Below, piece after piece: positions 1 to 64,000 of a stretch of DNA of 64,000 bases. The DNA is from Marispirochaeta sp. Its GTDB lineage: Bacteria; Spirochaetota; Spirochaetia; JC444; Marispirochaetaceae. The stretch spans positions 160,001 to 224,000 of the forward strand of contig CAXXFF010000004.1 in assembly GCA_963676835.2 (NCBI GenBank). The letters run 5' to 3'. Numbering within the stretch: the stretch's first letter is position 1; the number at the start of each line of letters is the position of its first letter. The notes under the pieces were generated by a model. That model was not told the DNA's origin. It searched no databases and worked only from the letters and a program-made list of their open reading frames with translations. Both the position numbers and the translations under genes were made by a program.

Positions 1-21
1 AGATACCACTTCCATACCGTT

Positions 22-852
22 TCAGCTGTCACCGGAAAGAGCGAAGGCTTCGGGAATAAAACGCTCAATGGCCTCGGCAACTCCGTTTTCCTGATGAGTG
101 CGTTCGGTTACAAAGCGGGCAACCTCTTTTACTTCATCCCGTGCATTGGCCATGGCTACACTTACACCGGCCCAGGAGAGCATGCCGTAATCGTTCATGG
201 AATCTCCGATGGCCATAACGTTCTCCACCGGGATATCCAGAACATCCGCCACATAGGCCAGGGCGGTGCCCTTGTCGGCATCGGCGCGGAGTATTTCGAG
301 GAAATAGGGTTTGGAAGTAAAGATATTGGCGGCATGGCCTAAAACAGCTTTAAGTTCCGCCTCTACCGGCTTCAGAGCCTCCGGATCACCGGGAATGACA
401 AATTTGGTTCGGGGCACCGTCAGGCTGGCACCGAAGGATTCAACCTGATGCCATCGCTGGCCGGTAAGCTTGCAGTCTTCGTCGGTGTAATGGCTGGGGC
501 CTGCCGCAAATATGTCGCCGTCGCCGTAATACTGCATGGTCATGCCGTGGCGCTGGACAATTTCCCAGGCTTCGATTCCCACAGCAGGCTCCAGAGGGCG
601 TTCCAGCACCACCGCCTCTGTTTCCGTAGAAACCACGGTGGCACCGTTATTGGTAATCATAAACCCCGGACGCCCCCACATTCCCAATTCCCGTCCAAAA
701 CGGCGCATGGAAAAGAGGGTCCGCCCTGAAGCAAGAAGGACCGTGACACCTGCGGCTTCCGCAGCTTTCACGGCCTTCATGTTTTCGTTACTTATTGTAA
801 GCTCCTCGGAAAGAAGCGTGTCGTCCAGATCATGAGCCAGTAGTCGTACCAT
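22..852 (-). CDS. Cof-type HAD-IIB family hydrolase
   Basis: DLDDTLL motif I, ASGR motif II, DKGTAL and GDSMND motif IV. Confidence 0.92.
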   Translation of the reverse strand: MVRLLAHDLDDTLLSEELTISNENMKAVKAAEAAGVTVLLASGRTLFSMRRFGRELGMWGRPGFMITNNGATVVSTETEAVVLERPLEPAVGIEAWEIVQRHGMTMQYYGDGDIFAAGPSHYTDEDCKLTGQRWHQVESFGASLTVPRTKFVIPGDPEALKPVEAELKAVLGHAANIFTSKPYFLEILRADADKGTALAYVADVLDIPVENVMAIGDSMNDYGMLSWAGVSVAMANARDEVKEVARFVTERTHQENGVAEAIERFIPEAFALSGDS

Positions 853-883
853 GGCCCTAATGTAACAACGGATTCCCTGCTTA

Positions 884-1936
884 TCAAGCGTCAGGCATGA
901 AGGAGCTTGTTACCTTATCCTCGGGGATATCCTTCTTGAGGACTTCCGGGTTAACAATGGAATCGGGCAGTTCTCCGTCGGCCATTTTAATTAAAGAATC
1001 AACCAGGGAACGGGCACATGCACAAACGGCATCCACATTATTGGCTGCTCCGGCAACATGGGGGGTACAGATTGCATTTTCACAGGCAAGCAGGGGATTG
1101 TCTGCGGGAACAGGCTCTTCCTCGAATACATCCGTTGCCGCACCGGCAATGACACCTTCATTGAGAACCTTTGCCAGAACCGCATCATCATAGATTCCGC
1201 CCCGGCTGGTATTGATAAAAAAGGCTGAGGGCTTCATCATCTTGAAGTGCTCTTCTGTAAGCATGCCCTTGGTACCGGATGTAAGGGGCATATGACAGCT
1301 CACATAGTCGGAGGTCTTCAGAACCTCTTCAAGGCTGACCAGCTTGATTCCCCTGGCGGCCATTTTCTTTTCATCAGCATAGGGGTCGTAAGCCTGAACC
1401 TTCATACCCATGGGTGCCACAAGTTCAACCAGACGCTGTGCGATTCCGCCGCTGGCAAGGAGTCCCAGGGTTCTTCCCTGAACATAGTAGGTGGTATAGG
1501 CATTTTTACCGTTAAACTGTTTTTCACGGATGTAGCTGTTAAAGAAGGTCAGCCGCATATTGAGAGCCATTATGAAGGCCAGGGCTGTTTCCGCAACAGA
1601 CTCCCGTAAACCACCGGGGGCATTTGAAAGGATTACATTGTGTCTGTTACATGCGGGAATATCCACATTCTCAAAGCCCGCACCAAAGCGGCCGACCCAT
1701 TTAAGGTTATTGCCTTCCATGGTGGCATCATTAACCAGGCGGTGCCCCATGATAATATAGTAATCAACCCCTTTCATCTCTTCCGCTGCCACATCATGGC
1801 TGGGTTTGGAATCGAGGGTACGCAGATATTTAAGTTCAAACCGGCCGTCTTTTTTCAGGCGGTCAATCTCTTCACTGTAGCCTTCGTATTTACCGCAGTA
1901 ATCATACTCGAAAGCGACAACATGTTTCTTACTCAT
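884..1936 (-). CDS. D-isomer-specific 2-hydroxyacid dehydrogenase (SerA/GhrB-like)
   Basis: RFGAGFENVD, INTSRGG, DVFEEEP and TPHVAG motifs; SD GGAG upstream. Confidence 0.9.
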   Translation of the reverse strand: MSKKHVVAFEYDYCGKYEGYSEEIDRLKKDGRFELKYLRTLDSKPSHDVAAEEMKGVDYYIIMGHRLVNDATMEGNNLKWVGRFGAGFENVDIPACNRHNVILSNAPGGLRESVAETALAFIMALNMRLTFFNSYIREKQFNGKNAYTTYYVQGRTLGLLASGGIAQRLVELVAPMGMKVQAYDPYADEKKMAARGIKLVSLEEVLKTSDYVSCHMPLTSGTKGMLTEEHFKMMKPSAFFINTSRGGIYDDAVLAKVLNEGVIAGAATDVFEEEPVPADNPLLACENAICTPHVAGAANNVDAVCACARSLVDSLIKMADGELPDSIVNPEVLKKDIPEDKVTSSFMPDA

Positions 1937-1972
1937 TGTGCAGCTCCTGTCTCTTGAACAAAAGATATAAAA

Positions 1973-2026
1973 AATTGTGTATACAATTCGTACCGCAATG
2001 CTATAGCATATTCAAGAGTGAGTCAA
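1973..2026 (-). promoter_or_regulatory. sigma70-type promoter with downstream GntR-like palindrome for the dehydrogenase gene
   Basis: Minus-strand TTGACT(2026-2021)-17-TAGCAT(2003-1998); palindrome AATTGT-GTAT-ACAATT at 1973-1988. Confidence 0.5.
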
Positions 2027-2109
2027 GAAATGACGTACAAAACCGGCGAAGAATTACTCTGATCTGGTCGACTCATGCAGAGATGAGAAGGATATGATAT
2101 CCTGATTAT

Positions 2110-2802
2110 ATGCGAAAGACAGAATTTATTACCGATTATGTTAAACACCCCGCCGGAAGCTGCCTTGCCTGCTTCGGCGACACCAAGGTTATCTGCACAG
2201 CCACCATCGAAGAGTCTGTGCCCCCGTTTTTGCGGGACAGCGGGTCCGGCTGGCTGACAGCGGAATATTCCATGCTGCCCGGCAGTACCGGAGGAGGCAG
2301 AAAGCGCCGTGACGGAGTAAAACGTGACGGAAGAGGCGTTGAAATAAGCAGGCTCATCGGACGCTCTTTAAGGGCTGCGGTGAAGCTGGATGCCCTTGGG
2401 GAAGTAAGTATTGTTATTGACTGCGATGTACTCCAGGCGGACGGCGGAACCAGAACTGCAGCTATTTCCGGCGGCTGGGTGGCCCTGTATCTGGCACTGG
2501 AAAAACTGGCGGCAGCCCAGGGAACAAGTGGTCCTGAAGCCTATTTAGCCGGACAGCTGGCCGCGGTAAGCGTCGGTATCGTAGATGGAGAAATTATCTG
2601 TGACCTCGATTATGCCCACGACTCCAGAGCAGAAGTCGATCTGAATGTCGTCATGAGGGATACGAACCTTGTCGAGGTTCAGGGCACCGGTGAAAAAGGG
2701 GTTTTTGACAGAAAGTCCCTGGACAAACTTCTGGATTCAGCAGAAACAGGCATTGCTGAAATAATAGCAAGTCAGAACAGAGCCCTGTCAAATCGCGGAT
2801 AA
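2110..2802 (+). CDS. rph: Ribonuclease PH
   Basis: GWLTAEYSMLP, EISRLIGRSLR and DCDVLQADGGTRTA signatures. Confidence 0.97.
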   Translation: MRKTEFITDYVKHPAGSCLACFGDTKVICTATIEESVPPFLRDSGSGWLTAEYSMLPGSTGGGRKRRDGVKRDGRGVEISRLIGRSLRAAVKLDALGEVSIVIDCDVLQADGGTRTAAISGGWVALYLALEKLAAAQGTSGPEAYLAGQLAAVSVGIVDGEIICDLDYAHDSRAEVDLNVVMRDTNLVEVQGTGEKGVFDRKSLDKLLDSAETGIAEIIASQNRALSNRG

Positions 2803-2822
2803 CCTGTATTATACGAAATGAC

Positions 2823-2866
2823 AAAAAAACGCCGGAAGGACAACTCTGTCTTTCCGGCATTTTTTA
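2823..2866. terminator. Bidirectional intrinsic terminator
   Basis: A-tract, GCCGGAAGGACA-ACTC-TGTCTTTCCGGC hairpin, T-tract; lies between convergent genes. Confidence 0.8.
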
Positions 2867-2902
2867 TATAGGCTTCTAAAACTGTCTCTGGAAAGAGGGG
2901 TT

Positions 2903-3721
2903 TCAGAAAGAATCGAGACGGGTTTTATAGCCGGTTTTGTTGGAAGTAAGTTCCCCGGTAATGGCAGTGTCATCAGTGAGGTTCTCCCAGGAATACTTCA
3001 CAATATCTCCTGGAACCTTGTCTGCCAGCCACCATTCATACCGGACTTCATACCCCTCTTCACCTTCTGTTTCGGGAACATAGGTATCTTCAATAAGAAA
3101 GTGTTCTGCAGAATAGGAACCGGCAGGAACTGTCACAGATACCTTTCCTGTGGAGAAGTTTTTAAAGTCGCCGTCATAGAATCCCACTTCCTCAGCGGTT
3201 TCCTCTTCAACTTCAGTGCTCTCAACAGACTCCTCCTGCTCGGGAATCCATTCCCGTACACTGTCGGTCTCCGCATCGTAATAACGGAACTTCAGCAGGG
3301 TGTACTCATCATCAACCAGTGCTTCGGAGATAAACTCCTCTTCGTTTTCGGCCTTATAGCGAAGGAACCACCAGGCGGTACCGTCTGAGTTACGTTTCAA
3401 CAGGGCCCGTTCGACCTGTACAGAGCTTTCGCTTTCATCGTTTCTGGAAGTAATGTTCCAGGCAACGCCTTCACCTTCACTGAAATCTTCATACCCCGCA
3501 CCATAGCCGCCGGCATAGAACACCTGAGCGTACATAATGGTTGCGATCATGGAGTCTTCCAGAGCACCGAGGCCGACCGCATCTGCCATGGCCTGGTTCA
3601 TCCGGGCTTCAGTTTTACCCAGCAACGATCCGGACATAAGATCGTCAAAGGAAATACATCCGACAAGGGATCCAGCCAGGATCAGGACAAGGAAAAAACC
3701 TGCAAATCTTCTCATATTCAT
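2903..3721 (-). CDS. Acidic lipoprotein of unknown function
   Basis: Signal peptide with lipobox LVGC; VTVPAGSY motif; SD GGAG. Confidence 0.75.
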   Translation of the reverse strand: MNMRRFAGFFLVLILAGSLVGCISFDDLMSGSLLGKTEARMNQAMADAVGLGALEDSMIATIMYAQVFYAGGYGAGYEDFSEGEGVAWNITSRNDESESSVQVERALLKRNSDGTAWWFLRYKAENEEEFISEALVDDEYTLLKFRYYDAETDSVREWIPEQEESVESTEVEEETAEEVGFYDGDFKNFSTGKVSVTVPAGSYSAEHFLIEDTYVPETEGEEGYEVRYEWWLADKVPGDIVKYSWENLTDDTAITGELTSNKTGYKTRLDSF

Positions 3722-3877
3722 ACTTATTGCTCCTGCAAATAGATTACATAGTATGAAAATACTTCACCCTTTTCTGAAAAAGGTCAACACTCTGATATGC
3801 CGCCTTGTGGGATCTTTATTCTCATTGCTTTTGCCGGAAAAAATGGTATGCTCTTAGGTAGAAGAAGGCAACAGAAG

Positions 3878-5428
3878 ATGAAAGCAGCCGTAGTACGCAT
3901 CAACGCACTTTCCGCTTTACTTTTTTTCTGCATTTTTCCTTTACTCCAAGAGCTGAACGCAACTCCCCTGATTATCGGCTCCGAACCGGACTATCCCCCT
4001 TTCTGCACAATGGATGAGAATGGAGAGGCCTCAGGTTTTTCCGTTGACCTTTTCAGGGCAAGTGCCGAGGCCATGGGCTATGACGTTCAGTTTGTCGTAA
4101 GACCGTGGAATATCCTGCTTGAGCAGCTCAGAAACGGTGAGATAGATGCTCTTCCCCTGGTTGGATACTCAGAGAGCCGGGCGGAGTATCTTGATTTCAC
4201 CTTTCCCTACACAACCCTGCGGGGTGCGGTTTTTGTTCGCAGGAGCGAGAAAAACATACATACCCTTGAGGATCTCAAGGCGCGGGATATACTCGTCATG
4301 CAGGGAGATAATGCAGACGAATACATAAGCCGGAACAATATATCGGATTCAATTATCCGAACTGATTCGTTTGATATAGCCTTCAGACTGCTTCAATCCG
4401 GAGCTCATGATGCAGTAATTGCCCAGAGGCTTATGGGAGAAAAGCTGCTTGAGGAAATGGAGATTGATTCCATTGTTCCTCTGGATATCGAACTGCCGGG
4501 ATTTGCACAGCAGTTTCGCTTTGCCGTAACCAGAGGAAACAGTAAACTTCTGGAAGATCTCGATACCGGATTACTGCAGACAATATCAGATGGAACCTAT
4601 TTCCGTCTTCATACTGAATGGTTCAAAGCACAAGATTGGCACGATATTCCTCTACAGGAAAAACTCTATTCCCTGTTATGGATAATTATTCCGGTGCTGC
4701 TGATACTCCTGGTCACTTTTATTCTTTACCTGCGCCTGGATATACAACGAAAAACACGCAGGCTTAAAGAGGAGATCAAGCAAAGACAGGAGACAGAAGA
4801 GTCTCTTCACAAGCTGCTCAAGGAAAAAGAGACCCTACTGAAAGAGGTGCATCACAGAATCAAGAATAACTTTGCCACGGTGGAAAGCCTTTTATCACTT
4901 CAGGCAGCAGAGATGAAAAACGACGAAGCAAAATCTTCCTTACTCAATTCCATGAGCAGGGTAAGCAGCATGAGACTTCTGTACGATAAAATGCTTTTAT
5001 CTGATAACTATAAAAGTACGTCATTAAGGTTTTATCTCTCCAATCTTATAGATGAGATTATCCAGCTGTATCAGGGCGTAACAGAAATTCGGGTGGAATC
5101 GCATATTGACGATATAGTCCTGGAACCGGGAATACTCTTTTCCCTCGGCCTTATGGTTAATGAGCTCATGACCAACTCGTTTAAATATGCCTTCCCTTCC
5201 GCAAAGGATGGACAGCTGAGCATCGAGGTTAGGACCGATGACACCATGCTCTACCTCAGGATGCAGGACAACGGAAATGGACTGCCGAAAAACTTCGTAC
5301 TCGAAAATCAGGAAGGATTCGGTCTGAACCTGGTCCAGATGCTGGTGGAACAGTATCTGGGGGAGTTCAGCATGAAATCGGATGGAGAAGGAACCTCTGC
5401 CGATATCAGCATTCATCTTCCCAAGTGA
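3878..5428 (+). CDS. Sensor histidine kinase with periplasmic amino-acid-binding (SBP_bac_3) domain, HisKA_2 type
   Basis: DYPPF binding domain, TM helix, KEVHHRIKNN H-box, NELMTNSFKYA and DNGNG; start uncertain (3797/3848/3878). Confidence 0.9.
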   Translation: MKAAVVRINALSALLFFCIFPLLQELNATPLIIGSEPDYPPFCTMDENGEASGFSVDLFRASAEAMGYDVQFVVRPWNILLEQLRNGEIDALPLVGYSESRAEYLDFTFPYTTLRGAVFVRRSEKNIHTLEDLKARDILVMQGDNADEYISRNNISDSIIRTDSFDIAFRLLQSGAHDAVIAQRLMGEKLLEEMEIDSIVPLDIELPGFAQQFRFAVTRGNSKLLEDLDTGLLQTISDGTYFRLHTEWFKAQDWHDIPLQEKLYSLLWIIIPVLLILLVTFILYLRLDIQRKTRRLKEEIKQRQETEESLHKLLKEKETLLKEVHHRIKNNFATVESLLSLQAAEMKNDEAKSSLLNSMSRVSSMRLLYDKMLLSDNYKSTSLRFYLSNLIDEIIQLYQGVTEIRVESHIDDIVLEPGILFSLGLMVNELMTNSFKYAFPSAKDGQLSIEVRTDDTMLYLRMQDNGNGLPKNFVLENQEGFGLNLVQMLVEQYLGEFSMKSDGEGTSADISIHLPK

Positions 5429-5473
5429 CTAAAGAGCCTTATGGTTACCTTTCGATATAGACATCCTCTAACG

Positions 5474-5502
5474 TTGACACCCCCGGCCTATTTCACTACT
5501 AT
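5474..5502 (+). promoter_or_regulatory. sigma70 promoter of tRNA-Arg
   Basis: TTGACA-17bp-TACTAT ending 11 nt before the tRNA. Confidence 0.8.
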
Positions 5503-5513
5503 TCTCACCACAC

Positions 5514-5580
<67 letters not shown>

Positions 5581-5587
<7 letters not shown>

Positions 5588-5630
5588 AAAAGAAAGGACC
5601 AGCTTCGGCTGGTCCTTTCTTTTTACCCCC
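5581..5630 (+). terminator. Intrinsic terminator within a perfect 23-bp inverted repeat
   Basis: GGGGGTAAAAAGAAAGGACCAGC-TTCG-GCTGGTCCTTTCTTTTTACCCCC. Confidence 0.85.
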
Positions 5631-5648
5631 TATGTGTGCGGAACACAA

Positions 5649-5813
5649 GCGCGTTCGAATCGTGTGCAGGAATCCGCCAAAGGCGGTATTCCAACCCAAG
5701 GCTATGACAGGGTTTTCCCTTATGGGAAAAGCCCGAGAATAGCCGCAGTGGCCAGCGATTCGCGAAGCGATATCGCGAGCCGAAGGTTTACGCAGTAAAC
5801 CGAACGGTCGGGG
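5649..5813. repeat. tRNA-linked multi-hairpin element (REP-like) bracketed by pieces of a tRNA 3' end copy
   Basis: GCGTTCGAATCG at 5651 repeats tRNA 5565-5576; four hairpins follow; ends in GTCGGGG. Confidence 0.55.
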
Positions 5814-5865
5814 AACCTGATTACAGCTTTTCCCTCAAATACGAGTATAACCGTCGGCTGCCATA

Positions 5866-6486
5866 CTACAGAACCTTGAAGACAAGCACTTCACAGGTGG
5901 AATCCTCTTCTTTAACATACTCAATGGTCTGCTTTTCAAGTAATTCCCATTTATCCTGCCTCTCCAAATCGGAGGTAATCTCACTATAATTTTGATCCTT
6001 CCAGGCATCTGTTTTCACAGTAAAGCAGACTGTACCGCCAGACCGGATGATTCGTACAAGTTCATACAACGCACCTGGCCCGACATGACCGAAGGTAAAA
6101 GTACCGACACTGATTAGTGCATCATAGGAACCAGACGCTATATCCAGCGGCTTATTCAGGTCTGCCTGAATGAGTTTTTTATATACATTTTTCTTCTGTG
6201 CCTGAGCCAGCATTGCCTCGGAATAGTCCAGACCGTCTATGGTACTGATCCCTCTCCCGGACAAAAGAGAACCAATAATCCCGGTTCCGCAGCCCACATC
6301 CAATACTTTGTTTTCATTATCCACACCAGACCGAATAAATATATTTACTGTTATTGCAGGAGCCGGGTATCCCATTTCATTGAGTAAATCATTATCATAG
6401 CTTTCCGCCCACTTACCGTACACTGCTGCCAGATCATCTGCAGTCTCAGCACTTATCGCCTCTTCATGTATTTCGCGTCTTCCCAT
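5866..6486 (-). CDS. Class I SAM-dependent methyltransferase
   Basis: VLDVGCGTG motif I, DYSEAML, YDxWAxxYD-like N-terminus; SD GGGAG before ATG 6486. Confidence 0.9.
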   Translation of the reverse strand: MGRREIHEEAISAETADDLAAVYGKWAESYDNDLLNEMGYPAPAITVNIFIRSGVDNENKVLDVGCGTGIIGSLLSGRGISTIDGLDYSEAMLAQAQKKNVYKKLIQADLNKPLDIASGSYDALISVGTFTFGHVGPGALYELVRIIRSGGTVCFTVKTDAWKDQNYSEITSDLERQDKWELLEKQTIEYVKEEDSTCEVLVFKVL

Positions 6487-6651
6487 TGCACAACTCCCTT
6501 TTAATAAACTATTAAGGCTCAAAGAAACCTTTTATATACGGCACGGCCGCTTATGCCATAACCATGGTACCTTCCCGTTCCGGGATTGTACAGGAACTAA
6601 AAAAACAATGAACACTTTATTCCCCTCCTCTAATTCTCTATACTCTTACCT

Positions 6652-7830
6652 ATGAACAAGATGCCCTCCAAAACCAGATGTATCGGAATCCTCACCTCCG
6701 GCGGAGACTGCCCCGGGTTGAATGCAGCCATCCGCGGTGTCGCCAAGGCGGCCATGAACAACTACGGGATTAAGGTTGTCGGTATTCAGGACGGGTTCCG
6801 CGGCCTGGTGGAAAACCGCACCATGATTCTGGACGACAGAAATGTTTCCGGGCTCCTGACCATGGGAGGAACCATCCTCGGCACAAGCCGCGACAAGCCT
6901 CACAAAATGCCCATGGGGGGCAAGAAGCAGGACATGACCATGGCAGCTGTGGAAAATATCCGGCGTCATCAGATTGACTGCCTGGTATGTCTCGGAGGAG
7001 GCGGCACTCAGAAGAATGCCTACCACCTGCACACCAAAGGAGGCATAAACGTTATTACCCTCCCGAAAACAATCGATAACGATGTCTGGGGTACCGATGT
7101 TACCTTCGGCTTTGATACCGCCATGGGAATTGCAACCGAAGCAATCGACAGGCTTCACACCACCGCCACCAGCCATCACCGCATAATTGTCTGTGAGATT
7201 ATGGGAAACAATGCCGGATGGCTCGCTCTGGGAGCTGGAGTTGCCGGAGGCGCCGATGTAATTCTGATTCCGGAAATTCCCTACGATCTCAATGCAGTAG
7301 CCGAGCACCTTACCGAACGACGCCGGACAGGAAAACGGTTTTCCATAATCGCCATAGCAGAGGGTGCACGCTCCATTGCCGAAGTTGAAGCTGCCGGTCT
7401 GTCAGAGGATGATGAGAAAAAATCAGATAAAGACGAGATCCGCTTCGACGAGCAGGGATTTCCCTACCATCCGGTAAAGGAGCCCAAGGCGTCACAGCTT
7501 ACCCGGCAGATACAGGAACTTACCGGCATAGAAGCCCGGGTTACCTTTCTCGGCCATGTACAGCGGGGAGGCATCCCCTCCGCCACAGACAGGCTTTACA
7601 GCACCCTGTTAGGAACAAAAGCTGCTGAACTGCTGGCTGCAGGCGAATACAATGTAATGGTCTCGATAGAAGGAAAAACCTGTACCTCCATCCCCCTTGG
7701 TGAGGTCGCGGGCAAAAAGAAAACTGTACCTTTTGATCATCCCTGGATCCGCAGTGCCCGGCTGGTGGGAACCTGCCTGGGAGAACCGAAGAAAACCGCA
7801 ATTGGAACAGAGGGAAAAAAAGGAAATTAA
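6652..7830 (+). CDS. pfkA: 6-phosphofructokinase (probably ATP-dependent)
   Basis: [24 protein letters not shown] (Gly at the phosphoryl-donor specificity site), [21 protein letters not shown]. Confidence 0.95.
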
Positions 7831-9029
7831 AAACCTGCTGCAGGAATCAACCGTACTTCCAGATAGCCGTTACCCGGCGGAATTTCAAACAGAGTCTCAG
7901 GCTTTTCTGTGGATTTTTCCAGAATCGAAGTAAACTGAAAATCTTCAGAGTCTGAAAATAATACATCCACCAGCCGGCACTCTGCAGGGGAAATAAGAGA
8001 CAAAGTTACGGGCATGTAATACTCTTCAGGGTCCAATTGGCTGCTGTATCGGTAACGGTAAATCCCCGCCTCTTCATTAAAATCAACCAGATATATTTCC
8101 AGACTGTTCCGCTGCTCAATGTAGCGGGCAGCATCGCCGAAAGTGGCAAACCAGAAATTCTCAGCCTCCAGCTTATCCAGAATTAATCTGAAGATCTCAA
8201 GAGGCAGCGCCTCCCAGCCCAATACCTCTTGTTCTATTCCGGGAGACTCAATCCCGTGAAAGTTCGGCACCAGCCAGCCGCGGCTGCCGAGAATAGTGTC
8301 CATAACAGCAGTCAGCCGGGCTTCGGTATCTCGCTGCAGGATGCCCCGGGCCCCGACGGCGTAGATATTTTCCGGGGTGTCACCGACGACTCCACCGAAA
8401 CGGGGGTGCTCAGGGTCATCGGATATTCCTCCGCTACGGGCAGCGCTGAAAAAGGATGCCGCAGCCTTTAGGGCTTCGGGAGAAGTCCGCCAGTAGGGCC
8501 AGCCGAAACTGAAAACAGGTACCCCGGGCAGTTCCCGCCGGAGATCCTCAGCAGATTGGGTCATTTCCGCCAGGGCCTGATCCGGGTGGGCCGCAAGATC
8601 AACATGATGTGCCGAATGGCTTGCAATTTCGTGTCCGCTTCCGGAGAGAACCCGGGCATCATCCCATGAGAACAGGCGGTATCTTGTCTCGCCATCCATC
8701 CAGTATCCCTGGTTCATACAATCGGTAATAACAAAAAAAGTGGCAGGGATTCCCCTGGAGTCAAGCTCCGGATAGGCGGCAAGAAACTGATCAAGGGTGC
8801 CGTCATCGAAGGTAATGGAACAGGCAGCCCGGGCATTACCGTACCAGGGAACTGGAGAAACTATGGGAGCAGAAGGACACTTGAGGGTTTCTTCCGCAAC
8901 GCTTTCACTGGCTGTCTCTGAGATTTTTCCTGCCGGTGGGGTCGATGCACAACTGCCGAGAATTCCCATACCGCAGAGGAGAACCAGAATTATTCTGCCT
9001 GCAGGCTGTTTATAAACCGGGGTATTCAT
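7827..9029 (-). CDS. Polysaccharide deacetylase (NodB/CE4) family, probable lipoprotein
   Basis: [15 protein letters not shown], FxWPY motifs; LGSC lipobox-like signal; SD GGAGG. Confidence 0.85.
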
Positions 9030-10380
9030 CGGGAGGGACCTCCATATTCCATCTGCGTACTGCATAATATTCATTCCTTATGGCATGAACCATCTCTACA
9101 CCGAATACGGCAGCATCCGCCTGAGTCTGATGTGACAGTAAGGCCTCGGTCTGACGCTTCAGCACCTTCTCCCGGCTCACCGCCAGTGCATCGGGGTACA
9201 GTTCATGCTGCCGGGGGTCAACCGCAAGCAGATGCGACCCGGGAAGATTGAGACCGTGATACTTCATATAGTCCAGAGCTGCTGCAACCGCTATACCGGT
9301 ACTCTCATGTTCAAAGTGCTCCCTCGAAGCGGAAGGCCCGTCGGGCGACACGATAATCGCCGGATTCAGAGTTTGTATTACTTCGGCAATCCGTGCGGCC
9401 AGGGGTTCTTTTCCACCCCATGAATCAAGCACCTCATTATGGGTCATAACATCCGCCAGCCCGTTATAGGGATGATTGGGAAGTCCGAAGCGGATAAACA
9501 GATCACAACCAAGAATTTTCAGCGCAGCTTCCACCTCCCGAAGACGGATCTCCGGCAGGTTCTCCCTTTTGCCCGCATACCCCTCACGGAAAATACCCGA
9601 TTCCCCGTCGGTAAGGAGCAGTACCGCGGTACTCTTACCTTCAATATCCAGACGGGACAACAGGGCCCCGTAATCCAGGGACTCATCATCCGGATGGGCG
9701 TGAATAAAAAGAACATCCACTTTAACAGCCGGAACAGCTCCCCCCGGGGGAATTTGAATGAGATCCGTTGATGCAGAAATTGCAACATCCCGGCGGGCAG
9801 GAATCTTTTCTTCAGTTATTGCTTCAAGCGCTGTGTCCTGAGGCTGCGTCTGTTCCATGCCGGGCAGAATCAGAGTAAAGGAAAGCAGGCCCGAAAGAAT
9901 TGGGATCAAAAAAAACAGAAGAGAAAGATTAAGTATCCTGGCAGATATTTCCCTGGTGCTGGAAGAAGAGAGCACTCCACCGACCCTGCCGAGGTATCGC
10001 ATTTTCCAACCCGACCAGCGGAGAAAATCACCCGGGGCAAGACTGCCCCGTAGAGTACTTACACCGGAAACAACCATTGTCTTTTTGGAAACTACCTGCA
10101 AGCGGCCGTCGATAAACGTGAGGGCCAGATCCGTCTTCTTTAACCTGGAAGAGAGCCATAACTGACTTGAAAAAAAACCGGAACCGTCAAAAATAAAACT
10201 GTTTAATCCGGGATTTTCGAGATAGATATCTTCTGAGGTACCCTCATGTTCCATTGAGAGGTATAGACTGTCCCCGGAGAATGAAAACAGCCCCTCTCTT
10301 GCCTTACGCAGGAAAAGATAGAGAACCGGGAACAATAAAATTAAGGGAATAAGTAAGATTGCAGCCAAAAACGGATACAC
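9010..10380 (-). CDS. Membrane-anchored PIG-L/LmbE family N-deacetylase
   Basis: AHPDDE, LTDGE, RxxE, HFEH and HQTQ motifs; two N-terminal TM segments. Confidence 0.85.
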   Translation of the reverse strand: MYPFLAAILLIPLILLFPVLYLFLRKAREGLFSFSGDSLYLSMEHEGTSEDIYLENPGLNSFIFDGSGFFSSQLWLSSRLKKTDLALTFIDGRLQVVSKKTMVVSGVSTLRGSLAPGDFLRWSGWKMRYLGRVGGVLSSSSTREISARILNLSLLFFLIPILSGLLSFTLILPGMEQTQPQDTALEAITEEKIPARRDVAISASTDLIQIPPGGAVPAVKVDVLFIHAHPDDESLDYGALLSRLDIEGKSTAVLLLTDGESGIFREGYAGKRENLPEIRLREVEAALKILGCDLFIRFGLPNHPYNGLADVMTHNEVLDSWGGKEPLAARIAEVIQTLNPAIIVSPDGPSASREHFEHESTGIAVAAALDYMKYHGLNLPGSHLLAVDPRQHELYPDALAVSREKVLKRQTEALLSHQTQADAAVFGVEMVHAIRNEYYAVRRWNMEVPPDEYPGL

Positions 10381-10382
10381 CT

Positions 10383-10421
10383 AAAAAATGCCGGGGTCCT
10401 GCAGAAAGGACTCCCCGGCAT
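10383..10421 (-). terminator. Intrinsic terminator/attenuator between the secreted protein and PIG-L genes
   Basis: ATGCCGGGG...CCCCGGCAT hairpin with T6 tail on the minus strand. Confidence 0.7.
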
Positions 10422-10446
10422 TATTCTTATCTGACCATCTGAAAAA

Positions 10447-11085
10447 TCAGCGGCCGAAGCTTAAGGCCAGACTGTTGCTTCTCAGTACAATCCAGTCACC
10501 TTTCATACTCTTTTCATTATCAAGATAAAAATAGACATAGTAGTTCGGGTCCAGAGGACTGTAGACCTTCACCAGGCCGCTGTTACCGTCAACAACCATT
10601 TTTACAGGAATCTCCTGATTCAGGTTGGCATCAGTAAGCAGGTATGCATACTTGTTTAAGTCGATACTCTCTTCAAGGTTCATGCGGGTATGGGAAACGC
10701 TCTTATATACCTGGGCACTGAGACCTTTGGGGATATCACTTGAAACCGGGGAATTATCGTAGTTGAGCCAGAGAAGAAATGAATCTCCGGAACCCCAGGA
10801 TTTTCTCGGATGAACCGAGTCTGCAAAGATATGCATTCCGAATCCTCCGTGGAGGTCTTCTGCACCGCCTTCGTAGCGTACATTGAACTCATAAATCATG
10901 GGCCCACTCTGGGGAATTTTAATATTGACCTTGGCGAGGGGATCAACATCATCCATCTGATACAATCTGTTTCCGAGCAGCTCCCAGTCGCCTTCGGCAA
11001 ACTGATACTCCGGCAGCCCGGTCTCCGCAGCAAAAACCGGGAGGAGGAGACCAGCAAGTGCGAGTAAAACTACCACCTTCTTCAT
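10447..11085 (-). CDS. Secreted beta-rich hypothetical protein
   Basis: MKKVVVLLALAGLLLPVFA signal peptide; SD AAGGAG. Confidence 0.75.
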   Translation of the reverse strand: MKKVVVLLALAGLLLPVFAAETGLPEYQFAEGDWELLGNRLYQMDDVDPLAKVNIKIPQSGPMIYEFNVRYEGGAEDLHGGFGMHIFADSVHPRKSWGSGDSFLLWLNYDNSPVSSDIPKGLSAQVYKSVSHTRMNLEESIDLNKYAYLLTDANLNQEIPVKMVVDGNSGLVKVYSPLDPNYYVYFYLDNEKSMKGDWIVLRSNSLALSFGR

Positions 11086-11239
11086 AGCGATTCTCCTTGA
11101 TACAAAATTTTTAGGGACCTTACCATGGTAGGTTACCACTTGACAGCCGTCAAGTTATTTCTCCGTGAGCATTTTTAGTTTTTCGCAGATCATAAAAAAT
11201 ATAGTATTATTGTTATATACTGGATAAAAAGGAGTAATT

Positions 11240-11659
11240 ATGAAACATTCCATAGACTGTACCTGGAAAGAAGGAATGGCCTTTGAGAGTACTATTGAAG
11301 GGCACACCATAAAACTGGACGCGGCAGAAGAGTTCGGCGGAAAGAACAGCGGTCCAACGCCCAAACCGCTGCTGCTGACATCCCTTGCGGGCTGCACAGC
11401 CATGGATGTAATTTCTCTGCTGAAGAAAATGAAGCAGCCTGTCTCATTCTTCAATATTGAGGTTGAATCAGAACTCAGCGAAAGCCATCCGAAAACCTAC
11501 ACCGGAATAACCATGGTCTACCAGTTTAAAAAAGGTGACGGTCTGGATGAAAGCAAGGTTGAAAAAGCCATCAAGCTTTCCCAGGAACAGTACTGCGGTG
11601 TATCCGCCATGCTGAAAAAAGCCACCACTGTAGACTACCGGATAGAATATCTCGATTAA
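11240..11659 (+). CDS. OsmC family protein (YhfA-like)
   Basis: GPTPKPLLLTSLAGCTAMDV and YCGVSAML two-Cys motifs. Confidence 0.92.
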   Translation: MKHSIDCTWKEGMAFESTIEGHTIKLDAAEEFGGKNSGPTPKPLLLTSLAGCTAMDVISLLKKMKQPVSFFNIEVESELSESHPKTYTGITMVYQFKKGDGLDESKVEKAIKLSQEQYCGVSAMLKKATTVDYRIEYLD

Positions 11660-11689
11660 TCAGTAAGTCCGAAGGGAGTTTCCCTCAAC

Positions 11690-11722
11690 AAAAAAGCCGC
11701 CGGTATATTTCCGACGGCTTTA
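11690..11722. terminator. Terminator between convergent osmC and hcp
   Basis: A-tract followed by AAGCCGCCGG...CCGACGGCTT hairpin. Confidence 0.6.
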
Positions 11723-11741
11723 CAATAGACATATGCAGCAA

Positions 11742-13358
11742 TCAGGCTCCAGCCATCATGGCTTCCACATCCTCAGCTACAGTTCCTGTCGCTTTGATAT
11801 TGAAGTTATCCACCAGAACCTTAGCCACACCGGGGGACAGGAAGGCCGGAAGGGTCGGCCCGAGACGGATCCCCTTTACTCCCAGATAAAGAAGAGCCAG
11901 AAGCACCGCGACCGCCTTCTGCTCGTACCAGGCAATATCAAAGGAGATGGGGAGCTCGTTAATATCTTCCAGACCAAAAACCTCTTTCAGCTTAAGGGCA
12001 ATTACCGCAAGGCTGTATGAATCGTTGCACTGCCCTGCATCCAGTACCCGGGGAATACCACCTATATCACCAAGGTTAAGCTTGTTGTAACGATATTTGG
12101 CACAGCCTGCGGTAAGAATAACAGAATCTTCAGGCAGGGCTTCTGCAACATCGGTAAAGTAATTTCTGCCGGGCTGCCTGCCGTCACAGCCGGCCATAAC
12201 CACAAAGCGCTTAATAGCTCCGCTCTTTACCGCATCAACAACCTTATCTGCAAGAGCAAGCACCTGGGCATGGGCAAAGCCGCCGACAATCTCACCGGTC
12301 TCTATCTCCGTGGGAGCCGCGCAGCCCTTCGCCAGGGCAATTACCGCACTGAAATCCTTCTCGCCACCTTCGACTGGTTCGGGAATATGGGTTACGCCAG
12401 GGTATCCTGTAACACCGGTGGTGAAAATTCTATCTTTATAGGCATCCTTCACCGGAGTAATACAGTTGGTTGTCATTACAATGGGGCCATTGAATGAGGC
12501 AAACTCCTTGTCCTGCTTCCACCAGGCATTACCGTAGTTACCCACAAAATGTGAATACTTCTTAAACGCCGGGTAGTAGTTGGCAGGAAGCATTTCCGAG
12601 TGAGTATAAACATCAACGCCGGTACCTTCGGTCTGCTTGAGCAGAGCTTCCATATCTTTAAGATCATGGCCGGAAATAAGAATACCCGGATTGTTGCCAA
12701 CCCCAATATTTACAGCAGTTATCTCAGGATTGCCGTAGGTTTCGGTGTTGGCCTTGTCCAGCAGAGCCATTGTTGCCACAGCTGTTTCTCCGGTTTTCAT
12801 GGTAAGAGCAACCAGTTCGTCAGCGGACTTCTCCTCCAGGGTTGCAGCGAGGGTCTCAATTAAAAAGCTGTATACTGAATCATCCTCATAGCCGAGCTGA
12901 GCGGCATGCCGGGCGTAGGCTGCGACACCTTTACAGCCATAAATAATCAGCTCCTTCAGTGAGCGCACATCTTCATTTGATTCAGAAAGCACACCAACAA
13001 GAGCAGCTTTTACCGGCCACTGGGATTCATCAAGATTCCATACCGCTGCATCATTGGTTACAGCACCGGTAGAAATTGAATCCCGCAGGTGCAGGGCATT
13101 GCGGATAAAGCCTTTAAGACTCTCGTCATCAAAATTGGCGTTGGTTATTGTGGTAAAAAGGCCATCGGCAACAGCTCTTCCGGCATCGCTCTTTGCCGCG
13201 GAATCCCCGGATGCTGATGCAACGGCTGCAAGGCCCTTCAGGGTATAGATTAATAAATCCTGATATCCGGCGGTTTCGGGCTTTTTGCCGCAAACGCCGC
13301 TTACAGTACAACCGCTGTTTTTTGATGCTTCCTGACACTGAAAACAGAACATACTCAT
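11742..13358 (-). CDS. hcp: Hybrid cluster protein (hydroxylamine/NO reductase)
   Basis: [11 protein letters not shown]5-CGK (CX2CX8CX5C), SGHDL, THSEMLP, GCDG, GQCND and WYEQK motifs. Confidence 0.97.
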
Positions 13359-13434
13359 GGTAAAACTCCTCTTTAATGCCGGAAGCTTTCTGCCCCGGCT
13401 GTATCTGAAGAGTACCCTTGAAATCGGAGTAGTT

Positions 13435-13451
13435 CTGTAATATATGTTACG
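13435..13451. promoter_or_regulatory. HcpR-type binding site
   Basis: GTAA-TATATG-TTAC palindrome (minus strand cGTAACATATATTACAG) between divergent hcp and the Crp/Fnr gene. Confidence 0.7.
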
Positions 13452-13453
13452 TT

Positions 13454-14158
13454 ATGGGCGAAATATCCTCTCAAATACCGGGAAGAGTTTATCAGGACCT
13501 TGCATCATCTCCGTTTTTTTCCGGTTTTAGCGTCAGAGAAATACGGGAACTCTGCAGTACAAGCCGCTGCAGCTTTAAAACCTTCCACCGGGAAGCCCTG
13601 GTTGCCTTCCGCAGCGACAGCTATGACCGGCTCTTACTGCTCTCCCGGGGTACACTTATTGCGGAAATAGTGGACGACCGGGGCACCAGTCTCAAGGTGG
13701 AAAGCCTCACCGGGCCGACACCGGTGGCGACAGCCATTCTTTTTTCCACCGAAGCACTGCTGCCGGTACAGCTGCGGGCGGAGACAGATGTAGAGCTCTT
13801 AAGTATTTCCAGACAGGGGATACTCGATATGTGCAGGGAGGATGAACGTTTTCTTACTGCATATCTCAGGGACGCCGGAGACAAGGTTACCTTTCTGGCG
13901 GAAAAAATACGACTCCTCCGTTTTACCACAATTCGTCAGAAAATTGCCGGATATTTTCTGGATCTCCTCCGGAAACAGGGCACCGAACTTATCAGCCTTC
14001 CCTACAACCTGGAGGTAACCGCAGATATGTTCGGAGTAACCCGGCCGGCCCTCTCCCGCTCTCTGTCACAGCTTGTAGAAGATGGAATTTTAGGAAGGGA
14101 AGCCCGGGAATACCGTATTTTAAAGAAAGAGAAACTGAAGGAAATGCTTTCAGAATAA
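13454..14158 (+). CDS. hcpR: Crp/Fnr family regulator, HcpR-like
   Basis: cNMP-binding domain plus C-terminal HTH ADMFGVTRPALSR; divergent from hcp. Confidence 0.85.
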   Translation: MGEISSQIPGRVYQDLASSPFFSGFSVREIRELCSTSRCSFKTFHREALVAFRSDSYDRLLLLSRGTLIAEIVDDRGTSLKVESLTGPTPVATAILFSTEALLPVQLRAETDVELLSISRQGILDMCREDERFLTAYLRDAGDKVTFLAEKIRLLRFTTIRQKIAGYFLDLLRKQGTELISLPYNLEVTADMFGVTRPALSRSLSQLVEDGILGREAREYRILKKEKLKEMLSE

Positions 14159-14172
14159 GCGCTAAGGTTCTG

Positions 14173-14868
14173 TTACAGATCCTTCATCCGGTAGCCTATA
14201 CCCCGGACAGTTTCTATGCAGTCACCGGTTTCGCCCAGTTTTTTGCGGATATTAAGAATCTGAACATCAACTGACCGCTCGGTTACCGGGTAATCATCAC
14301 CTTTAATATTGGAAATAATCTGCCCCCTGCTGAAAACCCAGCCGGGGTTACGGGCAAGAAACTCAAGAATCTGGTACTCCGTAAGACTGAGCGACAGGGA
14401 CTCTCCCCTGTTTTCCACCTTATGGCGAAGAGGATCAATGGAGATGCCGTGGATGTTAATAGGACCGGCCTGATCAGCTTTCTGTTCAGCAGCTCCTCTT
14501 CGCCGCAGAAGTGCACGAACCCGGGCGGTCAGCACCTTGGGGCTGAAGGGTTTGGTAAGATAATCATCTGCACCAAGTTCCAGACCGAGTATTATATCCG
14601 ACTCGTCATTGCGGGCTGTAACCATGAGGATGGGGATGTCTCTGCTTGCATCTTCCATACGGAGCTTTTTGCAGATATCTATGCCGCTTAATCCGGGAAG
14701 CATGAGGTCAAGAATAATCAGATCGGGACTGATTCGACGGGTCTCTTTCAAGGCTTCATCACCACGGTGCACCCCATGAACGGTAAAGCCCTCTTTTTCG
14801 AGATTAAACCGAATCAGCTCAAATATTGACAGCTCGTCTTCAACAACAAGAATTACAGTTTTTGCCAT
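14173..14868 (-). CDS. OmpR/PhoB family response regulator
   Basis: VEDE, LDLMLP, GADDYLTKPF and wHTH RSVDVQI...TVRGIGY. Confidence 0.93.
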   Translation of the reverse strand: MAKTVILVVEDELSIFELIRFNLEKEGFTVHGVHRGDEALKETRRISPDLIILDLMLPGLSGIDICKKLRMEDASRDIPILMVTARNDESDIILGLELGADDYLTKPFSPKVLTARVRALLRRRGAAEQKADQAGPINIHGISIDPLRHKVENRGESLSLSLTEYQILEFLARNPGWVFSRGQIISNIKGDDYPVTERSVDVQILNIRKKLGETGDCIETVRGIGYRMKDL

Positions 14869-14931
14869 ACGCCCCCGCAACAGCTATCAGCTTAACTCAT
14901 TTTACCATGGGGGGGAATGAGAAAAAAAGAG

Positions 14932-15297
14932 TCAGGCCCGTATTCTTCTACGACGGTCTATCTCTGTCTGCGCTTCAACAGTGTAGAGAGCATATGGAAT
15001 GGCCCTCAAACGTTCGCGGGGAATAATTTTTCCGCTTTTAAGACAGTACCCGTAGCGTCCGGCTTTAATCCGGCCCAATGCAGAGTCTATCTGCTGCAGC
15101 CGGGTAAGCTCCTGATGACCAAGATGTTCAAGGGTTTTGCGTTCTATGTCGGAACTTGCAAGATCCACCGAATCCATGGGTTCGTTTTTCTCACATAGTT
15201 CTGCAAGTTCACTGCTCTCCTGTACCAGGCGTTCAATGATGCCGCATTTAAGCTCCTGCAGACGTTCCTCCATTTCATTTAGAAAAGACTGGTCCAT
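14932..15297 (-). CDS. dksA: DksA/TraR family transcription factor (Zn-finger-degenerate)
   Basis: Coiled coil with DSVDLAS tip; ALGRIKAGRYGYC..I..ERL.AIPYA; SD GGAG. Confidence 0.85.
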   Translation of the reverse strand: MDQSFLNEMEERLQELKCGIIERLVQESSELAELCEKNEPMDSVDLASSDIERKTLEHLGHQELTRLQQIDSALGRIKAGRYGYCLKSGKIIPRERLRAIPYALYTVEAQTEIDRRRRIRA

Positions 15298-15514
15298 CCG
15301 AAGACTCCTCCAACATTGTTTTGGGAACCAATATAGTCCGGTTTTTCGAATAATCAAACATTTTTTTTAAGAAATGATGAAATTACTTGGATTATTTACA
15401 AGAAATAGCGAGAAAACTACGATTTGTTAAAATAGTGTGAAAAAAACTTCAATTGCATCCGCTAAAAAATGTGAGTAAACTAAGAACGTACGCCCCCTGG
15501 GAAAGGAGTGATTC

Positions 15515-15898
15515 ATGAAGCATAATTTGGAAGAGTACCGGAAACGCATTAACAGTCTGCCCGAACATGATCGTAAAAGTATTGATATTGCCGCTGAACA
15601 GCTTAGAATGCTTCAGGCTTCTTTTAATACAGGATCAATGGATGTTGATCTGATAAACATCACAAAAACGAATCTCCTTGATCTGTTTCAGGAAATAGAC
15701 GGCTACAGCCTGGAAGAGCTCCGCAAAACGTGGATGTTTGAGCCGCCCTTTGATCCGGCAAAACCGGAAGAGTGGCTGGACCATGCAAAACAGGTGAGAA
15801 TAGCCTATCTGACCGAACAGTTTGAACTGCTCTCCCGGCTCCGCAGCGATGAGCCTGAGGCCTGGGATGAGATCAACGAACTGTTTTTCGACGATTGA
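15515..15898 (+). CDS. Hypothetical helical protein
   Basis: 127-aa ORF with SD AAGGAG; stop overlaps the next start. Confidence 0.75.
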   Translation: MKHNLEEYRKRINSLPEHDRKSIDIAAEQLRMLQASFNTGSMDVDLINITKTNLLDLFQEIDGYSLEELRKTWMFEPPFDPAKPEEWLDHAKQVRIAYLTEQFELLSRLRSDEPEAWDEINELFFDD

Positions 15899-16866
15899 GG
15901 CCTAACCTGAATACTGTACGAGCTTATATAATCTGCATTTTGCTGGTTCTTGGTTCCGGATTCCTGGCCGGAGAAGAGGCGGTTCACGAAGTGGAAGCCT
16001 CATTATACGCCGGCTTCGGTTCTACAGAGTACTTTCTTGATGTAAATGACGGCTCAACGGGAGTACAAAGCCTGCTGATTTTCCCTACCGATGCGCTCTA
16101 TGCAGGAGTTCAATATACATATACCCCTCCAGGCGGCGCATGGCAGGCAGAAGTCGCTCTCAGCACAAACATTACAGCCCCATACAGCATGATGCTTGAT
16201 TACGACTGGTTTTATTATGTGGGATACTCATCAATACCCTTCAGCTATACAGAATCAAATCTGGTTTTTCGCGCCCTCGATGTAAAGACCAGGGGCAGCC
16301 TGACTCTGATAGACACACCTCAGACAAAAATCTACCTCACCGGAGGATACAACCTTTTTTTCAACTATCAGTTAATGACCGATTATGCAGGCTGGCAGTA
16401 TCAGGATAACGACAGCGATGGTGAGTATGAAGCAGTCTACATATCTTCCAATGCTGACGGGATTGAATACTGGGTTCTTTTCCACATGATTTCGGCAGGG
16501 GCAGCATGGGAGAGCCGATTGGACAGCAGTATAAGTCTCAGATTGGAGGCAGCTCCCATTGCGGGACTATTCTTTGACAGCGATGATCATCTGCTTCGGT
16601 ATAAGCTGTCCACTGCTTCAGGTTTCGGCCTGGGGATTTCGGGAAATGCCGCCCTGAGATACGAGCCTGCATCAAGCTCTGCAAGTTCCTGGTATGCCGA
16701 ACTGTACACTGCGATTCGCTGGTTTCAGGCAAACGGGTCCCAGCGTCAATACTGGTACGCTGATGGAGATCAACCGGAGGGAACGGAAAACACCGGAATT
16801 CCTCATCAGGTTACTCTCTTCGATCCGCAAATCGGGCTGAAATTCGGGTTTCAGCTGAGTCCCTGA
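15895..16866 (+). CDS. Omptin-family outer-membrane protease
   Basis: Signal peptide, amphipathic beta strands, MLDYDW and DSDDHLLR omptin-like catalytic motifs. Confidence 0.7.
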   Translation: MRPNLNTVRAYIICILLVLGSGFLAGEEAVHEVEASLYAGFGSTEYFLDVNDGSTGVQSLLIFPTDALYAGVQYTYTPPGGAWQAEVALSTNITAPYSMMLDYDWFYYVGYSSIPFSYTESNLVFRALDVKTRGSLTLIDTPQTKIYLTGGYNLFFNYQLMTDYAGWQYQDNDSDGEYEAVYISSNADGIEYWVLFHMISAGAAWESRLDSSISLRLEAAPIAGLFFDSDDHLLRYKLSTASGFGLGISGNAALRYEPASSSASSWYAELYTAIRWFQANGSQRQYWYADGDQPEGTENTGIPHQVTLFDPQIGLKFGFQLSP

Positions 16867-16867
16867 T

Positions 16868-17827
16868 TTACGATTTCTCTTCCGACGAGACGACCCTGTT
16901 GCGGCCAGCCTGTTTTGCAAGATACAGAGACTCGTCAGCCTGTTTTATCAGCTGGGCCTGATCCTGATCGGTCAGATCCTGCACGCCGGCACTGATGGTG
17001 ACTTTGAGGTCGGGAAAGTTCCACTCATGCTCTTCCACCCGTGAGCGGATACGCTCCGCGATAACCATACCTCCGTCCAGGGGCGTATTGGGCAGTACCA
17101 GCAGAAACTCTTCACCGCCGTAACGGCCCGCAATGTCTCCCTCACGGATATTGGAGCGGATAATATCCGTTACCACCCGGAGGACATCATCGCCGAAGGG
17201 GTGTCCATGGGTATCGTTTATATTCTTGAAGAAATCAATATCAAGCATCATCACCGTAAGAGGAGAACCGTAGCGACGGGCATTTGCCGCCTCCTGGTGA
17301 AGCCGTTCTATGGTGAAGGAGTGGTTATACAGTCCGGTCAGGCTGTCGGTAATAGCCAGCTGCTGGAGCTGCTGATTCTGCTTACCCACCTCATCCATAA
17401 AGTGAATTATCAGCTTCCGGTTATTTACCAGCTCAATATGATTACGTACCCGCACCAGCAGCTCTTCCGTGTTGAAGGGCTTGGAAATATAATCCGCGGC
17501 GCCAAGCTTGAATCCCTTTACAATATCTTCCGGCTGATTAAGGGCGGACAGAAAAATCACCGGAATATCTTTCATCTCCGGAGAATCTTTCATGCGGCGG
17601 CAGACTTCAAACCCGTCTATTCCGGGCATCATAATGTCCATCAGTACCAGATCCGGCTTAACCCGGGGAATCATTTCCAGCGCCTTCTCACCGCTTGAGG
17701 CGGGAGAAATCTTGAACCCCTCATCCTTGAGGATCTTGCCGAGAAACTGAATATTTGCAGGCACATCATCCACAATCATGATTGCCATTTCGCTTATTTC
17801 AAAGGGTGATGTCAGAAAATCGGTCAC
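16868..17827 (-). CDS. Response-regulator diguanylate cyclase (REC-GGDEF)
   Basis: VDD/LMDIMMP receiver; DSLTGLYN; RxxD I-site (REGD) followed by GGEEF. Confidence 0.95.
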   Translation of the reverse strand: MTDFLTSPFEISEMAIMIVDDVPANIQFLGKILKDEGFKISPASSGEKALEMIPRVKPDLVLMDIMMPGIDGFEVCRRMKDSPEMKDIPVIFLSALNQPEDIVKGFKLGAADYISKPFNTEELLVRVRNHIELVNNRKLIIHFMDEVGKQNQQLQQLAITDSLTGLYNHSFTIERLHQEAANARRYGSPLTVMMLDIDFFKNINDTHGHPFGDDVLRVVTDIIRSNIREGDIAGRYGGEEFLLVLPNTPLDGGMVIAERIRSRVEEHEWNFPDLKVTISAGVQDLTDQDQAQLIKQADESLYLAKQAGRNRVVSSEEKS

Positions 17828-20800
17828 CTACTCCTCCGGTGGAAATTCAATAATCCCTAACAGAACCGGCAGACGCTTCATTAAAAGCTCCATGCTTTCA
17901 ACATCCACAGTCTCAGCGGCAGACTTCATCTGGTCGCTCCAGCTCTGCAGCCCGCGGGCATTATATTCTTCAGCAATTGCCCTGACCCGTTCGGCAAAAA
18001 GCTCCAGATCTTCGGTATAGTAGGAACTTTTCAACTCCTGCCATTCCAGCATCAGCTGCTTTGCCTCTGCTTCAGGTACAATGATTGTACCCGAATCCGC
18101 GGTGTTATTAAAAGAGGAGCTTGATGTTTCATCCCGGATCTCCACCAGGGGCAGATATCTGACAAGCACTTCATGAACCTGCTTAAGGCTCACCGGTTTC
18201 AGCAGCACCTCATCCACCCCGGCTTCTGTTATCCTGTCCCGGATGTTCCCCATGCTCGAAGCGGTAATCCCCGCAACCGGCACAGTGGGAAACTGACGCT
18301 TGAACTCTGCAAGAACCGCGTATTCATCTCCAGTGGTTGATGATGCACTGAGATAGATAATAAGAAGATCCGGAACATCCCGCTCAGAAGCTTCCAGCAG
18401 ATTATCCAGTTCTGTGGCAACAATATGCAGATTCCGGCCGGCATAGGAAACATACTTCCGCATGAGCTGAAGATTTATCTCGCTATTGTCGGCTATGGCA
18501 ACCACTGCAGGCTCAAAAACAGCTAGCTCCGCAGCCTCAGGATCTTCGGCATATTCACTTATACTTGAGACTGCAACATCCGGCAGGGTAAGAATAAAAC
18601 GGCTTCCCCGACCCTCTTCACTCTCCAGACGAATATCACCACCCATAATCCGGGCCAGCCGCCGGCTGATGGTGAGTCCGAGGCCTGTGCCGCCGGAATG
18701 GGGAGCCTTACGCTCCCGCACCTGATGAAAGGCTTCAAATACTTCGTCCTGCTGTTCCCGGGGAATCCCCTTTCCGGTATCCGATATTTCGATATAGAGA
18801 GCTGCAGTGTTAGAGACTGGTCCGGCAATGGCTATATGCAGGGTTACCGAGCCGGATTCGGTGAACTTGACAGCATTGCCCACAAGATTGAAAAAAATCT
18901 GCCTGAGACGGACTCCGTCAAGCAGAAGCCCCCGGGGAACATCCGGATCAACCCGGAAATCGATCTCAAGCCCTTTACGGTCACAATCAACGGAAAACAG
19001 ATCCACAATCTCCCTGCCTACATCGCGAATATCCAGGGGGGATTGGACAAGATCAAGACGTCCGGCTTCGATTTTGGAGAGATCCAGTATATCGTTGATA
19101 ATGCTCAGCAGGGTTTTACCGCTTTTCCGGATGATGGAAATATGTGACTTCAGTTCCGGAGCAGTAATTTCCCGCTGAAGGACCTCGGCAAAACCGAGGA
19201 TGGCATTCATGGGAGTACGTATTTCGTGACTCATATTGGCAATAAAAAGACTTTTTGCCTGGTTCGCCTCTTCCGCGGTCTGTTTTGCCTCGGTAAGCCG
19301 CTGCTCCGTCTGTTTCTGGTGTGAAATGTCCCGGATAATCAGCTGCACAATCCCGGCCCGGGGGTCCAGCAGTGAGGCTGAGATATCAGCATCAACCTCC
19401 CGGGAACTCTGCGCCTCAAGGACAGCTTCCCGGCGCACGTGGGTTCCCCGGCGCAGGTAGCCGACCAGCTCATCATGATCATGCTCATCTTTGTAAACTC
19501 TGCGTATGTTTTTCGTTTCAAGTTCTGCCTTATCACAATCCAGCAGGGCTGCAGCGCTGTTGTTCACCTCGAGAATATCGCCCACTATGTCATGAATGAT
19601 AATTGCGTCGTTGGAGTTCTGGAACAGAGCCCGGTATTTACGTTCACTGTTTTCCAGTCGAAGGCTGCGTTCCCTTTCGGTGGTCACATCTTCATAGAGT
19701 CCCAGTACCGCGGTGGGTTTTCCCTGTGCATCCGGGATGGGGATTTTACTGAAACGGATATAGCGTAGAAGTCCGTTTTTGTCCGGTACCGGTTCAAGAA
19801 TATTCAGCCGTGCAGTTCCACGACTGAATACACCGTCAGATTCCTTCAACGAGAGTGCTCCGGCGAAGGTGGAATGCAGCTGCTCCTCAGATTTTCCGAC
19901 AATAGCTTCCGGAGAAGAGAAACCTGCATCTATGGCAAAACGGCTGTTGCAGCCGAGAAAAACTCCGGAGGCGTCCATCCAGAAAACACTCATGGGAATA
20001 TTGTCCATTACGAGGGAGAGCATCTGCCTGGAGTTGCGCAGCTCACTGGTCCGAAGCCGCACTTCCTTCTCGATATCTTCCGCCCGGGAAACCGAAACAA
20101 GAACGGTGGAAAAAAAGACAAGCACCACAATCAGGGCAAATCCCATTACAATCTCGGGAAAATATCCCATGGGCTCTTCAAACGCTCCGGGAGCTTTGCT
20201 TATTCGACACTGCAGAGTTGAGCCGGGAAAGTAGGTCAGTCGAGTGTAAATACCGTCAACAAATTTCTCATTGAAGAGTTGATACGGCTCCTGAGAAGTG
20301 TAGGTGTCGTTAAAGGAGAATTCCAGATTATATGCATCCCGTTCCAGAAGCCCGCCGATAAAATTAAACAGTATTACCGGCGAGAATACCAGGCCGACCC
20401 CTCCGCCATTGGAAGTTGCCCGAAAAAGGCCGATAATATCCGAACTGTCAAAGCGCAGCGATTCAGAATCCGGTGCAGCCACAAAGATGTCTCCTGTATC
20501 CAGGCTTTTAACATGTTCTCTTTGACCAGCTACAAAGGTTTCAGCATTTGCCTGGAGGTAGACAAACTCATTATTCCCGTAATACTGCATGGTATCGCCG
20601 TTCCAGCGGCACAGAAGTACCAGATCCCGGTAATTCCGGGTAAGAGATTCGGCAAGTTTTGTAAATGCATCTTCTGAAATATTCGGGTCTGCCTTGATTT
20701 TTTTTACCACTTCCAGATTATCAGCATATTGACCGAGCAGGCGGTAGCGCATTTCCAGAACCTTCCCGGCCAGGATAGCCTGACGCCGCATGGCATCATA

Positions 20801-21808
20801 TTCCTGTATTCTGCGGGATTCTGCCTCATAGGAGGACATTACCTCAAAAGAGGCAATGGATCCCACCATTCCCAGCAGGGTGATAAGGAAAACCATATAA
20901 TAGCGGCTGCTTAAGTTTTTTCGCCCCGACTGCTCACGGATTGTAATCCCCGCAAGGGAAAATCCGTAACAGATAATAGCCGTTATCACCAGAATAATTG
21001 CCAGGGGGACCAGATTACGCTGCAGAGTTCCCCGGTTAAAGATATCGGCTCCCTGGTGTATTACTCCAACATAGATAAGTATGGAGGCTACAAAAAAGAG
21101 AAACCCCAGCCGTCGGGGAGGAAATACCGGGGAGATAAGCAGGAGAAAGCCCAAAAGAATGTATATCATCCATGACTGGTTGATATAGTTAAGCAGTACA
21201 CCAAATACAACAAGGAGCAGAGCGGCACCGATATAGGAAGGGGACAGGCTTTTCAGATTGTAGCTGCCCCGTTCCTTGAGGGCAATAAGCCAGGGAGCAA
21301 TGATAATGACAGGGCTGAAATAGCTTAAGAAAATGTGCAGCATATCCATCAGCGTAAGGGATAAAGGGATGGCACTGTATAGAGACTGAACTCCGGTTCC
21401 TGCGGTCATTAGAAAAAACGATGCGGCCCCGGCCGCTGCAACAAGTCCGGGAAGATCAGAGCAGCGTTCCAGGCAGCCCTTTTTCCGGCTGCGGTAATGC
21501 AGCATACTGCTGAAAACCCAGGAAGAAAAGGCCGAAGTAAGCCCCAGCTGCAGGGAAGAAATAATCAGAATATCCAGGGACAGGGGCTGTATGGCAGGCA
21601 GAAGCACCAGCATACCCGCAGAGATACCGACGAAGACACCGGCAAGGGCAGACAAACCGAACAGATAGACCGCGGCTACAGCAAAGGCGCTGAAAAACTG
21701 GAAAGGCGAAAGAAGATAGTTGCCTGGAATAATCAGACGGGCCGCCAGGATCTGCACAAAAATCAGGAAAGCTGTTAATGCCGCAATCCTTACCCCGTCC
21801 TTATTCAT
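17828..21808 (-). CDS. Hybrid sensor kinase (multi-TM MASE1-like, periplasmic domain, 2 PAS, HisKA/HATPase, degenerate REC)
   Basis: ANMSHEIRTPMN, NLVGNAVKFT, DTGKGI, GTGLGL. Confidence 0.92.
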   Translation of the reverse strand: MNKDGVRIAALTAFLIFVQILAARLIIPGNYLLSPFQFFSAFAVAAVYLFGLSALAGVFVGISAGMLVLLPAIQPLSLDILIISSLQLGLTSAFSSWVFSSMLHYRSRKKGCLERCSDLPGLVAAAGAASFFLMTAGTGVQSLYSAIPLSLTLMDMLHIFLSYFSPVIIIAPWLIALKERGSYNLKSLSPSYIGAALLLVVFGVLLNYINQSWMIYILLGFLLLISPVFPPRRLGFLFFVASILIYVGVIHQGADIFNRGTLQRNLVPLAIILVITAIICYGFSLAGITIREQSGRKNLSSRYYMVFLITLLGMVGSIASFEVMSSYEAESRRIQEYDAMRRQAILAGKVLEMRYRLLGQYADNLEVVKKIKADPNISEDAFTKLAESLTRNYRDLVLLCRWNGDTMQYYGNNEFVYLQANAETFVAGQREHVKSLDTGDIFVAAPDSESLRFDSSDIIGLFRATSNGGGVGLVFSPVILFNFIGGLLERDAYNLEFSFNDTYTSQEPYQLFNEKFVDGIYTRLTYFPGSTLQCRISKAPGAFEEPMGYFPEIVMGFALIVVLVFFSTVLVSVSRAEDIEKEVRLRTSELRNSRQMLSLVMDNIPMSVFWMDASGVFLGCNSRFAIDAGFSSPEAIVGKSEEQLHSTFAGALSLKESDGVFSRGTARLNILEPVPDKNGLLRYIRFSKIPIPDAQGKPTAVLGLYEDVTTERERSLRLENSERKYRALFQNSNDAIIIHDIVGDILEVNNSAAALLDCDKAELETKNIRRVYKDEHDHDELVGYLRRGTHVRREAVLEAQSSREVDADISASLLDPRAGIVQLIIRDISHQKQTEQRLTEAKQTAEEANQAKSLFIANMSHEIRTPMNAILGFAEVLQREITAPELKSHISIIRKSGKTLLSIINDILDLSKIEAGRLDLVQSPLDIRDVGREIVDLFSVDCDRKGLEIDFRVDPDVPRGLLLDGVRLRQIFFNLVGNAVKFTESGSVTLHIAIAGPVSNTAALYIEISDTGKGIPREQQDEVFEAFHQVRERKAPHSGGTGLGLTISRRLARIMGGDIRLESEEGRGSRFILTLPDVAVSSISEYAEDPEAAELAVFEPAVVAIADNSEINLQLMRKYVSYAGRNLHIVATELDNLLEASERDVPDLLIIYLSASSTTGDEYAVLAEFKRQFPTVPVAGITASSMGNIRDRITEAGVDEVLLKPVSLKQVHEVLVRYLPLVEIRDETSSSSFNNTADSGTIIVPEAEAKQLMLEWQELKSSYYTEDLELFAERVRAIAEEYNARGLQSWSDQMKSAAETVDVESMELLMKRLPVLLGIIEFPPEE

Positions 21809-21831
21809 TCAGGTATTCCTTTGCCCCGGCT

Positions 21832-22491
21832 TCATGCTGACAGCAGAAAATCCGAAAACTCGGTAACTGCGGTAAAATAGTGTTTACATCTCCGGCGCAT
21901 TTCCGCCTCAATAGTACTGACCCGGTGCCCCCAGCCTGCACCCAGGGCGTCTATTCCGGCGTCCCGGGCCATATCGATACCGGGAGAAAGATCATCCAGC
22001 ACAGCTGCTTCTCCGGGAGCAACCCCGATTTGCCTGAGAGCCTCAAGAGCAGGCCAGGGATGAGGCTTTCTTTTCAGCGGGTCCGCGTGCCAGCCGAAAA
22101 CCATGTCCGGTTCAAATCCATCGGCTCCATGGGCATAATCCCTCCGGATAAGGTCTTCTTCCGAATGGGAAACCACAACGACCTTACCGCCGGCCTTTTT
22201 GAAGGCATGCAAAGTCTCCACCATTCCGGGAAAAAAAGAGGGGATACGGGTGCTGGTAAAACTTCTCCAGATTTCCATTTCCTCCTGCATTTCCACAGGG
22301 CTGAAATTCAGTTCTCCCGTATAATATGCGAATACACCGGGATCGAAATTCTTCTCAAACCAGCCCTCAAGAGTTTCCGGAGTATGTTCCGGCCGCATAC
22401 GTTTAAGAATCTCAAGATGTGCGGGATAATGGATAATGCGGGTACTGTCGACACAGGTGTCATCATGGTCAATCAGCAGACAGCGGTACAT
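21832..22491 (-). CDS. HAD-IA family hydrolase
   Basis: DHDDT, VSHS, KPHP and DDLSPG motifs. Confidence 0.85.
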   Translation of the reverse strand: MYRCLLIDHDDTCVDSTRIIHYPAHLEILKRMRPEHTPETLEGWFEKNFDPGVFAYYTGELNFSPVEMQEEMEIWRSFTSTRIPSFFPGMVETLHAFKKAGGKVVVVSHSEEDLIRRDYAHGADGFEPDMVFGWHADPLKRKPHPWPALEALRQIGVAPGEAAVLDDLSPGIDMARDAGIDALGAGWGHRVSTIEAEMRRRCKHYFTAVTEFSDFLLSA

Positions 22492-22559
22492 AAAAAACCT
22501 CTCGGGCTGTTATTATCTTTCTTGTCCACATCGGTTTTTCCTGGTACATTTAGCAGACG

Positions 22560-22949
22560 ATGCTTGAACGAAGTAAATTTACACCGGATCAGCTTCTTTT
22601 CGCAATAGAAAACAGAGAGTTCGAAGAAGGGCTGCTTGCTTCTGCACCCATGGTGGTCTGTGTAATGACCCAGAGCTGGTGCCCCCAGTGGATATTCATG
22701 CGCAGCTGGCTGAAAAAACTGGCAAAACATCCTGACGAATCCGAGGGGCTCAGAATTCAGACCTTTGAGACCGAGTATGATAAAAGCCCGGTTTTTTCCG
22801 ATTTCCGCGAATTCAAGGAGCAGATCTGGAACAACTGGGAAGTTCCCTACCTGCGCTATTACGTAAATGGACAGCTGGCAGCAGAGTCGAACTTTGTTTC
22901 TTCCATGATGTTTCTGGACAATCTGCGTCAGGCTGAAAAAAAGCTCTAA
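22560..22949 (+). CDS. Thioredoxin-fold protein (monothiol WCPQW)
   Basis: TQSWCPQW, cis-Pro-like VPYL and NGQL pattern. Confidence 0.65.
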   Translation: MLERSKFTPDQLLFAIENREFEEGLLASAPMVVCVMTQSWCPQWIFMRSWLKKLAKHPDESEGLRIQTFETEYDKSPVFSDFREFKEQIWNNWEVPYLRYYVNGQLAAESNFVSSMMFLDNLRQAEKKL

Positions 22950-22992
22950 GTTTATTTGATCTAAACCTGCCCCGGCTCTATACTTAGTCTCA

Positions 22993-24507
22993 ATGAAAGA
23001 AAACGCTCCCCGCTTCCCGGAGGCCCTGCAGCGTGCCCTGTTAAGCAACAGCACTGAAGGTATACTGATTTTTCATGCTCCCTCCGGAACGCCGACAGCA
23101 GACACTCTTATGCTCACACATATTAACCCTGCAGGGGAACGTCTTCTAGGCTGCGACAGCGAAACCGCAGAAGAAAAAACCCTTGGAGAGCTTTTCCCGG
23201 AGCACTCTCTCCGCTGGAGAAACCGGCTGAAGAGAAGCTTTACAGAGGGCGTCAATGAAACATTATTCTATCAGCCGGATATCAGCCGGGAAAGGTATAC
23301 AATTACCGCTTCTGCTGTCGACAGCGAATATCTTCTCCTGATCTTCCATAAAGACAGTCACAGCAGCATTAAAGATGCTTCAACAGAAAAATCATTTCCT
23401 ACCCATCTTCTCATGGCCAACATCAGCCACGAACTGCGCACTCCATTAAACGGTATTATAGGAATGGCAAGCCTCTTAGAAGAGAGTATTGAGGATGAAG
23501 AGCAGCGGGAACTTTTGAGCATGATAGGCTTCTCTGCCAACAATCTCAGCCGTATTATCCGTGACCTGCTGGAACTGAACCGCATTGAATCGGGACAGAT
23601 CTCATTAACAAACACCCTTTTCTCCCTGCAGGAGACAGCAGACAGGATACTCCGGGAAGTAGACGGAATTGTACGAAAAAAGAACCTGAAAATTACCCTG
23701 GAAACCGACTATAATCTGCCGGAATACTATGGAGACAGAAATAAGATTGCCCAGATCCTGGGGAATCTTGTAAACAACGCAGTACAGTTTACCGACGAAG
23801 GATGGATATCTGTATCTATCACCCGGCAGGCAAAACAGCTTTTAATACAGGTTCAGGATACCGGAATAGGCATTCCGGAAGATGAGCTTGAGGTTATTTT
23901 CAAGAACTTCCGGGTTGGGGAAGATCCCTACACAAAGGAATACAGCGGGCTTGGAATCGGACTGTCCATAGTAAGCCACCTTGTACACCGAATGTCAGGG
24001 ACCATACGTGTAGACAGCAGTGAGGGTAAAGGTTCGCTCTTTACCATTTCCCTGCCCTGGACAAACACCGGAGAAAGACAAAATGGGGAAAAAAAGCCGG
24101 GAAGGTCATCAGCAGATGAACGGCTGAAAATTCTTATTGCCGAAGATGAGGCAATAAACCGCATTTATATTCGAACCCTTCTGGAACGTCAGGGTTATCT
24201 GGTTGAAGAGGCTAAAAACGGGGAAGAGGCATGTCTCATGGCCGCCGGCACAGACCCCTCTTTCGATCTTATTCTTATGGATATCTACATGCCTAAAAAA
24301 AACGGCGTGGACGCTATAGCTGAAATACGCGGGCAGCAAAACTCTCACACCGGCGCTCCGGCAATAATAGCAATGACCGCCACTTCCGATCAGGATGAGC
24401 GTAACAATGCCATGAATGCCGGTGCAGACGGCTTTATCTCAAAACCCTTGAGTGAAACAAACCTCATCCGCTGTATCAGCAAGATCATAAAAGACAAACA
24501 GAAATAA
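22993..24507 (+). CDS. Cytoplasmic PAS-HisKA-REC hybrid histidine kinase
   Basis: SHELRTPLNG, NLVNNAVQFT, GLGIGL; receiver AEDE/LMDI/KP. Confidence 0.93.
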   Translation: MKENAPRFPEALQRALLSNSTEGILIFHAPSGTPTADTLMLTHINPAGERLLGCDSETAEEKTLGELFPEHSLRWRNRLKRSFTEGVNETLFYQPDISRERYTITASAVDSEYLLLIFHKDSHSSIKDASTEKSFPTHLLMANISHELRTPLNGIIGMASLLEESIEDEEQRELLSMIGFSANNLSRIIRDLLELNRIESGQISLTNTLFSLQETADRILREVDGIVRKKNLKITLETDYNLPEYYGDRNKIAQILGNLVNNAVQFTDEGWISVSITRQAKQLLIQVQDTGIGIPEDELEVIFKNFRVGEDPYTKEYSGLGIGLSIVSHLVHRMSGTIRVDSSEGKGSLFTISLPWTNTGERQNGEKKPGRSSADERLKILIAEDEAINRIYIRTLLERQGYLVEEAKNGEEACLMAAGTDPSFDLILMDIYMPKKNGVDAIAEIRGQQNSHTGAPAIIAMTATSDQDERNNAMNAGADGFISKPLSETNLIRCISKIIKDKQK

Positions 24508-24541
24508 AAAGACCCTGCAGCTCCCACACTGCAGGGTCTTC
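24506..24541. terminator. Terminator hairpin between convergent genes
   Basis: AAGACCCTGCAG-ctcccaca-CTGCAGGGTCTT. Confidence 0.75.
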
Positions 24542-24551
24542 AAAATAGGCA

Positions 24552-24956
24552 TTAGCCCTTTTTAATCTCTATTGTCCGGGGCTGTACTTCCGGAAGTTTC
24601 GGTATGGTGACCGATAGCACGCCGTTGCTGAAGCGTGCTTCAACGCCTGTCACATCAGCATCCTTGGGTACCACAAAGCTTCTGCGGAAACTCCGATGCG
24701 CTCTTTCCCGTACAAGATACTTGCTGGTATCCTCCACCGCTTCCTTAGGCAGATTTGCCTGAAGAACCAGAACCCTGTCTTCGATTACTGCTTCAACCTC
24801 GGTATCACTGAAACCGGGAAGATCCGCCTCAAGACGATATGCATTATCATCCTCTACAATATCTACCGGTGGAAATACAGATTTTTCTCCCAACAGGGAA
24901 TCCCATACCTTATCAATGCTGTTTACCATGGGGCGTCTGTGTACGATATATGCCAT
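24552..24956 (-). CDS. Hsp20/alpha-crystallin small heat shock protein
   Basis: PPVDI, ADLPG, ER...FRRSF, A.FSNGVL.VTIPK; SD GGAGG. Confidence 0.95.
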   Translation of the reverse strand: MAYIVHRRPMVNSIDKVWDSLLGEKSVFPPVDIVEDDNAYRLEADLPGFSDTEVEAVIEDRVLVLQANLPKEAVEDTSKYLVRERAHRSFRRSFVVPKDADVTGVEARFSNGVLSVTIPKLPEVQPRTIEIKKG

Positions 24957-25010
24957 AATGTATCCTCCTGCTGCGGATATTATATTTATTTTTCCGCTCA
25001 AACATATAAA

Positions 25011-25027
25011 AGCAGGATACGTGCCAA
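25011..25027 (-). promoter_or_regulatory. sigma54 (-24/-12) promoter of hsp20
   Basis: Minus-strand TTGGCACGTATCCTGCT matches TGGCACG-N4-TTGC spacing. Confidence 0.7.
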
Positions 25028-25235
25028 TTTTTGCAAGAAGTTGGAATTATTTACTAATTCTTTTCTATATAAATAATTAACCTTGATTCCACCGAATCAT
25101 CCGAATAGATGCTACAGCAATGCATGCTGGTATGGCTGTGGCAGATTGCTACAAGCCCGGGAGAAAGAAATATTAATCGGTCAAAATGACACATTCTGAC
25201 AATTTTGACCCACAAAAAATGGGTCGATTGAATAC

Positions 25236-26228
25236 TCAGCGGGGCAGATAGAAAAACAGTATGGTGCCTGCCAGGTAAATAACATACAGAGAAAGCAGAA
25301 TGATTCCTTTCCAGCGCTGCAGAGAGTAGCGGTGCCGGGCAAGGAGCAGCATGGTGGCAACCATAACTATCATTACGGGAAAGGCAAAAAAGATAACATC
25401 CGCGGCTACAGTAATTGGGTTTGCTGCTGCAGAGGCACCTACAATCCAGAGGATATTCAGAATATCCGCACCGATAATGTCTCCGAAAGCCAGATCACCA
25501 TGTCCTTTGCGGGCGGCGGTAATACATGTGGCAATCTCCGGAAGAGAGGTGCCGATGGCAATTATGGTCAGCCCGATGATAATTTCCGGCACACCGAAAA
25601 AGCGGGCAATGTTCAAAGAGGAATCCACCAGGAATTCACTGGCGAGGATTACACCGGCCACACCGATAAAAAAAAGCAGAATCATTTTTTTTAACGAGCC
25701 GGGTTTTACGTGCTCATCCACCTCGTCTTCCGCGGCAGGAACGGACTTACTGTTTTTCCTGCTGGCTCTAACCAGTACGGCAAGATAGATAATCAGAATC
25801 CCCACCAGAACAAGTCCTTCCCATCGGCTGATAACACCATTCAGAGCAAGCAGGAAGGCGATAACATCAATTCCAATGAGAAAAAAGCCGACATTCTTGA
25901 GAATCTTCGAATTAACCTTTATGGCAGCCGGCGCAACAAGAATACCCAGCGCAAGAGCAACTCCGTCGTCAACAATAACCGACCCGATGGCATTGCCCAG
26001 GGCAATTTCAGGAAAGCCTCTCAAAGCAGACATAAGAGATACGGTAAACTCCGGGGCAGTGGTGGCAAACCCGACCAGGACAATACCGATAATAACCTTG
26101 TCGATATTCGCCTTGACTGCAACACCTACGGCACCATCAACAAGAAAATCGGCACTTTTGGCAAGGATATAAAAACTTATAAAAAGCACAATAAAATTGA
26201 GCAGAATGTTATCAGCAGGAAGATGCAT
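25236..26228 (-). CDS. Calcium/sodium antiporter (YrbG/CaCA family)
   Basis: Alpha repeats ATTAPE and GTSLPE; about 10 TM segments. Confidence 0.93.
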   Translation of the reverse strand: MHLPADNILLNFIVLFISFYILAKSADFLVDGAVGVAVKANIDKVIIGIVLVGFATTAPEFTVSLMSALRGFPEIALGNAIGSVIVDDGVALALGILVAPAAIKVNSKILKNVGFFLIGIDVIAFLLALNGVISRWEGLVLVGILIIYLAVLVRASRKNSKSVPAAEDEVDEHVKPGSLKKMILLFFIGVAGVILASEFLVDSSLNIARFFGVPEIIIGLTIIAIGTSLPEIATCITAARKGHGDLAFGDIIGADILNILWIVGASAAANPITVAADVIFFAFPVMIVMVATMLLLARHRYSLQRWKGIILLSLYVIYLAGTILFFYLPR

Positions 26229-26367
26229 CCGTCCCTCCACAGAGATTTACATAGGTCTAAACTTAACCAACCGGCAGATCTTTAGCAAGTAAGGAAACAG
26301 ATCATTACTGACATAACCGGGGGAACTGCGTATAATGCAGCAACTTAATCCGTATCCCGGAGGATGC

Positions 26368-27111
26368 ATGGAAGGGTCTGTCCTGTCACTTGTACTGTTG
26401 CTTTTTGCGGGAATAGCCGCAGGTTTTCTTAATGTGCTGGCCGGTGGAGGATCCCTGCTGACTCTTCCCATATTGATCTTTCTCGGGCTCCCTCCGGTAA
26501 CTGCCAACGGAACAAACCGGGTAGCAATTCTCTGTCAGAATGTGGTGGCGGTCCACAAGTTCCGTAAAACCGGTTTTTTCATGCTGAAAGAAGGCATTAT
26601 CCTTGGACTGACCGCATCTGTCGGTGCAGCTGTGGGCAGTATGATAGCTGTTGAAACCTCCGGGGAGCTGTTCCGCCGGATCCTTTCGGTGGTAATGATT
26701 ATTGTGCTGGCCCTGATTCTTCTGGGGAACAAGACAAACCCGGGACAGGAGAAAGTGCAGAATATCCGCCTCCTGGTGCCTCTCTTTTTCCTGGTGGGAA
26801 TCTACGGCGGTTTTATTCAGGCCGGAGTAGGTTTCATTATTATTGCCATTGTCACCACTGTAGGCGGTGCAGGCCTTATCCAGACCAATGCACTGAAGGT
26901 TCTGGTAATAATGATCTACATGATTCCGTCTCTCATCGTCTTTCTTGTCCAGGGGCATGTAAACTGGACTGCCGGACTTGTCCTGGCAGCAGGAACCACA
27001 ACCGGCGCATGGCTCGGCGCCCGCTTCTCCGTGCTGAAAGGCGACAAATGGATTCGCTATATCCTTACCGCTGCGGTGGTATCCATGGCAGTTAAGCTCT
27101 TCTTTTTTTAA
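26368..27111 (+). CDS. Sulfite exporter TauE/SafE family
   Basis: AGGGSLLTLP, ANGTN and YGGFIQAGVG motifs. Confidence 0.92.
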   Translation: MEGSVLSLVLLLFAGIAAGFLNVLAGGGSLLTLPILIFLGLPPVTANGTNRVAILCQNVVAVHKFRKTGFFMLKEGIILGLTASVGAAVGSMIAVETSGELFRRILSVVMIIVLALILLGNKTNPGQEKVQNIRLLVPLFFLVGIYGGFIQAGVGFIIIAIVTTVGGAGLIQTNALKVLVIMIYMIPSLIVFLVQGHVNWTAGLVLAAGTTTGAWLGARFSVLKGDKWIRYILTAAVVSMAVKLFFF

Positions 27112-27182
27112 GCCTTCAAAGGGGGGTGCCGGAGGCAGATTATTTTCTGGCATTCCCGGGAGGTCGGTGTCATAATTAAAGT

Positions 27183-28859
27183 ATGAAAACCGATATCGAT
27201 ATCGCCCGGGAATACTCCCTCAGTCCAATCGAAGAAATTGCAGCAAAAGCCACTATCCACAAAGATGAGCTTCTGCACCACGGTCCCAACATTGCCAAAA
27301 TAAGCTGGTCCGGTATTAAACGGATACTGGATGAACCGGTAAAAGGCAAACTGATTCTGGTCAGTGCCATAACGCCCACTCCTGCAGGAGAGGGAAAGAC
27401 AACTACCAGTATCGGGCTTGCCCAGGGACTTGCGAAAATCGGGAAACAGGCCATAGTGGCCCTGCGAGAACCATCCCTTGGACCGGTGTTCGGTATAAAA
27501 GGCGGGGCAACAGGGGGAGGACATTCCCAGGTACTGCCCATGGAGGAGATAAATCTCCACTTCACCGGCGATCTCCATGCCGTAACCAGTGCCCATAATC
27601 TCATATCCGCGGCTCTGGATAACCGCCTTCACTTCGGTAATAAACCTTCCATTTCTCCCCGGAACATACTCTGGCCCAGAGTCATGGACATGAACGACCG
27701 GGCCCTGCGCAGTATTGTTATCGGTCTCGGCGGCCGCCTTAACGGTGTACCTCGGGAGAGCGGATTTGACATTACCGCGGCATCGGAAATTATGGCCATT
27801 CTCTGCCTTGCCATGGGCTATGAGGATCTCAAGGAACGGATTTCACGGATACTTCTGGCATTTACCGATGACGGTGATCCGGTAACCGCCGGTGACCTCA
27901 ATATTCAGGGTGCTGCAGCAGCTCTGCTGAAGAATGCCCTGCTGCCGAATCTGGTTCAAACCGGAGAAGGTGTCCCTGCCCTTATTCACGGCGGCCCCTT
28001 CGCCAATATAGCCCAGGGGGCAAACTCCGTACTGGCAACCAATATGGCCATGCGATGTGCAGATTATGCTGTAACCGAAGCCGGTTTCGGATTTGATCTT
28101 GGCGCCGAGAAGTTTTTTGACATAGTTTCTCCCATGGGAGGATTTTCACCCCAGGCAGTGGTCCTGGTTGCCACCGTCCGGGCTCTTAAGATGCACGGCG
28201 GAGTGAAGAAAACAGAGCTCGACAAACCGGACCCGGGAGCAGTAGCCCGGGGCGGAGAAAATCTCGAAAAGCATCTGGAGAATATTAACAAATTCGGCGT
28301 TCCCGCCACGGTTGCCATAAACCGTTTCCCCGGAGACAGCAACGAAGAGATTGAAACGGTCAAACGGATATGTGAAGCCCGGAACATTCCTTTCGCCGTA
28401 TCCACCGGCTGGGCTGACGGCGGCGAAGGAACCAAAGAACTGGCAGAGCAGGTGGTTCGGCTCCTGCAGGAGAACGACCTCCCGGCTGCCCGACCGCTTT
28501 ATGACTGGAAACTGCCGGTACCGGACAAAATAGCAAAGGTTGCCAGAGAGATATACGGAGCCCAGGCGGTTGATTTTACCAGTGAGGCCAAACAGGATCT
28601 CAAACGTATTGAGAAACTGGGATATACCGGGCTTCCGGTGTGTATAGCCAAGACACAGAGCTCTCTTTCAGACAACCCGAAGCTTCTCGGCCGACCGAAG
28701 GATTTCCTGGTTACCGTACGGAGAATACTGATATCCGCAGGTGCCGGTTTCCTGGTTCCCCTGACCGGAGAAATAATGCGGATGCCCGGACTGCCGCGAA
28801 TTCCCTCGGCGGAAGATATTGATATCAACGAAACAGGTGAGATATCAGGACTATTTTAA
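27183..28859 (+). CDS. fhs: Formate--tetrahydrofolate ligase
   Basis: TPAGEGKTT, GIKGGATGGG, HGGPFANIA, VATVRALK, MRMPGL. Confidence 0.98.
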   Translation: MKTDIDIAREYSLSPIEEIAAKATIHKDELLHHGPNIAKISWSGIKRILDEPVKGKLILVSAITPTPAGEGKTTTSIGLAQGLAKIGKQAIVALREPSLGPVFGIKGGATGGGHSQVLPMEEINLHFTGDLHAVTSAHNLISAALDNRLHFGNKPSISPRNILWPRVMDMNDRALRSIVIGLGGRLNGVPRESGFDITAASEIMAILCLAMGYEDLKERISRILLAFTDDGDPVTAGDLNIQGAAAALLKNALLPNLVQTGEGVPALIHGGPFANIAQGANSVLATNMAMRCADYAVTEAGFGFDLGAEKFFDIVSPMGGFSPQAVVLVATVRALKMHGGVKKTELDKPDPGAVARGGENLEKHLENINKFGVPATVAINRFPGDSNEEIETVKRICEARNIPFAVSTGWADGGEGTKELAEQVVRLLQENDLPAARPLYDWKLPVPDKIAKVAREIYGAQAVDFTSEAKQDLKRIEKLGYTGLPVCIAKTQSSLSDNPKLLGRPKDFLVTVRRILISAGAGFLVPLTGEIMRMPGLPRIPSAEDIDINETGEISGLF

Positions 28860-28916
28860 TCATATTTGTATCATTGGTTACAGAAGGGGCTGCAAAAAAT
28901 CAGTACATTAACTCTT

Positions 28917-29960
28917 ATGAAGAAGATAGCCTTTTTTGATGCGAAACCGTATGACCGCAGATTTTTTGAGCAATCCGGAATTGACCGGGATATGGAAATT
29001 ACCTTTTTTGAAACCCGGCTCTCACCGCATACCGTTGATCTGGTTCGCGGGTTTGACGGAGTCTGTGTATTTGTAAACGATACAGTTGATGCCATGGTTC
29101 TGGATAGACTTGCAGAAGAAAAAATAGAAGTTATAGCCTTGCGCTGTGCCGGTTACAATAATGTCGATCTTGACGCGGCATACGGCCGGGTTCATATCCT
29201 TAGAGTTCCTGCATATTCCCCCTACGCAGTAGCTGAACATGCACTTGCACTAATTCAGACTCTTAACAGAAAAACACATAAAGCATATCTGCGGACGAGG
29301 GAAATGAATTTCTCCCTGGCCGGTCTTACCGGATTTGATCTTCATAATAAAACTGCTGGAATAATCGGTACCGGTAAAATAGGCAGAATAATGATCCGCA
29401 TCCTTAACGGACTGGGCATGAAGGTGCTCGCCTACGATCCTTATCCCTCCCGGGAGGCAGCAGAAAAAGAAAGTTTTTCCTATGTCGACCTGGAGACTCT
29501 TTACCGGGAGTCTGATGTAATATCCCTTCACTGTCCTCTGACACCGGAAACACATCACATAATAAACGAAACAGCTATAACCCGGATGAAATCGGGAATT
29601 ATGCTCATTAACACCAGCCGTGGAGGCCTGATAGATACCCGGGCTCTGGTGGATGGACTGAAAAGCGGTAAGATCGGTTATGCCGGTCTGGATGTATATG
29701 AGGAAGAGGGGGAATTTTTCTTCGAAGACCTTTCATCTGAGATTATTCCCGATGATCTGCTTGCCAGACTTTTAACTTTTCCCAATGTGCTGATTACATC
29801 ACATCAGGGCTTCTTTACCAGTGAAGCCCTGGAAAACATAGCGGCCACTACCGTAGGAAACCTCAGTGGATATTTTTCCGGAGAGCCGCTTGCCAACGAG
29901 GTCTGCTACCGCTGTGAGAAAGCAGTATGCAGAAAACAGGAAGAAGGACGCTGCTTCTAA
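28917..29960 (+). CDS. ldhA: D-lactate dehydrogenase (NAD-dependent)
   Basis: LRCAGYNNVD, YSPYAVAEH, GTGKIG, FPNVLITSHQ. Confidence 0.9.
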   Translation: MKKIAFFDAKPYDRRFFEQSGIDRDMEITFFETRLSPHTVDLVRGFDGVCVFVNDTVDAMVLDRLAEEKIEVIALRCAGYNNVDLDAAYGRVHILRVPAYSPYAVAEHALALIQTLNRKTHKAYLRTREMNFSLAGLTGFDLHNKTAGIIGTGKIGRIMIRILNGLGMKVLAYDPYPSREAAEKESFSYVDLETLYRESDVISLHCPLTPETHHIINETAITRMKSGIMLINTSRGGLIDTRALVDGLKSGKIGYAGLDVYEEEGEFFFEDLSSEIIPDDLLARLLTFPNVLITSHQGFFTSEALENIAATTVGNLSGYFSGEPLANEVCYRCEKAVCRKQEEGRCF

Positions 29961-29970
29961 ACTCAAACTG

Positions 29971-31875
29971 TTAAACAAACAGCTTGTCGATCTTCTCCTT
30001 GTACAGCTCGGTGATAACATGACGCTTTATCTCCTGCTTTGCAGACAGCTCACGGCCTATTTCAAAACTCCTGGGGATTACGGCAAAGCGGTAGATTCTC
30101 TCATAATGCTTGAATCCGGTTTTACCGCTGACAAGTTCCTGGATCTCACCGTTAAACAGTTCATACACCTCCGGGAGTTCGAGCATATCCTCCCGGGTAA
30201 TATAGGGAATATGGTTCAGTTTGATAAACTGCTCCACCTCTTTCACGTCCGGAACTATCAGAGCCGACAGGAATTTCTGATCCTGACCGACCACCATAAC
30301 CTGTTCAATATAGGCCGATTCCCTGAGCTTGTTTTCGATGGGACCGGGTTCGATATTTTCGCCGCCGAAAAGAACGATGGTATCCTTGGCACGTCCACGG
30401 ATATCAAACTCACCATCCATAGTCCATACTCCGAGGTCTCCGGTATTCAGCCAGCCTTCAGAATCAAGCACCGCATCGGTCAAATCCTTCCTCTTGTAGT
30501 ATCCCTGCATAATCTGGGGGCCTCTTGCCAGAACAACACCTCGAACGTTGGGAGGAACATCTTTGCCCTTATCATCAACGATACGTATTTCCGTTTCCGG
30601 GAAAACATTCAGGGTAAGAGGTTTCGGCCGGAAAAAGTTCCGCACAGCCACTACTGGACCGCTTTCTGTGAGTCCGTACCCATTGAGCAGGGTTATACCT
30701 GCGGACTGAAAGAAAAGATCCACCGCGGCCGGCAGTGATCCGCCGCCTGAAACACCGGCACGGAAGCGTCCTCCCAGTTTTTTCTTGATTGCAGAAAAAA
30801 CCAGGATATCCCCGAGAAGCTTAAAGGGCAGCAAGATGAGCATGGGAAGGATTCCAACACAAATATCAACTATTCTGTTTCGATATCCAAAACGGGGCAG
30901 ACGGCCTTTTACCATATTGGAGAAGAGAGAAAACTTCCCACCCACCCAGACAAAAGTATGAAAGAGAATCCGGGTAACAACCGGCTTTGTCTGGACATTC
31001 CGGAACACACCGGCCCGGACAGACTCCCAGATTCGGGGAACTGATGCCATCCACTGGGGACGTACCGCCTGAAAATCCTGAAGCATTATTTTGCCGATGG
31101 GTTTTGAATAGGCAAGAGCACTGGCTGTTCCAATAGCCACGTACTGCACTACCCGTTCGAAAGAGTGCCACACAGGAAGAACAGAAAGCCAGATATCACC
31201 AGGCTGTATATCAACAATCTGAGGGACTCCTTTCACCTGATGCAGATAGGAACCATGAGAAAGCATAACACCCTTGGGCTCACCGGTAGTTCCGGAAGTA
31301 AAAATGATGGTAGCTACATCATCTGCCTTTCCGGTATCAACCGCTTTTTGAATCAGCTCGGGCTCATCTTTTAACAGTGCCTCGCCCAGGCCCATTATAT
31401 CCCCATAGGTATGCAGGGTTATCCCATCTGGAAGTCCGGAAAAATCCTCTTTATGGAATTCCTGATCAAGTACAATCAGATCCTTTATTTCCGGAACCAT
31501 CTCTGCGGCGCTCAGAATTTTTTCCAGCATGTCCAGGTTTTCGGCAAAAACCGTTTTACACTCGGAAAAACCAAGAATAAAACCAATTTCCTGTGCCATG
31601 GAATCCCGTCCCCGGGGGACATCTATTGCACCAAGAGATAATACCGCAAGATCGGCGACAAGCCACTCTTTTCTGTTGTCCGCAATAAGGCCAAGCCTGT
31701 CATCACGACGGACCCCGAGACTGTAGAGTCCGGCAGCAAAGGTATTTACCTCAGCATACAGTTGAGTAAAAGTTACCGGGGTAAATACACCTTTCCGGTT
31801 TTTGGAATACTGCGCAGGTGTATCGGGGTATTTATCTACAGTTGCTCTGAATAATTGTGGAATTGTTGTAAACAT
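29971..31875 (-). CDS. Long-chain fatty acid--CoA ligase
   Basis: FTSGTTGEPKG AMP-binding loop, GYGLTE, TGDLG, GRAKD. Confidence 0.93.
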   Translation of the reverse strand: MFTTIPQLFRATVDKYPDTPAQYSKNRKGVFTPVTFTQLYAEVNTFAAGLYSLGVRRDDRLGLIADNRKEWLVADLAVLSLGAIDVPRGRDSMAQEIGFILGFSECKTVFAENLDMLEKILSAAEMVPEIKDLIVLDQEFHKEDFSGLPDGITLHTYGDIMGLGEALLKDEPELIQKAVDTGKADDVATIIFTSGTTGEPKGVMLSHGSYLHQVKGVPQIVDIQPGDIWLSVLPVWHSFERVVQYVAIGTASALAYSKPIGKIMLQDFQAVRPQWMASVPRIWESVRAGVFRNVQTKPVVTRILFHTFVWVGGKFSLFSNMVKGRLPRFGYRNRIVDICVGILPMLILLPFKLLGDILVFSAIKKKLGGRFRAGVSGGGSLPAAVDLFFQSAGITLLNGYGLTESGPVVAVRNFFRPKPLTLNVFPETEIRIVDDKGKDVPPNVRGVVLARGPQIMQGYYKRKDLTDAVLDSEGWLNTGDLGVWTMDGEFDIRGRAKDTIVLFGGENIEPGPIENKLRESAYIEQVMVVGQDQKFLSALIVPDVKEVEQFIKLNHIPYITREDMLELPEVYELFNGEIQELVSGKTGFKHYERIYRFAVIPRSFEIGRELSAKQEIKRHVITELYKEKIDKLFV

Positions 31876-32025
31876 GTATCAACTATACAATGCAGTAGAA
31901 ACAAACTCAAATTAATTCGGCCGGCGGCCGAGAGAAAATCGAAAACTTTCCGCAATAATTTATTCTTATTTCTATTGCAATATTATTTACCATTGACGTA
32001 TTGTTAGTGTGATTAAGGAGCACCG

Positions 32026-32877
32026 ATGTCCATCCGGAATACACTGTTAGCATTTTTACTGATACTTTTTTCATCCTGCACAACTATCGAAAGTTTTATC
32101 AATCTGGAGAAGCCGAAAGTTACTCTGGAAAAGGTTGAGCTAACCGGTCTCGACTTTGACCGTGCGGATCTTTTGTACACATTAAATATAAAAAACAGCA
32201 ATGCCATGGGAATAAAACTGTCCAGCCTTGAATACGCCCTGAAGGTTGAAGAGGGTTCTCTGCTGCAGGGACAGATGGATCAGGGGCTTGAACTCCCCGC
32301 CGGGGGACAATCAACTATCGAAGTTCCGGTTTCGGTAGGATATAAACAGCTTCTGGAAATTGCATCATCGGCAAAAGAGAAAAGCGAAATAGCATACAGT
32401 ATAGATCTGGGGCTGGGCTTTACGGTTCCCGGATTCGGATCAATAAAAGTCCCCCTCTCCTACTCGGATAATCTGCCGGTACCCAAACTGCCTGAATTGA
32501 AAATAGCATCGTTACGGGTTAAAAAGGTAAGTCTTACCAGGATTGATATCGAACTGGATCTTCGGGTAAATAATCCCAATATTTTCTCCCTCGCCTTTAC
32601 ATCCCTCAGCTACGATTTAAATGTTGCCGGCCGCTCCTGGGTGCAGGGGAATCCTGTTCGGGATCTCAGTTTTCCCGCAGGCGGAGATGGATCAGCCATC
32701 CTGCCGATTTCATTAAATATTGTCGAGGTGGGAAGAAGCGTAGTAGATCTTCTGTCCGGAAACAAAAGCCTGGATTACCGCTTTAACGGTGATACCATAA
32801 TAGTTTCCGATTATTCTCTGCTTAAAGATTATTTCTTCAATTTTTCCAGCAGCGGAAGTGCGGAAATATTCCGCTGA
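32026..32877 (+). CDS. LEA type 2 (tandem WHy domain) lipoprotein
   Basis: Lipobox FSSC; two repeats with NPN/NSN motif. Confidence 0.85.
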   Translation: MSIRNTLLAFLLILFSSCTTIESFINLEKPKVTLEKVELTGLDFDRADLLYTLNIKNSNAMGIKLSSLEYALKVEEGSLLQGQMDQGLELPAGGQSTIEVPVSVGYKQLLEIASSAKEKSEIAYSIDLGLGFTVPGFGSIKVPLSYSDNLPVPKLPELKIASLRVKKVSLTRIDIELDLRVNNPNIFSLAFTSLSYDLNVAGRSWVQGNPVRDLSFPAGGDGSAILPISLNIVEVGRSVVDLLSGNKSLDYRFNGDTIIVSDYSLLKDYFFNFSSSGSAEIFR

Positions 32878-32880
32878 TAA

Positions 32881-33585
32881 TCAATAAGCTCCGCCCCTGC
32901 GGGTGGAGCGGTATCGTCCTGATCCGGAATTGCGGGTAACAAGATAAGACAAGAGAAAAAACTCAAATAGAGCAGCTCCGCCGAAAACAAGAGCCCAGAC
33001 AGTTGAACTGCCAGGCCAGACAGAGGCAATACGGGAAATCTCAGAGACATGTCCGGAGGGCAGAATTAAATCCCCGCGAATATCGAATATAAAATAGAAA
33101 ACTCCCAGAAGCCCGATATATTTAAGCACAAGATCATTGATAAACCCGGGAAGGAGGAATCCTACGAGGAAAAGTGCCACCCCGAAAATAACTGCATAAA
33201 TCAGCGAACTCCCTCCGGAAGCGAAGATAAGAGATAGGGCAACAAGCCCGACCCCGATAATCATGGTGAACAGTTTATCAAACCTGAACACCGAGGAGAG
33301 AAGAAACACAACTCCCCCAAGAATCATGGCTCCAATATAGCCGGCCGCAACGGATAAACCGGAGTGACCATTCTGAAGGGTAAAATGAAACCCGCTTTGA
33401 ATATCCGCACTTACCGAGACAACCCGTCCGCCGGTAAGCACCGCAGTAAGAGCCTTCCCGCACTCATACATAAGGTCCGAAAGGATTCTCACCGGCAGCA
33501 GCGCTGAAAGATCCCAAAAGAACCATGAGACACCCAGAAGAATCAGAAGAAGAAAAACATTTAACGGTGATACTTTATTCTGCAT
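32881..33585 (-). CDS. Peptidase M50B-like membrane protein, catalytic motif degenerate
   Basis: ...GKALTAVLTGG.V and AAGYIG M50B pattern; HExxH replaced by YECGK. Confidence 0.7.
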   Translation of the reverse strand: MQNKVSPLNVFLLLILLGVSWFFWDLSALLPVRILSDLMYECGKALTAVLTGGRVVSVSADIQSGFHFTLQNGHSGLSVAAGYIGAMILGGVVFLLSSVFRFDKLFTMIIGVGLVALSLIFASGGSSLIYAVIFGVALFLVGFLLPGFINDLVLKYIGLLGVFYFIFDIRGDLILPSGHVSEISRIASVWPGSSTVWALVFGGAALFEFFLLSYLVTRNSGSGRYRSTRRGGAY

Positions 33586-33690
33586 AGGAAACCCTCTTTA
33601 ACTCTTTACCTTATTACACCCGACTTTAATGAACAGCATACCCTTCGCCGGTGGGGTTTGCAACATAAAGATTTTATATTTTTCCGGAGA

Positions 33691-34893
33691 TCAGCGGATA
33701 TTCTGTAAAATACTTAAGACCATATCTTTAATGGATAAGAATATTTCCACCAGTTCCGGGTCAAACTGTTTACCCGCTTTGTTTTTCAGATAAAGAAAAG
33801 CGGAATCCGGATCCCAGGCTTCCTTATAACTGCGGGGAGAAACAAGAGCATCAAAAACATCAGCAATGGCAACAATTCTGCCGGACAGGGGAATCTCTTT
33901 TTCCATAAGCCCCGGGCCGGATGGAAGAGTATCGGTAAATATATTATCCAGTTTGCCGGGGTACCCATTACCGTCCCATCGTTCATGGTGGCTGAGGGCA
34001 ACCTCAAATGCAACCTTATCCCAGACAGAACTTCTTTTATGAAAAAGCCGTGCCCCAAGGATAGTGTGCCAGACCATGGCCTTTTTATCCTCGTCGGAAA
34101 ATTCCTCTGTCTGAGTCAGTACCGAACTGGAGAGGGCGACTTTGCCGATATCATGGAGAAGCGCCCCCAGACGCAGGGCCTCTTTCCCGCGGTTTCGTTG
34201 TGACAGGGATGTGCCGTTCTTTATTCCGTATGCATCAAAGAGGGCTGCCGAATATTCTCCTACACGGCGGGTATGCATGGTGCTTTCGTGGGGGTCCCGC
34301 AACTGGGCAACTTCCACCAGCCGAAGAACCATATCTTTCGCAAACTCAACCTTCTCCAGAGCCAGGGACGCATGCTGGGCAAAATAGGAAATAAAAAGCC
34401 TGTCCTGCTGGGAAAACGGGATTGTACTCCCTGCACTGTCCCGGGCATTTATCAGCTGAATTACTCCAAGGATTTTTCCTTCCGAACTGTTAAGGGGAAC
34501 AGCGAGAATAGACTGGGTCCGGTAATTACTCTGCTTGTCAAACCAGGGATTGAACTGAAAAGAAACCTCCCCGGGAAGTTCATAAACATCATCAATAAGC
34601 AGACTTTGTCCGGATGTTGCAACAAAGCCGGCGATTGATCCCGGATCCGCAGGAATACTTCTGGTTGTGTACAGGTATTTATCATCCTGATGCCCGCGCT
34701 TGAAAAGTGTCTCATTTTCAATATAGGCAAAGTAGAGCTCATTGCCCTTGAGGTTATACAATGTACCGGCATCGGCATTCACAAAAATCCTGGCTTCATG
34801 CAGGATATTTTCCAGAAGAACATCTGAATCTTTATAGGAGTGAAGCTTTTCAATTATCCGCAGCAGTGCCCCTGCGTCTTTTTTTCCCGACAT
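33691..34893 (-). CDS. GAF + HD-GYP phosphodiesterase
   Basis: GAF domain; LHDIGK, HHERWDGNGYP, ADVFDAL, RSYK. Confidence 0.92.
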   Translation of the reverse strand: MSGKKDAGALLRIIEKLHSYKDSDVLLENILHEARIFVNADAGTLYNLKGNELYFAYIENETLFKRGHQDDKYLYTTRSIPADPGSIAGFVATSGQSLLIDDVYELPGEVSFQFNPWFDKQSNYRTQSILAVPLNSSEGKILGVIQLINARDSAGSTIPFSQQDRLFISYFAQHASLALEKVEFAKDMVLRLVEVAQLRDPHESTMHTRRVGEYSAALFDAYGIKNGTSLSQRNRGKEALRLGALLHDIGKVALSSSVLTQTEEFSDEDKKAMVWHTILGARLFHKRSSVWDKVAFEVALSHHERWDGNGYPGKLDNIFTDTLPSGPGLMEKEIPLSGRIVAIADVFDALVSPRSYKEAWDPDSAFLYLKNKAGKQFDPELVEIFLSIKDMVLSILQNIR

Positions 34894-34972
34894 ATATACT
34901 AACCAGTATAGTCAGAAAACAGAAAAAGACAAAACACTTTACCTTTTTCCGAACTTACCTTTTTACATGCGT

Positions 34973-37789
34973 TTACCCAGGGACGGTAAGAGTTCCACGG
35001 GGAAATATTTTTTCACACTCTGTCTCCAGATTGCGGATTTCAGCCAGGAAAAGGGTATGTTTTTCCTTACACACAGTTAGCTGTTCCTGCCGGGCAAGTT
35101 GTTCAAGTTTGGCGCAGCATGCTCCCAGACTGAGGGCCGAGACCGTATACGCGCCCCCCTTGATTGCATGATATTCCCTGTGAAGCGCCTTGGCATCCTG
35201 TCTTTCAAGAGCATCAGCTACCCGTTCGATCCGTGGTTTCGTATCGGCAAGAAAGCCGCCGAGGAATTCCCGGATAAGCAGGGTATTCCCGCTGAAATCT
35301 GTACTCAGCTGCTGATAATCCAGAACCTCCGGAGCCCCTTCTGCGCGAACCTCATCTTCAGAAATTATTTCTGCCCCGGAGAGCTTCAGCTGATCTGCAA
35401 TGGCCTGCACCAACTGAATACGCTTGTAGGGCTTAATAAGAACTCCATTCATACCTGCTTCCCGGTAGGTGGCAAATTCCTCCCTGAAGGCATTGGCGGT
35501 TACAGCAATTACGGGAGTAACAATTCCCCGGGCCCGCAGCTGCCGGGTTGTTTCCCGTCCGTCTATTCCAGGCATGGAGATATCCATAAGAATGACATCG
35601 AAGGACTTTCTCGAAAGAAGATCAAGGGCAGCACCACCATTCTCCACGCAATCCACCGGGCAGGAAAGAGAGTGAAGATGATACTCAAGCATACGCAGGT
35701 TGGTGGGATAATCATCTACGGCAAGAACTCTGCATCCGCTGATCAGGTCATAAAAGTCGGAAGAGTCGGCAACAACTACCACCGGATCGGCTGATGATTC
35801 TGTCTGAGCCTGCAGGAGATTCACCTGAACCGTAAACTCCGACCCCACCCCCAGGGTACTGCGAACATCCAGGGAACCTCCCATTTTATCGATAATCAAC
35901 TTGGAAATAGCCGTTCCCAGACCGAAGCCGCCCACAGACCGGGTCCGTCCTTCTTCAATCTGATAAAATTTATCAAACAGACGGGAAAGATGTTTTTCGT
36001 CAATTCCAACGCCGGTATCCTTTATGGTAAATGCAAAAAGCAGAATGTCACCGTCTATATTAAGCAGCTCCGCAGTAAGAGACACACTGCCGTCTTCAGT
36101 ATATTTTATTCCATTATCAACAAGGTTGATCAGAACCTGCCGCAGCCGGATGGCATCACCTATTACCGTTCGGGGCAGTTCTTCCGGAATATTTATCTGA
36201 AGCTCCAGTCCTTTGCGCAGGGCCTTACGGGCAAGCATCTCGCCGATGGAGGTGATAAGAGCTGTCAGATCAAAGGGCTCTTCTACAAGATCAAGCCGGC
36301 CGGCCTCAATCTTTGAAATATCCAACAATTCATCAATCAGTTCGGTCAGCCTTTTTGATTCATCAACAATAAGACCGGCGAACTGCCGGTTATTGCCTTC
36401 GGAAAGTTTATCATGGAGGGCCTCCCCAAATCCCATAATTGCGTTAAGAGGCGTTCTCATTTCATGACTAACATTGGCAAGAAACTCCGTTTTTGCGCGG
36501 TTGGCGGACTCTGCCTGCATGGTGGCGCTGTCGAGTTCTGCAGTGCGCTCCCGGACAAGATCTTCCACCTGGGCAGTGTAGGACTCAAGATCTGCCCTGG
36601 CCCGCATGGTCCGCAGAGCAAGGGAGGTAAAAATGGAAATATTAAAAACAAAGAGACCGATACCCTGGAGCCACATTACCGGGGCAAAATAATAGGGTTT
36701 AAAAAGATCAAAGGTCTTGAAGAGGACAAAGCCTATATCGTGTAAAGCGAAAACTGCCGCAATGGTAATTCCGAAGAAAACCGCCTTGGCATCCGGATTA
36801 TGGGAACGGAATGCCTTCCAGTTGATCCAGAAAACAAACACAACCATGGGCATAAGAAAAAGCAGCAACTTGCTGAAAAGTGAATATACCTGCCCCTGTC
36901 TTTCAAAAGGAACCAGTAAAAGAATAGATGCCAGAATTGCTCCCCAGGCAATAATCGACCAGCGAATCTTCCTGGTATTGTAGATATTGTAGTAAGAAAT
37001 AAAAGCAGTGGTGAAAAAACTCAAGCCCAGAGGAAGAGCTGCTTTAGATATGGTGAAACTGAGAAAATGAGACAGAAAAAGTGGCTCATAGGCCATACGG
37101 TAAAAGTAAACAGCAAAGAGCGCATTGGCTGCGGTAAAAAACAGATGAAAGAACTCTTTTCTGCGGACCAGAAAATAGAGAAAGGTAAAATAGGTCATGA
37201 AAATACTGAAAAAGGTATAAAGCTGTCCGTTAAAGAAATTGATATACTCCGGTGAAATATGGTTTGATAGGCCATTCTCTCGTGCAAGCATCATATTTCT
37301 GATATAAATCTCCCGGTCAGCGGAGACAGTCAGATAAACAGTTATTTCATTAACCTTATCAAAGCTGAAATCCTTTCTTCTCAGGGTTTTATACACCATA
37401 CCGTCAGCCGAGCCGCTGCCGTTGAAGGGACCGATAGCCTTGCCGTTGAGCACTATGCGGACACTCTCTGCGGCGGGAAACTTAAGCACAAACCGGGGGA
37501 CAAAGCGAAAATCCCGGGGCATAAAAAAGCGCCCATGCTGCTGGAACTGAATCAGCTCCGTTTCTTCCGCTGGAAAACTCAGCAGATCACCGGTTCGCAA
37601 TAACTTAACCCCCGGAGTCTGATCAGTCCGGACTGCCCAGACATCCGTAAGAGGCTGAAAGTGTTCAAGTACACCGACATTTGCAGCCGGCAGCTCCTGC
37701 CCCTGAAGGGGGGAAAAACCTGCCAGACCAAACAGAAGAGTCATTAACAGTACTTTAGTCCTTTCACCCTTACTTACATGTAAAACCAT
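34973..37789 (-). CDS. 7TM sensor hybrid histidine kinase with REC and Hpt
   Basis: 7 TM segments, SHEMRTPLN, receiver ILMDISMP, Hpt HAIKG. Confidence 0.92.
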   Translation of the reverse strand: MVLHVSKGERTKVLLMTLLFGLAGFSPLQGQELPAANVGVLEHFQPLTDVWAVRTDQTPGVKLLRTGDLLSFPAEETELIQFQQHGRFFMPRDFRFVPRFVLKFPAAESVRIVLNGKAIGPFNGSGSADGMVYKTLRRKDFSFDKVNEITVYLTVSADREIYIRNMMLARENGLSNHISPEYINFFNGQLYTFFSIFMTYFTFLYFLVRRKEFFHLFFTAANALFAVYFYRMAYEPLFLSHFLSFTISKAALPLGLSFFTTAFISYYNIYNTRKIRWSIIAWGAILASILLLVPFERQGQVYSLFSKLLLFLMPMVVFVFWINWKAFRSHNPDAKAVFFGITIAAVFALHDIGFVLFKTFDLFKPYYFAPVMWLQGIGLFVFNISIFTSLALRTMRARADLESYTAQVEDLVRERTAELDSATMQAESANRAKTEFLANVSHEMRTPLNAIMGFGEALHDKLSEGNNRQFAGLIVDESKRLTELIDELLDISKIEAGRLDLVEEPFDLTALITSIGEMLARKALRKGLELQINIPEELPRTVIGDAIRLRQVLINLVDNGIKYTEDGSVSLTAELLNIDGDILLFAFTIKDTGVGIDEKHLSRLFDKFYQIEEGRTRSVGGFGLGTAISKLIIDKMGGSLDVRSTLGVGSEFTVQVNLLQAQTESSADPVVVVADSSDFYDLISGCRVLAVDDYPTNLRMLEYHLHSLSCPVDCVENGGAALDLLSRKSFDVILMDISMPGIDGRETTRQLRARGIVTPVIAVTANAFREEFATYREAGMNGVLIKPYKRIQLVQAIADQLKLSGAEIISEDEVRAEGAPEVLDYQQLSTDFSGNTLLIREFLGGFLADTKPRIERVADALERQDAKALHREYHAIKGGAYTVSALSLGACCAKLEQLARQEQLTVCKEKHTLFLAEIRNLETECEKIFPRGTLTVPG

Positions 37790-37883
37790 TTGCCAAATCC
37801 TACCGCAGATTTACGCAGGGGTCAAACCTGCAAAACAACAGCCTCTTTACTTAACACCGCAGTTCACGCACAATCATTTTAGC

Positions 37884-38840
37884 ATGCCAGATTCACCACT
37901 GAGTACAGAATTATCCCAGACTTCCTTCTACGGCTTCGGAACAGCAGCGTTCCGGCAGGGAGAAAATGCATCTCAGACAGAGAAGGAATATTTCAGTGTA
38001 CTCGATACCGCCATTGGCCATGGCTGCCGCCATATAGATACTGCCGCCGCCTATTCCAACGGGTACAGTGAAACAGTTATTGGAAAGTTCTTAAAACGCA
38101 GAAACGGTGTAAGGGAAAACCTTATAGTTGCCAGCAAAGGCGGTATGAAAGGAAAGAGTCTGAATTTTCTAAAGACCCTGGACGGGAGCAGGCGCAGGCT
38201 CAATTGCGGTGTAATTGATATATATTATATTCACTGGCCGGTGCAGGGACTTGATCCACGTTACAGTCTTGATGCTCTTTTTGAGGCAAAGGAAAAGGGA
38301 TGGATCCGCTACACCGGCCTCTCCAATTTTTCTCTAAAGGAGTTGCAGGCAGCCAGCGTGCACTGCCCCATCGATATCTGTCAATTTGCCTATAATCTTA
38401 TCTGGAGACAGGCAGAGGAAGAGCTTATACCGTTCTGCAGAAGTAAGGGTATTATCACCGCGGGCTATGCCCCCCTTGCCCAGGGTGTTCTGTCCGGCAG
38501 CCAGATGAGAGGAACAACTCTGCCTGAGGAAGACCATCGGAGGCTGACTCTTTTTTATAACCCTGCTTATTCAGAGTGCATCTCGACAATCCTGAATGCA
38601 CTGAAAAAGGTGGAACGGAAATCCGGAATCCCCCTGAAACTGGCCGCCAGAGAGTGGCTGAAGAGCGCTGGACAGGTAGATACTGCAGTTATCGGGGCAA
38701 GCAGCCGAAAGCAGGCGGATGAAAACTTTCTGCCCCAGCCGGAGCTGTCTCAAACAGTACTGGCATCTTTTCAGGAAGCGGCTGAAAAAAGTACCAACTG
38801 CCTGAAAGGACAGGAGAGTATTTATCTGAGCAGACCTTGA
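37884..38840 (+). CDS. Aldo/keto reductase
   Basis: IDTAAAY, ASKG, IHWP, GLSNF motifs. Confidence 0.92.
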   Translation: MPDSPLSTELSQTSFYGFGTAAFRQGENASQTEKEYFSVLDTAIGHGCRHIDTAAAYSNGYSETVIGKFLKRRNGVRENLIVASKGGMKGKSLNFLKTLDGSRRRLNCGVIDIYYIHWPVQGLDPRYSLDALFEAKEKGWIRYTGLSNFSLKELQAASVHCPIDICQFAYNLIWRQAEEELIPFCRSKGIITAGYAPLAQGVLSGSQMRGTTLPEEDHRRLTLFYNPAYSECISTILNALKKVERKSGIPLKLAAREWLKSAGQVDTAVIGASSRKQADENFLPQPELSQTVLASFQEAAEKSTNCLKGQESIYLSRP

Positions 38841-38841
38841 A

Positions 38842-40083
38842 CTACTCTTCGTCGGCGTATTTTTCAGCAATAGTCTGAATGGACGGCAGGGCCTCAAAAA
38901 AGATATCGATAAGCTCGGGGTCAAACTTGATGCCCCGCATCTTCCGCATCTCCTCTAAAACATCATCTTCGCTCCAGGCCTCTTTATAGACCCGTTTGGA
39001 ACGCAGTGCATCATATACATCGGCAATGGAGACAATACGTCCCCAGATGGGAATATCTTCACCCTTGCGGCCCACAGGTGTGTCACTGCCGTCGGAAGGC
39101 TTACTGGTAACAAGATCAACATACCCGGGGTAGCCTGTGCCGTCCCAGTTCTCATGATGAGTCAGGGCAATCTCCATGGCCATGTTATCCAGTTCGGAAT
39201 GGTTGTCTTCAAATAACCTGGCTCCGCTGAGGGTATGAGTTTTGATAATGTCATACTCTTCCGGAGTAAACCGGGCCGGCTTCTTTAGAATAAGATCACT
39301 GATGGCGACCTTGCCCACATCGTGAAGCATGGCGGCCATACGCAGGTTATCCCGGTTTCTCTGGATTTCCATCTCATCCAGGCCCTTGCTCATGGCCCAG
39401 CGGTCATAGATCTCCACGGCAAAACCGGCAACCCGGTTTACATGGGGTCCGGTCTCCTTTGGATCCCTGAGCTCCGCCATGCTGATCATCCTCAGCAGGA
39501 TCGCTCTGGTCATCTGGGCACGCTGGAGCGCTACGGTAACATTGGCTGCAAAGTGAGTAACCAGAATTTCATCTTCTTTGGTGAAGGAACAGATTTTATG
39601 GTCTGCTGTTACCTTGTTGATAAACTGAATAACCCCCAGGAGTTCACCATTATTGGTTTTGAGGGGGATTGTGAGCATTGAACATGAACGATAGCCGGAA
39701 ATCTCATCAAAACGGGTATTGTATCCGAAGGGTGAATCCTTCTTTATTTTGTAGACGTCCTTGATATTAAGCAGCTCGCCGGTTGCAGCCACATAGCCGG
39801 AGATCGATTTCTTATCTATGGGTATTTCAAAAAACTTGTAAATAAGCTTTTCGCCCACAGGAAGTTCTTTCTGCTGGGTTTCGTTCTGAGCATAGGAAAT
39901 GGCCAGCATCTCTCCCTTGCGGATATAGATTGACCCCGCGTCAGCCTGGACAACCCTTCTCGCCTCGGTAAGGATCCGCTCAAGAAGGATATCAACGTCC
40001 TTTATCTTGTTCAGCTCCGAATCGAGGGTAATTACATTTAACAGTTTTTCTGCATCAGCGTGGACTCTTTCCGCGCTCATCAA
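38842..40083 (-). CDS. GAF + HD-GYP phosphodiesterase
   Basis: GAF domain; RDPKETGPH, LHDVGK, HHENWDGTGYP, ADVYDAL. Confidence 0.93.
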   Translation of the reverse strand: MMSAERVHADAEKLLNVITLDSELNKIKDVDILLERILTEARRVVQADAGSIYIRKGEMLAISYAQNETQQKELPVGEKLIYKFFEIPIDKKSISGYVAATGELLNIKDVYKIKKDSPFGYNTRFDEISGYRSCSMLTIPLKTNNGELLGVIQFINKVTADHKICSFTKEDEILVTHFAANVTVALQRAQMTRAILLRMISMAELRDPKETGPHVNRVAGFAVEIYDRWAMSKGLDEMEIQRNRDNLRMAAMLHDVGKVAISDLILKKPARFTPEEYDIIKTHTLSGARLFEDNHSELDNMAMEIALTHHENWDGTGYPGYVDLVTSKPSDGSDTPVGRKGEDIPIWGRIVSIADVYDALRSKRVYKEAWSEDDVLEEMRKMRGIKFDPELIDIFFEALPSIQTIAEKYADEE

Positions 40084-40181
40084 TACACGTTTCCTTTCAG
40101 TATATATTTTTGTACCCGCATATATATAAATATACAGGACAAAATCGGTAAAGCAAATTTGATCACACTGTAATCGGGAAA

Positions 40182-40406
40182 TCAGGCACTCAATTTCTGA
40201 GCATCAAACTTAACATCCGCCTGTTCTTCGATAAGATACCCCGTTTGCAGACAAACATCAAACAGATGCCGGCTTATTCTTTCCCGGGATACCTTCTGGT
40301 CTCCATCAAGCTGCTTGATCACCAGAAGATAAATTTCATCCATTTTTTCGTCACAAATCTGTACCCAGGTCCGCCGGATATCACCTTTCACACGATAGGT
40401 TCTCAT
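40182..40406 (-). CDS. Small hypothetical protein
   Basis: 74-aa ORF with strong SD GAGGAGG. Confidence 0.7.
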   Translation of the reverse strand: MRTYRVKGDIRRTWVQICDEKMDEIYLLVIKQLDGDQKVSRERISRHLFDVCLQTGYLIEEQADVKFDAQKLSA

Positions 40407-40496
40407 TCTGTCCTCCTCTGATCAGACAAGATTGGCCGTGTCATCTCATTGCAATTTTCGACAGAAATAAAACCCGCCTTTACCCTAAAGCAAATT

Positions 40497-41072
40497 TCAG
40501 CCGGTGGATTCAAAATCAGGGGAAGAGATATTTTCCTGCTGGAGCCTGCTGAGAAGCAGCAGACGGCTGAGTGAGTTTTTTACCCCGTCGCCTATCAAAT
40601 CCTTCATGCTCCCCGGGGAAAGATCCTCAAGTCTGCGTCCATAGACTACCATCTCGACGGATATTTCCAGACCTTCCGACAGTTTTACCGGCATGTGGCG
40701 GCATGGTCTGAATCTCAGACTGCCGTTTTTGTCCCGGCTGCCTGCATAACCGAAAAGACGGCAGATAAGGGGCCGTACCGGATAGATACTGCAATGATAG
40801 GGATCACCCTGGATTTTATAGAAAGGACACCCCCCGGGAATTTCTCCTTTGCCCCAGGAATCAAGGGTCAGGGAGTGGCCCAGGGATAGAAGATGAGAAG
40901 CAATAAGATCAGCTTCGGGGCGGGCAACTTCGGGAATAAAGGTTTCACAACAGGTTCCGCAGCCCTCCGGGCAGTGAAGACCGGCGGCTCTGCTGAAATC
41001 ATCAATTTTTTTATCCAGCTCTTCGTACAGAGCACGTAATCCATTTACCGGATGTTCCGAGCCAAACAGCAT
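40497..41072 (-). CDS. YkgJ family cysteine-cluster protein
   Basis: CPEGCGTCC, CPF and CSIYPVRPLICR motifs; SD AAGGAG before 41072. Confidence 0.9.
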   Translation of the reverse strand: MLFGSEHPVNGLRALYEELDKKIDDFSRAAGLHCPEGCGTCCETFIPEVARPEADLIASHLLSLGHSLTLDSWGKGEIPGGCPFYKIQGDPYHCSIYPVRPLICRLFGYAGSRDKNGSLRFRPCRHMPVKLSEGLEISVEMVVYGRRLEDLSPGSMKDLIGDGVKNSLSRLLLLSRLQQENISSPDFESTG

Positions 41073-41147
41073 CTGACTCTCCTTGAACATTGCAGATGTA
41101 CACCGCATAAGCAGGCAGATTTCTATACCCCTTTATGTTCTGCCGTG

Positions 41148-41921
41148 TCAATCATCCTGTTCCGGGTCTTTCAGATTACCAGGAAGATAGTCAAGGTTGA
41201 TGTTCTGCATGGAATCAAAAAGTTTGTCTTTTATATATTCCCCGTTTACCGCCAGATCCTCCAGGGCCTTTCTGGCAGTAAGCCGTTTTGAAGTCTGGCC
41301 GAAGGGGCAGCTGGTAGCCTGACTGTAGAAACCCATGGCATCGGCAAATTCAAGAATTTCCCGTTCCTTTATATAACAGAGAGGGCGGATTACCCGCTGG
41401 GGGTAGTTATCATATTTCATCACCGGCATCATGGTGGAAATCTCACCCTTGTAGGCCATATTCATCAGCAGAGTTTCAAGAATATCATCCTGATGATGCC
41501 CCAGGGCTATAACAGTGTAATTATGTTTCTCCGAGTAACGCAGAAGCTCCATCCGCCGCTGGGTGGAACACCAGTAGCAGTTAAGTGTTCGCCCTTCCTT
41601 GAGCCGGCCGGCAATGGGAACATCCAGGATCTCGAGATCGCCGCCCCAGGAACGGACCAAATCTTCCATTGCCGCATCGGCTCCGCAGCCGTCGAAATCA
41701 CTACGGATATGCAAGGCCTTAATGGAAAAAGGGGTCTCCCATGAACGCTGCAGCCTGAGGAGAAGATAGAGCATGGTCAGGCTGTCTTTTCCGCCGGAAA
41801 GAGCAACAAGAACTCTGTCATTCCCCTTAAGCATGGGAAAACGCAGGAAAGCTCTTCCCATTTTCTTAGAAAGGGTTGCTGCAAGGTTGCGGGCGCGTCG
41901 GTCTAAAGGGCGGGAAATCAT
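41148..41921 (-). CDS. ttcA: tRNA 2-thiocytidine biosynthesis TtcA family
   Basis: PP-loop SGGKDS, CYWC..RR, LGHHQDD, IRPL. Confidence 0.88.
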   Translation of the reverse strand: MISRPLDRRARNLAATLSKKMGRAFLRFPMLKGNDRVLVALSGGKDSLTMLYLLLRLQRSWETPFSIKALHIRSDFDGCGADAAMEDLVRSWGGDLEILDVPIAGRLKEGRTLNCYWCSTQRRMELLRYSEKHNYTVIALGHHQDDILETLLMNMAYKGEISTMMPVMKYDNYPQRVIRPLCYIKEREILEFADAMGFYSQATSCPFGQTSKRLTARKALEDLAVNGEYIKDKLFDSMQNINLDYLPGNLKDPEQDD

Positions 41922-41985
41922 AGCCGGACTATAGCATACTCCCGCGGGATTGACAGCCCGGAGAAACTGCACCATTCTTGCGGGC

Positions 41986-42945
41986 ATGAAGGATATACGA
42001 ATGAGCGATACCGTTCTGCAGGACCATCTTGCAGCTCTTTCCCCGGATTCTCTGGATACATTCCTCCTCTCTTTCGGAGAAGAGAAAGAGAGTGTACGGG
42101 GAGCTGTTTTAAACGGGACAAGGCTTCTGAATGAAATGCGCAGTGCCCATGAGCTGGGCATACTCGAATCCCTTATTCTGGGGCAGGCCTACCTGGGAGC
42201 CCTGCTTATGACACGAAGCCTTAAAGGTATGGGAAGAATTCAGCTTGATATAGGCTGTGCTGGCCCGGTTGAGGGCCTGTCGGTGGAGGCAAATGCCGCG
42301 GGAGATGTAAGGGGATATCTCAAACAGGTGCCGATCCCCATAAATGCCCCTGTAGAAAGCTTTGATACCTCACCTTTTTTCGGACCGGGAATATTGAGTG
42401 TCAACCGTTACCCCGACGGTGCCAAGCAGCCCTTTACCGGAAACATAGACCTTCAATACGGTAATATAGGCCAGGATATAGCCAACTACTACCTGGTGTC
42501 CGAGCAGACACGGACAAGTGTTGCAGTCAGTATAAAGTTTGACAACAGCGGCCGTATAATCGGCGGCGGCGGACTGTTCCTCGAAGCCCTGCCCGGGGCA
42601 TCAGATGAGATTCTGGACGCAGCCCAGGCAGCCGTTTCAGCTATGCCTTCCCCGGGAGAGCTCTTTTCACGGGGCCATGCAGGACCGGATATGGTTCAGA
42701 AGGCCTTCAACGGCTTTCAGCTCACACCGCTGGAAAACCGCAAAGTGCGGTTTCACTGTCCCTGCAGCAGGGAACGGTTCAAGTCATTTATCAGCGCTCT
42801 TAATATCGAAGATCTTAAAGAGATGAGCGTCAACGGACCATTTCCGGTGATCACCGTCTGTCATAACTGCAACACCAGCTACGGTTTTGAACAGACTGAA
42901 CTGGAGAATATTCTCCATCAGCGCTCTTCCGGAAAACAGACCTAG
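41986..42945 (+). CDS. hslO: Hsp33 redox-regulated chaperone
   Basis: VRGY, YYLVSEQ, C-terminal CPCSRER...CHNC Zn site; TTGACA-17-CATTCT upstream. Confidence 0.92.
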   Translation: MKDIRMSDTVLQDHLAALSPDSLDTFLLSFGEEKESVRGAVLNGTRLLNEMRSAHELGILESLILGQAYLGALLMTRSLKGMGRIQLDIGCAGPVEGLSVEANAAGDVRGYLKQVPIPINAPVESFDTSPFFGPGILSVNRYPDGAKQPFTGNIDLQYGNIGQDIANYYLVSEQTRTSVAVSIKFDNSGRIIGGGGLFLEALPGASDEILDAAQAAVSAMPSPGELFSRGHAGPDMVQKAFNGFQLTPLENRKVRFHCPCSRERFKSFISALNIEDLKEMSVNGPFPVITVCHNCNTSYGFEQTELENILHQRSSGKQT

Positions 42946-43589
42946 TTTAACAGACTGGTAATTTCACTGAAGTGGTTAAATGCATGGGTAGGACGAAAAG
43001 GCAGATCATCCACAAGGTTCGGCCCCCAGCCGGCAAATACCGTTGCAACCCCGGCGGACTGCCCGGCTTGCATATCAAAAACTGCATCACCTACAAAGGC
43101 AGTCTTCTCCGGCAGTGCCTTGAGCTTTTCCATAGCCGTCAGCACTGGTTCCGGATGAGGTTTATGCTTTTCTGTAATCTCAGGAGTGATTATAACAGAG
43201 AAGAAATCACTGAGGCCGGTAAACTCAAGATATGAAACCAGGGACGGCAAAAGCCTGGAGGTAACTATTCCCAGGACAATACCGTGTTCTTTCAGTTTCT
43301 CCAGAGATTCCCGCACCCCCTCAAAGGGGCGGATATAATCCTTATAAATCTCTTTCTGGAAATCCACATAAAAAGCGCGGATTTCTGCCACTTTCTGCGG
43401 CTCCGTAATACCGAGAAAAAGCTCAATCTGACGATCCAGGGGGATTCCCATATGTGAGATTACGGTTTCATCGGTGATATGATCTCCCCCGTATTCATGC
43501 AGCATGGCACGGAAAGAGGCGAGAATAAGGTTTTTGGTATCCAGCAGGGTGCCGTCCACGTCGAATAGCATACAGGTGTACTGACTCAT
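42942..43589 (-). CDS. HAD-IA phosphatase (PpaX-like)
   Basis: FDVDGTLLD, IVTS, HKPHPEP, VGDAVFD. Confidence 0.9.
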   Translation of the reverse strand: MSQYTCMLFDVDGTLLDTKNLILASFRAMLHEYGGDHITDETVISHMGIPLDRQIELFLGITEPQKVAEIRAFYVDFQKEIYKDYIRPFEGVRESLEKLKEHGIVLGIVTSRLLPSLVSYLEFTGLSDFFSVIITPEITEKHKPHPEPVLTAMEKLKALPEKTAFVGDAVFDMQAGQSAGVATVFAGWGPNLVDDLPFRPTHAFNHFSEITSLLN

Positions 43590-43774
43590 AGGCGCATAAT
43601 ATCCCTACTGTTAAACTTAGTCCATATCCCATCGGTATATTCGTTATACCAAGTATAATTATAAAATCCCCGCAGAAGATTTTGTCATCAACTGCCGGGA
43701 TAATCATACTATGGCAGCTCTAAAAACTACTCTTTTTACCATATCCTTCGTCGTCAAGATTTCCCGCGGTCCAC

Positions 43775-43803
43775 CCCTGCACCAAAACAATTTTGGTGCA
43801 GGG
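43775..43803. repeat. Perfect 13-bp inverted repeat in intergenic region
   Basis: CCCTGCACCAAAA-CAA-TTTTGGTGCAGGG. Confidence 0.6.
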
Positions 43804-43867
43804 TGTGGGCGCTACAAAATCTATCCTCCTTGACTATGGCAAAAATACCACGTTTTTAGAGGTGCCC

Positions 43868-45475
43868 TTATTTAACCGAAAACCGGCCTTTCACATCGGG
43901 AGAAATCGTTCCACCCAGACTGACCACATAATCGATAAAACCATCTCTCTGCATCAGAGAAGTGTCGTAATAGTCTGTGGCCATGGTAAACACATCGTAG
44001 CCGTCACCGCCGGCAGCAAGGTAGGAGTTGGTTGCAATAACATACTCTTTGGCGGGATCCACGGGACTTCCGTTAATCAGAAGATCCTGAACCGTCCCGG
44101 AAGCGGTATTAATGGAAAAACTGACCCCTTCGGAAACCTGGGGCATGGCGCCATGGCCGACATTTGCAGGAGTGGCTGCGAAAAGGGCGATAACATCCTT
44201 CCCTTTAAGCGTTACAACCGCAATGGAGTTATCAAAAGGCAGAACCTCATAGATAGTCCGTTTGTTGATTGGGCCGTCGGGGATATCCGTCCTGATTCCG
44301 CCGCCGTTCTGAAAGGCAAAGTCCGCATTCAGGTTCATTTCATTGGCATACCAGAGCATGGAGTCCGCAACAAGATCGCCGATGGCTGTTTCCGCAGAAC
44401 GGCTGTCTTTGTTCATAAAAGGAGCAGTAGCGGTGCCGATTTCCTTATCAAGTAATGCATCAACCTTTGCCACATAGGGATTGAGTATCGCTTCAAGCTC
44501 CGCATCCGGAACAATCTCTTTTCCGACTGTTGGATAGGTGGAACTGCCGTCTGCAAGCTTTACCCGCTCCCGGACATTCATTGGAACAAGGCTGAAGTCG
44601 AGATTTGTTACCTCACCATTGGTAAAGCTCAATTCGACCTGCCCCATATAAAGACCCCAGTGTTTCGCCTGTACCACCGGTACGGATTTACCGGATATTG
44701 TGTTGGTAACATAGACAGGCTCTTCAAGCTTTGTATGGGTGTGACCGTCAATAACCAGAGCAAGCCCGGGAACAGCCGCAGCCAGCTTCTTTGAGCCTTC
44801 CGCCTCGCCATCGTAAATGCCCATATGGACAACGGCGATTACAATATCCGCCTGCTTTTTCAGCTCAGGAACCAGTTCATTGGCTGTTTCTATTTCGTCA
44901 CGAAAAATATACCCCTGAATATTGGCAGGATTTCCGCTTTTTGCAGTTTCCGCAGTCATAAGGCCGAGAATCGCAACTTTAAACCCATCGTATTCCTTGA
45001 TAATCCAGGGCTTTACATTGTCTATATAATTCCCGTCTTCGCTTATTACATTGGCACAGAGCCAGGGAAAGGCGGAAAGCGCGATCTGTCCCTGCATATC
45101 TGCAGGACTGGGATCAAACTCATGGTTTCCCATGGCCAGAGCGTCATAGCCGATGTAGTTCATACCTACAATATCCGGTTCCGCCTTGAAAAAGTTGGAT
45201 TCCGGACGGCCGGTATTAATATCTCCCGCACTGATAACCAGAACATTATCGTTTGCCGCCCTGACCTGCTTTACATAGGAAGCCTGAACAGGAAGACCGC
45301 CCTGATCAGATGCAGGGTAGTCATAGAACGCCACGGGATGGCCGTGGTGATCATTGGTGTGAAGAATCACCAGATGATGCTCCACATCCGGCTGTGCGAC
45401 AGGGGAAGTCCCGGCACAGCTGAAAGCAACAGCAGTGAATGCTGCGAGAAGAAGATAAAGACTGATCTTTTTCAT
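43868..45475 (-). CDS. 5'-nucleotidase/UDP-sugar hydrolase lipoprotein (UshA family)
   Basis: HTNDHHG, AGD, GNHEFD, GHTH, NGGGIR; lipobox AFSC. Confidence 0.93.
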   Translation of the reverse strand: MKKISLYLLLAAFTAVAFSCAGTSPVAQPDVEHHLVILHTNDHHGHPVAFYDYPASDQGGLPVQASYVKQVRAANDNVLVISAGDINTGRPESNFFKAEPDIVGMNYIGYDALAMGNHEFDPSPADMQGQIALSAFPWLCANVISEDGNYIDNVKPWIIKEYDGFKVAILGLMTAETAKSGNPANIQGYIFRDEIETANELVPELKKQADIVIAVVHMGIYDGEAEGSKKLAAAVPGLALVIDGHTHTKLEEPVYVTNTISGKSVPVVQAKHWGLYMGQVELSFTNGEVTNLDFSLVPMNVRERVKLADGSSTYPTVGKEIVPDAELEAILNPYVAKVDALLDKEIGTATAPFMNKDSRSAETAIGDLVADSMLWYANEMNLNADFAFQNGGGIRTDIPDGPINKRTIYEVLPFDNSIAVVTLKGKDVIALFAATPANVGHGAMPQVSEGVSFSINTASGTVQDLLINGSPVDPAKEYVIATNSYLAAGGDGYDVFTMATDYYDTSLMQRDGFIDYVVSLGGTISPDVKGRFSVK

Positions 45476-45598
45476 GAAATGCTCCTTACCGTATTTTAGT
45501 TGCATACAGAATACCATTTCAGTGAGATATGTGATAAGTGTTACTCCCGGGTTAGAAAGGGTACAAATGAAGTAGAAACTGATATACCATAACCTGAC

Positions 45599-46288
45599 AT
45601 GAAAAAGAAAACCGTCATCTTTGATCTGGACGATACCCTTATCGAATATGGTGAATCTGAAAAATACGGACTTGAGTCGGCATTTAAGGATCTTGACCTG
45701 CCCTACAGTGAAGAGATTCTCAACTTGTATAAAAAGATAAACCGGGAACTCTGGGCAGTATATGCCGAAGGGAAAATTACCTCTGAAGATCTCCGCCATC
45801 TTCGTTTCAGCCGGCTGCTCTCAGAACTCGGCCACAAGGAAGATCTTGTCCAATCAGCCCGAAACCGCTACCTCTACCATTTCGGACAGAAAGGCGTCCC
45901 CTCCCCCTATGCGGAAACAGTGCTTAAGCAGCTCGAAAGCAGCGGCCATATCCTCGGAGCTATTACCAACGGCTTTACCGATATGCAGCGCCCCAGACTG
46001 CAAAACTCCGGGCTGGGCCGTTTTTTTAAAGACCTGATTATTTCCGATGAGGTAAAGCTTGCCAAACCGGACCCCCGGATATTCGCACTGGCCATGGAGA
46101 GACTGAATATTACCGACAAGGATTCGGTCTACTACGTGGGAGACAACCCAGTGGATGACATTCAGGGGGCCCGGGAGTTCGGTATTAAAACCATATGGAT
46201 AGACCGGGGAGACAGGGAATCAGTCCCCGACGCGGATTTCCGCACCGGGGACTTAAGAGACATTCCGGGGTTTATCGGCGGGAGCTAA
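45599..46288 (+). CDS. YjjG-family HAD nucleotidase
   Basis: FDLDDTL, ITNGF, KPDPRIF, VGDNPVDDI. Confidence 0.88.
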   Translation: MKKKTVIFDLDDTLIEYGESEKYGLESAFKDLDLPYSEEILNLYKKINRELWAVYAEGKITSEDLRHLRFSRLLSELGHKEDLVQSARNRYLYHFGQKGVPSPYAETVLKQLESSGHILGAITNGFTDMQRPRLQNSGLGRFFKDLIISDEVKLAKPDPRIFALAMERLNITDKDSVYYVGDNPVDDIQGAREFGIKTIWIDRGDRESVPDADFRTGDLRDIPGFIGGS

Positions 46289-46314
46289 TCCTGCTCGTAG
46301 GCCCCCATGGAGAT

Positions 46315-46563
46315 ATGGAAGAACTCACCGACCGGGAAAAAGAGGTTCTTGATTTGCTCTATGCGGGAGACAAGTACAGTGATATTGCTGAAAAACTATT
46401 CTTATCGCTGGCTACGGTAAAAACCCATGTTTCCCATATCTACCAGAAACTGAATATACGCCGGCGTTCGGAACTTTATGTTAAATTTAACAGACGTAAA
46501 CAAGAGGGAGAAAACCGGGGACCAGCCGTTCCGACATCAAATTCTTTGAAAGTAAAAAGCTGA
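46315..46563 (+). CDS. Stand-alone LuxR/GerE HTH regulator
   Basis: LTDREKEVL...IAEKLFLSLATVKTHVSHIYQKL. Confidence 0.85.
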   Translation: MEELTDREKEVLDLLYAGDKYSDIAEKLFLSLATVKTHVSHIYQKLNIRRRSELYVKFNRRKQEGENRGPAVPTSNSLKVKS

Positions 46564-46565
46564 GA

Positions 46566-46859
46566 TTATATGCCTTGGAAAGGTGAGTGTTTCAGATCTC
46601 CTGATTTTTCCATGCTGCGGATAAGATCTACTATCTGCTGTTCTCCGGCGACAACCTCTTCGGGGGGAGTATCGATGTATTTAATAGCTACCTCCGGAAG
46701 ACCTATGGGTGTTTTTTCCAGAGAAAAGCCGAAGAAAAATTCGACATGAGCGGAGCCGATACTCCCCTTAAGGCGGCCGATAAAGCGCTTGATATATAAA
46801 ACCTCTGAAGGGACCTCGGATATCTGATCGATGCTGTCTATTTGAAATGTATCTGCCAT
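46566..46859 (-). CDS. Hypothetical protein
   Basis: 97-aa ORF that fills the gap between neighbouring genes. Confidence 0.65.
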   Translation of the reverse strand: MADTFQIDSIDQISEVPSEVLYIKRFIGRLKGSIGSAHVEFFFGFSLEKTPIGLPEVAIKYIDTPPEEVVAGEQQIVDLIRSMEKSGDLKHSPFQGI

Positions 46860-46973
46860 ATATTGATTATTATCGGCAGTTTTCTTTAAGGAGTTGTCAT
46901 AAAATTACAGAGGCCCTGCAAAGCAAGTAAACAGCCCTGCATGACCTCTGAAAACAGGAAAAGGACCACTCTT

Positions 46974-47618
46974 TTACAGGTCCTTATGACAGAACCACCA
47001 GTCAAAGCCCTCGTACTGATCAAGGCGCTTTTCTGCTTCCGCAACACTGCCTGCGGGAGGAATAATTACCCGGTCTTTTATCAGTTCATTCTCAGGCCAG
47101 CCGGCAGGCATAGCCACACCGTTCTTATCGGAAATCTGCAGGGCTTTTACTGCTCGCACCACTTCATCCATATTCCGTCCGATCTCCTGGGGATAATAGA
47201 GAACCAGCCGGACCTTACCGTCGGGATCCCCGACAAAAACGGCACGGACGGTGTTGGTTCCTTTTCCGGGGTGGAGCATACCGAGTTTGTTGGCAATGGA
47301 ATCATTTGCGGCAACAATGGGATAGGTAATTTCAACTCCGAGCTTCTCTTTTATCCATTCAACCCATTTAATATGGCTGAATACCTGATCAACCGACATA
47401 CCGATAAGCTTAACTCCCAGTTCGTTGAACTGATCAATTCTTTTCTGAAACGCCACAAACTCGGTGGTACAGACCGGGGTAAAATCAGCGGGATGGCTGA
47501 AAAGAACAAACCAGCTTCCTTTCAGATCTCCGGGAATATTCATTGGTCCATGGGTGGTGTTTACCTTCATTTCGGGGAAATCATCACCCAAAAGAGGCAT
47601 GTTAAAAGTATTTTCCAT
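46974..47618 (-). CDS. Peroxiredoxin (Prx6 subfamily)
   Basis: [23 protein letters not shown]-terminal DWWFC. Confidence 0.95.
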
Positions 47619-47648
47619 TTCTTCCTCCTGTAATATGGAATTGAATAT

Positions 47649-47667
47649 AATAGTAATCATTACTATA
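47649..47667. promoter_or_regulatory. PerR/Fur-type operator upstream of peroxiredoxin
   Basis: Perfect 8-1-8 palindrome ATAGTAAT-C-ATTACTAT (47650-47666). Confidence 0.7.
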
Positions 47668-47780
47668 GACAAATAAAATCCTCACCTTATTCCCGGTTTT
47701 CTCCGGTTGCATTGCCAGCCTGCAGCGACTACAATTAAAACAACAGCCTATATGCAATTAAAAGGGATGAGGAATAATGT

Positions 47781-48953
47781 ATGGATAAAGGAATGGCTCA
47801 TATAATTTCCGACTTGTGGAACATTGAAGAGCGGGTTCGGTCCCTACGGGAAATTATTCTGGCAAACCTTGTGATGTTGTCTGAAATTCCCGCACCAACC
47901 TTTAATGAAACAGCCAGGATGCAGTTTCTGGTAAACCGCTTTAACGAGCTACAGCTCCTGAACTGCTCCACCGACGAAAAAGGCAACGGCCTTGGAATAA
48001 TCCCGGGAGAGACCGGGGAACGGAATATTCTTATAGTCGGCCACCTGGATACCGTGTTCGATTCCAAGGTGGATCACACCATTAGTGTTGAACCCCACCG
48101 CATCATAGGCCCCGGTGTAGGCGATAACGGTCTGGGGATTGCGGTCATTGCCACCCTTCCCCTTATTCTTCAGCATCTGAATATTAAAACCAAAAGCAAT
48201 ATTATCCTTATGGGGAGTGCTCAATCCCTTGGTATGGGAAACATCCGGGGTTTACGCTTTTTTCTTGATCATGCGGATATGCCCATTCATTCCGGGATCT
48301 GCGTGGAAGGGGTAAAACTGGGGAGAATATCCTATTCCTCCATAGGTATGATGCGCTGCGGAATCAAGTTTTCCGTTCCAGAGGAGTATGACTGGACCCG
48401 CTTCGGTGCAGTGGGGGCTATAGTTACCATTAACGATGCCATAAACCGGATTCTTGAAATTCCCCTGCCCAAACGGCCTAAAACAAATATCGTACTTGGA
48501 TCGGTTGAGGGAGGTACGGGCTTCAATACAATCGCCACCAATGCTTCTCTCAAGTTCGAGATCCGCTCGGAATCGGGCAGAATGGTTAAAAATATCGGAC
48601 AGAAAGCTGAGTACATAGCTCACGAGGTTGCCAGCCATTCCGGTGCAGATGTGGATTTCCGCATTTATGCCCAGCGCCGCCCCGGGGGGATTCCTTTTTC
48701 TCATCCACTGGCCACAACTGCCAGAGAAATCATGCGTTCCCTGGATATTACTCCCCGGATTACTCCATCAACCTCCGAGCTCTCGGCTTTTATTGATAAA
48801 AAAATACCGGCGGTAACCCTCGGTCTGACAGACGGGGAAAACCTTGACCAGTTGAATGAATCCATCGAAATCGAACCGATTTTCAAGGGCATCGCACAGC
48901 TCATAGGCCTTATTCTTGCAATTGACGGAGGACACTGTGACGAACCTAAATGA
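47781..48953 (+). CDS. M20/M25/M40 metallo-hydrolase homolog with degenerate active site
   Basis: GHLDTVF, GPGVGDN and dimerisation domain GGTGFNTIA present; EE motif and final His absent. Confidence 0.8.
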   Translation: MDKGMAHIISDLWNIEERVRSLREIILANLVMLSEIPAPTFNETARMQFLVNRFNELQLLNCSTDEKGNGLGIIPGETGERNILIVGHLDTVFDSKVDHTISVEPHRIIGPGVGDNGLGIAVIATLPLILQHLNIKTKSNIILMGSAQSLGMGNIRGLRFFLDHADMPIHSGICVEGVKLGRISYSSIGMMRCGIKFSVPEEYDWTRFGAVGAIVTINDAINRILEIPLPKRPKTNIVLGSVEGGTGFNTIATNASLKFEIRSESGRMVKNIGQKAEYIAHEVASHSGADVDFRIYAQRRPGGIPFSHPLATTAREIMRSLDITPRITPSTSELSAFIDKKIPAVTLGLTDGENLDQLNESIEIEPIFKGIAQLIGLILAIDGGHCDEPK

Positions 48954-49980
48954 ATGGGTAAATAAAAATACCTACCACCACTCCCAGTTCTGGGATCTTA
49001 AAAACCTTATAAAAGAGAAGGAGCGGCAGGGAATTACCGTCTCCCTCTGTATTCCCACACTGAACGAGGAAAAGACAATTGGCAAAGAGATTGTCATCTT
49101 CAAATCGGAGCTGGTAAACCGCTATCCTCTGCTTGATGAGATTGCGGTTATCGACTCCGGCAGTGAAGACAAAACCCTGGAGGTGGCCGCTTCCTTCGGC
49201 GCAGATACCTACCTGAGTAACGATATTCTGCCGGAAATTGAGGCAAAGAAAGGCAAGGGAGAGAATCTCTGGAAGGCTATTTATCAGCTGAAAGGGGATA
49301 TCATCGTCTACATAGATGCAGACATAAAGAACATACATCCCCGTTTCGTCTACGGCCTGGTTGCCCCCCTTATTTACCGGCCCGAGGTTCAGTACGTAAA
49401 AGCCTTCTACGACCGCCCCCTGGCCTTCAGTCAGGGAGTACGCCCTTCCGGAGGCGGCAGGGTTACAGAAATTCTTGTACGCCCCCTGTTCAGCCTCTTC
49501 TTCCCCGAACTTACAGCAATTATCCAGCCTTTGAGCGGAGAATATGCCGTCCGCAGGGAAGTACTGGAGCAGATCCCCTTCCCTATCGGCTACGGCGTTG
49601 AAACAAGCCATCTTATCGATGTCTACCAGCTCTACGGCCTCAGCGCTTTCGCCCAGACCGACCTGGACCAGCGGGTTCACCGCAATCAGCAGACCCGCTC
49701 TCTGGGCAGAATGTCCTTCGGTATTCTGCAGACCTTCCTGTCCCGGCTGGACAAGCTTGAGATTATCGGAGACCTGCCACCCATGGATACGGTACTGCAC
49801 CAGTTTCAGGCCCACGACGACAAATTTGAAGCGGTGGAATACAAAATCGTGGAAGAAGAGCGTCCACCCATGCTGGAGATTCCAAGCTACCGGACTGTTC
49901 GGGATGAACTGCTTAAGGAGCGGGATAAACGGCAGAAGAAAAAGCGCAAACCCCGGACAAAGACTGAACCGAAAGAGTAA
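48937..49980 (+). CDS. gpgS: Glucosyl-3-phosphoglycerate synthase
   Basis: PTLNEE, DSGS.D, GKGENLW, DAD, GGGRVTE, QPLSGEYA, YGVE, RVHRNQ; GTG start after GGAGG. Confidence 0.9.
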   Translation: MTNLNEWVNKNTYHHSQFWDLKNLIKEKERQGITVSLCIPTLNEEKTIGKEIVIFKSELVNRYPLLDEIAVIDSGSEDKTLEVAASFGADTYLSNDILPEIEAKKGKGENLWKAIYQLKGDIIVYIDADIKNIHPRFVYGLVAPLIYRPEVQYVKAFYDRPLAFSQGVRPSGGGRVTEILVRPLFSLFFPELTAIIQPLSGEYAVRREVLEQIPFPIGYGVETSHLIDVYQLYGLSAFAQTDLDQRVHRNQQTRSLGRMSFGILQTFLSRLDKLEIIGDLPPMDTVLHQFQAHDDKFEAVEYKIVEEERPPMLEIPSYRTVRDELLKERDKRQKKKRKPRTKTEPKE

Positions 49981-50026
49981 TTATCCCTTCTAAAACCTCA
50001 AAAAAACCTTCAGGAAAATCTTTTTC

Positions 50027-50077
50027 TTGACCCGACCGACCAGTCGGTGTAGGATTACGCAAAACCGACCGGTCGGT
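50027..50077 (+). promoter_or_regulatory. sigma70 promoter with two TetR-type operators
   Basis: TTGACC-17-TAGGAT; ACCGACCAGTCGGT (50035-48) and ACCGACCGGTCGGT (50064-77). Confidence 0.75.
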
Positions 50078-50144
50078 CGGCCGCTTGTTGCGGGATGGAC
50101 CCCATCCCGAATTAAACAGAATGCTATTTATACAGGAGAAGTCT

Positions 50145-50348
50145 ATGGTATTGGGAATACCGGATTGGAGCGTTTCGCTGGTCTATATCCTCATGATAGC
50201 CTCGTCTCTGCTCTGCATCGTCTACGGTTTCAGAATGTGGAACAAGGAAGGCGATATCAGTGAAAAAGAGCTGGAAGAGGAAAAACGCTGGGCCGAGGAA
50301 GAAAAAGACCTGGAGAAGGACCTGGCCGATAACGGAGGCACCACATGA
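50145..50348 (+). CDS. Symporter small accessory protein (copy 1)
   Basis: MVLGIPD, one TM segment LCIVYG..WN, acidic tail; ATGA overlap with symporter. Confidence 0.85.
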   Translation: MVLGIPDWSVSLVYILMIASSLLCIVYGFRMWNKEGDISEKELEEEKRWAEEEKDLEKDLADNGGTT

Positions 50349-51934
50349 GTATGTTCTGGCTTGTAACAATAGTAGTTATCTACCTTGGCCTGGTGGCTTA
50401 TCTTGGATACCGCGGATTCTCCGGAACTAAGAACTCTCTCGATTACATGGTGGGCGGACGCAATATCCATCCCTATGTTATGGCCCTTTCCTATGGTGCG
50501 ACCTTCATTTCCACCTCCGCCATAGTCGGCTTCGGAGGGGTTGCCGCTCTTTTCGGAATGAGCCTCTACTGGCTCACCTTCTGCAATATCTTTGTGGGGA
50601 TTTTCATCGCCTTTGTGTTCTTCGGAAAGAGAACCCGCAGAATGGGACTCAATCTGGATGCCCACACCTTTCCTGAATTCCTGGGACGCAGACTGAACTC
50701 GCAGTTTATTCAGCGGATGATGGGGCTGGTAATTTTTATCTTTATGCCTCTTTATGCTGCAGCCGTTCTTATCGGCGCAAGCCGCATTATGGAAGGACTC
50801 CTGGGAATTCCTTTCCTCTATTCCGTGACCATCTTCTCTGTTCTGGTTGCGGTATATGTGGTAATGGGCGGCCTCAAAGGCGTTATGTACACCGATGCAC
50901 TCCAGGGCACCCTGATGTTCATCGGAATGATTTTTCTTCTCTTTTTTATCTACATTAAACTCGGCGGCATTACCAAAGCCCATTCCGCCCTTACCGCCAT
51001 GGCCAATATGGTGCCGGACAACCTTAAAGCCATAGGGCATCAGGGGTGGACCGCATCACCGAAAGCAGGATCGCCCCTGTGGTGGACCATCTACAGCTCC
51101 ATCGTCCTCGGTGTTGGTATCGGCGTACTTGCTCAGCCCCAGCTGGTTGTTCGCTATATGACCGTAAAAAGCAACCAGGAACTGAACCGGGCGGTACTTA
51201 TCGGCGGACTGTTTATTCTGGTCATGACCGGAACGGCCTTTACCGTAGGCGCCCTTTCCAATGTCTACTTTGCTGAGGCAACCGGCAAGCTCGCCATTCA
51301 GGTTGCCGAGGGAAATACCGACAAGGTGATACCCGCCTTTATTGCCTCAGCCATGCCCTCATGGTTCGGTTATCTGTTTATGCTGGTTATTCTCTCCGCT
51401 GGAATGTCCACCCTGAGCAGCCAGTACCATGCCATCGGAACCTCCATAGGACGTGACTTCTATGCCGGCGGTCATGCCAAGGCAGGTAAACGCGGAACAG
51501 AAGTCCTAGTAACCCGAATCGGGGTTCTGGCCAGTATTCTACTGACAGTCTGGCTGGCACTGAACATGGGCGCAGGAATTATCGCCAGGGCAACGGCCAT
51601 CTTCTTCGGGCTGATGGCAGGCTGCTTTCTGGCACCCTATGTTGCAGCCCTTTTCTGGAAAAAACTTACCCGGGCCGGGGCTATTTCCGGAATTATCTCC
51701 GGACTGGCAGTAATGGTATTCTGCTTTCTGTTTACCCATGCAAGTGAAGCCAAGGTATTCGGGCTTGCCCAGGCAATCTTCGGCCGTCCTACAATGCTGG
51801 AAGGAATCTGGACAGTGGTTGATCCCATGGTTATCGGACTTCCGGTTTCAACCCTTTTTACCATTGTAGTAAGCCTTTTTACAAAGAATGAAGATACAGA
51901 ACTGATTGAAAAAGCCTTCGACGGTATAGGGTAA
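50345..51934 (+). CDS. Sodium:solute symporter (copy 1)
   Basis: DYMVGGR, GGLKGVMYTDALQG, QPQLVVRY, SAGMSTLSS. Confidence 0.93.
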   Translation: MSMFWLVTIVVIYLGLVAYLGYRGFSGTKNSLDYMVGGRNIHPYVMALSYGATFISTSAIVGFGGVAALFGMSLYWLTFCNIFVGIFIAFVFFGKRTRRMGLNLDAHTFPEFLGRRLNSQFIQRMMGLVIFIFMPLYAAAVLIGASRIMEGLLGIPFLYSVTIFSVLVAVYVVMGGLKGVMYTDALQGTLMFIGMIFLLFFIYIKLGGITKAHSALTAMANMVPDNLKAIGHQGWTASPKAGSPLWWTIYSSIVLGVGIGVLAQPQLVVRYMTVKSNQELNRAVLIGGLFILVMTGTAFTVGALSNVYFAEATGKLAIQVAEGNTDKVIPAFIASAMPSWFGYLFMLVILSAGMSTLSSQYHAIGTSIGRDFYAGGHAKAGKRGTEVLVTRIGVLASILLTVWLALNMGAGIIARATAIFFGLMAGCFLAPYVAALFWKKLTRAGAISGIISGLAVMVFCFLFTHASEAKVFGLAQAIFGRPTMLEGIWTVVDPMVIGLPVSTLFTIVVSLFTKNEDTELIEKAFDGIG

Positions 51935-51966
51935 TTTCCGTTTCAGATTACTTATATCACAGCTAT

Positions 51967-51998
51967 CCCCGCTGCAATCCCGCAGCGGGGCACTTTTC
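51967..51998 (+). terminator. Intrinsic terminator after symporter 1
   Basis: CCCCGCTGC-aatccc-GCAGCGGGG followed by CACTTTT. Confidence 0.7.
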
Positions 51999-52027
51999 TT
52001 GACCCCTGAATATACTCAGCGTACAAT
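51999..52027 (+). promoter_or_regulatory. sigma70 promoter of the second symporter operon
   Basis: TTGACC-17-TACAAT. Confidence 0.7.
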
Positions 52028-52049
52028 AACTCTTCAAAAAGGAGATTAT

Positions 52050-52253
52050 ATGATACTGGGTATAGCTGATTTCAGCGTGGCACTGGTCTACCTGCTCATG
52101 ATTTTCGCCTCTCTGCTGTGCATAATCTACGGTTTCCGCATGTGGAACCGGGAAGGTGATGTTACCGAAAAGGAAATGCAGGAAGAAATTCAATGGGCCA
52201 GAGAAGAGATGGACCTCGAACGTGATCTTGCAGATGACGGAGGCAGACAATGA
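52050..52253 (+). CDS. Symporter small accessory protein (copy 2)
   Basis: Paralog of 50145..50348; SD AAGGAG. Confidence 0.85.
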   Translation: MILGIADFSVALVYLLMIFASLLCIIYGFRMWNREGDVTEKEMQEEIQWAREEMDLERDLADDGGRQ

Positions 52254-53839
52254 ACCTGTTCTGGCTTGTCACTGTAATTGTAATCTACCTGGGAGTTGTT
52301 GCATATCTTGGATACCGGGGCTTTGCGGGAACCAAAAACTCTCTGGACTACATGGTCGGGGGACGGAATATTCACCCCTATGTTATGGCCATGTCCTACG
52401 GCGCCACCTTCATTTCCACCTCGGCAATTGTCGGATTCGGCGGGATTGCTTCACTCTTCGGCATGAGCCTTCACTGGCTTACCTTCTGCAACATCTTTTT
52501 CGGCATATTCATTGCCTTTGTTTTCTTCGGGAAAAGAACACGGAGAATGGGGCTCAACCTGGATGCCCATACCTTTCCGGAGTTTCTTGGCCGCAGACTC
52601 GGCTCAACCTTCATACAGCGTCTCATGGGACTGGTTATTTTTATCTTTATGCCCCTCTATGCTGCGGCTGTGCTTATAGGCGCCAGTCGAATCATTGAAG
52701 GACTCTTAGGTGTCCCCTATCTTTATTCAGTTACCATGTTCTCTATCCTCGTCGCAGTTTATGTAATTATGGGAGGCCTTAAAGGCGTTATGTACACCGA
52801 TGCACTTCAGGGAAGTCTGATGTTTTTCGGCATGCTGGTGCTGCTGGTTTCCATTTACGCCCGGCTGGGGGGGATTGTGGACGCGCATACCGCCCTCACA
52901 AATATTGCAGATATGGTTCCGGACAACCTGAAGAGTATTGGTCACAGAGGATGGACTGCATCTCCGGCTTTAGGGTCTCCCCTATGGTGGACCATTTATT
53001 CCTCCCTGGTACTGGGTGTCGGAATCGGCGTTATTGCCCAGCCCCAGCTGATAGTCCGCTATATGACGGTGAAAAGCAACAAAGAGCTGAACCGTGCAGT
53101 GCTAATAGGGGGATTATTTATTCTGGTTACCGTCGGTACCGCCTATACCGTAGGATCCCTGACCAATGTCTATTTTATGAACACAAGCGGTAAACTGGCA
53201 ATTCAGGTGGCAGAAGGAAATACAGATAAGGTAATTCCAGCTTTCATAGCCTCGGCTATGCCTTCCTGGTTCAGTTATCTGTTCATGTTGGTAATACTCT
53301 CTGCAGGAATGTCTACATTGAGCAGCCAGTATCATGCAATCGGAACCTCAATCGGCCGGGATTTCTATGCCGGAGGCAGGGCCAAAGAGGGGAAACGGGG
53401 AACAGAAGTACTGATCACCAGAATCGGCGTACTGTTCAGTATACTTTTAACCGTATGGCTTGCCCTCAACATGGGTGCAGGAATTATCGCCCGGGCAACG
53501 GCGATCTTTTTCGGACTTATGGCTGGTTGCTTTCTTGCGCCCTATACTGCGGCCCTGTTCTGGAAACGTCTGACCCGCCCTGGTGCCATAGCCGGGATAC
53601 TCTCCGGCCTGGTTGTACTCATTTTCAGTTTTCTTTTTTTACATGCTCAGGAAGCAGCTGTTTTCGGTATTGGACAGAAATTGTTCGGTCGCACAACCCT
53701 GATGGGGGGATCCTGGCCGTCTGTTGACCCTCTGGTGTTCTCCCTGCCGATATCAACCTTTTTTACCGTGGTTGTCAGCCTGCTGACCCGGAAGGAAGAC
53801 TCGGAACTGATTGAGAAAGCCTTCGACGGTATCGGCTGA
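52250..53839 (+). CDS. Sodium:solute symporter (copy 2)
   Basis: Same length (529 aa) and colinear with copy 1. Confidence 0.93.
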   Translation: MNLFWLVTVIVIYLGVVAYLGYRGFAGTKNSLDYMVGGRNIHPYVMAMSYGATFISTSAIVGFGGIASLFGMSLHWLTFCNIFFGIFIAFVFFGKRTRRMGLNLDAHTFPEFLGRRLGSTFIQRLMGLVIFIFMPLYAAAVLIGASRIIEGLLGVPYLYSVTMFSILVAVYVIMGGLKGVMYTDALQGSLMFFGMLVLLVSIYARLGGIVDAHTALTNIADMVPDNLKSIGHRGWTASPALGSPLWWTIYSSLVLGVGIGVIAQPQLIVRYMTVKSNKELNRAVLIGGLFILVTVGTAYTVGSLTNVYFMNTSGKLAIQVAEGNTDKVIPAFIASAMPSWFSYLFMLVILSAGMSTLSSQYHAIGTSIGRDFYAGGRAKEGKRGTEVLITRIGVLFSILLTVWLALNMGAGIIARATAIFFGLMAGCFLAPYTAALFWKRLTRPGAIAGILSGLVVLIFSFLFLHAQEAAVFGIGQKLFGRTTLMGGSWPSVDPLVFSLPISTFFTVVVSLLTRKEDSELIEKAFDGIG

Positions 53840-53893
53840 GAGGCTGTTAGCTAACTGATATACAGATAACTAAACAGAAACAAACAATTGAAT

Positions 53894-53932
53894 AAAAAAC
53901 CTCCCAGGGCGAAACGCCCCGGGAGGTTTTTT
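53894..53932. terminator. Bidirectional terminator
   Basis: AAAAAACCTCCCAGGGCGAAACGCCCCGGGAGGTTTTTT. Confidence 0.85.
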
Positions 53933-53966
53933 CATGCTGTTTCTTACGTAGAGAAAGATAGAAGAA

Positions 53967-55274
53967 CTAAAGAAGTTCCGGAACAAAAACCTTGGGAAGG
54001 AACATGGTGAGGCTGGGGAAAATAATGATCGATGAGAGAACCACCAGCATGACCAGCAGAAAAATGCCCACTTCCTTCAGGGCATCCGTACTGTTAATTC
54101 CCCCGATCTCGCTGGAAATAAGCAGACAGAGACCATAAGGAGGGGTAATCAAACCGAAACTTAATGCCACAATACCGGAAATAGCATAATGAAGGGGATG
54201 AATCCCGGCATAATCCGCCAGAGGCATAAGCAGGGGGGTCATGATAACGATTGCAGGAATTGCATCCATAAATGTGCCCACCAGAAGAAAGAGAAAGACA
54301 ATAATAAAAAGCATCAGTGTCGGGGATGTGGAGAAAAACCCGATGGCATCAACCAGAAAAGTGGGTATCCGGTAATAAGCAAGCACCCAGCCATATATAG
54401 ATGCAGTACCTACTGCAAAAAGTGACAGTCCTCCAAGTTTTGCAGTTTCCAGCAGAAGACCGGAGACATTACGGGGTTTGATCGACCTGTAGACCACAAG
54501 GGCAAGAAACAGTGCATAGGCTACTGCCAGCAATGAAGCTTCCGTCGGGGTAACAAATCCTCCGATAATACCGCCTATTATGATTACCGGCGTTATCCCC
54601 GGAAGAATTGCCGATTTAAAGCTGAGGCCCAGTTCCTTCCAGTCCATGGCTGATTCTTTCGGGAAGTTTCTTTTCATGGAGAATACATGCACCAGAATCA
54701 TCTGGGAAACCGCAACCATGACTCCGGGAACAAAGCCCGCAAGAAACAGGGCGGCAACCGAGGTGTTGGCAACCCCGCCCCAGACAACCATGATAATACT
54801 GGGTGGGATAATAACCCCCATAACACTGGAACAGGCAGTTACTGCCACAGTGAAGAATCGGTCATATTTCTCTTTAATCATGGCAGGAATGAGCACCGAT
54901 CCGATTCCGGCGGCATCCGCCGTTGATGATCCTGAAATTCCTGCAAAGAACATACTGACTACAACATTTACATGGGCAAGACCTCCAGGAAGATGCCCCA
55001 CAAGAGCCTTGGAGAAGCGGATCAGCTTATTGGTAATGCCCGAAGCGTTCATTATATTGGCTGCCATTATAAAAAAGGGAACCGACAGCAGAATAAAAGA
55101 ATCATAGGATTTAAGCATTCTCTGCAGGAGCATTACCGGTGTAAGCCGGGGTTCGAGGAGCAGTACCGGTACAACCGCCAGAGCCAGAGCATATGCCACG
55201 GGCACACGGAGTATAATCAGCATAAACAGACCAAGAAAAAGGATAAGACCTACAATTGCGGGATCAAGTATCAT
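53967..55274 (-). CDS. dctM: TRAP transporter large permease
   Basis: PFFIMA, SGSSTAD, IIPPS, TPTEA, TPPYG. Confidence 0.95.
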   Translation of the reverse strand: MILDPAIVGLILFLGLFMLIILRVPVAYALALAVVPVLLLEPRLTPVMLLQRMLKSYDSFILLSVPFFIMAANIMNASGITNKLIRFSKALVGHLPGGLAHVNVVVSMFFAGISGSSTADAAGIGSVLIPAMIKEKYDRFFTVAVTACSSVMGVIIPPSIIMVVWGGVANTSVAALFLAGFVPGVMVAVSQMILVHVFSMKRNFPKESAMDWKELGLSFKSAILPGITPVIIIGGIIGGFVTPTEASLLAVAYALFLALVVYRSIKPRNVSGLLLETAKLGGLSLFAVGTASIYGWVLAYYRIPTFLVDAIGFFSTSPTLMLFIIVFLFLLVGTFMDAIPAIVIMTPLLMPLADYAGIHPLHYAISGIVALSFGLITPPYGLCLLISSEIGGINSTDALKEVGIFLLVMLVVLSSIIIFPSLTMFLPKVFVPELL

Positions 55275-55783
55275 GAGAATTCTCCTTCATCCGGTTCTTT
55301 CTGTTCAGGAATTCCTTTTCCGGTAAACAGCCGTATTACCTGTTCAATAAGAAAAAGTGTCCATGTAAGCCCCGCAAAGGGAACTGCGGCATGAATCCAG
55401 CCGAGATTTATACCGGTCAACTCGGAAGTTTGAATGGTACCCATCTTCCAATACCGGATTCCGTATCTGAGAAAAATATAGGAGACGCAGAAAAGAAAGA
55501 AATAATAGAGTACATCCAGGAAAAAATTAAAACGGGGGGAGAGATTCCTGGGCAGGAAATCGACAAAAAAATGCCGTCTTTCCCGCAGACCAATCATTGA
55601 TCCCAGGAAAATAACCCATATAAGCGACATCCGTGCAACCTCTTCCGCCCAGAGATAACGGGGAATAAAGTTGACATAGCGGCCGAGAATCTGCAGTGCC
55701 ACAGAAAATATCAGCAGATACATCAACACTATAATGGCAATGTTTATTACCCGTGAGTATACATCCAGTATCTTCGTAAACAT
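55271..55783 (-). CDS. dctQ: TRAP transporter small permease
   Basis: 4 TM segments, WAEEVAR, HFFVD. Confidence 0.93.
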   Translation of the reverse strand: MFTKILDVYSRVINIAIIVLMYLLIFSVALQILGRYVNFIPRYLWAEEVARMSLIWVIFLGSMIGLRERRHFFVDFLPRNLSPRFNFFLDVLYYFFLFCVSYIFLRYGIRYWKMGTIQTSELTGINLGWIHAAVPFAGLTWTLFLIEQVIRLFTGKGIPEQKEPDEGEFS

Positions 55784-55877
55784 TTAACACCCATTCCTTC
55801 TGATGAAATAACAATGAAAGGAATCAAGGCAGATCTTCGAAGAAAATCTGCCTCGATGGTAGAACATCAACTAGTTT

Positions 55878-56891
55878 TTATCTAAGACTATCTACATTTT
55901 TCAGAATAGACTCGGCACCGATCTCTTTGGCGAAAGCTTCAAGAGAAGGACGGGCAGCGGCCTGCATTTTCGCCAGATCCGCAGCAGAAAGCTGAATCAC
56001 CTTGATTTTCCCTTCTGCTTCCATCTGTTTCAGCGCTTCCGCATCTTCCTTGGTTTCAGTGGCCCGGTGCCATGCAGCAGCCTCTTCTCCCGCTTTCAGG
56101 ATCGCATCCTGCAGCTCTTTGGGGAAAGACTGAAAACGTTTTTCACTGAAAAACAGGGGGCGTACGGTAATTGCATGACGTGTGAGTACGATGTTTGGTG
56201 CAACTTCGTAGAATTTCATGGAACGGAGGGCTGCTGATTCGTTTTCGAGGCCGTCAACAACGCCGGTTTTGATTCCGTTGTAAACTTCGAGGTAATCCAG
56301 GGGAGTAGCCTTGAAACCTACTGCGTTAAACACATTGGCCTGAATAGGAGATCCCATTACCCGGAGGAGGATATTGGGGAAATCCGCTGTGCTTTTAACA
56401 GGCTGATTAAGAATCAGGTTTCTGGTTCCACCACCGCCGAAGCCGACAATACGGAGACCTTTTCCAATAAGATCTTCTTTGATGGGGTCAAAGGCTCCCT
56501 GACTGAGGGCGCGATCCCAGTGGTCAAGATCTTTAAAAAGAAAGGGAGGATCCATAAAAGAGACGCGCTTGTCCCAGGTTGCGGCCCATGAAGGCGCAGC
56601 AACAGCAAAGTCAACAGATATTCCCTCGATCATGTACTCAACAAAGTCTTTTTCCTGACCGAGATCACCGGAATGGTGAACTTCGATTTCGATAGGACCG
56701 TCATAGTACTCTTTCACTTTCTCAGCGAAGACCTCCATCATCCGGTAGAAGACATAGTCCGCGGGAAGGTGGGTTGCACCTACAAGATGGATAGGCCTCT
56801 CGGATGAACCTCCGCCCTCGCCTTGCCCGCCGGCAAAGACTGTTCCCATGCAGATAGATACAACAAGTAAACCAATCAGCAATTTCTTCAT
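55878..56891 (-). CDS. dctP: TRAP substrate-binding protein
   Basis: Signal peptide; LRVM Arg and EVYNGIKTGVVDGLEN. Confidence 0.93.
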   Translation of the reverse strand: MKKLLIGLLVVSICMGTVFAGGQGEGGGSSERPIHLVGATHLPADYVFYRMMEVFAEKVKEYYDGPIEIEVHHSGDLGQEKDFVEYMIEGISVDFAVAAPSWAATWDKRVSFMDPPFLFKDLDHWDRALSQGAFDPIKEDLIGKGLRIVGFGGGGTRNLILNQPVKSTADFPNILLRVMGSPIQANVFNAVGFKATPLDYLEVYNGIKTGVVDGLENESAALRSMKFYEVAPNIVLTRHAITVRPLFFSEKRFQSFPKELQDAILKAGEEAAAWHRATETKEDAEALKQMEAEGKIKVIQLSAADLAKMQAAARPSLEAFAKEIGAESILKNVDSLR

Positions 56892-57020
56892 ACTACCTCC
56901 TTAAGGTATTGGAACGTTTTAATACATTTTACCAGTGAAAATTTCAGCGAACAAGAAATTTCAGTAGACGAAGAAAAGGGGAGACAAAATAAAAGATAAC
57001 TTTAGACAAAAGCAAAAAAA

Positions 57021-58007
57021 TCAGGAATAACGAATTACCGGGGGGGAGGCACAAAGAGGAACCGTCCTGCCATTTGCCGTGATAATATCAACCGGCCGAC
57101 TTTCCCCCTGAGTCATATCCGTGTTCACAAATGAAGGACTGATGGCAATACCTTTTCTGCCGGAAGCCCCCTCCCACTGACGCCACTTTCCGGGGGGGAT
57201 CTGCTCAAAATCAGAAAAGACCCGGGTAAAATGATAGATCGTTTTGAACCCGGTGAGATGTGCCACCTCTTTAATCGGTTTTGCAGTGTAGCGCAGCAGT
57301 GACTTAGCCTCATATATTCGGTAACGCATAAGATAGCGGTGAACAGACAACCCTACTACAGTCCGGAATTTTTTGGCCAGATAGGTTTTCGCATAGCCAA
57401 CAAAAGAGGCGATATCATCAAGGGTCAGATTACTGTCCGCATAGTTTTCACGGATAAACTTAAGAACCGGCCGGATACTCTGGTCACGGCACCAGGTTGT
57501 TGTAAGCTCCACGCCGGATTGAACAGCAGTTCCGATATTCATTCGGCCCATCCAGACAATCATCTGCAATGCAAGGGCATTACAGGTTTCCCGGTACCAT
57601 GGTTCGGCCATTACAGCTTCATGATGAATTTCTTCAAGAAGATTTTTCAGAAAGCCGCTTGAATCGGTAAAGGGGCGGTTCTTTCTCAGGAGTGAAGCGT
57701 GAAGATCCTCGGGAAAAACAGAAAACTTGATATCAAATGTTCGCAATGGGCAGCCGGAAAGTGCTTTCAGTGCATGGGGGGCGTATGGCGGCATAAGAAT
57801 GAATGAATTTCTACCGATTTCAATATTGCCGTTGTCGGTCTGAAGTTGAAGAACCCCGTCTATTACAAAGAAGAGCTGAAAGAAATCGTGAGCGTGCCTG
57901 GGCACAGACCAGCCTGGATTGTAGTCATACATGGCCATCCAGTAGACTTCAACTGGCCGCAGACCCGCTGAACGTTCACCGTTTATACCTTTAACCATTT
58001 TGACCAT
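57021..58007 (-). CDS. AraC family regulator (cupin + HTH)
   Basis: HAHDFFQL cupin; YLMRYRIYEAKSLL...GF..IYHFTRVF; start placed at 58007 from TATAAT-6-ATG. Confidence 0.9.
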   Translation of the reverse strand: MVKMVKGINGERSAGLRPVEVYWMAMYDYNPGWSVPRHAHDFFQLFFVIDGVLQLQTDNGNIEIGRNSFILMPPYAPHALKALSGCPLRTFDIKFSVFPEDLHASLLRKNRPFTDSSGFLKNLLEEIHHEAVMAEPWYRETCNALALQMIVWMGRMNIGTAVQSGVELTTTWCRDQSIRPVLKFIRENYADSNLTLDDIASFVGYAKTYLAKKFRTVVGLSVHRYLMRYRIYEAKSLLRYTAKPIKEVAHLTGFKTIYHFTRVFSDFEQIPPGKWRQWEGASGRKGIAISPSFVNTDMTQGESRPVDIITANGRTVPLCASPPVIRYS

Positions 58008-58061
58008 GGAGAAATTATACCATGCTTTTCTCAAAACAGAAGTCTGGTGTAGAATGGGGAT

Positions 58062-58685
58062 ATGAAATCCACCTTTGAGAATCTGCCCAAGGACAAGCAA
58101 AAACGGATTATGGAAGCCGCGGTTGATGAGTTCGGTGTAAACGGCTATAAATCCGGCTCCACCGACAGGATTATCCGTAAGGCATCAATTTCAAAGGGCG
58201 GCCTCTATGAGTATATTTCCTCGAAATCAGAGCTCTATATTGCTTCGGTGGAGTATGCATACAACGGAGTCTACGGCTACCTGCATACAAAGGTGGATAA
58301 CACCGAAAAGGCTCTGCGGAGCAACCTTCTGGACCGGCTGCGTATAGCTAGTTCCTATGCCGCTGAAGTCTACCTGCAGCACCCCCGCTATATACAGCTC
58401 CTGGCCCGGGCCGGAAGTGAGGATGATACGGAACTGCAGCAGGAGATTGAGAATATCTTCAAGAACCGTTTTAACCATCTCTTCGATGATGTCGACGCGG
58501 ACAACTTTGCTTTTCCAAAACACCGGGTATTTGATCTTGTCCGCACTCTGCTGGTAAAAACCAGGAATGAATTCTTAAGCACCATGAAACGGCGGGAATC
58601 GGAAGAGGAAATTGTAGCGGAATACAAAGCCTGCTGGGATTTTTACCTTGAGGTTCTTCAGTCCGGCATCTTCAGAAAAAATTGA
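58062..58685 (+). CDS. TetR/AcrR family regulator
   Basis: TFENLP..KQ.RIMEAA.EF, ISKGGLYEYI.SK HTH. Confidence 0.92.
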   Translation: MKSTFENLPKDKQKRIMEAAVDEFGVNGYKSGSTDRIIRKASISKGGLYEYISSKSELYIASVEYAYNGVYGYLHTKVDNTEKALRSNLLDRLRIASSYAAEVYLQHPRYIQLLARAGSEDDTELQQEIENIFKNRFNHLFDDVDADNFAFPKHRVFDLVRTLLVKTRNEFLSTMKRRESEEEIVAEYKACWDFYLEVLQSGIFRKN

Positions 58686-58725
58686 TTTGCTTATCTCTCC
58701 AGTCTTTTTATCCGAAAATCCAAGT

Positions 58726-59172
58726 ATGAACAACTGCGACCTGCTGCCTCTGTTGAGGGACATTAAAGAACAGTACTATAACCATTTTGACCAGTCCTGG
58801 TTCCACATGCTGCTTGAGAACTGTCCTGTCAGCTCTCAGCTGGTACGGGATATAAAAATTTTCCTGGACTCCGGTCGGGATGATCTCAGCCGGAAATCGA
58901 ATGTAATCTATGGGATCTCCAACCTTGAAACATTTGTCAGAGCTGTGGAAACCCATCTTATGCCCCATATAAAAGAACTACTTGGAGTATCCGGACTTGC
59001 CCCGACCCGCAGTTATGGACACAGGGATGAGTTTGTTCACCGCAGACTGCTTGCGGAGGTACTCCCCTACAACCTGACAATGCTCAAGGTAATGGTAAAC
59101 GATCTTAAAGAAGCTACTGACACAACTACGCCGCCGGTACTGCCTGAACTGCCGGTTTACCGGACCGCATAG
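58726..59172 (+). CDS. Hypothetical protein
   Basis: ORF filling the gap; start uncertain. Confidence 0.65.
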   Translation: MNNCDLLPLLRDIKEQYYNHFDQSWFHMLLENCPVSSQLVRDIKIFLDSGRDDLSRKSNVIYGISNLETFVRAVETHLMPHIKELLGVSGLAPTRSYGHRDEFVHRRLLAEVLPYNLTMLKVMVNDLKEATDTTTPPVLPELPVYRTA

Positions 59173-59217
59173 AAAACCCTTGCCTCACCGCCTTCCCGCT
59201 GGTATCCTGATTTCTCC

Positions 59218-59991
59218 ATGGATATTTTTACCCTCACAAACAGACTTGCCGACGATGTAGACGCCCTGCAGTTCAGCGGCAAGGTTGCCTGTGTATATAA
59301 TCCCCTCCGGTATGCAGAGAAAGCCCATACCCGCTACCTGGAGCGCTTCTCCACCGGCCGGAAACGCATCCTTTTCCTCGGCATGAATCCCGGCCCCTGG
59401 GGAATGGCACAGATAGGTGTTCCCTTCGGCGAAATAAATGCCGCCCGCGATTGGCTCGGGATACACGAAGAGATCGGCAAACCGGAAAATGAACACCCGA
59501 AACGCCCGGTACAGGGATTCGACTGCCAGCGGAGCGAAGTAAGCGGCCGCCGTTTATGGGGCCTGTTCAGCAGCCGCTTTGCCACCCCGGAAGATTTCTT
59601 TCGGGATCACTACGTTGCAAACTACTGTCCCCTGGTTTTCATGGAGGATTCGGGGAAGAACTTTACCCCGGATAAGCTTCCGAAGGCGGAATCTGCGCCC
59701 CTTTATGAAGCCTGTGACCGCCACCTGACCGGCCTGATTGAACTTCTGGAGCCTGAGTTTCTGATCGGTGTTGGAAATTTTGCCCTGAAACGGCTGGAGA
59801 CTATCGTAAAAGGCAGCAGTGCAATACAAGACCGTGCACCGGTAACGGCATCCATACTGCATCCCAGTCCTGCCAGTCCTGCAGCCAACAGGGGGTGGGA
59901 CGGAGCAGTGCTTGAGAAGATGTACGCCATAGGGGCCTGGCAGAAACAGGAATCAGGCACTGATACGTCTGAAGTCGGCAGACTCGGCTGA
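59218..59991 (+). CDS. SMUG1-like (family 3) uracil-DNA glycosylase
   Basis: YNPL.YA, GMNPGPWGMAQ.GVPFG, SEVSGRR, NYCPL, HPSP. Confidence 0.92.
   Translation: MDIFTLTNRLADDVDALQFSGKVACVYNPLRYAEKAHTRYLERFSTGRKRILFLGMNPGPWGMAQIGVPFGEINAARDWLGIHEEIGKPENEHPKRPVQGFDCQRSEVSGRRLWGLFSSRFATPEDFFRDHYVANYCPLVFMEDSGKNFTPDKLPKAESAPLYEACDRHLTGLIELLEPEFLIGVGNFALKRLETIVKGSSAIQDRAPVTASILHPSPASPAANRGWDGAVLEKMYAIGAWQKQESGTDTSEVGRLG
59938..59961 (+). repeat. 24-bp direct repeat, left copy
   Basis: TGGCAGAAACAGGAATCAGGCACT, identical to 61322-61345. Confidence 0.9.
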
Positions 59992-60035
59992 ATATTCAGG
60001 GTGTTTCAGTTTATGGCGGTTGCATTTAACGGTTA

Positions 60036-61133
60036 TTAAAGGGAAGCCTTCAGCGTTTCCAATAATTCCACATTTATATAAATCTTTTCCCGTCCAATTT
60101 TATACTCTCTCAAAATACCTATATCCTGTAGTTGACTTAAGTACCTTGAGGCAGCTTTTCTTTCAACACCTAAAACTTTTGTCAGAAATTCTATTTTGCA
60201 ATAAGGATGCACGAATAACTCTTCTATAAGTTCTTTTGAATATATTTTCGGTAGTTCGGTTCTTACTTTTTCTATTGTTCTATCCAATATTTCCTTTATT
60301 TCTGTGACTTTATTTATTGTTTCTCTTGAAACGATTTCTATTCCTTTAAGAATAAAAATTATCCAGTCTTCCCAATTCTCATCAACAGTAACACTTCGGA
60401 GTAAACTATAATATTCTGCCTTATTTTTTATAATGTATGAGCTCAGGTACAAAATCGGAATATCAAGATAATCCTTCAATATTAAATATAAAATATTGAT
60501 AATCCGTCCAGTTCTTCCATTCCCATCATAAAATGGATGAATTGACTCAAACTGGTAGTGAATTACCGCCATTTTAGCCAACGAATCATCTGCACTATTT
60601 AAATATTCCACGACATTGCCAAAAAGTTTATTTATTATTTCTTCACCTTGAGGCGGCGTATATACGACCTCCCCTGTTCCATCGTTTACAAGTGCAGTTC
60701 CTGGAGTTTTTCTTATACCTGCATCGTTTTTCAGCAATTCAATCTGTATTCCAATAATGTCATTAACAGAGAGAAAGCCTTTTTCAACAATTTTTTTGTA
60801 ACCCGAATATAGCGCTTCTCTATAAAAAATTACTTCTTTAGTTGCTGAATCATATTTTTTCGTATTTCCACTTATTGCTTTATAGAGTTCGTCTTGTGTT
60901 GTAATAATGTTTTCTATTTCAGAACTGTCTTTTGCTTCCTGTAAAATTATTGCATTAATCAAAATTGATTGATTAGGGATTATATTAGCAATTCCTTTCA
61001 ACTCTGCAATTGCAGATCGAGCCTTGTTCTCCTGTTTTAATACGTTTATTGTTTCGATTTTGCTTTTCACAGGAGGAAGGGGAGCAAGCGCATTGTATGG
61101 TTTATTCGGGAGAAAATTATTCATACGTACCAT
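60036..61133 (-). CDS. Fic family protein (Fic_N + Fic + C-terminal HTH; AMPylase)
   Basis: HPFYDGNGRTGR catalytic motif; SSEIEN inhibitory motif. Confidence 0.95.
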   Translation of the reverse strand: MVRMNNFLPNKPYNALAPLPPVKSKIETINVLKQENKARSAIAELKGIANIIPNQSILINAIILQEAKDSSEIENIITTQDELYKAISGNTKKYDSATKEVIFYREALYSGYKKIVEKGFLSVNDIIGIQIELLKNDAGIRKTPGTALVNDGTGEVVYTPPQGEEIINKLFGNVVEYLNSADDSLAKMAVIHYQFESIHPFYDGNGRTGRIINILYLILKDYLDIPILYLSSYIIKNKAEYYSLLRSVTVDENWEDWIIFILKGIEIVSRETINKVTEIKEILDRTIEKVRTELPKIYSKELIEELFVHPYCKIEFLTKVLGVERKAASRYLSQLQDIGILREYKIGREKIYINVELLETLKASL

Positions 61134-61321
61134 TATTACACATTTTGGTACACGTCACAACGATATATCCCTTTTTCTGCATTTTTGGTTCTTGTTAGGA
61201 TTCTTTGTACCTGTTTATAGAAAATTGTCTTGTATCCATTTAACGTTTATTTAGTGTTCCAAAGCCTGCTGACAGCTGTTACTGTTTACCTGCAGATTAT
61301 TTCTACCCCGCCGCAGCACTG

Positions 61322-61345
61322 TGGCAGAAACAGGAATCAGGCACT
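61322..61345 (+). repeat. 24-bp direct repeat, right copy (contains the LacI stop codon)
   Basis: Identical to 59938-59961. Confidence 0.9.
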
Positions 61346-62326
61346 CCCGCGGACAATAAGACTCGGCTGTAGAGAGATATCCCTTGGGGCATCCACCCCT
61401 TTAAGCACATCCATAAGCAACCTGGCGAGTCCAAGCCCAACGGATTCCATTTTATTATCGATAACCGTTACCTGGGGAACCGAAACTTCACAGTAGGTTG
61501 AATTATTAAAACCGATTACGGCAACATCTTCGGGGACTCTTCTTCCCGTATTCTGCAGCTGCTGGATAACCCCTACAGCAGTAATATCATCACAGCCAAG
61601 AAAGGCCTGGCACGGTATACCAGAGGCAAACACCTCGTCTACAGCCTGGCGTCCCCCTTCAAGGCCCCTGCTCAAAGATACAACCCTGTTATTAGAATAG
61701 GGAAGCCCCAATGCAAGCAGCCGTTCTCTGAAGACTTTCTGCTTCTCCTGGGCAACCCAGGTATCATACTCTTTCAGAAATATCATATCCCGGATACCTT
61801 TTTCATACAGATACTGGATGGACAGCTCCATTCCCAGAGTCTCGTTGCTGAAGATAGAGTAGATATTATCCCGCTGGATTTTTCCATTGTGCATTACCAC
61901 CGGAGTTTTCGGCAGATATTTATCAATACTGGCTTCTATCAGGGGCGAAGAAAAAACGGAACCGACCATAATAACGCCGTCTACCTGCTTTTCCGCCAGA
62001 ACACGGATATACTTTTCCTGTTCTGAATGGTCATCACCGGTGTTACAGAGAATAACATTGTAGCCTTTTTTACTGAGAGACTGTTCAATAACATAAGCGA
62101 TATTTGCATAGTGTATATGCCGTATATCCTGAGCAAGGACACCTATGGTTTTGGTTGATTTTACAACCAGGCTCTTGGCAATGGCGCTGGGCACATAATT
62201 GCTTTCCTCGAGCACCGCCATAACCCGGTCCCGCTTTTCCTGAGTAACATTGGGGTGATTGTTTATTACCCGCGAAACAGTGGAGATAGAAACCCCCGCC
62301 TGGTTCGCGATATCGTATATATTCAA
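61337..62326 (-). CDS. LacI family regulator
   Basis: IYDIANQAGVSISTVSRVIN HTH; VPEDVAVIGFN; TTG start. Confidence 0.95.
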   Translation of the reverse strand: MNIYDIANQAGVSISTVSRVINNHPNVTQEKRDRVMAVLEESNYVPSAIAKSLVVKSTKTIGVLAQDIRHIHYANIAYVIEQSLSKKGYNVILCNTGDDHSEQEKYIRVLAEKQVDGVIMVGSVFSSPLIEASIDKYLPKTPVVMHNGKIQRDNIYSIFSNETLGMELSIQYLYEKGIRDMIFLKEYDTWVAQEKQKVFRERLLALGLPYSNNRVVSLSRGLEGGRQAVDEVFASGIPCQAFLGCDDITAVGVIQQLQNTGRRVPEDVAVIGFNNSTYCEVSVPQVTVIDNKMESVGLGLARLLMDVLKGVDAPRDISLQPSLIVRGSA

Positions 62327-62369
62327 CTGCAGGTCCTTGTATTATCCGCTATTTTGACGCCCAATTATT

Positions 62370-62837
62370 CTATACGAGAAGAGTACTGTCAATTTTTATT
62401 ACTATTTTTTTAATTTTCTTCTCACCCTTTTGCGAACACCCCGGCCGGTGAACCTCTCCGGGGAAAAACAGTGCAAAATCACCTTTTGCCAGCGGGATTT
62501 CTATCTCACCATTAACCGTATCAAAGAAACATATATCCCGTTCGGGAGAAAGGTCTTCTGTAACTGTAAGCCCAGCCGAATCGGGCCTGCAATAGACCGT
62601 TTCCAATCCTTCAAGCGACAGATGCAGGTCTATCATATTCCTGTGCATTTCGCCCCGGGTATTCTCATATGCCGAGGTGGTCATGTCGATAACCTGAACC
62701 TGAAAGTCTGTATCGGGAGAATGGACACCGTAATCAAGGGTTGAAAAATCGGTATCTGCAGCAAAGCGGACAGCCTTCTGAATTAGAGGATGCAGACCTT
62801 TTATCCCGTTCCTCTCATTTATATTTCCGTAAATCAT
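62370..62837 (-). CDS. YhcH/YjgK/YiaL family protein
   Basis: E.HR..IDLH...G.E, FALFFPGEVHRP, IKKIVIKI. Confidence 0.92.
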   Translation of the reverse strand: MIYGNINERNGIKGLHPLIQKAVRFAADTDFSTLDYGVHSPDTDFQVQVIDMTTSAYENTRGEMHRNMIDLHLSLEGLETVYCRPDSAGLTVTEDLSPERDICFFDTVNGEIEIPLAKGDFALFFPGEVHRPGCSQKGEKKIKKIVIKIDSTLLV

Positions 62838-62871
62838 CCTACACCCCTCCCGGTTCAACGGTTAAAATGAA

Positions 62872-62894
62872 GAGAGGGAGCATAGCTCCCTCTC
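62872..62894 (-). terminator. Hairpin after dctP (terminator or mRNA stabiliser)
   Basis: GAGAGGGAGC-ATA-GCTCCCTCTC. Confidence 0.6.
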
Positions 62895-62922
62895 GATTTT
62901 GTTTCGCGTGCCGAATAAGTTA

Positions 62923-63918
62923 TCAGCGGGCGTCCAGAACTGCCTGAATCAGACCGTTCTTGTATTCCGCTTCGTATTCGTCCCACAGAGAGCTGGTTGC
63001 ATCACGGAAAGCCTGAAGATTGGCAACGTCATTAAACTCAACACCTTCGGCTTTGAGCTTAACAACGGTTTCATCAGAACTCTTGCCCCAGATTTCACGC
63101 TCGTAGTTAACAGCTTTGGTTGCCTCTTCCTTGATGATGGTTTTGTATTCATCGGGAAGTTTTGCCCAGGTTTTGGAAGAGATGGTGAAAAGGTCGGGAG
63201 TCATAAAATGACGGGTCCAGGAAACATACTTGGTTACTTCATACAGCTTGAGGGTGTAAAGAGTAATGGGGCTGTTTTCCCAGCCGTCGAGAACATTCTG
63301 CTCAAGAGCAGAATATACATCGGCCTGGCTCATGGGAGTAGCGATAGCGCCCATGCGGTTAACACCTTCCAGGGTAATATTTGTGGGGATAGTCCGAATT
63401 TTAAGACCCTTAAGATCTGCAGGGCTGTTTACGGGACGAACATTGTTCATGAGGCTTCTTGATCCGCCATAGAAATATCCAAGGGGCTCAAAGCCTTTTT
63501 TCCGCAAAGCTTCTGCAAGCACATCTCCAGCCTTGCCGTTGAGGGCGTTGTAGAGGTGATCTTCGCTCTGGAAAAGGAAAGCCAGGGCAAGAACGTTCAT
63601 TTCGGGAACATAGTTTGCAAAAGCGCCGGCAAACTGGTTACACATATCAATGGTTCCAAGCTGTACGCCTTCTACCATTTCCGTGTTACCGCCAAGCTGG
63701 CTGTTGGGAAAAAGCTCAACAGTTACATTGCCGTTTGTTCTGGCTTTTACACCTTCGGCAAACTTCTGCAGACCCTGATTCATGGGATGTTCCATGGGCA
63801 GGGTGTTGGTCACCTTCAGGCTGAAAGTTTTAGCACCATCAGCTGATTCCTGTGAACCGTTGGCAAATACCATTGTGCCGACACAGAGAATTAAGAGAAT
63901 TCCAATAATTTTCTTCAT
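62923..63918 (-). CDS. dctP: TRAP substrate-binding protein
   Basis: FPNSQLG, DLKGLKIRT, DVYSALEQNVLDGWEN. Confidence 0.94.
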   Translation of the reverse strand: MKKIIGILLILCVGTMVFANGSQESADGAKTFSLKVTNTLPMEHPMNQGLQKFAEGVKARTNGNVTVELFPNSQLGGNTEMVEGVQLGTIDMCNQFAGAFANYVPEMNVLALAFLFQSEDHLYNALNGKAGDVLAEALRKKGFEPLGYFYGGSRSLMNNVRPVNSPADLKGLKIRTIPTNITLEGVNRMGAIATPMSQADVYSALEQNVLDGWENSPITLYTLKLYEVTKYVSWTRHFMTPDLFTISSKTWAKLPDEYKTIIKEEATKAVNYEREIWGKSSDETVVKLKAEGVEFNDVANLQAFRDATSSLWDEYEAEYKNGLIQAVLDAR

Positions 63919-63934
63919 ACTACCTCCAAAGAAA

Positions 63935-64000
63935 TTATTTGATATATCCAGTTAATTCGGGGATCCAGAGTGATATGGCCGGAAGGAATGTGGTAAGTAA
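63935..64000 (-). CDS. Partial: C-terminus of a probable TRAP large permease
   Basis: Minus-strand translation LLTTFLPAISLWIPELTGYIK* resembles a DctM C-terminus and lies upstream of dctP. Confidence 0.55.
   Translation of the reverse strand, partial: LLTTFLPAISLWIPELTGYIK

Follow-up and report, generated by a model that had tools for sequence, protein, structure and literature searches.

In Marispirochaeta sp., gpgS, the gene that encodes glucosyl-3-phosphoglycerate synthase, is overlapped at its start by a gene whose product has the fold of an M20 peptidase, lacks the Glu-Glu pair and the last metal-binding His of the active enzymes, and recurs in this position among relatives. Because the residue losses are found in 80 of 80 related genome loci and the overlap at 71 of the 73 junctions scored, the arrangement is not a matter of chance. 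The presence of a dead peptidase overlapped before gpgS in related genomes makes it likely that the protein helps or regulates the synthesis of compatible solutes without being an enzyme itself. The best explanation we can offer, to which we give about an even chance, is that it serves GpgS as an accessory or regulatory subunit without catalytic activity of its own. The pair lies in a window of 64,000 nucleotides (the whole stretch of DNA that was analysed), and its features are collected in Table 1.

An M20 fold overlapped with gpgS

The upstream open reading frame matches the Pfam families Peptidase_M20 (34.9 bits), M28, and M20_dimer, and the top Foldseek matches of its AF2 model (pLDDT 87.1, pTM 0.85) are all M20 enzymes, the best being PahZ2 (7LJH; TM 0.81, 24% identity). 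The model, the structural matches, and the Pfam domains agree on the two-domain M20 fold, with a catalytic and a dimerisation domain. PahZ2 is also the best solved homolog by HMMER alignment (E 2.8e-36, residues 27-382), in which GNVGEEGSGDLRG stands opposite GSAQSLGMGNIRG, placing S149 at the position of the catalytic Glu and L150 at that of the metal-binding Glu; Q148, just before them, lies opposite a Gly. Further along, ENLDQLNE stands opposite ARAHSLDE of 7LJH, so that D356 occupies the place of the last metal His. What is kept is H88-L-D90, the bridging D115 (GDN), and E176, which lies opposite an Asp of 7LJH. In terms of what a competent M20 enzyme needs, the H-x-D motif, the bridging Asp, and the later acidic ligand are present in the window copy, and the Glu-Glu pair and the C-terminal His are absent. 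Apart from the later acidic ligand, this is the pattern of retained and lost motifs that a sequence-only reading of the same DNA had proposed, and the alignment bears it out at each position. The PepT-like M20 tripeptidases 3GB0 and 3RZA share the two-domain fold with PahZ2 and the window protein, and the three kept elements align in all of them; however, PahZ2 has the GEEG pair and the final His, and is Zn-bound according to its entry title, where the window protein has S149-L150 and D356. We know of no reported link between gpgS and either PahZ2 or PepT. Genes of the M20-like family are currently annotated as acetylornithine deacetylase, tripeptidase, or M20 metallo-hydrolase, names that are probably misleading.

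The downstream product exceeds the cut-off of the NCBIfam glucosyl-3-phosphoglycerate synthase model NF010496 by a wide margin (399.1 bits; cut-off 262). Its solved relatives are the Rubrobacter xylanophilus MpgS 3F1Y (E 5.9e-66) and the Mycobacterium tuberculosis GpgS 4Y6N (E 1.4e-60); D127-A-D129 and R246-V-H248-R-N250 align with both and are invariant in 27 orthologs, and a GKGE motif is also conserved relative to both structures. Judged by family score and motifs, 48937-49980 encodes a bona fide GT81 GpgS, a class assignment from which the sugar donor (Glc or Man) cannot be read, and the best solved match, the Rubrobacter enzyme, was deposited as a mannosyl-3-phosphoglycerate synthase. The archaeal-type GpgS model NF040724 matched only this same gene in the genome.

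The TGA stop of the M20-like gene (48951-48953) lies beyond an in-frame GTG of gpgS at 48937, giving the 17-nt overlap already described in the sequence-only reading. An alternative TTG start exists upstream at 48916 (ORF 48916-49980, + strand); the GTG agrees with the N-termini of homologs. The overlap likely reflects translational coupling. A divergent peroxiredoxin gene lies 5' of the pair, and genes for a small membrane protein and a sodium:solute symporter lie 3'; no phosphatase gene adjoins the pair at this locus, in keeping with the earlier remark that gpgP is not adjacent. A promoter and terminator scan yielded nothing beyond shuffle expectation.

Table 1. Features of the M20-like/gpgS pair, in window coordinates.
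Feature	Position	Strand	Basis
M20-fold pseudo-peptidase gene, 390 aa, 5' partner of gpgS	47781..48953	+	ORF, Pfam, AF2, Foldseek
Codons H88-L89-D90, first metal-ligand motif, kept	48042..48050	+	7LJH alignment; H88 in 79/80, D90 in 80/80 loci
Codon D115, bridging Asp (GDN), kept	48123..48125	+	7LJH alignment; 80/80 loci
Codons S149-L150, replacing catalytic Glu and metal-binding Glu	48225..48230	+	HMMER alignment to 7LJH
Codon E176, acidic metal ligand, kept	48306..48308	+	7LJH alignment; 80/80 loci
Codon D356, replacing last metal His	48846..48848	+	7LJH alignment
GGAGGA, Shine-Dalgarno-like, for gpgS	48927..48932	+	Within M20-like coding region, 4 nt ahead of GTG
Overlap, 17 nt, gpgS GTG start and M20-like TGA stop	48937..48953	+	Sequence read
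gpgS, GT81 glucosyl-3-phosphoglycerate synthase, 347 aa from GTG	48937..49980	+	NF010496, 399.1 bits

Conservation of the pair and of its residues

Across related genomes, gpgS lies directly 3' of the M20-like gene in 79 of 80 loci, the contig of the 80th ending at the M20-like gene, and it does so in 26 of the 28 metagenome loci with downstream room; for the metagenome scan the narrower alignment served as query, the one that includes distant representatives being too divergent. Where the two genes overlap (71 of 73 scored junctions), they mostly do so by 11, 14, or 17 nt. Overlap and adjacency persist as M20-like identity falls from 97% to about 21-24% and the other neighbors all change, and no neighbor other than gpgS is constant; a DHODH-like gene (35/80 loci) and an ABC ATPase cluster (33/80) are semi-conserved, with no pathway link seen. 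The co-conservation of the two genes, which the earlier reading had put forward as a check, therefore holds, and the part of that reading which ties a pseudo-enzyme to GpgS stands.

The Glu-Glu pair is absent from every one of the 80 genome-locus copies and the 25 gpgS-linked metagenome copies. Its replacement is nearly uniform: position 149 is Ser in 79 loci and Thr in one (Ser in 22 of the 25 linked metagenome copies), position 150 is Leu in 76 and Ile in four, and the preceding position 148 is Arg in 70, Gln in nine, and Lys in one. Position 356 is variable (N 49, G 10, D 9, S 7, A 2, R 2, T 1) and never His in these 80 loci. The expectation that both losses would be conserved thus holds throughout for the Glu-Glu pair and only in part for the His, which is lost in 80/80 close relatives but kept in 15 of the 25 more distant linked copies. 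The retained residues H88, D90, D115, and E176 are invariant (79-80 of 80 genome loci, 25/25 linked metagenome copies), as are many further polar residues of the family. Among full-length cluster representatives, the Glu-Glu pair is missing from all 47 that score at least 251 bits, and canonical GEEGLG together with the His is present in 57 of the 68 that score lower. In a quick tree, all 25 Glu-Glu-bearing relatives fall on one side of a branch with SH-aLRT 98 and 30 of the 33 gpgS-linked copies on the other. In the ESM Atlas, the nearest clusters most commonly come from Kiritimatiellota, Deinococcota, and Verrucomicrobiota, which is no more than a lead.

The M20-like gene is under strong purifying selection and is not decaying: its dN/dS is 0.009-0.032, with gpgS in the same range, and its reading frame is unbroken in all but one of the 80 loci, L020, which has a single in-frame stop. 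It evolves faster than its partner, with a median identity of 61% against 76% for GpgS, which is the more conserved of the two in 78 of 79 loci.

A sample of the phylum (401 genomes, 29 gpgS loci above cut-off) suggests that the partner can be altered further or exchanged. Seven of these loci have a recognizable M20-like partner, three have a degenerate one, 18 have a GpgS with a fused EIIA-2 domain, and for one the contig is too short for a call. Within this sample the Glu-Glu-less clade occurs only beside gpgS, and the sole unlinked match, in genome G175, is a canonical Glu-Glu enzyme. The degenerate partners, from three Spirochaetota lineages (G323, G347, and G110:C15), are coupled open reading frames of about 400-460 aa upstream of gpgS with no Pfam match. 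Those of G323 and G110:C15 align over their full length to the M20-like family profile (hhalign probability 98.7%, E 4e-16), and that of G347 matches the M20-like protein by tblastn (E 3e-10). In all three, H88, D90, and E176 are replaced too, and coupling to gpgS remains. They form a long, weakly placed branch in the quick tree (support 79), so their kinship is putative; if it holds, the pairing with gpgS would outlive the metal site.

In the loci with the EIIA-2 module, a PTS EIIA-2 domain is fused to the C-terminus of GpgS in 18 of 18 long open reading frames checked, with no M20-like frame nearby. In other phyla, Usp domains (PF00582) are found in most of the best 120 of 845 longer GpgS homologs. 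Usp is a regulatory-type domain, and both Usp and EIIA-2 are signal-receiving domains; their attachment to GpgS in other lineages indicates that GpgS repeatedly acquires sensor-type modules. Fusions of M20 itself to GpgS did not appear in a longer-protein search from the M20-like query at E <= 1e-10, nor did any M20 or M28 Pfam domain among the best 120 of the 845 longer GpgS homologs, both of which are weak evidence. GpgS proteins of about 750 aa were considered as candidate M20 fusions and rejected, their second domain being GT2/MGS_GT (hhalign probability to M20 0.1-0.2%).

The missing gpgP and the likely route

The TIGR01486 model finds no dedicated GpgP phosphatase in the genome: its best match reaches no more than 29 bits, and the cut-off is 164.75. 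Three genes of the histidine-phosphatase family (His_Phos_1) could possibly act as GpgP, and none of the three reaches an NCBIfam cut-off. A HAD gene 1.5 kb upstream of the pair (45599-46288) was rejected as gpgP: it passes the cut-off for YjjG pyrimidine nucleotidase and lies near the pair in one of 80 loci.

In the related operons of loci L090, L048, and L053 and of several metagenome loci, a GT4-like gene comes after gpgS, as does a HAD-like one of about 300-330 aa; this arrangement likely explains the missing gpgP. Homologs of both are present elsewhere in the genome, the GT4-like one at G000:C4:469714-471294 (28% identity) and the HAD-like one at G000:C1:105016-105918 (40%). In Rhodopirellula baltica, as outlined in the available text of PMC3736172, mannosylglucosylglycerate is made in three steps by GpgS, the GT4 enzyme MggA, and the HAD-like MggB, the phosphate being removed after the second glycosylation. 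The related loci resemble this route in carrying gpgS, a GT4-like gene, and a HAD-like gene, a likeness of family type. According to the supplement to that paper (Figs S5 and S6), Spirochaeta smaragdinae has homologs of MggA and MggB. The M20-like protein of this species is 69% identical to that of the window. The lack of an adjacent gpgP would then probably reflect a route of the mannosylglucosylglycerate type, with the GT4-like and HAD-like proteins as putative MggA and MggB. Of the earlier suggestion that the lack of gpgP points to a variant pathway, the absence stands; as for the variant pathway, an ordinary route through these genes, in line with PMC3736172, is the likelier reading. The available text of that paper, supplement included, describes no peptidase-like fourth gene, and the word "peptidase" occurs 0 times in its main text.

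Possible roles for the partner of GpgS

As an accessory subunit, the M20-like protein would bind GpgS and tune or stabilize the first committed step of (mannosyl)glucosylglycerate synthesis, with a small ligand in the remnant one-metal pocket as a possible cue. The structures 4Y6N (Rv1208) and 3F1Y were deposited as single proteins, whereas gpgS in this clade is overlapped with its M20-like partner, and recombinant GpgS enzymes from other organisms function alone (available text of PMC3736172); since the enzyme is active and has been solved on its own, the partner is not required for catalysis as such. Against the subunit reading, the invariant H88, D90, D115, and E176 and the near-invariant S149 fit a one-metal active site as well as they fit a ligand-sensing pocket. 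The protein could then be a repurposed enzyme, a reading we regard as unlikely, in which one metal site (H88, D115, E176) and the new residues S149 and R/K/Q148 act on an anionic pathway compound, for example by removing the phosphate from glucosyl-3-phosphoglycerate or its product, or by converting either in some other way. The strict conservation of these positions, a dN/dS as low as that of the enzyme GpgS, and the lack of a match to the dedicated GpgP model are consistent with this, as is the retained triad, which we take to correspond to the tighter-binding zinc site of DapE, an enzyme active with one zinc. However, the general-base Glu is absent from every linked copy, and the three degenerate lineages have lost H88, D90, and E176 while remaining coupled. 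The supposed gap in the pathway also has other candidates, both in the HAD-like phosphatase candidate and second glycosyltransferase of related operons, with their homologs in this genome, and in the three histidine-phosphatase-family genes. To our knowledge, the M20 family contains no phosphatase.

The same linkage (79/80, 26/28, and 71/73) would equally be expected of a passive scaffold or a folding or stability factor for GpgS that senses no ligand and perhaps also serves the GT4-like and HAD-like enzymes. The M20 dimerisation domain is kept and could bridge GpgS dimers, and fully degenerate partners without the pocket residues are still coupled. Nevertheless, a scaffold leaves the strict conservation of pocket residues in most of the clade unexplained, and the modules that take the partner's place, EIIA-2 and Usp, are signal-receiving domains; we consider it quite improbable. 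We give very little credence to a shared transcript only, with the M20-like protein doing an unrelated job, such as peptide or amino-acid metabolism in the same stress regulon. A common operon alone is no proof of joint function, and among active proteins its closest kin are PepT-like peptidases and a poly(aspartate) hydrolase, but the overlap and adjacency endure down to about 21-24% identity amid changing neighbors, the degenerate clade occurs only next to gpgS in the phylum sample, where the unlinked G175 copy is a canonical Glu-Glu enzyme, and the peptidase catalytic residues are gone. Extending the accessory-subunit reading, GpgS may be a regulated gate for sugar-glycerate solutes whose sensor modules have been swapped between lineages, a possible but tentative view. 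The modules would be a separate dead M20 protein in these Spirochaetota (and probably in further phyla as well), a fused EIIA-2 in other Spirochaetota, and a fused Usp in lineages of the Chloroflexota type; the M20 pseudo-peptidase would read nitrogen or amino-acid status as an allosteric switch, its remnant one-metal, amino-acid-type pocket being the sensing site.

Glucosylglycerate and mannosylglucosylglycerate are stress solutes that cells accumulate in response to salt and to nitrogen supply. Enzyme-level control of flux into them is not covered in the available text of PMC3736172, and our literature search found no paper linking GpgS or (mannosyl)glucosylglycerate with an M20 peptidase, acetylornithine deacetylase, or pseudoenzyme. 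The pair resembles the metallopeptidase pseudoenzyme partners described in the available text of PMC11266112 in its loss of catalytic residues, purifying selection, and tight tie to an active enzyme. It is unusual in that the dead peptidase sits beside a glycosyltransferase rather than its own active cousin. In a text search of that review, the string "M20" occurred only inside reference DOIs; a non-enzymatic helper or regulator role has likely not yet been described for the M20 family. If the role proposed here is true, M20 would join the metallopeptidase folds that have yielded pseudoenzymes, partnered with a glycosyltransferase instead of an active peptidase. The conserved fourth protein in these operons, together with the EIIA-2 and Usp domains on GpgS elsewhere, would offer a testable handle on how solute flux is controlled.

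The gene pair and the active site of the M20-like protein

The gene downstream of the M20-like gene (Table) is, by sequence, clearly a glucosyl-3-phosphoglycerate synthase: its product scores 399.1 bits against NF010496 (cut-off 262), matches two GT81 enzymes of known structure, 3F1Y from Rubrobacter xylanophilus (E 5.9e-66) and 4Y6N from Mycobacterium tuberculosis (E 1.4e-60), and in the alignment with both conserves the DxD, GKGE and R-x-H-R-N motifs. The 17-nt overlap described in the sequence-only reading is real, with the TGA stop of the M20-like gene at 48951-48953 and the in-frame gpgS GTG at 48937; this start lies 4 nt 3' of a GGAGGA and agrees with the N-termini of homologs.

The M20-like protein itself has only weak Pfam matches (Peptidase_M20 34.9 bits, Peptidase_M28 24.3, M20_dimer 23.4) and falls far short of the cut-off of every NCBIfam M20 model (best 41.5 bits versus 297.7). 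Its best solved relative is the poly(aspartic acid) hydrolase PahZ2 (7LJH, E 2.8e-36), and in the HMMER alignment GEEGSGDLRG of 7LJH pairs with QSLGMGNIRG and AHSLDE with LDQLNE, which places S149 at the general-base Glu, L150 at the metal Glu and D356 at the last His. H88, D90, D115 and E176 are retained, so this alignment bears out the earlier proposal that HLD and the bridging Asp are kept while Glu-Glu and the last His are gone. The AF2 model is confident (pLDDT 87.1, pTM 0.85) and Foldseek matches it exclusively to M20 enzymes, with 7LJH at the top (TM 0.81); fold prediction and residue alignment together describe a well-folded M20 homolog with an incomplete catalytic set.

Around the pair, two genes 1.2-2.2 kb upstream encode a small LuxR/GerE-type HTH protein and a YjjG-family HAD nucleotidase, recurring in 0/80 and 1/80 related loci. 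Directly 3' of gpgS is a tandemly duplicated unit of a small membrane protein (87 and 84 aa, no Pfam match) and a 529-aa sodium:solute symporter, which may serve to take up a solute or a precursor.

Table. Coordinates of the gene pair, its neighbors and related features
Feature	Location	Strand	Description
HAD nucleotidase	window 45599-46288	+	YjjG family
HTH protein	window 46195-46563	+	LuxR/GerE type
M20-like ORF	window 47781-48953	+	390 aa; same strand as gpgS
gpgS ORF	window 48916/48937-49980	+	NF010496 match; same strand as M20-like ORF
Membrane protein/symporter units	window 50085-51934, 51999-53839	+	tandem duplicate
DHODH-like gene (example)	L001:4765-5763	-	NF005741, 371 bits
M20-like gene of a MAG	L020:6001-7170		in-frame stop at codon 52
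Extremely degenerate M20 homologs coupled to gpgS	L086:2852-4087, L085:5237-6442, L088:2700-4091	+, -, +	upstream ORFs, no Pfam match
GpgS-EIIA-2 fusions	L084:3891-5588, L087:3464-5053, L134-L149	+, -, 	18 other Spirochaetota genomes
GT4-like homolog, window's genome	G000:C4:469714-471294		28% identity, E 2e-35
HAD-like homolog, window's genome	G000:C1:105016-105918		40% identity, E 6e-59

Conservation of the residue pattern and of the linkage

In the set of 80 genome loci, which spans M20-like identities of 47-97%, His is found at position 88 in 79, and Asp at 90 and 115 and Glu at 176 in all 80. Position 148 is Arg in 70, Gln in 9 and Lys in 1, position 149 Ser in 79 and Thr in 1, and position 150 Leu in 76 and Ile in 4; position 356 is never His (N 49, G 10, D 9, S 7, A 2, R 2, T 1). 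A word-indexed search with the M20-like protein returned 1736 relatives at E <= 1e-5, the best 120 of which are all at least 60% identical and belong to Spirochaetota wherever named. An exhaustive search of representatives gave 2858 matches at E <= 0.001; among the best 150 of these, 115 are full length, and Glu-Glu is absent from all 47 of those scoring at least 251 bits while canonical GEEGLG and His are present in 57 of the 68 scoring less. More distant gpgS-linked metagenome copies have Glu-Glu in 0/25 and the last His in 15/25, which makes Glu-Glu loss the universal change and His loss one specific to the window's subclade. The expectation that both losses would be conserved therefore held throughout for Glu-Glu, which is missing from the 80 genome loci and the distant copies alike, but for His only in the genome loci. 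In a quick, unfinished maximum-likelihood tree, a branch with SH-aLRT 98 separates all 25 Glu-Glu relatives from 30 of the 33 gpgS-linked copies, the three most degenerate copies forming a long, weakly placed branch (support 79).

The linkage to gpgS, near-invariant and overlapping, is to an apparently active GpgS. The survey that the sequence-only reading called for found gpgS immediately 3' of the M20-like gene in 79/80 genome loci, the 80th contig stopping at the M20-like match, and directly 3' in 26 of 36 metagenome loci from a scan seeded with A5, an alignment of a distant M20-like subgroup, a contig end cutting eight others. Two very distant metagenome loci (23-24% identity) have downstream room and no gpgS. 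Stop and start overlap at 71 of the 73 junctions scored by a simple start-assignment rule (six loci had no assignable start), mostly by 11, 14 or 17 nt. Clustering of all ORFs across the 80 loci found no constant neighbor besides gpgS, the next commonest being a DHODH-like gene (35 loci, within ~6-kb flanks) and an ABC ATPase cluster (33 loci); in the L001 locus the DHODH-like gene lies upstream of the pair on the opposite strand.

In comparisons with three close relatives, the M20-like gene has a dN/dS of 0.009-0.032 and gpgS one of 0.002-0.045, with dS large and partly saturated. Locus L021, from a Marispirochaeta MAG, has protein identity to the window pair of about 97-99% (window 47781-49900) despite a synonymous divergence of ~1.3-1.4, so that both proteins seem to be very strongly constrained. 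By similarity, the window's source is a Marispirochaeta-like spirochaete. The in-frame stop in the M20-like gene of one MAG, upstream of an intact gpgS, represents a sequencing error or else a rare loss.

Partner gene or fused EIIA-2 domain in Spirochaetota

Among 401 Spirochaetota genomes, GpgS exceeds its cut-off at 29 loci in 28 genomes, and the M20-like profile has matches at E <= 1e-40 in nine. Seven matches adjoin gpgS (G000, the window's own genome, G030, G094, G230, G332, G380 and contig G110:C4); in genome G003 the M20-like gene and gpgS both lie at contig ends, and the G175 match, a canonical Glu-Glu enzyme, has ~200 nt of contig left, which hold no gpgS. At three other gpgS loci (G323, G347, G110:C15), an ORF of ~400-460 aa without a Pfam match abuts or overlaps gpgS on its upstream side; two of these ORFs match the family profile over their whole length (hhalign probability 98.7%, E 4e-16 and 4.7e-16) and the third has a tblastn match to the family (E 3e-10). 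In these partners H88, D90 and E176 are replaced too, and the gpgS link outlasts complete metal-ligand loss in three lineages. At the other 18 loci GpgS is part of a 526-565-aa protein and carries a fused C-terminal domain, PTS_EIIA_2 by Pfam in the two scanned and 60-84% identical to it in the other 16; the 18 domains share conserved TPI...FG.F.DD and EHFEWL motifs. None of these loci has an M20-like ORF of at least 250 aa within about 2 kb: M20-like partner and fused EIIA-2 domain are mutually exclusive. With the G070 gpgS on a 2.4-kb contig too short to judge its neighborhood, 28 of the 29 loci have one or the other.

A natural M20-like/GpgS fusion was not found among longer homologs of either protein, and none of the 120 longer GpgS homologs listed from a large protein collection has an M20 or M28 domain. 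The majority of these 120 carry Usp domains (PF00582, among proteins P0275-P0390, some named Chloroflexota or Anaerolineae), and five of ~750 aa (P0271, P0274, P0276, P0359, P0381) have a second GT2/MGS_GT glycosyltransferase domain, which suggests bifunctional sugar-glycerate synthases.

Pathway context and possible roles of the partner

In the available text of Cunha et al. (PMC3736172), Rhodopirellula baltica makes mannosylglucosylglycerate with GpgS, the GT4 enzyme MggA and the HAD-like MggB, which removes phosphate only after mannosylation, and MggA and MggB homologs are listed in Spirochaeta smaragdinae and other spirochaetes. The operon of G332 (L090) runs M20-like, gpgS, GT4-like (562 aa), HAD-like (333 aa); the same two genes lie 3' of gpgS in L048 and L053, in seven more genome loci a GT4-like gene is found upstream, and in the metagenome set GT4-like and HAD-like genes follow on the same strand in nine and eight loci. 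Homologs of both lie elsewhere in the window's genome (Table). By analogy, gpgP is likely missing beside gpgS because an MggB-type enzyme would remove the phosphate after mannosylation in a three-step route, with these GT4-like and HAD-like genes as candidates. In addition, three genes of the histidine-phosphatase family in this genome could act as a GpgP.

A search of freely accessible papers turned up nothing that connects GpgS or the solutes it helps to make with an M20-like partner or with EIIA, and in a review from 2024 on metallopeptidase pseudoenzymes the term M20 occurs only within reference DOIs. The M20 homolog is folded and strongly constrained, and has neither the general base nor the full dimetal site. 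The main rival to a noncatalytic role, a repurposed one-metal enzyme, stays alive because H88, D115, E176 and S149 are strictly conserved in most of the clade. From the sequence evidence we instead infer that the M20-like protein would bind GpgS and regulate or stabilize it, its conserved remnant pocket perhaps reading a ligand.
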